Below the pieces are notes generated by a model. The model worked only from the letters and a program-made list of their open reading frames with translations, searched no databases and had not been told where the DNA came from. Shown piece after piece: positions 1 to 64,000 of a stretch of 64,000 nt of DNA. How positions within the stretch are numbered: position 1 is the stretch's first letter; each line of letters begins with the position of its first letter. The stretch spans positions 356,686,001-356,750,000 of the forward strand of contig OZ024742.1 of the NCBI GenBank assembly GCA_964016885.1, written 5' to 3'. Origin of the DNA: Eledone cirrhosa (lineage: Eukaryota). The position numbers and the translations under genes are program-made.

Positions 1-540
1 TGATGATAATAATAATAATAATAATGGAATTACTGCGTACAGTGATCAGGTGCACTACAACTTATCAAAGGTGCATGTATAGTACATAGAATAATGTACA
101 CATTTCAGGAAAGTGAACAGTCTATGAGTCATGATATACATGTGTACTTGTGTATGGAGGGGGAATATCAGGTGTAGTGTTGGTGAATTTCAGAAAGCAT
201 GGAGGTTTCAAAGGATACAGTGTCTCAACAGCTAACAACTGATGCAGGTAGTTTGTTCCATGCTTCAGCAATTCTGAGCGAGAAAAAAAGGTTTCTGAAA
301 GTCATGGGAGCTGTGCTGTTTTCTCACTTTGTAGGCATGCCCACGTGTGTTAGACACATGGAATTCAAAATGGTACTCAGGGTTGTTGTTACAAGATGGT
401 TAATAATTTTGTGGGTGTTTAACAAGTCAGATGCCAGACGTCGGAGCTTCAATGTATTGATGCCCAGAGAAGCAAGGCATTCAGAGTGTGATAAAATATA
501 CCTAGTATATGCTGTAAAGTAGTTGGCATTCAGGAAGGTA
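1..540 (-). mobile_element. 3' fragment of a CR1/L2-type LINE (ORF2 C-terminus, 3' UTR, (ATT)n tail)
   Basis: Minus frames read LASLGINTLKLRRLASDLL...KII and LRIAEAWNKLPASVV, typical of the CR1-group ORF2 end; (AAT)n at 1-24. Homologous copies at 3170-3640 and 59335-59655. Confidence 0.75.
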
Positions 541-546
541 ATCAAG

Positions 547-1317
547 CATATAAACACGGAATAGGCAGACCTAGAAAAACCTGGGACGAGCTGATAAACT
601 CCGACATCACACACTTACACCTCTCCAAGACAATGTCACTGGACCGAGACCTTTGGCGGTACTCAGTAACAGAGAAGACCCGCCTTACCTAAATATATAG
701 TAAAACCTACTCCAGCCAGTAGGCATCTCTAACAAAATACACCCCGTCCCACCACCACCACCCCCACCCCATCCACACCACCCCGTTCTATGTAAAGTTA
801 TGTTTGTGCCGCGCCATCCAGGCCGAAACAAATGAGATCGTGTAGGTGTCACGACAAAAAAAACACACAGTCCACGCTGTAATGTGGCCGTGTAGGCAAC
901 ACGGTAAAAACCTCCCAGACCCACACTGTAAATGTGGTTGGTGTTAGGAAGGGCATCCAGCTGTAGAAAACCTGCCAGACAGTCCACGCTGTAATGTGGC
1001 CGTGTAGGCAACACGGTAAAAACCTCCCAGACCCACACTGTAAATGTGGTTGGTGTTAGGAAGGGCATCCAGCTGTAGAAAACCTGCCAGACAGTCCACG
1101 CTGTAATGTGGCCGTGTAGGCAACACGGTAAAAACCTCCCAGCCCCACACTGTAAATGTGGTTGGTGTTAGGAAGGGCATCCAACTGTAGAAAACCTGCC
1201 AGACAGTCCTATGCAAGCAAGACAATCACTCTTGCCTCAAGTGGGACTACCTCCGTCGAAACCCATGCAAGCGTGGAACACGGACGTTAAACGTTGATGA
1301 TGATGATGATGATGATA
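547..1317 (+). mobile_element. RTE LINE 3' end with long 3' UTR containing 3 tandem 112-bp modules, terminal stem-loop and (TGA)n tail
   Basis: GRPRKTWDELI..D..HLHLSK ORF end at 560-690; unit starts at 869, 981, 1093 and (partial) 1205; CCATGCAAGCGTGG...GGACG then (TGA)n. Confidence 0.85.
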
Positions 1318-1785
1318 AACAACGCGAAATATAAAGGCATGAACAAGATCTGGTTAACTTCCCGGTCAAATCTCAGAAGTTTACAATCCGTCCAACCCAT
1401 ACCAGCATGGATATAAAATGGTGATGATTGTGATGATGATGATATTGAATAAAATACTGGCTGAATAAATAAGTATAAAAGATTATCATTACAATCGTAT
1501 AGATTCGGAAACAATATATGACTCGGCAATAAAGTACATATTAAAACAGATATTTTGCTGGGAAAATAATTTATCTATATAACAACCAAATAATAAAGGG
1601 AGGAAGGCGGGGGGAAATTTCATCTAAAAATACAACATTTTTGATAATAGTTATTCAGCAATATCATTTTCAAATTGATAATAGTAATGTAGAAAAGTTG
1701 ACAAAATTTAGTTTTTCAAATGGATGTTCTCCTTTCTGCTTCTTCTGATATCAATACACTTAAATTTTCTTTAGATCTAAGTCCA

Positions 1786-2170
1786 TGTATATATATATAT
1801 ATATATACACATATATATATATATAATGTGTTCATGTATTTGTGTGTGTATATATGTGTGTGTGTATATATATATGTGTGTGTATGTGTGTTTGTGCATA
1901 TATATATATATGTATGTGTGTTTGTGTATATATATATATATGTGTGTGTGTGGAGGGGTGTATATATGCATGAGGTTTGTGTGTGTGTGTATATATATAT
2001 GTGTGTGTTTGTGCGTATATATATATGAATGTGTGTTTGTGTATATATATATATATATATATACATATACATAGGCATGTGTTTGTGTATATATATGCAT
2101 GTGTGTGTGTATATATATATGTATGTGGGTGTGTGTTTTTGTATGTATGTGTGTGTGTGAATATATACAT
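1786..2170. repeat. Compound (TA)n/(TG)n microsatellite
   Basis: Directly visible; explains the Y/I/H/T-rich spurious ORFs. Confidence 0.95.
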
Positions 2171-2330
2171 ACAATTGTAAAAGATATCTCTACTCAAGTG
2201 GAGTAATATGATGATATAAAAATGTAATTTTTTTCTTTCGAATTAAAAGAGGAAGCTATATAATCTCTTATATTTCTGTTGAATCTATTTTAGTAGGTGT
2301 CATTTAAATTCTATAAAATTACATTTGTGT

Positions 2331-2792
2331 CAGGGGCGAGGGGTCTGTGCATGCAATGCATGCAGTGCATGCGTTATAGAATCTTGAGTTGATCAATTGC
2401 GTTGGTAGAAGAAAGCAGAATTTTGGCTGCTTACTAAAACGTATAGACACAAAAAAAGATAATAATCACACACACGCACACATACAGACAAACACACGAC
2501 AGCTTTGGGGCAAGCAGAATTTTGACTGCTTACTAAATCGTAGACACATAAAAAGATAACACACACACACACACGTACACACAAACACATGACAGCTTTG
2601 GGGCAAGCAGAATTTTGACTGTTTACTAAATCGTAGACCCATAAAAAGATAACACACACTAGATAATACTACATGCAGCTTTGACCGGGAGGGTCATTTA
2701 GAGAGAATGGGAAGGGGTAGGCTGCACAGCCCCACTTTCCGCCATGGTGATTGGACTGCATGCCCTGCTTTCCAGGTTACCCTTCGCCACAG
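2331..2792. mobile_element. Non-autonomous hAT-type DNA transposon (MITE) with 3 internal ~95-bp repeats
   Basis: 8-bp TSD ATTTGTGT (2323-2330, 2793-2800); imperfect TIRs CAGGGGCGAGGG / CCCTTCGCCACAG; internal AAGCAGAATTTTG...ACTAAA repeats at ~2413, 2512, 2604. Confidence 0.8.
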
Positions 2793-3014
2793 ATTTGTGT
2801 AATATATACTAAATTATGTACTCAGCCTATATAAACTTACTCAGATTATTGCAGGATATATCATTAGTTTGTAAGTAATTGTGATAAAAGTATTTCAGTT
2901 TTAGTTTGAAAAGGCAGGGGAATATATTGTTATTTCTTGTATTGCACTGATAGTTTATTCTAAACACAGTGAAGAGATTTAATACGAGGTCGAATGCATA
3001 TCTTTCTAATATAA

Positions 3015-3150
3015 TAATTGTTACTACTTTTGGCACAAGGCTTTACTGGTACTTTATTTTATCGACCCCGTAAGGATAAAAGGCAAAGTTAAGCTCGGGA
3101 ATGGAGAGGGCCGTAACTCTTTGCTGCAAAGCATGACACCCAACCCTCTA
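3015..3150 (-). mobile_element. Meta-domain tRNA-SINE fragment
   Basis: Reverse complement of TTGCCTTT.ATCCTTACGGGGTCGATAAAATAAAGTACCAG core shared with 36925-37123. Confidence 0.75.
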
Positions 3151-3169
3151 TCAATCTTCTCATATAATA

Positions 3170-3640
3170 ATGAAAATGATTGTGTTCAGTGCTCAGGTGC
3201 ACTAGTACTCATTAAAGGTGTATGTATAGTACATAGAATAATGTACTATATACATAGTGTATAAGTCAAGATATATATACACACACACACACACTCACGT
3301 GTGTGAGTGTGTAGGGAGGGGAATATCAGTTGTAGTGTTGGTGGATTTCGGGAAGCATGGAATGAGTTGTCTTTCTGCTATAAAAAATAAAATAATGAAA
3401 TTATTGTGTACAGTGCTCAGGTGCACTACAACTCATCAAAGATGCATGTGTAGTACATAGAATAATATACAAATGTCAGGGAAATCAATAGTGTGTGTGT
3501 ATGTGTCTGGGGGGGGGAGCATTAGGTGTAGTGTTGGCGAATCTCAGGAAGCATGGAGGTTTTAAAGGATACAGTGTTGACAGCTAACAACTGATGCAGG
3601 TAGTTTGTTCCATGCTTCAGCAACTCTGAGCGTGAAAAAA
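3170..3640 (-). mobile_element. Two CR1-type LINE 3' tail fragments
   Basis: Homologous to 25-290 (CAGTGCTCAGGTGCACTA..., GTTTGTTCCATGCTTCAGCAA). Confidence 0.7.
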
Positions 3641-3964
3641 TACCAGGCCAACCCGTTTTATTGGTTTGTTCAGCAGAAGAGATCTGAGCTCATGGCCTTC
3701 ACAGGCCTTTCAAGATATGTTAACTTTATGTAGTTATGATTCCACTTTAGTAGCTGCAAAGCCGTAACTATGGCAAAAACCATGTGCACGGTGGGAATGC
3801 CAGAGAACTGATATTCTAGGTTAAAAGCACTGAATGTATTAGTTACTACAGAGCCTGGAATGGGAACAGTATGGTAGATGAAAGGAGAAATGAGTGACTG
3901 AAGTGTTCAAGTGATAGTGGAATGAAATTCTCCAGCCCAAGTAACATAAAATCCGGTAAAGATA

Positions 3965-4130
3965 ATTGTTTCCATTTTAGGCATAAGGCCAGCAATTACC
4001 CACTACATTACTGGTACTTTATTTTATCGACCCCGTAAGGATGAAAGGCAAAGACAACCTCGGCGGGATTTGAACTCAGATCATAAAGGGACGTAACTCT
4101 ATGCTTCAAAGCATGGTGTCCGACTCTCTA
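3965..4130 (-). mobile_element. Meta-domain tRNA-SINE
   Basis: B-box GAGTTCAAATCCC and Meta core on the minus strand. Confidence 0.8.
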
Positions 4131-4224
4131 AAGATAATATAAAGCAATGAGATAATCTATGAACCAGTAGGTGTAGAGTCACCAATGCTGTATTAGTACT
4201 ACTGATAATTATATATATATATAA

Positions 4225-4483
4225 GGTGCTCATGTAGGTGTCAGGACTAAAAGCACCCAACCCACACTGTAAAGTGGTTGTGTAGGAGTCACAACAAAAA
4301 GCACCCAAGCCACCCTGTAAATGTCGCTAGTGTTAGGAAAGGCATCCAGTCATAGAAATCTAGCCAGAAACAGTCCTATATGAACACGACTCAGTCACCT
4401 GACCCAACTTGATTCTAATGGGACAACCTGTCTAACTCATGCTAGCATGGAAAATGGATGTTAAATGATGAAGAAGATGATGA
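4225..4483 (+). mobile_element. RTE-derived bipartite module plus 3' tail (non-autonomous)
   Basis: AAAAGCACCCA repeats, GTTAGGAAAGGCATCCAG, CATGCTAGCATGG stem, (TGA)n. Confidence 0.75.
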
Positions 4484-4529
4484 TATATATATATATATAT
4501 ATATATCATCATCATCGTCTTCATCATCA

Positions 4530-4926
4530 AGGACGGGTTGGAAGAAGTTTAGGGAGCTGCTTCCTCTGTTGATAAATAAGGGTTTCTCCCTGCATAAGAA
4601 ATAATGGTTATATGATGCCTGTGTGAGATGAGTGATGCTGCATGGTAGTGAGACAAGTTGTGATGTGCAGGAGAGAAGACTGAGATGGTATGGACATGTG
4701 ATGCTCATGGAAGATGACCGCTGGGTATAGAAGTGCCAAGAAATCCCAGTAGAAGGAAGACCACGAAAAACATGGGCGGAGGTGGTGAGAACAGACCTTA
4801 GATCGTTGAAGCTCACTGTGGAGATGACGAAGGACTGTGACAAGTGGAGAGATGCTGTGCTGAATAGGACCCGTCCCACCCTTGCAAGCAGGGAAATGTG
4901 GACGTAAAATTATGATGATGATGATA
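4530..4926 (+). mobile_element. 5'-truncated RTE LINE (family A) 3' fragment with internal deletions
   Basis: RTGWKKFRELLPLL...GRPRKTWAEVVRTDL; collinear with 20306-20830; (TGA)n tail. Confidence 0.9.
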
Positions 4927-5009
4927 TATATATCAGGCTGGATTCAGTTTGAAACTGGTTAAACCATTACTCAACAGAGTACAGGATACTTGGGGTAGTA
5001 TATATGTTT

Positions 5010-5110
5010 ATATAATAAGAGTCAGGACCCAATGGCTGAGCTCTTGCTGTTTCAACAGCTAGTTACAGTCTAAGCAAGTGCTCAGCCATTGAGTCCCACC
5101 TTTTATAATA
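5010..5110. repeat. Small palindromic (MITE-like) hairpin
   Basis: CAATGGCTGAGCTCTTGCT ... AGCAAGTGCTCAGCCATTG arms within TA-rich flanks. Confidence 0.55.
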
Positions 5111-6076
5111 TATATATATATATATATCATCATCATCATCATATATATATGAATGTATGTGCATCCAACCATACGTGTATGTGTGTGTCTGTGATTGTGT
5201 TTGTTTGTTTGTGTGTGTGTATGTGTGTCTACATTAGTTGTTCATAACTTAAAGTGTGTAGTGACGTCTTTTTTTAAAACTGTTGTCTATTAATTATTCA
5301 CTCCATCAACAAATGATAGAGATTTATTTAAGTAATTTATTGCATCCTAATTGATTTCCACCATACTGTAAATAAAGGTTTTTGCAGCACTTTTCCAGCA
5401 CATTCCAATATCAAGTGAAATTGCCAGCAGCACATCCAACTTAATTGATAGAGAATATTTATTAATTATATTTTAATGAGAGTTAGCAGCTATAAACATA
5501 TATATAGACGTTATTGATTGTCAGTGTTGAAGAAAACGTTTCAAGTTTAGGAATATGTGCACTAGTGTATTCAAACAGAAATGCTCTCTGGATTTAATGT
5601 CCTGCTCAGTTATTCACCCCTTATGCAAATGTCCACTTTCATATTTTCATGGATCACCCATCTTGTTTGATGATAGCCATTCAGTTGATCAGTTAACTAA
5701 ATGAGCTCCTCATTAAATCAGTGTATAAATGGCTATGTGTATTTCAAAAATGTCTTATTGATTCGACATATAGAAAATGAAATCAGTAATAGAAAGGACT
5801 ATAAATGCCATAAATGAGAGAAAGAAGTGAGCAAGGATTACTAGATAAAGTGTACCCATAAGATAATCCACTCCATAAATCAGAATGTAACATGGTTGGA
5901 CATTTGAATTACACATATATTCCATCCAAACATAGTTGGATTTAAACCTTGGTGGGTTCAGGGCTATTCATGTAAGGTGGTCATACTGGTGCCAAGGTCT
6001 AATGCCATGAAAAGAAAGTCTCAGTACAATCTGTAAGGTAGTCAGTGTTAAGAAGTGTATCTATCCATAGAATACC

Positions 6077-6450
6077 AAGTCAAAAATGGAGTAAATAAGC
6101 AAAACATGGTCACTTGAACTTTCTAACCCCATAATGTGTCAGCCCTTCTAACCCATGTAAACATGGAAAATAGACATTAAACAGTGGTGATGATGATGAT
6201 GATTAGAGTGGTGATGAAGAAATGTTCTGTTCAACCAGATTACAATCTGGTTGAACAGAACATTTCACACAAAATATTACTGTTCACAGTTTTATTTTCT
6301 ACTTCTTCTTCATCACCACTCTAATCATCATCATCATCACCACTGTTTAATGTCTATTTTCCATGTTTACATGGGTTAGAAGGGCTGACACATTATGAGG
6401 TTAGAAAGTTCAAGTGACCATGTTTTGCTTATTTACTCCATTTTTGACTT
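6077..6450. repeat. 145-bp inverted duplication of a retroposon tail enclosing a 23-bp perfect hairpin
   Basis: 6077-6221 is the reverse complement of 6306-6450 (one mismatch seen); stem 6219-6241/6244-6266. Confidence 0.9.
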
Positions 6451-7712
6451 AGTTCGTTTATGCTTTGCCGTTCATGTATATTACTATTACACATCCAGCG
6501 GAGCATGCAAGCTTCGTTCCTCTCCAGTCTGTGTATATCCTCTGCACACAATGCCCAGGTCTCACTGCCATGTAACATTGCTGTTCGTATGCAGGAATCA
6601 TACAGCCTGCCTTTCATCTTTAGCGGCTAATAGTGGTATAAGCTCTCTGAACTTTTTCCATCCCGTTCTGACTCCAGCTACTGTACTTTCAGAGCACCCT
6701 CCACCACTGTTGATTTTGTCACCCAGGTAATGGAAGCTGTCCACTATTTCTATAGAACCATCTGTGCAATGGAATAAGCTAGTATTTTGTGGGCACTTGC
6801 TGCTACTTATTACACCAGAGCACCGGCCACATATGAAATCTATATTCTTAGTTAGTTTTCTAAGAGCCCACCAGATAATGGAGCAGGGGACTCTGTTAAA
6901 GGCTTTCTCCAAGTCAACAAAAGCTAAGTATAAGGGTCTACTTTTAGCTAGGTAGTTCTCCTGTAGTTGTCGTACAATGAAAAGAGCGTCTGTGGTACTT
7001 TTACCTGACACAAACCCGAACTGCATTTCATCTAGATCAATTCGCTCTCTGATTAGTTGCGCTATTACTTTTTCTGTGATCTTCATGACCTGGTCGATTA
7101 ATTTAATGCCTCTATAATTACCCCTATATAGAGCATCTCCTTTACCCTTGTAGCAGTTAAAGATGATGCTGCTACGCCTGTCCTTCGGAATGACCCCATT
7201 CTGTATGACTTGGTTTACTATCCGGGTGACCATAGTGTTTCCCACCATTCCAGATGCTTTCAGAATTTCAGCAACTATTTCCGAAGGCCTTACCCGTCTT
7301 CATATCTTTGATTGCCTTACTTATTATACAACCTTCAACTAGCACTGCTGGTCCCGCAATTGGATCGATGTGGGGGAGACTGTCTTTCTCCCATTTATTC
7401 TCCTCATTTAGTAGCCTTTCGTAGTGACACTTCCAAGCTACCTTCTTATCAGCGTCAGTGATGGCAAGTACACCATCATCATTAAGGACACACTTATCCC
7501 TGACAATATCACGGTTTTCCTTGACACATTGCCTAGCGATCCTGAACACCTCACGTTTTTGGAGCTCGCGTTCTAGAACATGCTTGAACTTTCTTTCCTC
7601 TGCTTCCCTTCTTGCGAAGTACACTTGTCTCCTAGCTTCCCTTCTGGCTACTTGATAGTCTTCTCTACTTCCCCCATCCCGCCATACTTTCCAAACCTGC
7701 TTTTTGGCCTTA
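6451..7712 (-). pseudogene. RTE LINE ORF fragment with RT core deleted
   Basis: KGKGDAL..GNYRGIKL, QFGFV, AFVDLEKAF present; WWALRKL joins directly to TKNIDFICGRC and YADD is missing; frameshifted. Confidence 0.9.
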
Positions 7713-7731
7713 ATTGGCTTCTATATATGTG

Positions 7732-7782
<51 letters not shown>

Positions 7783-7786
7783 ATAT

Positions 7787-8356
7787 ATCATCATCATCAT
7801 TTTATGTCCGCTTTTCCCTGCTTGCAAGGGTGGGATGGGTCTTATTCAGCACAGCATCTCTCCACTCGTCACGGTCCTTCGTCATCTCCACCATGAGCTT
7901 CAATGATCTGAGGTCTGTTCTCACCACCTCCGCCCATGTTTTTCGTGGTCTACCTCTACCACGTCTTCCTTCAACTGACATTTCCTGGCACTTCTTCACC
8001 ACCCATCAGTCATCCTCCATGCGCATCACATGTCCATACCACCTCAGTCTCCTCTCCCGTATATTACATTCTATCCCTCTCAGACACAGTTTCTCTCTCA
8101 ACATATTTATGCTGGGTCGTTCACGCACATTTACACTGCACATCCAACGGAGCATGCTTGCCTCATTTCTCTCCAGCCGTCTCATATCCTCTGCAGTTGC
8201 TGCCCATGTCTCACTACCATGCAGCATGATGCTCCTCACACAGGCATCATACAACCGGCCTTTCGTACGCAGGGAGAAACCCTTCTTCGTCAACAGAGGA
8301 AGCAGCTCCCTAAACTTCTTCCAACCCGTCCTTATTCTAGATGCTATGGCCCCGCT
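7787..8356 (-). mobile_element. 5'-truncated RTE LINE (family A) 3' end
   Basis: IRTGWKKFRELLPLL...RRLRWYGHVMR...GRPRKTW; highly similar to 20287-20850. Confidence 0.92.
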
Positions 8357-8401
<45 letters not shown>

Positions 8402-8467
8402 ATATATATATGTGTGTGTGTGTGTAAATATATATATATGTGTATAGGTATATATATATATATATAT

Positions 8468-8810
8468 ACAACAAAAAAACACACAGTCCACGCTGTAAAT
8501 GTGGCCGTGTAGGCAACATGGTAAAAACCTCCCAGCCCCACACTGTAAATGTGGTTGGTGTTAGGAAGGGCATCCAGCTGTAGAAAACCCGCCAGACAGT
8601 CCACGCTGTAATGTGGCGGTGTAGGCAACACAGTAAAAACCTCCCAGCCCCACACTGTAAATGTGGTTGGTGTTAGGAAGGGCATCCAGCTGTAGAAAAC
8701 CCGCCAGACAGTCCTATGCGAGCAAGACAACCACTCTTGCCTCAAGTGGGAAAACCCCCGTCCAAACCCATGCAAGCGTGGAACACGGACGCTAAACCCG
8801 ATGATGATGA

Positions 8811-8815
<5 letters not shown>
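8468..8815 (+). mobile_element. RTE 3' UTR fragment with 2 copies of the 112-bp module
   Basis: Same unit as 869-1205; terminal stem and (TGA)n. Confidence 0.85.
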
Positions 8816-8856
<41 letters not shown>

Positions 8857-9671
8857 TCAGTTTTATGTTCATTTTTAATGCTAACATAGGATGAAGAAAC
8901 TTTTGAGTCAGAATTCTACAACTGACTGCCATTGCTGGCACCAACCCTCACTTGTTTAAGTAAGTTACAGATCATTGCATGCCTAGTCACTGAACAGTAT
9001 GGTCTTTGTTTACATGACACATAAATAAATATTAATGTCTGCAATGTTGAAGACCAACAGAAGAGAGAAGCAAACAGACACACATGTATACAGTGCACAC
9101 ACATGCACATGCACACACACACACCCAAACAAACAGAAAAATAAATACATACACACACACATATATATACATATATATATGTAAAAGGTATACAGAAATA
9201 AGAACACAATCAGTACAGTATATGGAAGGAATATATTAAGTTAACGCTTGAAGTAGCAGGAAGAGGGTCTTAATGTTTCGGACATATATATGAAGTATAT
9301 TTTTATGTATATATCTATTTGTGTGTACAACAAGCATTTTAAGGCCATTTACAATGCTACAATGTAGATTAACTTGTCAGGCCCCATGACAAGTTTCTCC
9401 TCTTTGTTCTATCTCATGCATCCTCCTTGTCAATCACGTGGCTTTTATTTCCTCCTTCAGCAAGTCTAGCCATGTCTTCCTTGGTCTTCCCTTCTCTCTA
9501 CATCCACCTTCAATTCCATCACTCCCCTTGCCCAGTTACTTTCTTCCCTGATCCAACCATTTCATTCCCTTTTCCTTCAAACAATCATCTCTGACTCTAT
9601 TTCCATTGTCCTCTGCAATTCAGGGTTTGTCTGTATTTCTCTCTCAGTGACATGATGATGACAATGCTAAT

Positions 9672-9845
9672 AATATTTGTTTCTACTTTTGGCACAAGGC
9701 CAGCAATTATCCCAGTGTATTACAGGTACTTTATTTTATCGACCCCATAAGGGTGCAAGGCAAATTTAACCTCAGCGGGATTTGAACTCAGATCATAAAG
9801 GGCCGTAATTCTATGCATCAAAGAATAGCGTCTGACCCTCTAAAA
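9672..9845 (-). mobile_element. Meta-domain tRNA-SINE
   Basis: Meta core and B-box on the minus strand. Confidence 0.75.
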
Positions 9846-10029
9846 TGCCGTTAATAATGATGATAATTATGATGACAGCTATGCTGATGATAATGTTGGT
9901 GATTATGATGATGGCAATAATAATAACAACAACAACAGTATTGTAGAAAAACTAATATAATCTAAATGGATTATAATATAATCTGATTAACTTCATATAT
10001 AATTAGGATTATTATTATAATTAATAAGT

Positions 10030-10255
10030 ATTTAAAGTGCTTTCAAGTGACACCAGCCAAGCTCATGGATGTTATCCAACCCTCTTGCTTAGGGTCTACC
10101 CCTGGGTCTCCTGCCAGTTGGATTTGCCCATAAACTCTGCAATTCTTTCCTGAAACATTTAAACTACATGTCTATAGTATCAGAGCAGTGATGTCTCAAT
10201 TTGGAGAAGTAGCATCTCTACCTGGAGTGACACTCTGATCTCCGAACTATGCACT
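10030..10255 (-). mobile_element. Old RTE-type LINE 3' relic (family C)
   Basis: PTGRRPRGRP..WLDNIHELGW-like frames; homologous to 13490-13800 and 51735-52060. Confidence 0.65.
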
Positions 10256-12689
10256 TAATTAGATACAAAAAATGAAAAATAAAATATCTTCAGTTGGAAT
10301 TGAATGCCCAGTTGTGATATGGTGGACAGCTGCATTACAACTGTATCACAGGGCTCACCATTATTTTACCTCGTATTTTAGACCTAATATATCAGACAAT
10401 TCTATTCTGATGAATCAGTGTGTGTATGACTGAGAAAGATAAAACCTTTTTTTTTTTATTATGTAAAGACAAAACAAAAAAATGTGTGAGAAAAAAAATA
10501 CACACAAACACATACCACAACATGTAGTATTGGTGTTTTCTCTCTAAAACTGTTTGAGGAAAACCAACACACTTACAACATTGTCACAGGTAATAGTGAA
10601 ACTAAGATGCTGAAATAATGAAATGCTGTCAAGGGCATCACATTATATATTGGTAAGGTGAGCCACTAACAATGACAAGAACCATATTGTCTACAGCCCA
10701 GCTCCACCAGGAATCTCAAATAGTTTGCCAATGAGTCTTGGTATTTTAGAATTTTATTCCATTCAGCTATGGATGGAGAGGAACCCTCCTTTGTTATAAC
10801 ATCCAAGATGTTGCGAACACAATAACCTTTGAAGCTGGATGATTTTCCTTCAGTAAACCACCGAATAGTAAATGTGGAATGTTATTTGTTCAGTTAAGAA
10901 ACCTAGAACAAGCTGTACAGTTAAAGTAGTATAAACATCTGACAGTAAAATATTACCTTAACCTCATAGCTATCACTCTTCTTACAGCATCATATCTCAT
11001 AGAGATTTATATAGTTTTCCAAATTTAATACCATTAATACCATAGAGAGATAAAGCATATATAAAAAAAAGTAAGAAATCAAATAATAATTGCTTATTTG
11101 CTTATAATTATAATAATTGTATTTATCATAATTGTCTAGTTGTTTACCCATAAGTTCACCTTCAAAATATTTTCATGTCATTCACATTTTCTAGTTTATT
11201 AATATATTGTTTATCCCTAAGGTTACGCTATCAAAAGTCCATTATTCTAAATCTCATTAAGTCTAATTAATCTCTATTCTGTTCAGATGAAATGTAGCTA
11301 AAGCTTCTTTTATTTTATAAATACTAATATTGGAAGAGTTCATTGATATAAACTGTGTAGAAAACTTGATGTTTTATTTTGTCTCCCTCTAGGGGCTTTT
11401 TCAATTATTGTGGCGTCTCTTCGGTTCAAATACTGATTACGTTTTTGTAGTTATTGTTATTCAGCACCAGTTCATCTCTGATTGAGCATTCCTATGATCA
11501 AAGGCTTTCCAGCAAAAAAACGGCTAAGCTTTCTTTCAGAGATTTAGGACTGCATTATCTAATCTATTCTTAGAGTTTTAAGAGGGCATTTTCGCTGCTA
11601 TGTCTAGCTGATTGAGTAACCTCATAAAAACACCTTCATTGACTCTACACTCTATATCTTGTAAAGATATTTTCTGCAATGAAACAAATAAAGTCCACAA
11701 TATTCCATATATAATGAAACAAAAGTCAATCTTATGTTAAAGTTGATCTCCAGGGTATTGACTTAAAAATCTAGAATATCCTATGTATCTCATAAAAGTG
11801 GACCCTACATTTTCAAAGGTGATGGGTCAAAAGATTATCCTGTGTTTAAATGTTGTGGTAAGAAAATTAATCCCCTTCCCTATAGTTATATATTTTCATA
11901 TATAATTTACAGAAGCTTTAAGTTTTGGAGTTTCCAATTTCATGATCAAAATAGCACTGTAATTACTGTATTACAATTCTAATATGAAGCTAGGTTATAT
12001 GAATTTAGTGGAGGCACGTGGCATAATGGTAAGTGCGTTACAATTATATTGTTGTAGGTTCGATTTCTGGACTTCTCAAAATATTCCAGTGACTCTTGTG
12101 ATGTGTGGCTGATTGTCACACTTGGTGGTGAATTGATGGTCGTTTATGTTTTTCTTTCCCTTTTTTGTTTTTTTTTATTTCTCTTGCTTTATTCATATAT
12201 TTTGGAGCATAGTATTTGTAAGGTACCTGGCAATAGTTAATTGTATTTATTGCATGTGTTTATATTAGTGTTTGTGTTTTCATTCTGAAAGATATGAGAG
12301 AAATGTGTAATGTCATTTATGTATATATTTAAAATCAAATATATTCATATAAAAATATATGTTAAAAACAAATCAGGTTTTGTTTTGTGTTACTGAACAA
12401 GACATTTAATTTCATGTTGTTCTGATATAGTCAGCTGAAAATGAATAGCAGCAGTAGTGAGAAGTTTAACCCTGATGGACTGGAGTCCTGTCCAGGGAAA
12501 GTCTTATACTGCCATTCGCTTAATGCCATGGAAACCAGGATAACCACTGGTATCGTGAGTCCCCAGGTTTAGGACAGTCTTTAAACTTTATATGGATTTA
12601 AATCTATAATTCACTGTAATTCCTGTATTTGGTGTGTGTATAAGAACAAACAAAAATACGAGAAAGAATAATTGGTCATCATTACTCTA

Positions 12690-12950
12690 ATGATACGAGC
12701 TGGGAGAGTGTAGAAGATTGCTCTCTGGAGTGCATAAACCCAGGTATAAGCCACTTCCCGATACCAGCAGATACAATGGAAGAAAGAATTACCCTGAAGG
12801 ATAGGGAGGGAGACATATCGACACAGCCATTTGAACTTGAAGTGCTTACTCTGGTGGGTGGCCAACTCTGCCCCAATAGCAGTGAGTAAGGAGGTGGTAT
12901 GGGGACCAAGGGCACCAGGCGTCTTCACAACTACAGGTTCAATGACAACG
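12690..12950 (-). mobile_element. CRE-clade non-LTR retrotransposon relic (restriction-like endonuclease C-terminus)
   Basis: EPVVVKTPGALGPHTTSLLTAIGAEL...WLCRYVSLPILQGN resembles the P..vEt.G..G...S...qrGN pattern; homologues at ~49270-49465 and ~62620-62755. Confidence 0.65.
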
Positions 12951-13489
12951 ATTTAAGGATGCCAGTTCTTTAAAAGGTACTTAGAAATGTGAGAACATTG
13001 CAAGAAGTCTTTACGTTTCAATTTTGTTATCGAGATTATTCAATATCTAAACATTGTTCTTCATTGCATAATCTGCAGACTTTGAGCCCAATTTATATAT
13101 GATCGTTATTTTTCTAATATCTAATTCATATGATACTGGATTTGAGAATGAGTAACTAAAGTCTTAAGTAGAGTTTAAATATTCTCTATTATGGATATGT
13201 GGTGAATCCTGTTACTCTAGAGTCATCACGTAGCCATAACAAAGAATACATATATATATGTGTATTTCTTTGATGCTTTCATGTCTTCATTTCACATTTG
13301 GCAATGCTACCGTTGGTGTTAACCTCCTACATAAATAGAAATCCAGGAATTAGTTGATAACTTATTTTTAAAAAAATAGTACAAGCATTGATATAAGAAA
13401 GGGCTTGTTGTCATAAAGTTCTTCCCCAAGTAAACATATTATCAGGTGTATACTAGTGTGGAAAATGGACATAGAAAGGAAACAATGAT

Positions 13490-13800
13490 GTATAGGAAGT
13501 AAGGAGCAGATAAAGCTGTTATTCTTCGAATTAAGAGATTATGATTCCGATTCTATGGGCATGTGGTTAGAATGTCTCAAGAAAGAATCACTGGACAAAT
13601 TTTACGAGGAAAACCAGCCAGCAGGAAACCAAGGAGCATACCTCCAAGCAAGATGGCTGGATAACATCTATAAGCTTGGCTGGTCTCATTTGGGGAACCA
13701 GCCAGATCAGTTGGAGATGGTTGCTTCTGACAGGACTTGCTGGAAAGAGTGTTTGAGGACTCTGCCACCATGACCCTCTCAGGAATAAGTGGCTGAAGAA
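13490..13800 (+). mobile_element. Old RTE-type LINE 3' relic (family C)
   Basis: FYGHVVR...ARWLDNIYKLGWS...DRTCWK; short (GAA)n end. Confidence 0.65.
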
Positions 13801-14219
13801 GTAGTTAAGATATCTTTAACTGAAGAGATAGTTGAAAGTTGGTTAAGGATTTCATAGTTGGGCAAAAACTTTCTTTTGTGATTTTGGGGGGATTTATTTT
13901 CTCATTTTTCTGTTGCCATTTTCTCATAGAAGCTGATCAATACTAACATTATTCTGGGATAATAACTTATTGTTCAGAGATAGATCATAATATTTGCGCA
14001 TTGTTTATGTCACATTAATATAATACATCACTTCCTGGTATCATATAGAGATTCAACTGTTCAATTTGTGATATGTTACTGATGCAGAATATGAAAAAAA
14101 TAGTCTGAAAATATAAGGAAATATAATAAAACAAACATATAAGTGTGTGTTGGGGGGGGGGGGGGTGCATGTGTGTTGGTGTGTATGTGTATAGCATGGA
14201 AAATGGACGTTAAATGATG

Positions 14220-14570
<351 letters not shown>

Positions 14571-14940
14571 TGTTAGAATACATGGCAAAAAACTGTGACA
14601 TTAAATCTAGTCAACTAAGAGATTGGATTTCCTCTCATGATTTTTTAAATCTCTTCATTTTTTTTTTTTTTTGACATTCACTATAAATTTTCTGAGTAAG
14701 CTGTTTCAACCACATTTCCTAATATATTATAATTATTTTAGCAAATCAAATAGTGAAACAAAAGAGTTAAACAAGGAAAGTAGAACTGAACAAAAAACAT
14801 TTGATAACCTCTATTTATTTCAGTCTCATTTATCTTTTCAATTTGCTTCAGAAACTCCTGATTAACAAGAGATATTACTTTCAAGTAGTAATGGTATATT
14901 TTTTATATATATACATGTGTGTGTGTGTGTGTGCATATCT

Positions 14941-15450
14941 ATCATCATCATCATCGTTTAACGTCCATATTCCACGCTTGCATGGGTCTGGACGGGAGTT
15001 TTCCCACTTGAGGCAAGAGTGGTTGTCTTGCTCGCATACGACTGTCTGGCGAGTTTTCTACGGCTGGATGCCCTTCCTAACACCAGCCACATTTACAGTG
15101 TGGAACTGGGAGGTTTTTACAGTGTTACCTACACGGCCACATTACAGCGTGGACTGTGTGTTTTTTGTTGTTTCGGGCTGGATGTTGTGACACCAGCATA
15201 ACTTTACATTGAAAGGGGTGGTGTGGAAGGGGTGTGGGTAGTGGGACGGGGTGTATTTTGTTAGTGGTGCCTACTGACTGTAGTAGGTTTCACTTTGTAC
15301 TTAAGGCGGGTCTTCTTTATTACTGTGTAGCGCCAAAGCTCTCGGTCCAGTGACATTGTCTTGGAGAGGTGTAAGTGTGTGAGGTCGGAATTTATCAAGT
15401 CATCCCAGGGTCTGCCTACTGCGTGGCTACTGTCTATTTTTATTGCCCTG
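14941..15450 (-). mobile_element. RTE 3' end with a single 112-bp module
   Basis: Reverse-complement homologue of 547-1317; VGRPWDDLINSDLTHLHLSK. Confidence 0.85.
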
Positions 15451-15513
15451 CAATTTTTTTTTTGTATAGATATATCCACCTTAAAGTATGTACTTTTTCC
15501 TGAAAATGATATG

Positions 15514-15544
<31 letters not shown>

Positions 15545-15547
<3 letters not shown>

Positions 15548-17065
15548 TCATCATCATCATCATCACCGTTTTACGTCCGTTCTTCTACGCTAGCATGGGT
15601 TAGACGGGTTGTCCTGTTGCGGGCAGTGTCTGGTCGGCTGACCATGCCTTGTTCATACAGGAACTGATTTGGCTTGATTTCTACAGCTGGATGCCCTTCC
15701 TAACACCAACCTCATTTACAGTGAGTGCTGGGTGCTTTTTCGTGGCACCTACACGTCCACTTTACAGTGTGGGCTGGGTGCTTTTTTGCCGTGGCACCTC
15801 CACGACCACCTTGCGGTGGGGTGTGTGGGGGCATATTGTCTATATGCTTCAGTTTGTACCCATGGGAGGTCTGGTACTCTGTATTACTGCATGACGCCAG
15901 AGGTCATGGTCGTGTGTCATTGCCTTTGAGAGGTGTAATTGGGTAAGGTCGGCTTTTATCACCTCATCCCAGGTCATCTTGGGTCTCCCCACTCTGCGGT
16001 TTCCATCGACTTCTAGTGCTCTGCACATTTTTATGCAGCTGTCATCCTTCATACGCATCACATGTCCATACCAGCGCAACCGCCTCTCCTGCACACAGCA
16101 TTTGATTCCTCTTATGCTCAGTTTCTCTCTCAATTCATTTATGCTTTGTCGTTCACGTATATTACTTTTTACACATCCATCGGAGCATGCAGGCTTCGTT
16201 TCTCTCTAATCTACGTAAGTCTTCCACCTTCAGCGCCCAGGTCTCACTACCATGCAACATCGCTGTTCGGATACACGCATCATACAGTCTGCCTTTCATT
16301 CTGTGGGAGAAGCCTTTTGCAGCTAGCAGTGGTAGTAGTTCCCTAAACTTCTTCCATCACGTTCTTACCCTAGTTATTGTACTTTCTGAACACCCACCTC
16401 CGCTGCTAATTCGGTCACCTAGGTAGCAGAAGCTGTCTAGTGTTTCTACAGAGCCCTCCCAGAGATTGGTGGTACTTGTTTCCTGTGGCTGTTTGCTGCT
16501 TGCTGTCCCAGCACAGCTGCTGCATGTGAAGCCTACATTCTTAATTAAGCTTCCTGAGATCCTGCTACATCTCTTGTGTACCCATTGTTTGCATTTGGGG
16601 CAGAGAATGGAATTCCTACTTACACCTTTCCTACATACTGAGCAAGGCCATTTCCCTGAGGGGATCTGGGTTCTGTTTTCTCGTCTACTTACAAGGACCT
16701 TAGTCTTTGTCATGTTGACTTTGAGACCCTTTCTTTCTAGTCCCTGCTTCCAAGTTTGAAATTTCTTCTCTAGTTCTACCATAGATTCAGCTATAAGTGC
16801 GAGGTCATCAGCATACAGGAGTTCCCATAGGCATCCGGTCTTAAACTCCTCCGTTATTGCCTACAGGACTATGATGAACAGGAGGGGGCTGTACGCTAAA
16901 TTCCTCACTATACTCATTGCTAATCCTAACTTTGCTGACTGCTCCCCTATACCTGGCTTGTACCGCTTTCACAAGCCATTCATCTACTCCTAGTTTTCTA
17001 AGAGCCCACCTGATTACAGCACGTGGATCTCTGTCAAAGGCTTTCTCAAGGTCGACAAATGCCAA
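15545..17065 (-). mobile_element. 5'-truncated RTE LINE (family B): RT core, C4HC3 zinc finger, long 3' UTR
   Basis: AFVDLEKAFDR, ELLYADDL, CSVC..CPKC..HKRC..CSSC, RRLRWYGH; frameshifts and stops; (TGA)n tail at 15545. Confidence 0.93.
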
Positions 17066-17139
17066 ATATATATATAAATGAAAGTATATAAATTATTGTG
17101 AGCGTGAAGCCAACAGTATTTCATAATATATATACACAC

Positions 17140-17688
17140 ATGTGCAGGAGAGGCGGTTACGCTGGTATGGACATGTGATGCGTATGAAGGATGACAGCTG
17201 CATAAAAAGGTGCAGAGCACTAGAAGTTGATGGAAACCGCGGAGTGGGGAGACCCAAGATGACTTGAGATGAGGTGATAAAAGCCGACCTTACCCAACTA
17301 CACCTCTCAAAGTCAATGACACACGACCGTGACTTCTGGCGTCACGCAGTAATACAGGGTACCCGACCTCCCATGGGTACATGCTGAAGCATATAAACAA
17401 TATGCCCCCCCCCCCCACCGCAAGGTGGTCGTGGAGGTGCCACGGCAAAAAAGCACCCAGCCCACACTGTAAAGTGGACGTGTAGGCGCCACGAAAAAGC
17501 ACCCAGCACTCACTGTAAATGAGGTTGGTGTTAGGAAGGGCATCCAGCTGTAGAAATCAAGCCAGATCAGTTCCTGTATGAGCAAGGCATGGTCAGCCGA
17601 CCAGACACTGCCCACAACAGGACAACCCGTCTAACCCATGCTAGCGTGGAAGAACGGACGTAAAACGGTGATGATGATGATGATGATG

Positions 17689-17689
<1 letters not shown>
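17140..17689 (+). mobile_element. RTE family B 3' end, inverted relative to the neighbouring copy
   Basis: Near-identical reverse complement of ~15545-16092. Confidence 0.92.
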
Positions 17690-17721
<32 letters not shown>

Positions 17722-17736
17722 GTGTGTGTGTGTGTG

Positions 17737-18172
17737 AAGGCGCATGGCTTAGTGGTTAGAGCATTGGGCTTGCAATCGAAAGGTTGTGAATTCAATTCTC
17801 AGACTGGGTGATGTGTCTTGAGCAAGACACTTTATTTCACATTACTCCAGTTTTCTCAGCTGTAGAAATGAGATGATAGGACTGGGGTCCCTATCATTCC
17901 ACTGCAAAGTGGTCGTGGAGGTGCCACGGTAGAAAAGCACCCAGCCCACACTGTAAAGTGGACGTGTAGGCGCCACTGAAAAAAAAGCACCCAACACTCA
18001 CTGTAAATGAGGTTGGTGTTAGGAAGGGCATCCAGCTGTAGAGATCAAGCCAGAATCAGTTCCTTTATGAGCAAGACGAGGTCAGTCAACCGGACATGGC
18101 CCACAACAGGACAAGCTGTCTAACCCATGCTAGGGTTTAAGAACGGACGTAAAAAGGTGATGATGATGATGA
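17737..18172 (+). mobile_element. tRNA-headed CORE-type SINE with RTE-derived module and family-B tail
   Basis: A-box TGGCTTAGTGG, B-box-like ATTCAATTC, CORE-like CTTGAGCAAGACACTT...CTCAGCTGTAGAAATG, then module and (TGA)n. Confidence 0.85.
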
Positions 18173-18879
18173 TCATATGTACAAAATACTATGTTTCTCT
18201 AAATATATATGACTCTCTCTATATATATATATACATATATCTTTTAATTTGAATTATTGATGCTCTGGACAAACGTTCATTTATCTTTTCTGCTGAGAAA
18301 CATAATCATCATACATATTCTATGTTATGATACCTTAACTTGGTATATATGTATGTGTAGGTAAAAGCCTGATCATGGCACACACCAAATGGTTTTGGCT
18401 TTTGTCAACATTGCAGACCCTCTCCCTCTCTGTGTACTTCGTCGAGTGCTCCAACCTGCATACTGAGGTGTTGGCAACAACCAACACATACTCAAAATTT
18501 ATATATATATATATCATCTGCTTATGTTAAACTTTCACTACTGGCATGGGTTGGATGAAACTTTCTGTGGTATTATCTTTTTTATCACTGGATAGCTTTC
18601 CTAATGCCAACCCATATTTCGTTTTAAGTATAGTGTATACTACCCTCATTCATCAGACTGGTGAGCTGTAGGACGTGTACTTTATGAAAACATGAATAAA
18701 TGGGACTCTACTGCTCTATTGCGTGTTCCAGCCTAGAGGCTGAGGCCATGGTACACAAAGAGTTGTGAGTTTCAGTTGTCAATGGCTATATGAGACACAT
18801 GCCATTTGGGGTATTTTAGTAGAGAGTAGATTCTCAGGGTTACTCCTACTCTGGCAATAATATATATATACATACCTAA

Positions 18880-19177
18880 CCTGAGTTCAATTCTCAGACT
18901 GGGTGATGTGTTGTTTCCTTGAGCAAGACACTTTATTTCACATTGCTCCAGTTTACTCAGCTGTAGAAATGAGATGATAGGGACTGGGGTCCCTATCATT
19001 CCACTGCAAAGTGGACGTGTAGGTGCCACGGCAAAAAATCACCCAGCACTCAATGTAAATGAGGTTGGTGTTAGGAAGGGCATCCAGCTGTAGAAATCAA
19101 GCCAGAATCAGTTCCCGTCCCACCCTTGCAAGCAGGGAAAAGTGGACATAAAATGATGATGATGATGGTGATGATGA
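18880..19177 (+). mobile_element. 5'-truncated CORE-type SINE with family-A tail
   Basis: Same body as 17737; ends CCGTCCCACCCTTGCAAGCAGGGAAAAGTGGAC(TGA)n. Confidence 0.85.
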
Positions 19178-19861
19178 TACCTAACCTTAGGAGATACATA
19201 GACAGACAGCTTCATAAGGCCCTCCTTCAGTAAGTTGTCAGTTAATAGACCTTTGCTTTGGATGCTTGTGCTTGAAATAATTTATTTTACCAGAACCACA
19301 AGAAATTGGAATAAAAGAATAAAGTACTATAGTTAATAAGGAGCATTGTAAGATGTGTCATAAATCATTGATAATGTTCAAAAACCCATTTTTGTTTTGA
19401 ACCATTCCTGCTTCACATTTGAAAAGTGAGTGATAGCCCTGAAATATCAAATTGAAATATACTGGATGAAAACATTTTGTTTTGTTTTATTGTCATCGTT
19501 TGCCCTTTATATATCTCTACTGCATTGTACAAGCTTTTTGAAACTTATCAGTCATGGAAAAACTATTTTCCGATGATTATCCTGTCATACATAAATGGAA
19601 AAAATGAAAGGAAATTTCATTTCTCACTCTTAGTACGGCTGTTACTCAAATATAAGTATGTATACGCACAAACATATATGTATACAGACGCACAGTAGTA
19701 TGTATATATATACATACATGCACACACATATATATATATGTACGTATGGGTCCACCGAACATTTATTATAATGCTCGGTTTGTTTGTAAACAAACATCCC
19801 AAATTAAGCTGTAGAGTGTTTAGCAACCATCGTTGCCCTTTTGTTCAACACTGACAAAGGA

Positions 19862-19904
19862 ACGATGTACTAGTTTCAAGCTTATTAGCTATCGTCAGCA
19901 TCGT
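19862..19904 (-). ncRNA. Minimal type I hammerhead ribozyme (Penelope-type)
   Basis: Minus strand reads ACGATG-CTGACGA-TAGCT AATA AGCTT-GAA-ACTAGT-A-CATCGT; GUA cleavage triplet; palindromic stem III. Confidence 0.8.
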
Positions 19905-20126
19905 ATACCTTTCAGCCAGATGATTAAACATCTGAAAGTATATACTTTTCTTATGCATATTAACGGCTGAGCAGCCTAATTTGCATATTGAGTGAGTTAG
20001 TCAGTTGGGCGCACCGAAAACGATAAATGACTAACTCACTCGATATGCAAATTAGGCTGCTCAGCCGTTAATATGCATGAGAAAAGTATATACTTTCAGA
20101 CGTTCAATCATCTGGCAGAAAGGTAT

Positions 20127-20169
20127 ACGATGCTGACGATAGCTAATAAGCTTGAAACTAGTACATCGT
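20127..20169 (+). ncRNA. Minimal type I hammerhead ribozyme (Penelope-type)
   Basis: ACGATG-CTGACGA-TAGCT AATA AGCTT-GAA-ACTAGT-A-CATCGT; predicted cleavage after A20163; stem I extends via AAAGG/CCTTT. Confidence 0.8.
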
Positions 20170-20286
20170 TCCTTTGTCAGTGTTGAACATAAGGGCAACG
20201 ATGGTTGCTAAACACTGTACAGCTTAATTCTGGATGTTTGTTTACAAACAAACCGAGCATTATAATAAATGTTTGGTGAACCCATA

Positions 20287-23200
20287 CATCATCATCATCA
20301 TCATTTTACGTCCACTTTTCCCTGCTTGCAAGGGTGGGACGGGTCTTATTCAGCACAGCATCTCTCCACTCATCACGGTCCTTCGTCATCTCCACCATGA
20401 GCTTCAATGATCTGAGGTCTGTTCTCACCACCTCCGCCCATGTTTTTCGTGGTCTACCTCTACCACGTCTTCCTTCAACTGGCAATTCCTGGCAATTCTT
20501 CACCCATCGGTCATCCTCCGTGCGCATCACATGTCCATACCACCTCAGTCTCCTCTCCCGTACACTACATTCTATCCCTCTCAGACACAGTTTCTCTCTC
20601 AACACATTTATGCTGGTTCGTTCACGCACATTTACACTGCACATCCAACGGAGAATGCTTGCCTCATTTCTCTCCAGCCATCGCATATCCTCTGCAGTTG
20701 CTGCACATGTATCACTACCATGCAGTATCGCGCTCCTCACACAGGCATCATACAACCGGCCTTTCGTACGCAGGGAGAAACCCTTCTTCGTCAACAGAGG
20801 AAGCAGCTCCCTAAACTTCTTCCAACCCATCCTTATTCTAGATACTATGGCCTCGGAACACCCTCCTACCATGCTAATCTGATTTCCTAGGTACCGGAAG
20901 CTATCCACCACTTCTATAGCGCCCTCCTGCATTTGAAAAATGTGTCTATCAATGCGACTTCTACTGTCTAATTTCCCTGTACATCTATTGCATACATATT
21001 TCTCCCTACCTGTTAGTTTGCCTGCTATCCCGCTACATATCTTGTGTACCCAGGATCTGCATTGTGTGAATTTTATAGAATTTATGCCAGCTCCTTTTCT
21101 GCATATCGAACATGGCCATTTCCCTGACGGAATCAGGGTTTTGTCCTCTTTTCTACTCATCAACACTTTTGTCTTAGTTAGATTCACTCTCAGTCCTCTT
21201 GTTTCCAACTGCTGTTTCCATATCCAGAATTTATTCTCTAGCTCCTCTACTGATTCTGCTATAAGAGCCAGATCGTCAGCATAGAGAAGTTCCCATGGAC
21301 AGCCAGTCTTAAACTCCTCTGTTATGGCTTGGAGGACTATAATGAACAAAAGCGGGCTGAGGACCGAACACTGATGTACTCCTACTTGTATCTGGAATTC
21401 CTCACTAAACTCCATTCCTACCCTGTTTTACTGAGAGTACCTCTGTACAAAGTGTGCACTGTCCTCACAAGCCATTCCTCAACACCCAGCTTCCTTAGGG
21501 ACCACCAGATGACAGATCGGGGTACCCTATCAAAGGCCTTCTCTAGTTCAACAAAGGCTAAGTATAGTGGCTTATTCTTCTCTAAGAACCTCTCTTGCAA
21601 TTGTCTCACCAAGAAGAGGGCATCTGTTGTACTCTTCCCAGGCACAAAACCAAACTGCATCTCATCTAGTTTGAACCTTTCTCTAATTAGTTGTGCTAAA
21701 ATCCTTTCTGCCACTTTCATAACCTGATCTATCAGTTTTATACCCCTATAATTGCTCCTCTCCAAAGCATCCCCTTTACCTTTGTAGCAATTTATGAGAA
21801 TACTGCTGCACCAGTCTTTGGGTATGACACCACCATATATAGCCTGATTGATGATGCGTGCAACCAGTTTAGTGCCTATGTCCCCTGATGCCTTCAGCAT
21901 CTCAGCAACTATTCCCGATGGTCCGGCAGCCTTACCATTTTTCATTTCCCTAATCGCCTCTTGGACCCTATATTCGTCAATCTCAATAGCTCGTCCCTCT
22001 GTCGGATCTACCAAGGGCAATTTCTCTCTCTCCCATTTGTTCTCCACATTCATCAGTCTCTCATAATGACATTTCCAGGCCTCCTTTTTCTGATCATTCG
22101 TGACACTAAGTACACCGGCATCATCCCGGACACATTTATCCCCAACAACATCCTGATTTGCATTGACACACTGCCTTGCAATGTGGAACACCGCACGCCT
22201 CTGATCTTCCCGTCGCAGAACATTGGCAATCCTCCTATTCTCTGCCTCCCTGCGTGCTAAGTACACCTGACGTCTAGCTTCTCTCTTAATGGCTGTATAT
22301 TCTTCCCTACTCCCACCCTTTTTCCAAGACTTCCATGCTAGTCTCTTTTGTCTCTAATAGCCTTATCTACTATGCTGTTCCACCACCAGGTCACTCTCTG
22401 TCTCGTTGGAGCTCTGCTCCAGCCACAAGTTTCATCAGTAGCCTGCAGCAAGTTGTCACGTAAGAAATTCCAGTTATTATCTATGTCATACGTCTCTAAA
22501 TCGTCTTTTTTTCGTCATATACATCTTGAAGGGCTTTCCTAAATTTGTATTTTAGTGAAAGGTATTTTAGCTTCCAGACCTTTCTTCTCCACACCTTCCT
22601 ATATGTCTCATTCCATCTCTTGCTTACTGAGATATCACTAACAACTAACCTATGCTGTGGGGTACATTCTTCCCCAGGGTATGCCTTGGTATTAGACACT
22701 ATCTGCCTGTCCCGCTGCCTAACTAGTAAGAAGTCAATCTGGCTTATGGGCTCACCAGATTTGTAGGTTATTAGGTGATTGGCAGGTTTCTGGAAGTTTG
22801 TGTTGCAAATAGTCAATGTACCTGCATCACAAAATTCAAGAAGTCTCACTCCTTCTTCATTTCTTGAACCGTAACCGTGCCCACCATGTACCCCAGTGTA
22901 ACCATCCTGGAGCTGTCCAACATGACCATTGAAGTCTCCTGCTAGCATAACGATGTCTCCGACCTCTGTCATTGCGGTTGTTTGCAAAAGTTGCTCATAA
23001 AAGCAGTCTTTCTCATCTTTGCCTAGGTCTGCTTAGGGAGCATAGGCCGAGATGATTGTCAGTAGTCTCCTACCTACAACTAATCTAAGCTTAATTATTC
23101 GATTACTAACTCGAACTACCTCTATTGTCTTATTGATCCATTTCTCAGCCAGGAAAATGCCTACTCCCCCTAACCCATCATCCTTACCTACCCGGAATAG

Positions 23201-23900
23201 CTTATAGCTAAGACGTTTGCCTACGACTAGTCTCGCAGAGGCACCTCTCCATCTCACCTTTTGCACGCAGCACACATCCAACTGCCTTCTCTCCAGCATC
23301 TCCTCTATTTCAGCAGATCTAACTCTGAGAGTGCCAACATTAAGTGTTGCAACTCTGAGATGCGACGTCTTCATATTTTGTTGTCGTTCCTATTTGTTGC
23401 TGTGCTGATAAGCGTTTTGGCATTGATACACTTGTAGCGGTTGTCTCCCTTGTGACTCACAACCCCAATAGATTAACATCTAGACGGGAAGTAGAACCCT
23501 TTCTGTAACTTCCGGTCAGAGCCCTATAAAACGAATAGCTTTCGGCTCTCTGCCTCTCATTTGCCCTTCCGGCGCCTGGCTTTCGCCAGGCGTCTTCTGC
23601 CAGCCGCGTTTGCCTGGCAATCAAAACGGTAACTACCAGCTTTGCTTCATTCTATCATTTATTTCTTTGACATGTCAACTATACTATCTACCATTGTTAA
23701 TTAAATATTATACACACAAACCATGTCTCGTTTTGTTACATTCATACAACCCAGTATCCTCGCTATACACTGGTCGGATGCCCTTCCTAACACCAGCGCC
23801 ACTTTACAGCATGGACTGGGTGCTTTTATTTGTGCCACAGCACTAGAGAGGATGTCTTACTAGACTCAAGGGCTCTCTCTACCCCTCCATTTTACAGCAT
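20287..23900 (-). mobile_element. Near full-length RTE-clade LINE (family A) with structured 5' UTR and (TGA)n tail
   Basis: Single APE+RT frame 23374-20306; 5' UTR hairpins at 23570-23620 and a GTTAGGAAGGGCATCC module at ~23775-23840; 5' boundary uncertain. Confidence 0.92.
20306..23374 (-). pseudogene. RTE ORF: AP endonuclease, reverse transcriptase and zinc finger, broken by stops and frameshifts
   Basis: ATLNVGTL, ISAYAP, AGDFNGHVG, SQIDFLL, QHRLV (APE); NYRGIKL, QFGFV, LEKAFDRV, LYADDL (RT); split over at least 4 ORFs. Confidence 0.93.
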
Positions 23901-24129
23901 GGTAATTAAAAAAAAAACAAAAAAACCTATTGACACGACGCACACACTGACACACCAACACTCATGCATACAAACCACAAACACACACATGCCACTCACA
24001 TACCAACACTCATTCATGCATACAAACACACACACCACTCACAAACATATATATATATATTACCGGCAGTACTGATACAAATACAAAATCATAATCATGT
24101 CAACTGTTGACTTTTCCCAGTCCAGTTTG

Positions 24130-24535
24130 TATATAATAATAATAATAATAATAATTGTTTGCTTTACGCTGGTAATGGCGGTGGTGGTGGTGAATGGTGG
24201 TGGATGGTGTCAGTGTAGTGGTGGTGTGTGGTGCTAGTGTGGTGGTGGTGGCAGTTGTTGGTGCTGTAATTGTTATTGTAGTTGCTGCTGCTGTTGCTGT
24301 TGTTGTCATTGTTGCTGTTGTCGCTGTTGTTGTTGTTGTTGTCGTTGTTGCTGCCGTCGCTGTTGTTGTTCTTCATTTCACTGCTGCTGTCGCTGCAGAC
24401 ATTGGTGTTGATGCTGTTATTGCTGTCGCATATATATAAATACATACATACACACACATTCAACGCAGACAACGGTGTTGTTGCCGTTGTTGTTGTTGGT
24501 GTTGCTGCTGTTGTTGTTGTAGTTGTTGCTGTGTT
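24130..24535. repeat. Mixed trinucleotide tract (AAT/GGT/GTT/GCT)
   Basis: Directly visible; gives poly-T/N/V/L frames on both strands. Confidence 0.9.
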
Positions 24536-26108
24536 GAAATCTGGTCGCATCCACTGAGATATACATATACACATACATATTGGATACCTTTTGATGGTCC
24601 TTTACCTTTTTCTTCTACAACATGGGCGCATAATAAAATACATGGAACTCTTTTAACCATCTTTTGATCTTATATATTATATTATACACACACACATATA
24701 TATATGTATATACACATACATACATCAAAAGAGTCAGCAGTATGTCAACAGGGAACAGGTCAGCCACCTTAGATAGTGTAATGAGTACTGTGGTGATGGT
24801 GGGGAGCGAGTGTAGACGTTATTGTTATTGTGGTGGTGGGGGTCAGTGAGATGTACAAGTTCATAGTTCATTTGTTCCTTGTTCCTCTCTTTTCAAAATT
24901 TGAATTCATGGCCATCTGCAATGGCGGACAAGTATATATAATATAAGAAGCAAAGAAAAGAAAATTTCAATGATAAGAAAGATCTCCTGGTAGAAGTTCA
25001 GGTGTATTCAGTGGTGGTATCCAGTTTTGGGGTATCCAATTAGAAAATCCAACGAATTATTTTGAGATGTCCACGCAAGCATTGATATATATATGTATAT
25101 GTATGTAAAATGTACGGAGAAATAACGACACATATGCCAATGAACATGCCCCCACGTTAAACACAGAGGGACTGCAAATGATAACAACAATAATAATATT
25201 CAGATATAAATATAAATGTACATATCTCTATTGGTCTCATAATTTTTCTCTCTTCCCTTGTGTTTAGCAACAGGTGGTTGTGTGATGCTGCTGACTCTAG
25301 CAGAACCCAAGAAAACACGTCTTGCCCTAACAGCCGCTGCTCCCTATTATATATATATATGTGTGCATGTATGTATATATATACATACTACTGTGCGCCT
25401 GTATACATATATGTATGTGCGTATACATACTTATATTTGTCATAAATATTTAATACTAAAAGTACTATGTGCAGAAATAGTTTTGTGTTTGAAAGAGAGT
25501 ATGACTAGAAATGATAGGAAAAAAATGATATGAGCATATTGTCACAAAAAATGTAGCATAAGAAAGAAAGAAATTCACTGCTATTAGTCAAGATTAAATG
25601 TTGCAGAAATATGCCATTTGATCACTTGCAGGAACATGCATAAGAGAGTAGTTTCTCTCCACTCTTTCCCATGTGTGCAACTGTCAGAAACTAGACATGT
25701 CTATTCAGCAGTCAACTGCGGCAAAAGTACATATGATGTGCACAGACACACACACACTTGCACATACCACTTCCCATATATATATATATATATATATATC
25801 ATCATCACTGTTTTATGTTAATTCTTCCACGCTAGCATGGGTTAGATGGGTTGTCCTGTTGTGGGCAATGTTAGATCGGCTGATCTTGTCTTGCTCATAT
25901 GGGAACTGATTTTGGCTTGATTTCTAGAGCTGGATACGCTTCCTAACACCAACCTCATTTACAGTGAGTGCTGGGTGCTTTTTATTCCATTGTGCCTATA
26001 TATATATATATATATATTGGTTGTCCCTCGTAAACGATGATGACATCATTTTTAATTTAGTTCCCTGTCTGCCGTGGGCACGAATGTGGCTGTGGAGTCC
26101 GCTCCTTG

Positions 26109-26198
26109 ACTTATTAAAATAACAGATTAAAGTTTAAGCAAAGAAATGCTGCTTTCACCCTTAATGGGATCTTCAGAAGATCTGTTATTTTAATAAGT
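26109..26198 (-). ncRNA. Candidate type I hammerhead ribozyme with long stem I
   Basis: Minus strand: CTGAAGA-TCCC ATTAA GGGT-GAA-AGCA...TGCT-T; 19-bp outer helix 26109-26127/26180-26198; only 2 bp of stem I next to the core. Confidence 0.6.
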
Positions 26199-26285
26199 AT
26201 TTGCTCTAGGGTTCTTATATATTTGATATATATTTATCCTTATCGAGTCCTCTTTGGACTTTAGTCTTCATATTTATAATTTTTG

Positions 26286-26332
<47 letters not shown>

Positions 26333-26372
26333 ATGAAATATAAGAATCAAAGAACTGTTCAAAACATTATTG

Positions 26373-26419
26373 TGCTTACAGCTGTTTCCTCCAAACCGAG
26401 GTTTGGATTCTTCGGAGCA
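26373..26419 (-). ncRNA. Minimal hammerhead ribozyme with U4C core substitution (Penelope pLTR relic)
   Basis: Minus strand: TGCT-CCGAAGA-ATCCAAAC CTCG GTTTGGAG-GAA-ACAGCTGT-A-AGCA. Confidence 0.65.
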
Positions 26420-27552
26420 ATTTATTAATGCATGGACAGTTATATGACCTCATTTTCAGCCAAGAGACATACCGATACATATGCAAATATTGTGGGTCAA
26501 CATTCATTACAGAATTTAGAGTGGCAGTACACACTTCGAGATTACATTCATATTAAGAGGTACAATCAAAAATCAAAAATACAGGTTAAAATACAACATG
26601 AATAACTGCCTACCACTATTTAGGGTGTGTATAAAAAATACTTATAACTGCATAAGGTTTTGTATTTACATAACCATAAATAGTATAACTAATACTATAT
26701 ATATATATATATATATAACCCACGCCAGCATGGGAAAATGGACATTAAACAGGAATGATGATGATGATATTACAGAATCACAGAATCAACAACAATTATA
26801 TTTTGTAATACATATGACAATGCAGAAAATAATCTGAATATGAAACTATTACATTACTAATTACACATATTCAATTGTTTCAGATAATAAAGAAAAAAAT
26901 ATACTAATTACCATAGTTAAAATAAATAAGATAGTTAGTAAATAAAAGACTATGTGTTAACAGCAGGTATGTCTTTTTAGTACTACAATATATAAGCTAT
27001 CCATTGCGAGTTCAGTCGAAAACTGAATCATATGTGTTTTTTGAAATTTAAGTAATTAACATCACGTTGGGGTTGACAAGACACCATGTGCTTTTTAGTA
27101 TGAAATGGATAGCAAAGAGGTTCATAGGAGAGCTGGAAATAGCTCACCAACTCCTTCAAATCGAGCAGCTTGAGCAACTAAGCAGTACACAAAACAGACA
27201 TAAATAAATAAAAATAAATGCGTTGTTGTTTCATAAAAGGTCAATGGGAATTAGATGTGAAAAATATCCATTGGTAGTTCAGTTGGTTTGAAACATCCAT
27301 CCAACCCATGAAAACATGGAAAAACAAATGTAAAATTGTGATGATACTTATCTTAACATTCTCATAAGAGAGAAAAAGTAAAGAGATTTAACAGACACAA
27401 TATTATTAGCAGTCAGAATTTAGGTTGAACACATCAATACTGCCACCTAACATTTGAACACGCACGCACTCACACATACACACATTCACGTATGCATGCA
27501 CTCATGCACTCGGGCATGCATGCGGCTGATTTGTTAGTGTGTTAGATTAATT

Positions 27553-27584
<32 letters not shown>

Positions 27585-27683
27585 GTGTATTTACTTATAT
27601 ATGTGTGTATATATGTATATATATATATGTGCACATATATATCTATATATAAACATATATATATGTATATATATATATATATA

Positions 27684-28250
27684 TCATCATCGTTTAAGAT
27701 CCATCATCCACGCTAGCAGGGGTTGGATGGGTTTGTCCCACTTGAGGCAAGATTGGTCGGGAGACCATGTCTCGCTCATACAGAACTGTTTCTGGCAGGT
27801 TTTCTACGGCTGGATGCCCTTCCTAACACCAACCACATTTACAGTGTGGACCGGGAACCTTTTTACCGTGCCTCCTATATGACCACTTAACAGTGTTGAC
27901 TGGGTGCTTTTGTCGTTTCATCTACAAAACCACTTTATAGTCTGAGCTGGGTGCTTTTTGTTGTCACAGCTACATGACCACTTTACAGAAGTGGGATGGA
28001 GTAGGCTGTGTGGGCTGGGGTGTATATTGGGTTAAGAGGTGCCTACTGACTGTAGGTTTAAGTTCATATGTAAGGGAAGGCGGGTCTTCTGTATAACTGC
28101 TTAACACCAAAGATCTCGATCCACTGACATTTTCTTAGAGAGGTGTAGGTGAGCAAGGTCAGTTTTTATCACCTCGTCCCAGGTTTTTCTTGGTCTACCC
28201 ACTCTGTAGCTTCTGTCAATTTTGATCGCTCTGCACGTTTTTACACAATG
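27684..28250 (-). mobile_element. RTE 3' end with long modular 3' UTR (diverged)
   Basis: GRPRKTWDEVIKTDLAHLHLSK; three diverged ~48-bp units; tail. Confidence 0.85.
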
Positions 28251-28829
28251 TTAGATGACAGGATTGGTGTGTTCAAGAAACATTCTGAATGCTATTAATT
28301 TTGTGTTTGTTGTCTCTCTTCAATTTTTCTCTCTTTTGAGAATGATAAAACAAGCATTAGATAAAGTACTGGAAATGTGTCTACTTGACTAAAACTTAGA
28401 TGAAATGATGCTCCAGCATGACAACGCTCTAATGATAGAAAACTGTAAATGAATAATTAAAAAAAAGAAAACAACTTCATACTTACCTACTTAACATATG
28501 ACATAGTAAATAAGGTTAGGCCATTTGTTTGATAAAAAGGTAAAGTTCAACCATAAATATATATATAAAGCAAAAACAATTATTTATTTTTGTTAGTAAT
28601 CATAGCCAAAGATTGGTGGCTCTTTAGCTTCAGTAGTTTCTGAGATGCTGCAATGGACACTTAATCAATCAACGACACTAGTATTTGTATTGCAGACTTT
28701 AGTTTCTTATTTCTAAACTCCAAGTTCAAATGCTGCCTCAATTGTTTATCTAGGGTCAATAAGGTATTTACAGTTGATTTAATTCATGTACAGAAGATTT
28801 TAGCTGCTGCTGTCATTGTTGTTGTCAAG

Positions 28830-29568
28830 CGTAGCCATGACATGTCGGTAGCCATCTTGAAATTTTTTCGTGGCGAAAAAGTTTTTGAAATACTGCTAAT
28901 TTTTCAAAAATCTTAAAAGGAATATTCTGGATTTTCGCAAGTTGCGACGTGGCAATAAAAGTTAAACTGAATGAATAAGAAGGGCTAAGTGATATTCTTA
29001 CGTCGGGGTCACCACTTTAGCAGTATTAGTTGTTGATGCTATCGCCACTTTAGCGGGGTGGTAGAATCAGTGGTCGTTAGTTGCCAGTGTGGTAAGTGAT
29101 AGTATCCTCGTTGGATTATCTTGTTGACATAGACGTGAGGGAAGGTCCCTCGATCTATTTACCATCTATTTACAATATTCCTTTCGTCAGGTCGCCAATT
29201 CCAGCAGCATGGATTAAAGATGTTATTGAGACACGAGTAACATAACAACGACTTCAACCGCAGTAATTAGAGATGAAATGTTTGTTTATTTATATGGTTG
29301 AAGTTACAGATACAAAGAGGTTACAAAATGGAATGTGCCATTGCGCCGTTAAGCCGGCGAGGCTAGTGGTGCAATATCTCACTGTTACATTATGCGTGTT
29401 GCTGGCTCGAAGTTTCTGGTACAAGAGCGAGATTCTTCAAATCTTCGCGGTGAATTTCTTCCTCAGGGCGCGTAGGGATACATCCTCTTCTACTGGCGCT
29501 GATTGGCTGAACTGAGCCAAATCACGCACAGAGAATGTATGTGAGCTCGCGGAATGTAGGTCACTACA
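28830..29568 (-). mobile_element. Truncated Ty3/gypsy-like LTR retrotransposon: 5' LTR, PBS region, possible gag start
   Basis: CpG-rich block starting TGTAGTGA at 29568; AATAAA near 29285; candidate ACA end at 29221; 29000-29014 ACGTCGGGGTCACCA equals a eukaryotic tRNA-Trp 3' end including CCA; ATG at 28855. Confidence 0.65.
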
Positions 29569-29701
29569 AGATGATTAAATGAAATAAGAGGTACTTAATT
29601 TGTTAGCTCCTACATGTTATTATGGATCATATTTGCACACTGAATGTATGTGGCCTAGTTGTTAGGGTATTGGATTAATATGCGTAATATTATAGGTTTG
29701 A

Positions 29702-29760
29702 CTAGCAGTGTATCCCGGCGTTGCACGGGTAAGAACATTGGTAATAGCACCTCCAATGAG
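29702..29760 (-). mobile_element. Helitron 3' terminus (body may extend to ~30390)
   Basis: Minus strand: CCCGTGCAACGCCGGG hairpin, short spacer, CTAG|T; interrupts a SINE head at its B-box; 5' TC end not located. Confidence 0.65.
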
Positions 29761-30398
29761 AAACACATATTTGTGAGTGCCTGTTAAAAACTCACGAAAA
29801 TATACCAACAGTCAAATTGTTTTATTTGGAGAAAATTAAGAAGTAGAAAGTACAGTTTAGCTGTCTACGTGGATTGTTCATAGAAATATTGTTTTGGCCT
29901 TTTGGAGTAAATGTGAAAGAGAAAGTCACAGGTTAAGTTGGCAGAAGGTTCCAGTGTCATAGCAGTAAGGGTAGGCTACTTACCTCACAAGTTCATTCGC
30001 ACTCTTTCCACTAAGTTACTCTTTCTCTCTATCCCTCTCAGTGCAGTCCCTTGCGAATTTCTCGTGTAGGCCTGGTGTAGATTTGCACCTGATCCATCTA
30101 CCTGATGCACATGTCCGCTTTGTACGACTTTTGGAGGAAGGAGTGACCAGCACTACATTATTCGGTATTATTATGAAAAGGTGTAGCAAAGAATCCCGCG
30201 TGAACTAACAGCTCTGGAGGAAACTGTTTACCTCGAAGATTCATTCGCCATCGTTCTTGTCAATGCTCCATTTACTTGGTATTTATTGGTCTACAGTTAG
30301 ATGAATGGTGCACAAAGGGTTAATGTTTATTGGCAATAATTTTTTTGAATAATAAAAGACGGGTTAAAGTGACCTACAATGTATTGGTATATAATTAT

Positions 30399-30790
30399 GG
30401 AGGTGTATGGCTTAGTAGTTAGAGCATTAGCCTTGCAATCGAAAGGTTGTGAGTTCAATTCTCAGACTGGGTGATGTGTTGTTTCCTTGAGCAAGACACT
30501 TTATTTCACATTGCTCCAGTTTACTCAGCTGTAGAAATGAGATGATAGGGACTGGGGTCCCTATTATTCCACTGCAAAGTGGTCGTGGAGGTGCCGCGGC
30601 AAAAAAGCACCCAGCCCACACTGCAAAGTGGACGTGTAGGCGCCACGGAAAAAAGCACCCAGCACTCACTGTAAATGAGGTTGGTGTTAGGAAGGGCATC
30701 CAGCTGTAGAAGTCAAGCCAGAATCAGTTCCCGTCCCACCATTGCAAGCAGGGAAAAGCGGACGTAAAATTAAATTAATGAATGAATGAA
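30399..30790 (+). mobile_element. tRNA-headed CORE-type SINE with family-A tail and (GAAT)n end
   Basis: Same head and body as 17737; tail CCCACCATTGCAAGCAGGG...GGACG. Confidence 0.87.
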
Positions 30791-30835
30791 ATGATATATA
30801 TATATATATATATACATATGTGTGTGTATGTATGC

Positions 30836-30867
<32 letters not shown>

Positions 30868-30870
30868 ATG

Positions 30871-30907
<37 letters not shown>

Positions 30908-30960
30908 ATATACATATATTTTATGTGTATGTTTATATATATGTATATGTGTATATATAT

Positions 30961-33410
30961 CATTAAACTCAGACTAGTCCCAATCGTAGCTGCCAGACGA
31001 ACTTAAGGATAGGTTTTACGAGTCCCTAATGCACACTACTGCTCTAACAGACGACAATGATTTCCTAATCATCGCAGGAGATTTTAACGGACACGTAGGT
31101 AAACACTGCGACGGCTTCAATAGAGGACATGGAGGCCATGGGGTTGGCACAAGAAATGAGGAAGGATTCAGACTTCTAGAATTCTGCGACGCCAATGACA
31201 TGTCGATATGTAACACAAACTTTAAAAAACCCGACAACCACCTGATCACCTATAGACCAGGGGACCACTCTAGTCAGATAGATTTTATCCTCATCAGAGG
31301 ACGTGGCAGATGGACGGTCGTAAACACAAAAGCCTTCTCTAGTGAGTAAAGTCCATCCCAACATAGCTTAGTTGTCAGCGACCTCACAGTCAGAACTAGA
31401 CGAACCTGGAAACAGAGGCCAACCTGGAGAAGAAAGATCTGGGAGCTAAAATACCCCTCAACCAGTAACAAAATTAAAGATATTTTACTCAACACCTACG
31501 ACAGTAAAGAAGAACAGATAGTGACATACAATGTAGAAGAGAACTGGGAGTTCCTAAAAAATAACATACTAGAGGCGACGGATGAGGTCTGTGGCTGGAG
31601 TAAGACCTCAAGCAGGAGAAGAGTGACTTGGTGGTGGAACAATAAGGTAGATGGGGCAGTTAAGGCCAAGAGACAGGCATGGAAAAAATGGAAGAATGGG
31701 GGGAGCAGGGTACATTACATAGAGACCAAGAGGGAAGCTAGGCGACAAGTATACTTAGCTAGGAGGGAAGCAGAGGATAGAAAATTCAAGCATGTTTTGC
31801 AACGTGAGGACCAGAAACAGGAGGTGTTCAAGATTGCGAGGCAGTGTGTCAGAGATAGTTGTGATGTCATTGGAGAGAAGTGTATCCGGAATGATAAAGA
31901 TGAGCTTGCCCTCACAAGTGCTGAGAAGAAAGATGCATGGAAGAGTCATTTTGATAGATTACTAAATGAGGAGAATGAATGGGAAGAAGAGACCCTACCC
32001 CAAGTAGACCCTATAGAGGGGCCAGCAGTACAAGTCAGCAGCAATGTAGTAAGTAAGGTAATCAAAGATATGAAGATGGGGAAAGATACTGGTCCATCGG
32101 GTATAGCTGCCAAGATGCTGAAGGCATCTGGGTCTGTAGGTCACACTATAACCACACGTATTGTTAACCAGGTAATACTAGAAGGTGTCATACCAAAAGA
32201 TTGGTGCAGTAGCATCATTGTCAACTGCTACAAAGGTAAAGGTGATGCACTAGATAGAGGAAACTATAGAGGTATAAAGCTGATGGACCAGGTCATGAAA
32301 TAACAGAAAGAGTTATAGCACAGTTGATTAGGGACCGGGTGAAACTAGACGAGATGCAATTTGGGTTTGTACCAGGAAGAGGCACCACTGATGCCCTCTT
32401 CCTTGTCAGGCAGTTACAGGAAAAGTACCTAGCTAAAAGTAAGCCACTCTACCTGGCATTTGTCGACCTTGAGAAAGCCTTTGACAGAGTTCCACATGCT
32501 GTAATCTGGTGGGCTCTTAGAAACACTAGACAGCTTCTGCTACCTAGGTGACTGAATTAGCAGCGGAGGTGGGTGTTCAGAAAGTACAATAACTAGGGTA
32601 AGAATGGGATGGAAGAAGTTTAGGGAACTACTACCACTGCTAGCTACAAAAAGCTTCTCCCTCAGAATGAAAGGCAGACTGTATGATGCGTGTATCCGAA
32701 CAGCGATGTTGCATGGTAGTGAGACCTGGGCGCTGAAGGTGGAAGACTTACGTAGATTAGAGAGAAATGAAGCCTGCATGCTCTGATGGATGTGTAACAG
32801 TAATATACGTGAACGACAAAGCATAAATGAATTGAGAGAGAAACTGAGCATAAGAGGAATCAAATGCTGTGTGCAGGAGAGGCGGTTTCGCTGGTATGGA
32901 CATGTGATGCGTATGAAGGATGACAGCTGGATAAAAACGTGCAGTGCACTAGAAGTCGATGGAAACCGCGGAGTTGGGAGACCCAAGATGACCTGGGATG
33001 AGGTGATAAAAGCCAACCTTACCCAATTACACCTCTCAAAGGCGATGACACACGACCGTGACCTCTGGCGTCACGCAGTAATACAGAGTACCAGACCTCC
33101 CATGGGTACAAACTGAAGCATATAGACAATATGCCCCCACACCCACCACTGCATGGTGGTCGTGGAGGTGCCACGACAAAAAACTCCCAGCCCACACTGT
33201 AAAGTGGACGTGTAGGCGCCACGAAAAAGCACCCAGCACTCACTGTAAATGAGGTTGGTGTTAGGAAGGGCATCCAGCTGTAGAAATCAAGCCAAATCAG
33301 TTCCTGTATGAGCAAGGCATGGTCAGTCGACCAGACACTGCCCACAACAGGACAACCCGTCTAACCCATGCTAGCGTGGATGAACGGACGTAAAACGGTG
33401 ATGATGATGA
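30961..33410 (+). mobile_element. RTE LINE (family B), 5'-truncated, RT core deleted at ~32520
   Basis: AGDFNGHVG, SQIDFIL, NYRGIKL, AFVDLEKAFDRV; WWALR joins directly to the TLDSFCYLG region; 3' UTR as in 17140-17689. Confidence 0.93.
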
Positions 33411-33480
33411 TATATGTATATATATATATATATGTATATATAAGTATATATGAATATATGTGTGTGTGCGTGTGTGTGAA

Positions 33481-33650
33481 TGTAGCGAAGATAATACGTC
33501 AGCAATGACGTGTTCGTCAGAATGTCGTAGTGCAGACAGCAGACATACAGACAGATATTATAAGAGCGCGACGAGACGGATAACCGGCGCCTAACACCAC
33601 TTTAACAACAGAAAATTGTAAAATAAAAGCTGCAGTTAATACCTTTAGAC
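33481..33650 (+). mobile_element. Possible LTR fragment
   Basis: CpG-rich, starts TGTAGCG, has TATTATAAG and AATAAA; 3' CA end not found. Confidence 0.35.
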
Positions 33651-34818
33651 CGCAAGGAATATATAAATGCAAGTCTATATATTCCTTGCAAGCAGGGAAA
33701 AAGCGGACATAAAATGAAATGAATGAATGAAGTTTGAAGTCAATCAGAGTAGAAATGTGGATTTGTATAGACTTTGCAAAAATGATGACACAGACACACA
33801 CACAGACAACTATAGTTTTTTATATATATATTATGACATGGGCTGGTTCATTGTGTTTTGAGCGAAACTCTTGTTTCATGTTAATTCAGTACACACATGC
33901 TGAAAATGAGAACCGACAGTAGCTGGAGGTTGACCCTGTGATGGACTGGCATCCTGTCCAGGGAGGGGTCTTGTTACTCTGATATGAAACTGGAATAAGC
34001 ACTGGCCCAATGAGCTTCAACATCATCATCATCACCACCACCACTACCATCCTCCTCCTCATCATCATCATCATAATCCTTATCATTATCATCCTTTTAC
34101 ACTTGTGTTGCCATACTTACATGGGTTGGACAGGTCTTTTCCAGTACATTCCCTTCCACTTATTGCATTTCTTCAGTATTAAAACATCATAGCAAACCAC
34201 CTTATGGTCTAACAGACAATTATATTCATTATATTTTAAACAAACATTTCAATCAACAAACAACTTAGGCTTTATTATAAAATTTAACCAAGTGATTGGC
34301 AGTATCAGTAGAACATTGGACACCATACTTCACAGCAGAGAATTACAGCACTTTATGTTCTAGTTTCAAATCCCATTGAGGTTAGCTTTGACTTTCCTCC
34401 TTACAGGGTCAATAAAATACAGTATCAATAATGCACTGGGGTCGATTAAATCAATTTTCCATTCCCCCAAATGTATTAGCTTTGTTCCTAAATCAGAAAC
34501 TTATAACACCTTACTTAATTATGTCTAACTTAAAAGCTTTTTTATTGGAATTTCACAGCAATCCTCAATGAATTGATATAAAACTTTCTCCTACAATAAC
34601 TCCCAATATTTATATTTAAACGAAATCACAACTTTTCAATACCATCAATAGTTATAAGAGTTCATTTAAACTGCTGCTATCAGCAGAAAAAGGGTTGAAA
34701 TATCTCTAGTCTATATCTTATTGATAGAACTACTGGAAACTAAAATATAACATCCTTACTTAACTACCGTAAATTGTAGAGAAGTCAACCCCAAAAGAGT
34801 TAACACAAAAATCTGCTT

Positions 34819-35000
34819 TAGGTCCATATTTGCTGTATAAGACTATCTCCAAATGTGTTAGGTCAATATTTGCTGTATAAGACTATCTCCAAATGTGTTA
34901 GGTCTATATTTGCTGTATAAGACCATCTCCAAATGGGTCAGGGCTATATTTGCCATATAAGAACACCTCAAAATGTGTCAGGGCTATATTTAGACTATAA
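34819..35000. repeat. 40-bp minisatellite, about 4.5 copies
   Basis: GGTC.ATATTTGCTGTATAAGAC at 34821, 34861, 34901, 34941, 34981. Confidence 0.9.
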
Positions 35001-36739
35001 GTTCCTCACTTCTGTGCCGTAAATAGACTGTACTAAAACACAACTATTCTTTGTCACTATTTTCAATTGTCTTTTATGGAATACTGCTGAAAATATTTAA
35101 CTTTCCTGAATATATTTACTGTCAAATAACTTATATATTTATTTCCCGTCTGTAGTCTTACATTTGACACCATCTAGGTCTGAAATAAAACTGAAATAGG
35201 TTACCTTCACTCAGATAAACCCAACACACACAATTCTGATCTCCTCATCACCCTAGTTGTGTTTATCATCACAGGCCCTACATTGAATATTATATCTAAT
35301 CTTTTCTGCCTGGAGCATCACTTTAAAAATGTAAGTCTTTACTCTAATACTGCAAAAGTTCACAATGTTCTATCTACTAGTAAATATTTGAATCAACAAA
35401 CTTATTTTTAGATGTTTAGTTCTAAATCATTTCACAGGTAATGCCTGTGAGTGTGCCTGATTGTTTCAGCACCTTAGCCTCTCCATATCCCATTGTAATG
35501 TTGTTTGTTAGCTTGCTTCAAAGTGTTCCATTCACCCTTATGATGTGCAGCCGATTGTCTAGGTGATGAATTGACGGCCGTTTTTGCTTTTGCTTTGCCT
35601 TTTACTTTACCTTTTCATGTATTGTATTTGTGAGGTTCCTAGCATTATTGTATTTTCTATATGTATTTATATTTCCATTCTGTAAGGATTTGTAATGGTA
35701 TTAAATACAACTGTATATTTATTTTGATGTAATAAAATAAAAATTACAAGAGGTAAACTATATGTCAAGATGTTGACAGTCAAGAAATAAATAAATCACT
35801 CGATTGTTCACACTGGGAAAATTCTAATTTTTAAAATTTTACTATTATCATTGAAGACTACCAAATATTGTAGACAAAAACTTCTCATCAATCACCAATA
35901 TACATTTAGTCAGATTAACATGTCTTGAAGTCATTCTATTGTCTTAAGACTTATTTGCTTTTCTGACTAATATAAGATGATTTAGGACTTATTTTAGGTA
36001 CTGCTCTGTACACATAACACACAATGGATATATAAATCATCAATTGCAAAACGTTTGTCAACTTTTCTAACCAAATATTATCAGAATTATTGTAAAAGAA
36101 TTACATAACATCATGAAAAATCAAACTGATTGAAATTTATCTCAAAACAAAAAGATTTTCCACATGAGTTATTGAAAAACATGCTCTATTCTTTTGATTA
36201 TTATTTATTGTAGTAAATTGACCTCCACACCAAATGTATGGCAGCCTTCTAGGAAATTAAGTACACAAACTATTTTTAGAATTGACAAAATTGTTTCAAC
36301 ATTAGGGAAAATATTTGTAGTTTTAGTTATAGAATTTACATCGTGGCTATGTAAGCTTTGCTTTTCACATACTTGGCAGTATTTGAGATTAGAACGCTGT
36401 GAGCTAGAATATATAGTAGGCTATTCTTAATCTGACACCATAATGACTCCTACAATTTTCTGCCTTGAATGATTTCTACAGAGGAAAACCACTGCAGTAA
36501 GTTATAGATAATGTAATATTACTGATGTAGAGGTATAATATGTAGGGTCATGTATGAAGTGGTTAAGGGATATCTAAAAATACTTAGTTCCTTAGGTGAG
36601 GTGACACAGGATCAAGAGACTCAGTGAGATGGTATTCTGAAAAATCATACACTCACTTTTAGAATTTGGTTTTTCACTATAATGTAGCAGATACATAAAC
36701 AAAAGTGTTGGTGTTAGTCATCTAAAAAACATACCATTG

Positions 36740-37400
36740 TGAGGCTGTTTGCTTGTAAACGAATTGAATGGTATTATTACGCCCCTTTACGATCTGAGTT
36801 CAAATCCCACAGAGTTTAACTTTGCCTTTCATCCTTACGGGGTCGATAAAATAAAGTAGCAGTAATGTACTGGGTAATTGCTGGGCTTGTTCCAAAAGTA
36901 GAAACAATTATTATTATTCAATATGGTGGTGGGTTGGCAGTATTGGTAGAGGGTTGGACGCCATGCTTTGCAGCATAGAATTACGTCCCTTTACGTTCCG
37001 AGTTCAAATTCCGCTAAGGTTAACTTTGCCTTTCATCCTTACGGGGTCGATAAAATAAAGTACCAGTAATGTACTGGGTAATTGCTGGCCTTGTGCCAAA
37101 GGTATAAACAATTATTATTATTCAATATAAAACTCATGAATACTTTTACTCACTGCATTTTATTGAATGAACTTATCACCAATTATTATGTTTGACTATC
37201 AATATCATAAAGAACAATGGTAACTAAGCATGTTATGCCAACATATCGTGTGCATATTATTAATACGGCCCTTGCCATTCTGAGTTCAAATCCCGCCGAG
37301 CTTAACTTTGCCTTTCATCCTTATGGGGTCGATAAAATAAAGTACCAGTAATGCACTGGGTAATTTGCTGGCCTTGTGCCAAAAAGTAGAAACAATTATT
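36740..37400 (+). mobile_element. Cluster of three head-to-tail Meta-domain tRNA-SINEs with (ATT)n tails
   Basis: GAGTTCAAAT.CC...TTGCCTTTCATCCTTA.GGGGTCGATAAAATAAAGTA three times; the complete copy is ~36925-37123. Confidence 0.87.
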
Positions 37401-37421
37401 AATCATTAGTGTAATACTTAA

Positions 37422-37651
37422 CCCTATAGTTAGCAATCCCACCAAAACCACTTCTGGTTCTATGAAATAAAGTCACCCATTTTAAAGGTTTCCAATTTAA
37501 ATTAAAATCTTCCAGCATAATTTTACATAAAGAAAACTTACATTAAGTTACAATCTTAGTAATGAAATAATTGATAATTTTAGTAAATCCCTCAAAATTT
37601 TTCATTAACTAATTGAAATAGTATTCCATTAGAAATATGATCATCAGAGGG
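37422..37651. mobile_element. piggyBac-type MITE (family 2)
   Basis: TTAA|CCCT...AGGG|TTAA; related fragments near 38750-38960, 46100-46340, 52900-53045 and 58600-58755. Confidence 0.65.
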
Positions 37652-40089
37652 TTAAGATAACACATGACAGGTGGAGTGATCAGAAAATACACTAATTGAA
37701 TCCTCTGGTCAAAATTTTAAAAAAAAATTGACATTATAGATTAATTTATTTTTCTGATTTTTCTCAAAAATATGGCATACCTGTATGGTTAAGAAGTTTA
37801 TTGCATCCCTCCATAATCTTGTACTCAGTCAAACTGCATGGCATCTTGGACAAGTATATTTGACTACAGCATTGGGTTGACCAGTAGCTCGTGAGTGACA
37901 TTTGGTGGATTGAAGCTGTGCAGAAACCCAATGTGTATGTAACTATATGTATATATTGCATGAGTAACTTATTTTGTTGATTATTTTCATCAAACTGCTA
38001 AGTACTTGGATCAATATGATGGACTGACTAAATCCCATGAGATTAGTAGTTTATTCATCATCATCATCAACATCATACATCCATTTTCCCTGCTAGCATT
38101 GGTTAAACAAGCTGTCTCTTTGTGAAAGTGACTGTTTTACTCACACAGAACTGATTCTGGCTTGGTTGGTTTCTACACCTGGATGCCCTTCCTAACACAT
38201 TGTAAATTAAATATAATTGAGCTGATACAACATAAAGCTTTACTTGCATAGTGAGTTTATAAAAATCAAATGTCTTTCTCCCGAAGTTCTAGTACTTATT
38301 TCTCACAAGTTGATTTATAACAGGTGGAATGGCTCTTTCAGTGTGTCTCTTTCACAGTCCTCAGGGGCAATGTATTCTCCATCCTGCTGGCTGGGATTCA
38401 GAAGCAGGGAGTAAGATAGTTAGAAGTGGAGGATACTGGGTAAAGATATAGATAAACACTTACGTTCATACACAGATATATATATATATATATATAGGTA
38501 TTAAGTGGAATCGAGTTCAGTGTAGAGGAACTCAGCAAAGACTAATTAGTAGTAAACAACTTCTTATCAGTTTCTTATCAATAATACATTTTCTATGTTG
38601 TGTGTGCCAGATGACAAAGGGTGATGACAGGAAGTGAGACACTTTGAAATTTTTCTTCCCATACAAATATGTAGAAAATAGATGTTAGATATGATGATGA
38701 TGATGACTAAAGGCAGTAGCATACATGCAGCAGATTAGTCTTCTATGGTTTTCAAATATTTTATTAAATAATCAAGAATTTCTGGAGATTTAGTAATATA
38801 ACTAACCTTCTCACTATTAATGGTGTTTGGAATATAACTTAACAAAGTTTCTTATGTAAATTTATGATGAAAGTTTTTTCTTAAATACTTTAAAATATGC
38901 AGTTTTGGGGTAGTAGAACCGACAAGGGATAGTGTCAGGGAGTTTGGTGTCAAAACTGTTAAACCCTTGTTCAGAAAATAATGAGTTCATTGCTCTGATG
39001 TTTTCATGTTCAGTTGCACATGTGTTTAGTCAATATGTTTTTCTACCTCCATTTCCTTTGATCAGTTAATTTTCTTTATTAAAGCTTGTGAAAAGATCAA
39101 CATTGATCATCATTGCTTCCATTGAACATTTGGGAAGTTATTGAAGGCAAACCTGACATAGCTCATCAAGATTAAATATTTGTTTAAAAGCCATCAGGAT
39201 TTTTTTCTTTTTCACTCATTAAAAATACAAATTGTTTTAGATATTAACTACAGGTTGAAGTAATTTTTTTAATCACCTTTGACTACTTATTGCCTTCACA
39301 AAGAGATGGATTAATAATATTTGGTCTCCATCCCCTCCAATGTTTATTTAGTTTTATTCAGCTTTACCAAAGATGCGTGAACCTTTTTTTTTCTATTGCA
39401 TTTGGTAAAAGAAGTTTTTGTTTTGTTTTTTACATTTTATTAACTAGTTGTTCAATTTTGGGGGCAATTAATACAGAATATTACCTAGGAAACAGAATTT
39501 CAAATAAAAAGTTTTATAAAAGCAAAAACAATTATGTGTATAATCCTATGATATTGGATAAAACTATTCCAAAGAAATGTACATTGAAAACATGGGAAAG
39601 TCGAAACGATTGATTGCCTAATATTATTTTTTTTTAAATTGTATATATATGAATGTGTGTATATATATATATATATATAAACTATAAAAACTACAAAAAA
39701 TGTAAACAGAAAAAAATGATTTCATTAATTTCATTTATTTATCGCTTTATATATCGTTTTTTATTGAAATTTGTTTAATATGGTTTTTGTATTTAATTGA
39801 TTATTTATGTAGTTGAAGTCATGGGGCAAGGAAGCGTGTCAGGAGTAAAGTTTTTGATTAACACAATCTATCAAAGTGAGATTGGCAGTAGGGCTCAGCT
39901 AAACACATTGTAAATATCTCATAGCAATGGTGGTAGATTTAGCAGAATTGGTAGAGCATCAAATAAAATGTGAGTGCAGTAATTAAACTGGATCTTTATT
40001 ATTTTGTTTTTCTTATCAAAAAGATATTAAAATAAATGCTTACCAGTAATAGTGGCATCATTATTGAAATAAGGATGGTAAGAGAAACA

Positions 40090-40670
40090 GCATCATCACC
40101 ATCATCACCGTATAATGTCCATTTTTCCACACTAGCATGGGTTAGACAAGTTGTCCAGATGTGAAGCAATGCCAGATTACATTGGACCAATTTTGGCATG
40201 GTTTCTATGGGTAAATGCCATTCGTAACGCTAACCATATTAACAGTGTGTATTGGGTGCTTTTTATCGTGACACCTACACGACCACTTTACAGTGTGGAC
40301 TGGATGCTTTTTATTGTGACACCTACACGACCACTTTACAGCGTGGACTGGGTGCTTTTTGTTGTGACACCTACATGACGACTTTACAGTGTGGACTGGG
40401 TGCTTTTTGTTGTGACACCTACACGACCACTTTACAGTGTGGACTGGGTGCTTTTTATCGTGACACCTACACGACCACTTTACAGTGTGGACTGGGTGCT
40501 TTTTATCGTGACACCTACACGACCACTTTACAGTGTGGACTGGGTGCTTTTTATCGTGACACCTACACGACCACTTTTCAGTGTGGACTGGGTGCTTTTT
40601 ATCGTGACACCTACATGACGACTTTAGAGTGTGGACTGGGTGTTTTTTGTTGTCACCTATACAGCCACTT
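40090..40670 (-). repeat. RTE-tail element carrying a 48-bp minisatellite, about 9 copies
   Basis: GTGACACC at 40268, 40316, 40364 ... 40604 and a variant at 40652; terminal stem and (TGA)n at 40090-40145. Confidence 0.92.
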
Positions 40671-40904
40671 TTTTCCCTTTTTGATTCATTTTTTTTTATC
40701 ACTTGTCTCACTAGTTCTTTTTGATTACCAACTGTAAGGAGTATTCAATATTTCCTCTAGTCTGTCATAGCTTACTAGCTCTATACGGACGTTTAAATTG
40801 ATTAAATGAATAATTAAGGTAATGCCATAGATGTGATTCAAAATAGTGCTGTTGTTAGGTAGATATTGGATAACTATTGACTGATCAAACTTATAAAACA
40901 AATA

Positions 40905-41350
40905 TCATCATCACCATTTTACGCCCGTTCTTCCATGCTAGCATGGGTTAGACGGATTGTCCTGCTGTGGGCAGTGTCCGATCGGCTAACCTTGTCTTGG
41001 TCATATGGGAACTGATTCTGGCTTGATTTCTACAGCTGGATGCCCTTCCTAACACCAACCTCATTTACAGTGAGTGCTGGGTGCTTTTTTGTCGTGACAC
41101 ATCCACAACCACTTTGCGGTAGAAAGTCGAGTCTTCTGTATTACTGCATGACACCAGAGGTCATGGTCGTGTGTCATTGCTCTTGAGAAGTGCAATTGGG
41201 TAAGATTGGCTTTTATCACCTCATCCCAGGTTTTCTTGGGTCTCCCCACTCCGCAGCTTCCATCGTCTTCTAGTGCTCTGTACCTTTTTATGCAGCTGTC
41301 ATCCTTCATACGTATCACATGTCCATACCAACACAACCTCTTCTCCTGCT
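40905..41350 (-). mobile_element. RTE family B 3' end with shortened 3' UTR
   Basis: QEKRLCWYGHVIRMKDD...GRPKKTWDEVIKANL; homologous to 15545-16090. Confidence 0.88.
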
Positions 41351-41981
41351 GATGATGATGATGAATAATGGTTAGGAGTGAAACATTAGATTCTATGTTA
41401 CCCACAGCAACTGAACATACCAAACTCTGCTAGGAATGTTTTCTCCATATTGACTAATTGTTGCTGACTAAATGATAGGACTGGGGTCCCTATCATTAAA
41501 TCACCCAAGACACCTCCAGTGAGATATACCATGGAGGAGGCCAGCTAAACCTGCATAGGTGTGAGCTGTAAAACAACAACAACAATTGTTGCCGATGAAG
41601 ATCATTGCCAGTTTCCGTGAATTTCACATATTATCCTATTTTAAGGATCATTTATTCTTGTCAATTACATAGAGATGGTCAGGTGACTCTACATGGTAAC
41701 ATTCGATAACCCATTTAAAGTTGAATCAATTAATAGTTTATCACAGAACTATTTGTCTAACTGATACCAATGTCAGAAATTGAATTATCTTAAAATAAGT
41801 ACAACTGTTAAAGACAGGTATCATTAACCCAAATTTTGTCAATTCAAACCTTGGCAAATTGCATTAGAGACTTAAGTAAATTATTTGATGCTACTCATCT
41901 TCTTCAGTCAAGCTCAATGATTAATGGGTCATTAATTTTATAGTCGAAAGACTTAATTAAAAAATGCTTGAATTCCATTAA

Positions 41982-42188
41982 CCCTTTAGCATTTGAATTA
42001 TTCTCTATATACTATTGTATTTTCGCATTAAAGGCTTTATCTTACATAATATCAAATTTATGAGATTTTGATATTATTTATTTTGAGAACAATACGTTAA
42101 CATTGGGATGAGTGGTCAGTTATGGCCGGTTTGAACAGAAGAGGTGAGAGAATTCTGGCCAGATACAGCCAGCTTGAATGCTAAAGGG
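41982..42188. mobile_element. piggyBac-type MITE (family 1)
   Basis: TTAA|CCCTTTAGCATT...AATGCTAAAGGG|TTAA. Confidence 0.85.
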
Positions 42189-42834
42189 TTAAATGCTATA
42201 ATTTGTAAATATTACTAATGTAGCTGGGAGTTGGATTTTCTGGTTTAAACTGTCCTTCTCTGTAGGATGTTGTTATGGTTTAAAACACTAAGTATTCCAA
42301 GATTTCTCTAATTCAAGTCTAATTAAAACCTATTTTACTTAATTAAAAAGAAAGATTGATTTAACAAAGTATGTTAGAAGAAATAATTAAGAAAATATGT
42401 AATCTGACATTTCACTGATTTTAAAAATTCTCCTTATACTCTATTTATACGTTAACTATAACATTGAAAAAGAAATAACCATTATATCTTGCAATACATA
42501 AAAGCTCAAAATTCTCATGTTTGCATATTGTTTAAAATATATCTTCCATCCTCCTGATGGTTAATGAGTGGTACATATAGGTTTGGTAATATCACATGTT
42601 TTATCATTGGCTTCTTCAGTGTATAGCTGAGTTGTTAAGATTTTTGCTTTGTAATTATGGGTTTATTAGTTCAACCCAACGGTGTGGCATTTTCGAGCAA
42701 GTTACTTTACAATAATTTCAGGCTGGTTCAAGTCTTTCTGAGTAAAACTGAGTGGATGGAAACTGTATGGAACCCAAACCTGTAATTCAAAGGTACAGCT
42801 ATGTAATATATTGAGTCATTCTGATTCAGCTGGT

Positions 42835-42968
42835 GGAGGAGCATGGCCTAGTGGGAAGGGTGTTGGACTTACAATCATCATGTTATGAGTTCAATTCTTG
42901 GGCTGGGTTGTGTGTTGTGTTCTTGAGCAAAATACTTTGCTTCAGTATACTCAGCTGAGAATGAGTGC
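42835..42968 (+). mobile_element. tRNA-headed CORE-type SINE (head plus core)
   Basis: TGGCCTAGTGG, GAGTTCAATTC, CTTGAGCAAAATACTT...CTCAGCTG. Confidence 0.75.
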
Positions 42969-42984
42969 CAACAATATATATTAG

Positions 42985-43376
42985 CCTTTTAGCGTTTAAA
43001 CTGGCCATATCTGGCCAGAATTCTCTCACCTTCTTCTGTCAAACCGGCTATAACTGGCTGCTCATACTGATGTTAAGGTATTGTTCTCAAAATAAATAAT
43101 ATCAAAATCTCATAGATTCGATATTATGTAAGATAATTATGTGAAATAAAATGTTTGCTGTGAAAATATAATAGTAAATATAGAGTAATGTAAATGCTAA
43201 GGCGTTAAACCGGCTGTATCCAGCTAGAATTATCTCACCACTTTCTGTTCAAACCAGCTGTAACTAGCCACTCATATCAACTTTAAGGTATTGTTTTGAA
43301 AATAAATAATATGTAAGATAAAGTGTTTAGAGTGTAAATATAATAGTGAATATAGAGTAATGTAAATGCTAAAGAG
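42985..43376. mobile_element. Two tandem copies of piggyBac-type MITE family 1 (opposite orientation to 41982)
   Basis: Shared internal sequence and AATGCTAA.G.GTTAA ends at ~43208 and ~43380. Confidence 0.8.
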
Positions 43377-44112
43377 TTAAGCAGCTGGATGTCCTTTGTA
43401 GTGCTAACCACTCAAGTAAGGAATGGGAATTCTTCTTCTTTATACCTTGACTAATAGAGTATAAATTTGTCTGACAGATTATATTAAAATGCAACAGCTG
43501 TAGTAGAATTTGAACTGCTCAGATATTAGAGAACAATTTCAATGAACAACCATATTTCGTACAGTGGAAATGATACTAATTTATATTGCATTTTCTTGTT
43601 TACCATTGCAAGTGAAATTATTCCATTTGGGATCTTTGCTGCCAGCAATATTTTAATATGTTATTTGCTGATTAAAAAATATGCAGTTTCTGTAGAAATT
43701 AGCATGAAGGATTTGTACAATAAGATGTTCTCTGCTTAATTTGCAATTTGTACATCAATAAATAGAAAGATTATTAAAGTTTAATCTGAATTTAAAAAAA
43801 AAAAAAATGAAGATGCAAAATAAGCAATTTATAAAATTCTGAAATAATCTTATAGATTTATGCAATGTCAGAAAATGTCTTATTTCTTAAATGTCACTTT
43901 AATAAAATTAATAAATATTTACATTTTTTAAATTTTCTAAGTGGATATTTTTTCTATATTTAATCTATTTTTCCTGGAAATATTGCTTATAACTCTCATG
44001 TTACTCGCTTTAATAACTGTTAATTTCAGACAAAATATTTTCTAACAATACTTAGAACAATACTTCTAAAATATTTCCTTTTTCATTTACATGATCTGTA
44101 TATATATATATT

Positions 44113-44166
<54 letters not shown>

Positions 44167-44699
44167 TCATCCACACATTTGTGTCTGTATGGGGTGGGTG
44201 TCTGTGATTGTGTGTGTATGTGTAGAAGTATTAAGAAAAGGCCAACAAATTTCAAATTGAATTTAAATGAAAATAAATTAAACATGTACAGAGTGGAGAC
44301 ATATGTTTGTACAAATATATGAATGGATGTTTTATAAATATGTTCCTATTGATAAGATTGTTCTTTGTTTGAGAGTGGAATAATTGTTTAACATAAGAAA
44401 GAAGCTTGTTTGAAATATAATACCCATGTTTCTTAATGCTGTCTTTTAAATGATTCTTTAAATTTACACAAAACATTTACTAACCAACAAAGGCATTGTT
44501 TGTTTCCCTTTTTAATGCTGCAGCAACATCTTTCCTTTAAAACTGTCTTTTCAGACAGGAAACATATATTTAAGTTATAAATATTATGGTGACATTCTGG
44601 ACAATAAAAACTCTGGCTACAATAAGAATGCTTCTTTGATCATCTAATCTTTTATTATATATCTTGTGAAATAAATCTGAACAGAAGTATTGAACAACA

Positions 44700-45000
44700 A
44701 TATTTCATGGCCTGAAAGACATAATTCCTGATCTGCAAAACTGGCTGAGTATTAAAATTATCAGCCAATGTTTGTTGAAGAGATGATTACATTGGTATAA
44801 AGCTGTAATGTGAGTGGATAATGAATACTGTATGAAAACATAGCATTTACAGTATGAATACTGTACGAAAACATAGCACGTACAGTAATGGGAAGTGAAG
44901 CTGGTCATCAGGATGCTGAGACTAACAAATATAATGCTATCAAGCCTTGATGAGAGATGATAAACCATGTTACACACCTATCAACAGCGAATAATCATAT
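44700..45000 (+). mobile_element. Ancient RTE 3' relic
   Basis: LQNWLSIKIISQCLLKR*LHWYKAVM*VDNEYCMK aligns to LREKLSIRGIKCCVQERRLRWYGHVMRMKDDSCIK. Confidence 0.6.
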
Positions 45001-45054
45001 TACAACCCTGACCAATAGGGAACAAAAAACATTAAAATACTGCTCTTGCTAGTA

Positions 45055-45460
45055 ATAATTGTTTCTACTTTTGACACAAGGCCAGCAATTACCAGTACAT
45101 TACTGGTACTTTATTTTATCGACCCTGTAATGATGAAAGGCAAAGTTAATCTCGGCGGGATTTGAACTCAGAATGGCAAGGGCCGTAACTCTATGCATCA
45201 AAGCATGGCGTCCGACCGTCTACCGATGCTGCTAATCCAGCAATAATGGTTTCTAATTTAGCCACAAGACTAAAAAATTTAGGGGAGGGGAACATAAATT
45301 AAATCGACGCCACTTCATCACTGGTGCTTTATTTTATCGACGCTGTAAGGATAAATAAAATGCAATGCTAATCTTGGCAGGATTGAAATTCATAACATAA
45401 AGGGCTGTACCTCTATGCCACTAAGCATGTTGTCTGATGCTCTACCGATACAGCCATTTC
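45055..45460 (-). mobile_element. Two tandem Meta-domain SINEs
   Basis: Meta core twice on the minus strand. Confidence 0.8.
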
Positions 45461-47100
45461 ACCATCCTACTGTTGCTAGTAATAATAAGGTAGACTTGTT
45501 AGGGAGAAAACTAATCTGTCCAATGAGGGCCCATTTATACCAAACTGTCAGAAAACATAAGGGTTTATTAGGTTTGAAGAAATGCAAGTACACATCACAT
45601 AAAACATTGAAATAAAGTAAAAGAAATGTCAATGTAATTTTGACCCTAAAGAATTTGCATGTTGAATAATTAGAAGTCTCTATGGAATTGGTATATTCCT
45701 ACAGTTTATGTAGTAATTAATGAGATAAGAGATAAATTCATTGCTAGATAGAAGGTCAATCTCTTGCAGGTATTGGTACATTTTCTTAGCTAATTAAATT
45801 TATAAAGATATAATTAATTAGCTTAGATCTGAAACATGTCACAGCAAATGCTATAGGATATCATCTTAACAAGTGTATATATGCTGCCACATGAAGTGCA
45901 GGAAATAACAGCCAAATCTCCCTCAGTCATGCCCTACAGTCAAAATATAGTTTGAAGAATCTAGTAGCTGATATAGAAAAAAGAAATAATAATTTAAATA
46001 AATAAAAGAACAGTTATGTCTAGAATAGCTGTGGTTATAAACTCTGCTTGACTGAGGCTGATCTGGGCTAGACAACCACAACTTAATTCTTTAATGAAAT
46101 AGTTTAACTCCTTGAGCATTTTCATCACAATTATAAATATATAATCGTTCTTCCTAAGACGTTAAGAAGAAGCAGTTTCAAATATATTTAATAGAAAGTA
46201 GTTAGATTCATAAATCTTTCTATTTAGAAAATTGGTATAGAGCTAAATTTGAAGGTAGATTGAATATAATTTAATTGATTTCTTTTTTCTTGGTGAAGTA
46301 AATGAATGCCAGGCTGAAAATTATTTACCGAAAGAGTTAAATTACTTGCTGGATTGAAACCAATTTATAAGTGTTCCAAGAGATGGAATAATTCACTTTT
46401 GAGGCCACATTTGGCACTTGATTAATTAAGAATCAGAAATACTGGACAGTTTTGCCAGTAATTTTAATCATTAATTTTGATCAAAATACTTTGCAAATAT
46501 TCAGCTAAATGTTGATTTTGGGAGATGAAGTTCCTAACGAACATTGATTCATTTGTAGAAATATATTCTTCAAGATGCTGCACAAATTAGGATGAAAAGG
46601 AAAGGAAAATTTGGACAAAGATAAGAGCAGAGATATGAGTTAAGAGATGTTCAAATATATCTTACAGTAATTTATTCATTTCCAATGACCTGCTGTGCTC
46701 TATTCTCAACACTTTCCTCGAGTAATAAATTTTCTGATTCCAAGTAAACAGTCCTCCCAATCTGTATTGCATGGTAGTACTTATATTAAACATCCCCTAA
46801 CTTTATATATATATATTGTTATACTTGGGGAGGGTCATATTGTTGTAATAATATTGCCAAAATAATAACAGAACGCACTCACTGTTTGGTTGGTTTTCGC
46901 TTCTGTGTCTTTTATATCTCCATAGTTAATTCATTTGGCCATCAATGTTTATCATTGACTGACCAACAGTAAAAAATACAGATATAAATATATATATATA
47001 GTCTAACAAAGTTCTTTCATTGCACATCTGCAACATCATCAGTCAGTGGTACTATTATCATGTTTCCTCCTATTGTATTGTAATGTTTACGCCATTTTTA

Positions 47101-47147
<47 letters not shown>

Positions 47148-47929
47148 GAGAGATGCATGTAAATTCCAACCATGGTGCCAAGCAAAACCACTTGGTGTCA
47201 CAGTCAGGATTTCACATATCTTTCTCCCCACCCTGCATCTCCCCATGTATTGTGTACTCTCCTGATAAGTGTTTCTCTGTTGTCAGCACCACAGATTATG
47301 CATACATTCATATATATATATATATCCATATATAATGCACCACACATGGTGGGCCCCCTTCAGTCAGGAATGACCATGGATTTGCACATGGAAAACTCCT
47401 TTCCAAGATGCAAATCTGGACAAGTCATTTTCTAGAAAATAACCTGCTAGTTGAGCTATTGTACTCACATAAGCTCATAGGTCTTAAGTTGAAATCCACC
47501 GTTTTAGGTGACTCCTTGGTCAAATACTTCTATATTACCTTCACATAGGTCACTTCACTTTAGCAGTCAAGCAATGGCACAAGTTATTTTGTTTCACTTT
47601 ATTGGAAATATCACCAGTGCAATAAACTGGCTCCTTATCCAGAGGTAGCTTCAAATAGTAAAAGTCTGTGGCCTAGTGATTAGGGGTTGGACACAGATGC
47701 TTTTGAGCAAACACTTCATTTAACATTGTTCCAGTCCATTCAGCTATGAAATATATATATATATTAGGGGTAGACAAGATCACTGCAAGCCTGAAGGAAT
47801 GCAACCCATCCAGCAGAGGGTCCTGATGGTGTAGAGTATATTAGAAGTGATAGAATTAAAATAAGGCTATAATCATATTTAATATTTTAATAGTCGCCAA
47901 CAAAACAAAAACAACTACTACTACACAAA

Positions 47930-48135
47930 TAATAATTGTTTCTATTTTAAACACAAGGCCAGCAATTTAGAGGAAGGAAAAATCGATTAAATCAACCCCA
48001 ATGTATTACTGGTGCTTTATTTTATTGATCCTGTAAGGATGAAAGGCAAAGCTAACCTTGGCAGGATTTGAACTCGGAACGTAAAGGACCAATACTCTAT
48101 GCCACAAAGCATGTTGTCCAACACTCTACCGATAC
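47930..48135 (-). mobile_element. Meta-domain SINE
   Basis: Meta core and B-box on the minus strand. Confidence 0.8.
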
Positions 48136-48669
48136 TACAATAAAGTGGTATTTGATGAAGCAATTCACCAGTATTCATGTCAGGTTCACCGATGATTTAA
48201 ATGACTGCATTGCAATTAGTATTTACTAGCATGTGTAGTGTGTATATTGATATTATACGCAAGTATATATACATGTAGATATGATACATCAAATAAAATC
48301 GTAATTGACAATATACACAGAAATTGAATGAAGACTGTGTTACACTGTCTCCTGTAATGAGTAACGTAATCTGTGATACATTAAAAAAGACAATATTATA
48401 TAGAAACTGCATTAGGAGAAAATTAGTGATGGAAATATATGAATGTTTATTTAAGTGAACGCTAACCGGAAGTGTTGACATTTGAAAATTTTAAAGAAGT
48501 GAATCTTTAAATAAGCAATAAAATATATTTAATCAAAAGCTACAAAATTTAGCAGATAAATTATGTAATATTCATTCATTATTTATTCAAAGTAATCCAA
48601 CTTATTTTACTAATGAGGTAAAAAATTATATTCTGGATGCAGTCCCGCACTCCTTTATTTATTATAGTT

Positions 48670-49010
48670 AAGATTGGTAAGGGTCAAACAACACTTGTTT
48701 GGAAACCTGAGTAAGGGAACAGTTGTTAGGAACTATAGGTCACTTGCTTGTCTGATCCTATTTTGGAAATTGTTGGCTGGCATATTTGTGGAGGGATCAT
48801 GTCCCCATGTAATTTCAAATGGTGTTCTTTCTGAGGAACAGAATTGGTGTTGAAAAAAATTATGAGAAACAAAATATCGTTTAACAATTAACAGAGCACT
48901 GATGTGTAATTTTAAGCAAAGAATTACCAATTTCTGTATGACTCAGGAGGATTTCAAAAAGACATTTAATATAATACCACATTCTTGGATCATAACATAT
49001 GCTGGAATGT
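48670..49010 (+). mobile_element. R4/Dong-type LINE RT relic
   Basis: RNYRSLACLILFWKLL...SEEQNWC*...TNFCMTQEDFKKTFNIIPHSWI resembles NYRPI.CL..WKLL...EQKGC...WIDYKKAYD.VPHSWI. Confidence 0.7.
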
Positions 49011-50284
49011 TTGAAATAGCACAGAATAAATTCAAGAATTCAAAACGGGAAGACTGAACTGTGCCCTGATAATCAGTTCTTAGGGTCTGTGCATATAAAA
49101 CAAGCATCTTTCAAGACAATTCCTATTCTTCATTGTTATATGTTATCTTAATCCCACTGGCAATGGTTTTGTGAAGAGCTAAAGTCTATTATAGTCATTT
49201 TTCCATACAAAATACTTCAGCAATGTTGCTATAATCACTGCCTCTATTTCTCTCACTCTCCCCATCTCTCAATATTACAAGAAAATGGGGGCCCATGCAC
49301 TAGCCACCCTGTGAAGGTGTTTTCTTGGAGGATGGTGAGTTAGACACATTGGAAGAGCCATTCCAGCTTGTGATGCACACACCTGTGTGTAGCCAACTTT
49401 GTGTCGATGGTGGTTAGTTGGTAGGTGGACCTGGGACCAAGAACACCAGAAGTCTCCACAAAGTTGAAAACTAATTCGGAAAAAATGAATTACAAATGAA
49501 TCCTTTTAACATTTTACTTTTCCTGTTAAATATATATGTCCCATCCTACCAAAATAATCTGCCTTCTGTTCAAAAGAAATCATTATCATCCTCCTTATTT
49601 TATCATGTATTTCCACATGTTGGCATAAATTACCAAGATTAGCAAAATAATCCTTTGCATGAATATTTGCTCTATAACGATAATTATTATATGATGTGCA
49701 GTCGATTGTTGCACCTGGCAGTGAACTGGTCTTTTTCGTTTTTGTTTCTGCTCACCCCTTTTTCTTTTTTTCCTTTCTCTTACTCTGGTCGTATGTTTTG
49801 GTGTTGTTGTTATGAGGTTCCTGACAATAGTTGGTTATATTTGTTATATGTGCTTATATTTGTGTTTATCAACAACATTATATTTGTAATATTATTCTGA
49901 AAGAAATGTAAACAATTTTTAATGTTATTTATGTATTTGTAATGTTATTTATACAACTGTGAATAAAATATCCTATAATATATTAAAAATAATCATTATC
50001 ATAAAAATCATTTTTATCATTGTTATAATAGAGGGTGGTGACTCAGCAGTATTGGTAAAGCATTACTATGCTAAAATACCAGTAAATTATTGAGTTTGTT
50101 ATAATCAATTTTCCCCTCTCTCCACAATTGCTGGCCCTTGCCAAAATTAGAAATTATCCTTTTTATTATTATTAAAATCATTATTATTTGCTTTTACTAT
50201 GGTTGTAGTTTTACCTTACTTTCAAAATTAGGTGAAATCATTAACTCCCACTATTACTAAATTCATCCATTTCCTTGTGGTAAA

Positions 50285-50815
50285 ATGATAAAACCTTTCT
50301 ATCTCACTCGACCAACACTAACTACCTCAGTCCTTCACCAGATAGTTCTGTATCTTTATAGTGACATGATAAAACCTTTCCATCTCACAAGACCAACACT
50401 AACTACCTCAGTCCTTCACCAGATAGTTCTGTATCTTTATAGTGACATGATAAAACCTTTCCATCTCACAAGACCAACACTAACTACCTCAGTCCTTCAC
50501 CAGATAGTTCTGTATCTTTGTGGTGACATGATAAAACCTTTCCATCTCACAAGACCAACACTAACTACCTCAGTCCTTCACCAGATAGTTCTGTATATTT
50601 ATAGTGACATGATAAAACCTTTCCATCTCACAAAACCAACTCTAACTACCTCAGCCCTTCACCAGATAGTTCTGTATCTTTATAGTGACATGATAAAACC
50701 TTTCCCTCTCACATAATCCAACACTAACTACCTCAGTCCTTCACCAGATAGTTCTGTATCTTTATAGTGACATGATAAAACCTTTCCATCTCACATAATC
50801 CAACATTAACCTCAG
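50285..50815. repeat. 81-bp minisatellite, about 6.5 copies
   Basis: ATGATAAAACCTTT every 81 bp from 50285. Confidence 0.95.
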
Positions 50816-50839
50816 TTCTTCACTGTGTAATTCTTTATC

Positions 50840-51140
50840 TTCCTTAATGACTCTCTTTGATCTCTTGAGGCATCTTTCTCATTTGTGTTTCTCATTAGTG
50901 AGCTCCCATAGTAAAAGTTTGTAGCAGGTTCCTTTCCTTTGATGACATGACCTGCAAGTTTGAGACTCCTGATATGGATGGTATGGCTAATGGGCGGAAG
51001 GTTCTGATAGAATTTTATATGTAAAATGGATGAGTGGTTTGATGTTTTTTTATTCTTCTTAGCATTCAGGTATAGCAGCCATCTAAAGCTCGAGTGATAG
51101 GTATCGTCATCAACCATGATTCAGAGGAATACAGTAAGAT
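50840..51140 (-). mobile_element. Old RTE/RTEX-type LINE C-terminal relic
   Basis: FYQNLPPISHTIHIRSLKLAGHVIKGKEPA. Confidence 0.55.
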
Positions 51141-51599
51141 TGATAGGTGAAATTATATGTTTTTTTCCGTAAAGAAGTATAAAGTTATTTTTTGTGCTTC
51201 ATTTCCCCATTGGGGGTAAAAGACTTTAATTTTCAAAACAAAATATTTTCTTCCATTCCTAAATTAACAATATGGCTACTCAAATTATGAACAAAAACGG
51301 ATTCTTACAGTTAGCAAACAGCAGAAAAAGGAAAACAAATTCAATTTGTCTGCAAAATACACGTATTTTACAAGAAACATATAATGATTTGCTGTCAAAT
51401 ATCTCCCAATATCATTTTGAACAATTTAAATGATATGATTAATGACAACAACAAATACAACAATAACAGTAATAACAACAACAATAAACATTTTGTGATA
51501 CAAAACTATAAAGGGAAAAATTGAATAGAATGATAAAGAAGACAATTGTAATTTTTCTTTCACTAATACAACCTCCATAAACAGACTTCAGACAGAAAT

Positions 51600-52060
51600 T
51601 AACTTCTTTTCTTTTTCTTTTTCTTTTTCTTTTTCTTTTTCTTTTTCTTTTTCTTCTTTTTCTTTCTTTTTTCTTTTGTTTTTCTTCTTTTCTATTTCTT
51701 TATCTTTTTTCTTTTTCTTTTTTCGTATTCTTGTTCTTCTTCACCCACTTATTCCTTGGAGGTTTATTGGGGCAGAGTCTTCAAATATGCCTTCCAGTGG
51801 GTCCTGTCAGAAGTAACCATCTCTAACTGATCTGGTTGGATCCCCAAGTGAAATCAGCCCAGCCAAGCTCATGGATATCATCCAATCATCTTGTTCGAGG
51901 TCTACCCCTGGGTCTGCTATCAGTTGGTTTTGACCATGAAAACCGTCCAGTGATTCTTTCCTGAGACATCTAACCACATGCCCATAGTATCAGAGCTGTG
52001 ATCTCTCAATTTGGAGAAGTAGCAGCTCTACCTGGAGTGACTCTCTGATCTCCGAGCTAC
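51600..52060 (-). mobile_element. RTE family C 3' relic with expanded (GAAAA)n tail
   Basis: Homologous to 10030-10255 and 13490-13800; (CTTTT)n on the plus strand at 51600-51740. Confidence 0.65.
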
Positions 52061-53139
52061 ACACTATAAAAACTCTGCCTAGTAGAGTTATATGACAATG
52101 GAAAGTAACCCCTTAAAAGTGAAATAAATAACATATTTCACCATCATTCATCATTATCAATTTTCTATGCCAGCATCGGTTGGATGGAATTCTTTGAGAC
52201 AATATTTTACAGCCAGATGCTCTTCCTCATTCCATACTTATTAGTCACCTCTTACCACCTGCAGGGATATGGTGTAGGATATTAAGATCCACAGGGACAT
52301 GTCTGGCTGATGGGCAAACAATATTTCCCTCGTGGACTAGGGTGAAGACTGTACAGAACCATGTGCATATCATACATCAACCCTTTTGATAGCCACCAGA
52401 ACCAGTTTTGGTTCAATGAAACAAAACCACTAAATTTAAACAGTTCTTCATTATCACTGATTAACATATATTTTCCCTACTTGCGTTGATTGGACGGCTG
52501 TTGCTTGCTAAGATCAGACTGGTCAGGTGATGAGGTCTGGTTCAAAAACTTTGTTTTGGCTTGTTTTCTATACCTGGTTGCCCTTCTTAATGTCAACCAC
52601 TATACAGCATGTATTCGGTCCTTGGTTTCTATTTCCATATACCCTTCCTAACACTAACCACTTTACAAAGTATACTGGGAGCATTTTATAGTGACTATGA
52701 CACTACCACCGTATGGGGTGCACTGGGTACTTTTGTAGTGGCAACATGACTATTTCATTACAATACTAGGGTGCTCAGAGTACATTGTTATGCTGCAGAG
52801 GGATGTTGAGGCTGGGGTACCCTCGTTTCATTGCTAGGGGTAGGGATCATTGTTTTACCTGGCTTTCCTTTGTGCTCTAAAAGGAGGCAGTGTTTGAATT
52901 AAATCTTCCATCATAATTTTATACAAGAATCATATTTAAATTACTATCTTAGCAACGAAATAATTATATTAGTAAATCCCACAACAGTTTTCATTAATTA
53001 ATTAAAATTGAGCCTATTTCATTAGAAATAAGGTTGTAAATAGATTAAAACCAGAGGACATTGCAGGAAAAAAGTGGGCTAATGTCATAATACCTCAATG
53101 GGATTTGAAGAGAAAGGGACAAAACAAAGGCTTGCAAGT

Positions 53140-53470
53140 AGTTAGGGTGTTGGACTTATAACTGTAATGTTGTATGTTCAATTCTTGAACTAGGTGGTAT
53201 TTAGTGTTCTTGAGAAAAAACACTTCATTTCACATTGTTCCAATCAATGGTGGCATGTGGCCTAGTGGTATTGGACTTATGACTGTAATGTTGTGGGTTC
53301 ACTTTCTGGGCTGGGTTGTGTGCTGTGTTCTTGAGCAAAACACTTCATGTTCACGTTGTTCCAGTATACTCAGCTGAAAATGAGTACCAGCAATAGCTGG
53401 GGTTTTAACCTTGCAATGAAGTGGCATCCTATCCAGGGGGGGGGGGGTCTTGTACTTACTTCATGCCTAT
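53140..53470 (+). mobile_element. Two tandem CORE-type SINE copies
   Basis: TTGGACTTAT.ACTGTAATGTTGT...CTTGAG.AAAA.CACTTCAT twice. Confidence 0.72.
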
Positions 53471-53919
53471 GAAAAAACGAACTTGATGAGGCTTCAGGCT
53501 TAAGACAAACTATTATATATTTAACATAGTATCTCCACCAAATCTCTTCCACAATTATATGGACAATGAAGAAACAGTATTTAAGTTTGTTTCTCTGTTT
53601 TAATTTCAGATATTTTGGCATTCATTTTGAATTCTTTCAGAAAATTCAATAAAAATAAGAATTGTTTATTACTTAAAGCTAAATTCATTTATTTTTACAT
53701 TCCCTTAAAATGTAACAATGTGATATATTGTTATACCTAAAAGCAGTTGTATAGAATGCAAGACTAAATATGTTATATTTTAGGTTTGGTTTTTATATAA
53801 TCCTTATTTGAACTGCAACTATAAGGAATTTTGTATTTTACTCTCTTTATATACATAACAGTGTCACTTTCCTTTGGACATGAATAGAAACAGCAACAAC
53901 TACTACAATTATTTTTACT

Positions 53920-54062
53920 AGAGCAGTGGATCAGCAGTAACGGTAGAGTGTAGGACAACATGCTTTGCGGCATAGAGTTATAGCTCTTTACATTCTGAGT
54001 TCAAATCCTGCCAATGTCGGCTTTGCTTTTCATCCTTACAGGTTTGATAAAATAAAGTACCA
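53920..54062 (+). mobile_element. Meta-domain SINE (3'-truncated)
   Basis: GAGTTCAAATCC...TTCATCCTTACAGGTTTGATAAAATAAAGTACC. Confidence 0.75.
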
Positions 54063-54079
54063 CTTTGTACAGAATGTTT

Positions 54080-54560
54080 ACAGTTCCCAACAATACAACT
54101 GATCCTAAAGCTTCTATCACTATTGGTATCGTTTTCATATTTTTGTTCCTCACCCCAGTAATTTCAACTCTCAACTCAGAATAGCTGTCAAATTTTGTTT
54201 TTCCTCTGATAAAATGATCCCCTGGTTCTGCTCCATCTATTATCCAACACTTGTTCTTATTTTTATCCACCACAATGATGTCAAGCTTTCTGTGCTGAAT
54301 AACTTTAGCTGTTTGAACCATAAAATCCCACAACATTCTGGCATTTTCATTTTCAATAACTTTTTCTGGTTTGTACTGGTACCATTTTCGAACAGTTTTG
54401 AATCTGTTCTTTTACTTAAGCCCCAGTGAAGAAGTTTAAACACATCGTTATGACACATTTTGTAATACTTTTACACGAACATTGTAAAGGTACTCACAAT
54501 TGGCATGACTGTCAATTTATTCCTCTTATACCTTACACTTCTCTGAATTTACATGATTAT
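54080..54560 (-). mobile_element. R4/Dong-type LINE restriction-like endonuclease relic
   Basis: LWDFMVQTAKVIQHRKLDIIVVDK...CWIIDGAEPGD...IPIVIEALG. Confidence 0.78.
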
Positions 54561-54649
54561 AAATGTTATGCCATGCTGAGTTTATGCTGAGTGTCTTGTC
54601 AGGATTAGCTGTAGGAAAACCTGTTTCCTGCTTCAAATCTCCTCAGGAT

Positions 54650-57600
54650 ATCACAGCTCTGAGAACTATCGAGAACATCAGATGGTACCACCACATTTCC
54701 AATAAAGAATTCCATGCATGCATCAGCCCACAGCCTTCCACCTCATAGCTATCCAGCACATGTGTTGGTATGGACATTTCCTCCACCTGCCACCAGATCA
54801 TCCTACCAGGACTTTACTCTTGTTCAATGCAGCAGCTGCAAGCTGCCCCTTGGCAGGCCCTGCACCAGATGGGTAGATACCCCCAAAGAAGGTGTCCAGA
54901 GGCTTGATGATGTCACCTCAGAGTATACAGAGGTGGCTGGCACAGGACTGCCAGCGATTGAGGACCCAGGTTGACCTGGTTGGCTCTATCCGGAGATATG
55001 TCAGGACACCACGTACCTCCTCGACTGTTGGAGGGGCAGTGCTGCACCCGTATTCTTCTCCGGAAGGCTGCACGTAGGTTGGCGTGGATGGTGGCGGGTG
55101 GTTGAGCAGTTCGGAGAAATGGTCCCGCCATTGGACTAGATGGTCATTAAGATTTATAATAACCGCCCCGTTCCGATCGTCTCGCTGATACCCGTACTGC
55201 TTCGGCTGGCCCGCTTCACCAGTTGGTAGAGTTTGCACGAGTCACCACATCCTGCTGCCCTCTCCGTCTGCTTCGCAAACTCGTGCCAGTGTGCATTCCG
55301 ATCGGCCCTAATAGCCCGAGATGTGCGACGTTGGAGATCTCGAAGATTGGGTGCATCCTCGAGTCGGGCCACTTACGCCCTCTCCATGAGTTCAAGAGTG
55401 CCGCCAGAGATCCAGTCCCGATGGCGTCTTTGGGTTGACCCAAGATGCTCCCTGGCCACCTCCACCATCGCCGCCCTGAGCGCGTTCCACTCCGGTTGCT
55501 GTTCCACTTCGTTACTCAGCATTTGGAATCGGTTTCGCAGCTCTAGCCAGAAAGCATTTCCAGCATCGAGCTTGAGTTGTGAGATATCGATCCTTTTCTG
55601 GCGGTTGGGAGGAGGTTTCGCCCGCAAACGCAGACAAAGGGTTGCTCGAACAAGAGTATGGTCTGACCCATGCTCACTGCCTGTATCAGCACCCCGATAC
55701 GCACACGAGTCAATCACTGAGCTGGCCCACTGAGATCTGACCAGGATGTAGTCAATCTGATTGGCCGTTCTTCCGTCATTGGATCGCCACGTGACGAGGG
55801 GACGCCGAGGATGTTGGAACCGAGTGTTGGTGACGATAAGACAATTGGCATCCATGAAGGACACGAGCCGTTCACCATTGTCACAGTGTACGCCTAGGAC
55901 AAAGCGTCCTAGAATGTGCCATGTTGTATCATCAGCCGGCCCCGTCCACACATTCCAGTCCCCAGCGACAATGAGAACATCACTGGAGGGGACGCCATCC
56001 ATGGTTGTTTGGAGATCAGCATAGAACTGCATCTTGTCCGCCTCATCCACATTGAGTGTGGGAGCGTAGACGGCAATTACGCTGACGTTGGAGATTTGAC
56101 CCTTCAATCTAACCAGCGCGAGTCAGTCTGAGATTGGCTGCCACACCAGCAGAGCCTCTTATGCATCGGGGCTGAGCACTACAGCGACCCCGTGAAGGCC
56201 ACTGTTGTCAGTTACGCTACTATGGTACAAGTGGTAGGAGATGTCCTTGCCAGGAACTTGGATTGGAAGATGACCAACATCGGGAAGTCGAACTTCTGAA
56301 AGGCAAGCAACACTAACGCAGTACCTGTGCAGAGCCTTCATTGTAAATGCCTGGACACCATCGTCACAAAGTCTCCGGAACAGCAAGACGCCGGGCGAGG
56401 ATGGCGTTCCAGCTGAAGTCTACAAGGCCGAGCCTGATGTCTTCGCAGCTTAGCTCCATCGAGTCTTCTCCTCGGTGTGGCCGATGGAGCGGTTCCCTGG
56501 TGACTGGAGCGAGGCAACTCTCCTACCCTTCTTCAAAAAGGGTGACAGGAAACTGTGTTCCAACTACAGTGGTAATTGACGTTGCTGCCAAGACCTTCAC
56601 ACTTCTTCTGCTGAAGAGGTTCCAGGCCATCCGTGATGTCCGTACCCGTCCTTCTTAGGGCAGCTCCCGTCCAGGGAGGGGGTGCGTTGATCAAATCTTC
56701 ATTCTCCCACGTGTCCTGGAACAACGGTGGGCACATCAACAGCCTACTGTCCTCTGCTTCATCAACTTTGCAGCTGCCTTCGACTTAGTAGATCGGGAAG
56801 CCCTATGGCGTATAATGCAGGTGGACGGCATCCCAGTGAAGTTGCTTCGTCTAATACAAGGCTACTACTACCGGTCGACTCCGGCTCGAGTGAGGGTCTA
56901 TGGTGGGGAGATAGAGTTGTTCGATGTTGGGACCGGTGTTCGGCAGGGGTGTACGCTATCGCCAACACTCTTTAACTACACCATTGATTACACACTCAAC
57001 ACAGCACTCCAAGATTACCCAGGCATAGAGTTCGGGAGAGGGTTCGTGGTGATGGACCTGGCCTATGCGGATGACATCGTGCTGATGGGCGCTAATGGGA
57101 CAGATGTACAAGGTGCTCTCGAAAGGGTGCACACTGCAGCCGCCGCTGTTGGTCTGCGAATCAATGCTGCCAAGTTGAAAGTCATGACGTCACTGGTCTC
57201 GCCTGATGCCTGGCAGCCAATATCTGTCAAGGGCGTGGACCTGGAGGATGTGGAGTCCTTCGTTTACCTGGGCTCAACAGTGGTTTCAACGGGACAGGGT
57301 GCAGCCGAGGTCAAGCATCACATAGGTGCTGCCAGATCCGCTTTTGGGCGCCTCCAGCGGTGTCTGTGGCACAGAAGAGAGATCACCTCGGCGACCAAAG
57401 AGCAAATCTACCAGGCTGTCGTTCCCATTATCCTCCTCTATGGCTGTGAAACATGGCTTATGAGGGTAGTCGATCAACGGGGGTTCGAGGTCTTCGACAA
57501 TGACTGTCTCCGCTGCATTCTTCGCTGCTGACGCATTGATCGAGTACCTACCACGAGTCTTCGTCTTCGCCCGAATCTTTGACCCCTTCCTTCAGTGCTT

Positions 57601-58015
57601 CTGCAATGGCACTTGAGATGGTTTGGTCATGCAGCCCGGCGCCCTGAGGGTGAACTGATCTGCAATGTTCTCCTCCCACCTCCACTTCCTAACTGGCGCA
57701 AGCACGTTGGTGGGCAGCTGAAGACCTGGGCAACAACGATCAAGGAGGACCTCTCCGAACTCTCAGGTCTGCAGGTGGTCGGCCTGCGCCGATGGAACCA
57801 TGACTGGCTCGCTATCTCCAGTGACCGTCGTGCGTGGGCTGCCATGGTTCAGGATGCTGTTAGGACAAGGAAAGAAGCCAGCTCAACCCGTCCAGGGTGA
57901 ATGTCGACACAAGTACAAGTAAGGTTGGCTCTACACATCATGATGATTTTAGGATCCCTGACCTAGGATGACCCAGTCTCATCAAGCAAGAGCAAGAAAA
58001 TGAAGATGAAGAAGC
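54650..58015 (+). mobile_element. Older RTE-type 3' fragment split by the insertion at 54989-57922
   Basis: LRTIENIRWYHHISN..WYGH..GRPCTRWVD..LAQD..DLVGS continues after the second TSD. Confidence 0.7.
54989..57922 (+). mobile_element. GC-rich RTE LINE with inverted 5' part (endonuclease on minus 54989-~56375; RT on plus ~56372-57900)
   Basis: TSD GGTTGGCTCTA at 54978-54988 and 57923-57933; (CAAGTA)n tail; AVYAPT, AGDWN, NQIDYIL, SDH on minus; GVRQGCTLSP, LAYADDI on plus; stops and frameshifts. Confidence 0.93.
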
Positions 58016-59334
58016 AACTCCATTATATCCCTCTGAAGCTGATCATGCAATGGTAACACTTCCCTGCTTTCAGCCTTCTCTTTTAGTTACCTCCACTTGT
58101 AATCACTTTAGCACTCAATAAACACTTTTGATAGACCAGCATAATTTGCAGTATATTGCAGAGGGTTTTCCTCACTACATATAAAGTTCTTGATCTTGCA
58201 ACACATTTCTCTATTCCAAAGAGATGTCTTTATTATTTGTGACATGTACAATAATTGCAAGAGATTTGCTTTTTTTATATATTCCTCCTTTCTCCATCAA
58301 CCTTATTCCTGATAATATGTCAATGTCCTCTCTCTTCTCTCACAATCAAGGACCATGAAAATATATTCACATCATGTTCCCAACATAGTCATTAACAAGA
58401 AAACCTCAGTATTATAATTAAAACACATTTTCTTTGGAATTTTTAAACTTTCATTTAGGTCTTATAACACTGGTGTTCTTCTCTGTAATCAAATAACAAC
58501 AATCTTTATAGAAACCTTCCCTCTCTATCTTCTGGAATGTTTTTCTTATCAATCCTTTTTTTTTTACTGCATTTCTCATGAAATACTTTGCATTTTATTT
58601 AATTAATTAATTAAAAAATTGTGAAAGATTTAATAATTTATAATTTCATTAAGATAGTATTTGAAACATAAACATATTCACAAAATTCTAGGAATCTGAA
58701 ACATGGAAATAGCTGTAAGAGAGCCAGCTGTTATTACAGCAAAGGGTAGGGTTAAAATGTAATCTCTTATAAGTGGAAGAATGGCCAAAGGAAAAGGGAG
58801 GGAGGGAGAGAATGAAAGAAAAAGAGTGTAAAGTATATGATGAGAAATGAGAGAGGCATAGAGAAAGAGAAGAGAGCAGAAAAGTGGGAATGAGAATGAA
58901 GAAGCAACATTATTTTTATTTTTGTGGGGTGAGGGAATTACAAAAGAACGATCAGAGAAGAAGGGAGTGAGGGAGATAATGAAAGAAATAGAGTGTAAAG
59001 CTTATGATGAGAAATGGGAGAGGTATATAGAGAAAGAGAAGAGAAGAAAAGGAGGGTGAACGAAGGAGCGGAACTTTTTTTTATGTGAGGAGAATTTCGA
59101 AAGATAAAACAATGGAGAAAAGTAGAAAAATTAAAATATATAAAGAAATAAACAAACATAGAGTTGTAAGTACCTCGTCAGATTCCTCCTAACCAAATAT
59201 ATTCATATATAAAATTAGGTTGAAATGTTTTAATTTATATAGGAACACTTTAAAATGAGTAATTTTGTTGTTTTTATTTTTCCCAAAGAAACAGAAGTGG
59301 TGTTGGGTAGGTTGATATCAAAATGGCTAATGTT

Positions 59335-59655
59335 CACTTTTTTGAAACATTTTTTCATGCTCAGAGTTGCTGAAGCTTGGAACAAACTACCTGAATCAGT
59401 TGTTAGCTGTCGAGACACTGCATCCTTTAAAACCTCCATGGAAGAAACTACCTGCATCAGTTGTTAGCCGTTGAGACACTGCATCCTTTAAAACATCCAT
59501 GCTTCCTGAGATTTGCCAACACTACACCTAATATTCCCCTCCATACATATGCACACATGTATTTCATGACTCGTACACTATTCAGTTTCCTGACATTTGT
59601 ACATTTATTCTATGTACTATACATGCACCTTTGATGAAATAATTTCATTATTATT
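59335..59655 (+). mobile_element. CR1-type LINE 3' end with a small internal tandem duplication
   Basis: KHFFMLRVAEAWNKLPESVVSC; AAACTACCTG..TCAGTTGTTAGC duplicated. Confidence 0.75.
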
Positions 59656-60129
59656 AAACTGGTTACCATCATTCTATTACAAAGTATCACATATCCTTTC
59701 AGTGTTGAATGGAAAAGTGTCGCCTCTTTTATAATTTAGCAGCTTGCAAAAGGTTCTACCAGATATTTTTGCAGAGGTAATGATATCCTATATCACAAAT
59801 ACAACTGTGTATTCCAAATAAACATCCAGTTATCACCAGTTGATAACCATATATGTAACATTGTGGTGGAATAATGATGTTGATAAACTGATATCATCGT
59901 TCATCATCATTGTTGTTTTAACACCCCTTTTCCCTGCTAGCAAGAAGGATTGATTTTCTATCTCCTGACATTAATTACCTCTTACAATAGACATGGAAAA
60001 GCTGACACAGGGCAAGTAGCTGATCAAATTTAGCTAATTAAGAAAACAAAATAGAGTGTATGTGTTTCTCTAATGTTAAGAGATGATAACCTCACATGAA
60101 ACATATTTAATTACATAATAAGATGACCC

Positions 60130-60442
60130 TGGTAAAAATTGGAATAGAGGAATACTTGTTCTCTATAGTTTCCCAGAACAAAGAACTTGAATGGGAAGAG
60201 TGATCTTGTGATCCACAGACAGTTAATCCAATACACGAATCAGCTGTGGAGATTTCTTTGAAGAGGTTTAATAAAGCAATTAACAACAATTCGCTATGAA
60301 ATCTAATGATTGTTTGGGAACTGTTACTGAAATTCTGAATGCATCAGGAAAGGTTCTTGACATAATATGTTGCTTAATTATTCAGACTGTACATATAAGT
60401 GTTATTAACAATGAGCACCGTAGTAGCACTTCATATAACTGC
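60130..60442 (+). mobile_element. Ancient RTE relic (pre-RT region)
   Basis: EWEE..PQTVNPIHESAVEIS and TEILNASGK..IINNEHRSST.YNC-like frames align to ENEWEEETLPQVDPIEGPAV..EMLKASG..PKDWCSSIIVNC. Confidence 0.6.
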
Positions 60443-61665
60443 TTCCTCTCCCTGCACTCATACTACACTAGATTCTCTCCCTAAATTCCCTTCACACTTC
60501 ACTCACACCACCTTAGATTCCACTCTTCACTCACCTCACACTTCACTCACCTCACACTTCACTCAAACCACATTAGATTCCACTCTTCACTCACCTCAGA
60601 CTTCACTCAAACCACCTTAGGTTCCTCTCCCTCAATCCACCTCACAATCCACTCAAACCACACTAGCTTCCTCTCCCTAAATTACCCTCACACTCCACCC
60701 AAACCACCTTAGCTTCCTCTCCCATTCACTCAAACTTCACTAGTTTCCCTCCCTAAATTCACCTTACACTCCACTCAAACCACACTAGTTTCCTCTCTCT
60801 AAATTCACCTCACACTCCACTAAACCACCTTAGCTTCCTCTCCCTCAATCCACCTCACAGTCCACTCAAACCACACTAGCTTCCTCTCCCTAAATTCCCC
60901 TCACAGTCCACCCAAACCACCTTAGCTTCCGCTCCTATTCACTCAAACCTCACTAGTTTCCCCTCCCTATATTCACCTCACACTCCACTCAAACCACACT
61001 AGTTTCATCTCTCTAAATTCACCTCACACTCCACTCAAACCTCACTAGTTTCCCCTCCCTCAATCCACCTCACACTCCACTCAAACCTTACTAGTTTCCC
61101 CTCCCTTAATTCACCTCACACTCCACTCAAACCACCTTAGCTTCCTCTCCCATTCACTCAAACTTCACTAGTTTCCCTCCCTAAATTCACCTTACACTCC
61201 ACTCAAACCACACTAGTTTCCTCTCTCTAAATTCACCTCACACTCCACTCAAACCACCTTAGCTTCCTCTCCCTCAATCCACCTCACAGTCCACTCAAAC
61301 CACACTAGCTTCCTCTCCCTAAAATCCCCTCACAGTCCACCCAAACCACCTTAGCTTCCACTCCTATTCACTCAAACCTCACTAGTTTCCCCTCCCTAAA
61401 TTCACCTCACACTCCACTCAAACCACACTAGTTTCATCTCTCTAAATTCACCTCACACTCCACTCAAACCTCACTAGTTTCCCCTTCCTCAATCCACCTC
61501 ACACTCCACTCAAACCTTACTAGTTTCCCCTCCCTTAATTCACCTCACACTCCACTCAAACCACCTTAGCTTCCTCTCCCTCAATCCACCTCACACTCCA
61601 CTCAAACAACACTAGTTTCCCCGCCCTAAAATCACCTCACACTCCACTCACACCACATAGCTTCT
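60443..61665. repeat. C/A/T-rich minisatellite (~43-bp subunits) with ~428-bp higher-order repeat
   Basis: ACTCCACTCAAACC...TAG...CCTC units; CCCATTCACTCAAACTTCAC at 60721 and 61149. Confidence 0.9.
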
Positions 61666-62273
61666 TGGATGTAGTTTGCCATCCCTCACTCCATTTATTT
61701 TCTAATTTCTCACTTTTCCATCTTCTCTCTAGTCTTGAAGAATTTCTTGTTAATTTTCACTCCATTTTCAGATTTTTTCTATTTTTTTCAGTTGTTTGGT
61801 GACAACAGAATTTGTTTAAAAAAATATTCAATGAAACTATTTAGCTTTCACCTCTATATTCACCCCCCTGAGTATCTCTCACCACTTTTCTAACTGTCTC
61901 ACATCACTTTGCTTAACTGTTCACTCTACCTCTTTCACCTCATATCTCATACCTGCTCACTCTACACATCCCCTCTTTAAATCCATCATCATTTTACTCT
62001 TGACTATAATTAAATAAACATCTCTACCTTCCATCCTCCTTCCAAATATACAGTTCTGCTGGAAGGAGTACTTGAGGACTCTTTTCCCGTGACCCTCCCA
62101 GATAGAGTGAGCAAAGAAGAAGACATCTACCTTCCCCATCTCTTCCTTACTTTCAGACAAAGGACAAAGACTCGATAGAAATTACTGACATCTATGCATA
62201 TCCCCCACCCTTTTTTTAAACTTTCACTTTAAGAAAAATAACAACAGCTGCTTTTTTAGTGCTGACTGCTTAA

Positions 62274-62494
62274 CCCTTTAGCATTTACATTACTCTATAT
62301 ATACTATTGTATTTTCATGGTAAAGGCTTTACCTCATATAATTATCTCACATAATATCGAATCTATGAGATTTTGATATTATTTATTTTGAGAACAATAC
62401 CTTAACATCAGTATGAGCGGGTGGTTACAGCCGGTTTGAACAGAAAGAGGTGAGAGAATTCTGGCTGGATATGGCCAGTTTAAATGTTAAAGGG
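62274..62494. mobile_element. piggyBac-type MITE (family 1)
   Basis: TTAA|CCCTTTAGCATTT...AAATGTTAAAGGG|TTAA. Confidence 0.85.
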
Positions 62495-62799
62495 TTAAAT
62501 GAAATAAGCACAATTGTTACCCAGTGATATATGTCCCAACAATGTAGGAAAATGCTTTCTGGTGTGCAGAACCTTATGTACAATAGAATAGAGAAAGTGT
62601 TACCCTGGAAGTTAGGGAGGGAGAAACATTGAAATAACCTTTCCAAAACATTGGGTTCACTTACATGGGTGCCAACTCAACCCTGATAAGAGTGAGTACA
62701 GAGGTGGTATGGAAACCAAGAATTCCAGAAGTCTCCACCACTATAGGTTCAATGATAAATCCACCAGAAAGCAGCCAATCATTTGACAGCTTGCAATCC

Positions 62800-63090
62800 T
62801 TAGATTATTGGGCAAGGAAACCCGGAACTTGATAAATGCCCCAGGATGTATTCTTATCATTAAGTGGCTTGATAGGATTTGAAAATGCAATACTTATCAT
62901 GTGAGAAGGCACAAGGTGAAGATAGTGAAAACTGCTGAACTGCAAACTTATCTCTAACACTGAGAAGACATGAAAACTTGAATGCGATAACATTGTTGAT
63001 GATATTTCAGGATGTCAAAGCAACAAAATTCTCTACTTTACTGAGTGATATCAGAATTGGTTGGGAAACTATTTGTGAGATATTAATGAC
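62800..63090 (+). mobile_element. Ancient RTE relic
   Basis: DDISGC...LSDIRIGWETICEIL resembles SGGGC...TRVRMGWKKFRELL. Confidence 0.45.
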
Positions 63091-63534
63091 CTGACAAAGA
63101 TAAAATGTTTCTCTTCTAAGCCCTTATAATAGATGGAAATATAATATTTTCCATTTCCTAAGCTTTATAAATATAAGGATGCAGAAATCTGAAATGTTCA
63201 TATCTTTATAAAAGGGTGGTATCAATATCCTTAAAGAGACTTTACAACAGAGAATTCCATTAACTGAAAACTTACCATTGTTTTACCTGCCTAGAAAATA
63301 GGATTTGCTGAATTGTTGGAGTGTTATACGAAATGACTTGTATTTGTTGTGGCTCCTTACATTCTGAGATCAAATCCTACCTAGGTCAACTTTGCTTTTT
63401 CAGTGTTAATAAGTACCAGCCAAGTACAGGGGTTGATATAATTAACTATATTGGTCTTTCAAATGTGGGGTATTAAGCTTATGTGATGAAACTTTATGGT
63501 AAGATGATGGATTGCAGTGGATTTGCAGAATCAT

Positions 63535-64000
63535 TAGACCATCGGACAAAAGGCTTTACAACACAGTTAGACCATCGGACAAAAGGCTTTACAACACAGT
63601 TAGACCATCGGACAAAAGGCTTTACAACACAGTTAGACCATCGGACAAAAGGCTTTACAACAAAGTTAGTCCAGTGAACAAAAGGCTTTACAACAAAGTT
63701 ACACCATTGAACAAAAGGCTTTACAACAAAGTTAGACCAGTGAACAAAAGGCTTTACAACAAAGTTAGACCAGTGAACAAAAGGCTTTACAACAAAGTTA
63801 GACCAGTGAACAAAAGGCTTTACAACAAAGTTAGACCAGTGAACAAAAGGCTTTACAACAAAGTTAGACCAGTGAACAAAAGGCTTTACAACAAAGTTAG
63901 ACCAGTGAACAAAAGGCTTTACAACAAAGTTAGACCAGTGAACAAAAGGCTTTACAACAAAGTTAGACCAGTGAACAAAAGGCTTTACAACAAAGTTAGA
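63535..64000. repeat. 33-bp tandem repeat, at least 14 copies, running off the window
   Basis: TTAGACCA(TCGG/GTGA)ACAAAAGGCTTTACAACA(C/A)AG. Confidence 0.97.

What the first reader, a model, noticed from the sequence alone, without database searches (positions are those of the whole stretch)
19748..20283. Foldback element carrying two intact, outward-facing hammerhead ribozymes, one per strand
Seen: a 536-bp palindrome with 256-bp arms and about 11 mismatches, none inside the ribozyme. Each arm holds a complete hammerhead core: stem I ACGATG/CATCGT extended by AAAGG/CCTTT, CUGACGA, stem II AGCT/AGCT, GAAA, palindromic stem III ACTAGT, GUA site (plus 20127-20169, minus 19862-19904). Known: such minimal type I hammerheads with palindromic stem III mark Penelope-like element pseudo-LTRs and are thought to cleave as dimers. 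However, the ends (AT|GGG...CCC|AT) look like a cut-and-paste MITE of the ISL2EU/Harbinger type. Inference: either an inverted-pLTR non-autonomous Penelope derivative or a DNA-transposon/ribozyme chimera. A read-through RNA would bury the ribozyme in a long dsRNA hairpin. Divergent transcription from the centre (mirrored ATGCAAAT octamer and TGACTAA motifs flank the spacer) would instead give two equivalent short self-cleaving RNAs able to pair through stem III.
Basis: partly seen in the sequence, partly recalled or inferred. Interest (0 to 1): 0.85.

Follow-up and report, generated by a model that had tools for sequence, protein, structure and literature searches.

The report
Penelope-type ribozyme repeat, inserted back-to-back
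The hairpin is the middle of one insertion of a very abundant 428-base non-coding repeat that carries a predicted self-cutting RNA motif and was likely pasted as two back-to-back arms by a Penelope-type retrotransposon enzyme, a known layout, although the rule that the two arms end at two different fixed sites hints at how that enzyme copies RNA.

Summary
The palindrome and both hammerhead motifs are real, but the boundaries and the MITE idea are wrong. GGG…CCC are internal positions of a 428-nt circularly permuted monomer (21,946 exact hits of one 20-mer; 9,768 of the 32-nt core). The true insertion spans 19591-25437: a full monomer on the minus strand, a head-to-head truncated copy split by a 5-kb LINE, and a 7-bp duplication. 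Partial tandems, inverted arms, (TA)n targets and a 56-nt tail are the published Penelope-like element (PLE) footprint; opposite-strand hammerhead pairs are in Cervera & de la Peña 2014. Of 93 sampled insertions 45 are inverted; 16 of 44 carry hammerheads on both strands. Less ordinary: in 31 of 31 independent inverted insertions with two intact ends, one arm has the tail and the other does not, and both arms share one haplotype. This points to priming from both ends of a target break at two RNA start sites (inferred). No coding partner was found; cleavage and expression are untested. The scan noted this layout before in other genomes and for a 310-nt family here. Verdict: new member of a known kind.

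The parts
19583..19589 (.). left copy of 7-bp target duplication TGTCATA
   Evidence: sequence; same 7-mer at 25438-25444
19591..20029 (-). arm T: one whole 428-nt monomer plus 7 nt (monomer positions m1-m435), 3' end with tail at 19591
   Evidence: 94% to family consensus
19591..19646 (-). 56-nt tail between the two fixed 3' end sites (m379 'N', m435 'T'), with a short hairpin before T
   Evidence: 2,810 exact tail-end+(TA)n and 2,921 tail-to-next-monomer junctions in the genome
   Evidence: present left of GGG in the intact copies; consensus
19862..19904 (-). type I hammerhead motif, predicted cut after GUA between 19868 and 19867
   Evidence: cleavage untested
19939..19986 (-). octamer ATGCAAAT (19979-19986) and AAGTATATA box (19939-19947), putative internal promoter of arm T
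   Evidence: spacing 39 nt here, 40 nt in 10 of 11 sister-family copies that hold both motifs; function inferred
20028..20029 (.). head-to-head junction of the two 5'-truncated arms, 2-nt microhomology TG
   Evidence: sequence; junction offsets in other insertions -54 to +17
20029..20287 (+). arm N, proximal part (m28-m286)
   Evidence: same diagnostic haplotype as arm T at 15 of 15 sites
20045..20092 (+). octamer (20045-20052) and AAGTATATA box (20084-20092) of arm N
20127..20169 (+). type I hammerhead motif, predicted cut after GUA between 20163 and 20164
   Evidence: cleavage untested
20288..25347 (-). full-length LINE with (GAT)n tail, broken ORF and about 1.9-kb 5' UTR, inserted into arm N (RTE-type label recalled, not tested); holds a 330-bp secondary insert at about 23436-23764
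   Evidence: RVT_1, PHD; shared 5' end at 25347 in the 14 other copies examined; colinear with them
25348..25437 (+). arm N, distal part (m288-m378), 3' end without tail
   Evidence: 96.7% to arm T; shares two variants found together in 1 of 64 monomers
25438..25444 (.). right copy of target duplication TGTCATA

Best explanation
This is one insertion of a non-coding 428-nt hammerhead-bearing repeat, likely mobilised in trans by a Penelope-like (RT plus GIY-YIG) protein, and the foldback is likely the scar of the insertion reaction rather than a functional two-ribozyme device. Shown: monomer, copy number, two fixed 3' ends 56 nt apart, scattered 5' ends, (TA)n targets, partial tandems, head-to-head arms, one end type per arm, shared haplotype of the arms. 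Inferred: RNA is read through tandem copies from an internal octamer/TATA promoter; the protein cuts both strands of AT-rich DNA; each target 3' end primes reverse transcription, one at site N and one at site T of RNA from the same source locus; the two incomplete cDNAs are joined 5' to 5' by end joining. If only one cDNA is joined, a direct copy results. The hammerhead would process multimeric RNA, probably as a dimer or with protein help; its activity is untested and may not be needed for insertion.
For: Counts. Architecture of 93 insertions: 45 direct, 45 head-to-head, 3 other. End rule: 32 of 32 (31 independent) inverted insertions with both ends at a fixed site are T+N, none T+T or N+N; 13 more have one arm cut short; P about 3e-11 if ends were independent at the 27:15 ratio of direct copies. 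A second set gave 17 of 17 among 25 inverted clusters. Arms agree at 338 of 353 diagnostic sites against 52% for unrelated arms; 3.6% against 8.9% divergence in 25 pairs. Arm lengths are uncorrelated (rho 0.06) and in 10 of 31 neither arm is nested in the other. A protein-coding PLE family in the same genome (RT+GIY-YIG; 5,901 exact hammerhead hits) has the same U.U-closed hammerhead, (TA)n target, 54-nt tail and T+N rule in 6 of 6 scorable inverted pairs. In vitro, a PLE protein cuts and extends both strands and starts at two internal sites that define the tail (PMC11167929). Stem I pair m129:m165 is U-G, G-U or A-U, paired in 42 of 43 loci.
Against: No coding element with sequence similarity to the monomer was found in 80 PLE-related loci; only 50 loci from 150 scored of 10,596 GIY-YIG candidates were read. 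The core is not significantly better conserved than its surroundings in 45 loci chosen without regard to it (Fisher p 0.29 and 0.40; core intact in 39 of 45). A sister family has one T+T pair among 5 scorable. PMC11167929 saw no difference in start site between strands. Gene conversion could homogenise arms, and central deletions could hide nesting. The sample needs an exact anchor match and comes from the first 30.7 Mb of one contig, so the inverted share is probably overstated. No RNA evidence.
Confidence: 0.8

Rival explanations
1. Same family and enzyme, but the inverted arm arises by self-priming or snap-back: one cDNA (or an antisense RNA) folds back and is copied, as proposed in PMC3846280.
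For: Arms share one haplotype; 21 of 31 pairs are nested one way or the other, the window's included; some junctions overlap by 10-54 nt.
Against: 10 of 31 pairs are not nested; arm lengths are independent; many junctions have small gaps or filler, not palindromes; snap-back gives no reason for the second arm to stop at the other fixed site.
Confidence: 0.12
2. As the best explanation, but the template is specifically a hammerhead-cut, ligated RNA circle copied round and round (retrozyme model), not a linear read-through RNA. This is a sub-case of the best explanation.
For: Seamless circular permutation; 56 of 133 arms exceed one unit, up to 3.2 kb; near-identical units in L208; circles are shown for other retrozymes (PMC7229834, passages).
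Against: Neighbouring units differ at 11-16 sites in L298 and L300; in the strictly alternating A/B array L293 the opposite arm is a third haplotype, which fits later local duplication better than a dimer circle. 5' ends are not enriched at the cut site (2 seen, 2.2 expected), which neither proves nor excludes circles.
Confidence: 0.35
3. A cut-and-paste MITE (ISL2EU/Harbinger type) or DNA-transposon/ribozyme chimera bounded by GGG…CCC.
For: At this locus alone the arms seem to end at AT|GGG and CCC|AT.
Against: 0 of 90 outer ends at that position; half of the insertions have no inverted arm; the right end is a LINE insertion point; contigs of a public run continue past 20287 with family sequence (loose ends).
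Confidence: 0.01
4. A selected two-ribozyme device in which divergent transcription from a conserved centre makes two RNAs that pair through stem III.
For: Each arm here keeps octamer, TATA-like box and hammerhead; palindromic stem III allows dimer folds (PMC4209133).
Against: Junctions are scattered over the monomer and only 16 of 44 inverted insertions hold a core on both strands; tandem copies already supply a partner ribozyme in cis; a read-through RNA buries the motif.
Confidence: 0.04

Closest known systems
Metazoan non-LTR retrozymes (PMC7229834; bioRxiv 10.64898/2026.07.22.740005)
   Same: Non-coding monomer of a few hundred nt with one type I hammerhead per unit, dispersed monomers and tandem arrays, tens of thousands of copies, proposed PLE dependence; U.U at the base of stem II as in axolotl HHR_Amex2.
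   Different: Circular RNA not shown here; no PLE with a homologous pLTR found; the word 'inverted' does not occur in the main text of PMC7229834, whereas about half of sampled insertions here are head-to-head.
EN+ Penelope-like element insertions with inverted pLTR and tail (PMC3846280; PMC8557442); Neptune clade for the (TA)n bias
   Same: Partial tandems, adjacent inverted 5'-truncated copy, tail at one end only, short TSD where visible, microsatellite targets.
   Different: No ORF; tail 56 nt rather than 30-40; the one-end-only tail is counted here as a near-strict rule.
Minimal hammerheads of PLE pLTRs (PMC4209133)
   Same: Core, tiny palindromic stem III, dimer-type architecture; 'dual min-HHRs ... 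~100-700 bp but in opposite strands' already reported in Schistosoma.
   Different: No G10.1-C11.1 pair; stem I is long and extended.
Poseidon PAc of Anolis (PMC11167929)
   Same: Two internal start sites that define the tail; AT-rich target; hammerhead upstream of the start sites.
   Different: Autonomous; no strand-specific use of the two sites was seen in vitro.

Membership tests
Non-LTR retrozyme | tandemly repeated monomer with a type I hammerhead in each unit | tested here: met
   428-nt unit, arrays of 2 to more than 30 units; 2,921 exact junctions
Non-LTR retrozyme | no coding capacity | tested here: met
   longest stop-free frame in the doubled consensus 67 aa
Non-LTR retrozyme | self-cleavage and circular RNA in vivo | not testable with these tools
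   no RNA holder listed; only contigs laid
Non-autonomous PLE derivative | 5' truncation, partial tandems, head-to-head inverted copy | tested here: met
   45 of 93 inverted; 5' ends scattered
Non-autonomous PLE derivative | optional 3' tail, present at one end | tested here: met
   31 of 31 and 17 of 17
Non-autonomous PLE derivative | AT-rich or microsatellite target, TSD where visible | tested here: met
   flanks; 2,810 exact end+(TA)n; 7-bp duplication in the window, 9-bp in L069 (by eye)
Non-autonomous PLE derivative | homology to the pLTR of an RT+GIY-YIG element | tested here: inconclusive
   none in 80 loci; most PLE candidates not read
PLE minimal hammerhead | conserved core with palindromic stem III | tested here: met
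PLE minimal hammerhead | G10.1-C11.1 pair closing stem II | tested here: not met
   U.U in 42 of 44 loci; U.U also reported for a canonical axolotl motif
PLE minimal hammerhead | cleavage as dimer or with protein | not testable with these tools
   needs in vitro assay
MITE (ISL2EU/Harbinger) | fixed terminal inverted repeats at GGG/CCC shared by copies | tested here: not met
   0 of 90 outer ends
MITE (ISL2EU/Harbinger) | DDE transposase partner with the same ends | not tested
   not sought once the ends proved internal

The most novel reading that the evidence does not exclude
Penelope-type integration is an obligately asymmetric twin-priming reaction: a dimeric protein holds RNA from one source and assigns one of two start sites to each end of the target break, so the 'tail' and the inverted pLTR are two sides of one event. 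At least three non-coding hammerhead families and one coding family in this genome would share this machinery, and the 428-nt RNA, with its own octamer/TATA promoter, would be a minimal circularisable substrate on which to test it.
Probability: 0.45. Interest if true: 0.62.

Novelty: new member of a known kind. Interest (0 to 1): 0.33.

Why it matters
The motif and layout are ordinary for Penelope-type elements, so the locus itself is not a discovery. The family is useful: more than ten thousand fairly young insertions give a countable footprint for an open question, how PLE inverted and tandem structures form (named as open in PMC8557442 and PMC11167929). The T+N rule and the shared haplotype of the arms make a sharp prediction for the existing in vitro system. 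The many loci that would yield long double-stranded RNA may also feed small-RNA silencing (inferred).

Tried and rejected
Rfam found no hammerhead; its miRNA matches reflect the hairpin. A 5-kb element with inverted arms (L023) was a LINE inserted into a copy, not a partner. L069 is a copy inserted into another PLE, not a parent. L097, L116, L117 hold monomers near GIY-YIG ORFs without shared sequence. Partner search by blastn and nhmmer over 80 loci was negative; the weak hit led to a non-coding sister family. The 310-nt family shows no similarity outside the hammerhead (score 43, best of 200 shuffles 46). Excess conservation of the core: not significant. Clusters of 5' ends at m125-135 or m107-134 fail scan correction (P 0.96, 0.39). 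Alternating A/B arrays as proof of a dimer circle: rejected for L293; the same script gave no usable rows for L162. LINE targeting of the CCCAT site: 6 insertions among 7 places, the window's included, no control site searched, so not evidence. Sequencing runs: no RNA holder listed; contigs cannot show ends or strand. No match in metagenome contigs. No look-alike by sequence among earlier findings. Paper searches that did not return the twin-priming synthesis or a description of this family: (taxon words in 29, 56, 77 were my guess; the organism was not identified).

Full report
Observation. The inverted repeat is real: arms 19744-20006 and 20025-20287, 11 mismatches over 256 bp, none in the hammerhead. 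That last point is weak (P=0.13). Both arms hold a complete core with stem I ACGATG/CATCGT, stem II AGCT/AGCT closed by U.U, and palindromic ACTAGT. Rfam does not recognise it.

The boundaries are wrong. The window lies in a 3.0-Gb genome where the stretch has thousands of candidates. Intact copies continue beyond GGG and CCC with the same sequence. Sixty-four near-full copies give a 428-nt unit that runs into itself, with the core at m132 and the predicted cut after m162. Exact counts: 9,768 for the 32-nt core, 21,946 for a 20-mer outside it, 2,921 tail-to-head junctions, 2,810 tail ends running into (TA)n. In the window, arm T is a whole monomer (20029 to 19591, minus). Arm N starts at 20029, is split after 20287 by a full-length LINE whose 5' end at 25347 is shared by the 14 other copies examined, and resumes at 25348-25437. 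TGTCATA flanks both outer ends. The apparent right terminus is thus a LINE insertion point, and 0 of 90 outer ends of inverted insertions fall there. The MITE reading fails.

Family architecture. I fetched 81 of the 100 listed places and all 100 (contig C1, first 30.7 Mb), giving 93 insertions: 45 direct, 45 head-to-head, 1 tail-to-tail, 1 doubled, 1 cut by the locus edge. Short matches confined to the microsatellite-like part were dropped before counting. 3' ends fall at m379 (N) or m435 (T); both read TTAT into (TA)n. The 133 5' ends are scattered, with no excess at the cut site. Of the 45 inverted insertions, 32 have both ends at a fixed site and all 32 are T+N (31 independent; P about 3e-11); 13 have one arm cut short. 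A set chosen by similarity to the central palindrome gave 17 of 17 among 25 (two or three are multi-part clusters). The arms share subfamily alleles at 338 of 353 sites against 52% between insertions. Arm lengths are uncorrelated; 14 pairs have N nested in T, 7 T in N, 10 neither.

Relatives in the genome. GIY-YIG search gave 10,596 candidates, 150 scored; 50 loci fell into several RT+GIY-YIG families. One has a CX4CxxC linker (Neptune-type by the description in PMC8557442), a U.U-closed hammerhead with palindromic stem III, 5,901 exact hits, ends 54 nt apart and T+N in 6 of 6 scorable inverted pairs, one more having a truncated arm; L109 is a 3,266-bp palindrome of it with two outward hammerheads. 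It shows no sequence similarity to the monomer, so it is an analogue and only a candidate partner. Two further non-coding families exist: a 310-nt unit (8,712 hits; same core and loop 2, different stems) and a shorter unit (616 hits) that keeps ATGCAAAT 40 nt before AAGTATATA, as ours does at 39 nt. In that family 4 of 5 scorable pairs are T+N (one scored by eye) and one is T+T.

Is the ribozyme under selection? In 45 loci chosen by a non-hammerhead anchor the core is intact in 39. Shared variants in the motif fall at tolerated places: N7, H17 (A to U), loop 2, and pair m129:m165 as U-G 27, G-U 8, A-U 6 (42 of 43 paired); shared changes at m128 and m166 weaken one pair in 3 loci each. The core is not significantly more conserved than flanking sequence. 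Structure-keeping variation is suggestive; activity is untested. Published minimal hammerheads cleave poorly alone (PMC4209133), the Anolis one needs protein and is dispensable for insertion in vitro (PMC11167929), and 1 of 9 Xenopus dimers cleaved.

Mechanism. Shown steps are the footprint above. Inferred steps: transcription through tandem units, double-strand cut in AT-rich DNA by a PLE protein, priming from both target ends at sites N and T on RNA of one source, end joining of two truncated cDNAs. Snap-back copying explains the shared haplotype but needs extra deletions in 10 of 31 cases and does not explain the T+N rule. Circle against linear template is open: long near-identical arms fit a circle, diverged neighbours and the L293 result do not require one.

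Literature. PMC4209133 (parts 1-2 of 4 read) reports opposite-strand hammerhead pairs 100-700 bp apart. PMC3846280 (passages) and PMC8557442 (passages) describe the inverted pLTR and a tail at one end; the former proposes self-priming. PMC11167929 (parts 1-2 of 4) maps two start sites to the tail. PMC7229834 (passages) and bioRxiv 10.64898/2026.07.22.740005 (parts 1-3 of 5) define retrozymes and link them to PLEs. No supplements were opened; they may list this family or the end rule. The one-site-per-arm synthesis did not turn up, which cover open-licence text only. Earlier notes of this scan report the same layout in other genomes and for the 310-nt family here; they came after my reading was recorded and are not independent support.

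Verdict. A new member of the retrozyme / non-autonomous PLE kind, in its usual inverted insertion form. Interest 0.33, carried by the end rule and its testability rather than by the foldback.

Noticed in passing
L209-L238, L102, L106, L107, L109, L115: Protein-coding Neptune-like PLE family with a U.U-closed hammerhead, 5,901 exact hits, 54-nt tail and the same T+N rule; it also inserts into the (TA)n beside the 428-nt family (L024).
   Followed up: partly
L239-L268: 310-nt hammerhead repeat family (8,712 exact hits) in long back-to-back arrays; same core and loop 2 as the 428-nt family, with all three stems changed.
   Followed up: partly
L301-L330: Third non-coding hammerhead family (616 exact hits) sharing the octamer and AAGTATATA box at the same spacing; one inverted pair (L317) has tails at both ends.
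   Followed up: partly
L293:1515-6260 and L162:3837-5773: Arrays whose units alternate strictly A/B (about 15 differences at lag 1, 1-2 at lag 2); in L293 the opposite arm is a third haplotype.
   Followed up: partly
L294-L297: Satellite-like arrays of more than 20-30 mosaic units of the monomer on contig C1, probably grown by unequal exchange.
   Followed up: no
window 20288-25347; L012:2033-2085; L284-L292: The same LINE family, or its 3' fragment, sits at the CCCAT site of the monomer in at least 7 loci; no control was run, so targeting is not shown.
   Followed up: partly
window 23436-23764: A 330-bp repeat with a short ATACAC duplication inserted in the LINE 5' region; the same repeat follows a monomer in L027.
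   Followed up: no
L069:1-2530: Monomer tandem inserted with a 9-bp duplication into another PLE's GIY-YIG region, and part of that composite then duplicated in inverted orientation (624 bp, 97%).
   Followed up: partly
L282, L305, L307: Yet another hammerhead-like repeat with the core CTGATGA-TTTC…GAAA-CAG-TT, seen as short inverted inserts in (TA)n.
   Followed up: no
window 6400-8800, 14900-17700, 27700-33400, 55373-57531: The window is dominated by fragments of LINEs and their SINE-like 3' ends; the only ORFs of 200 aa or more are retroelement-derived.
   Followed up: no
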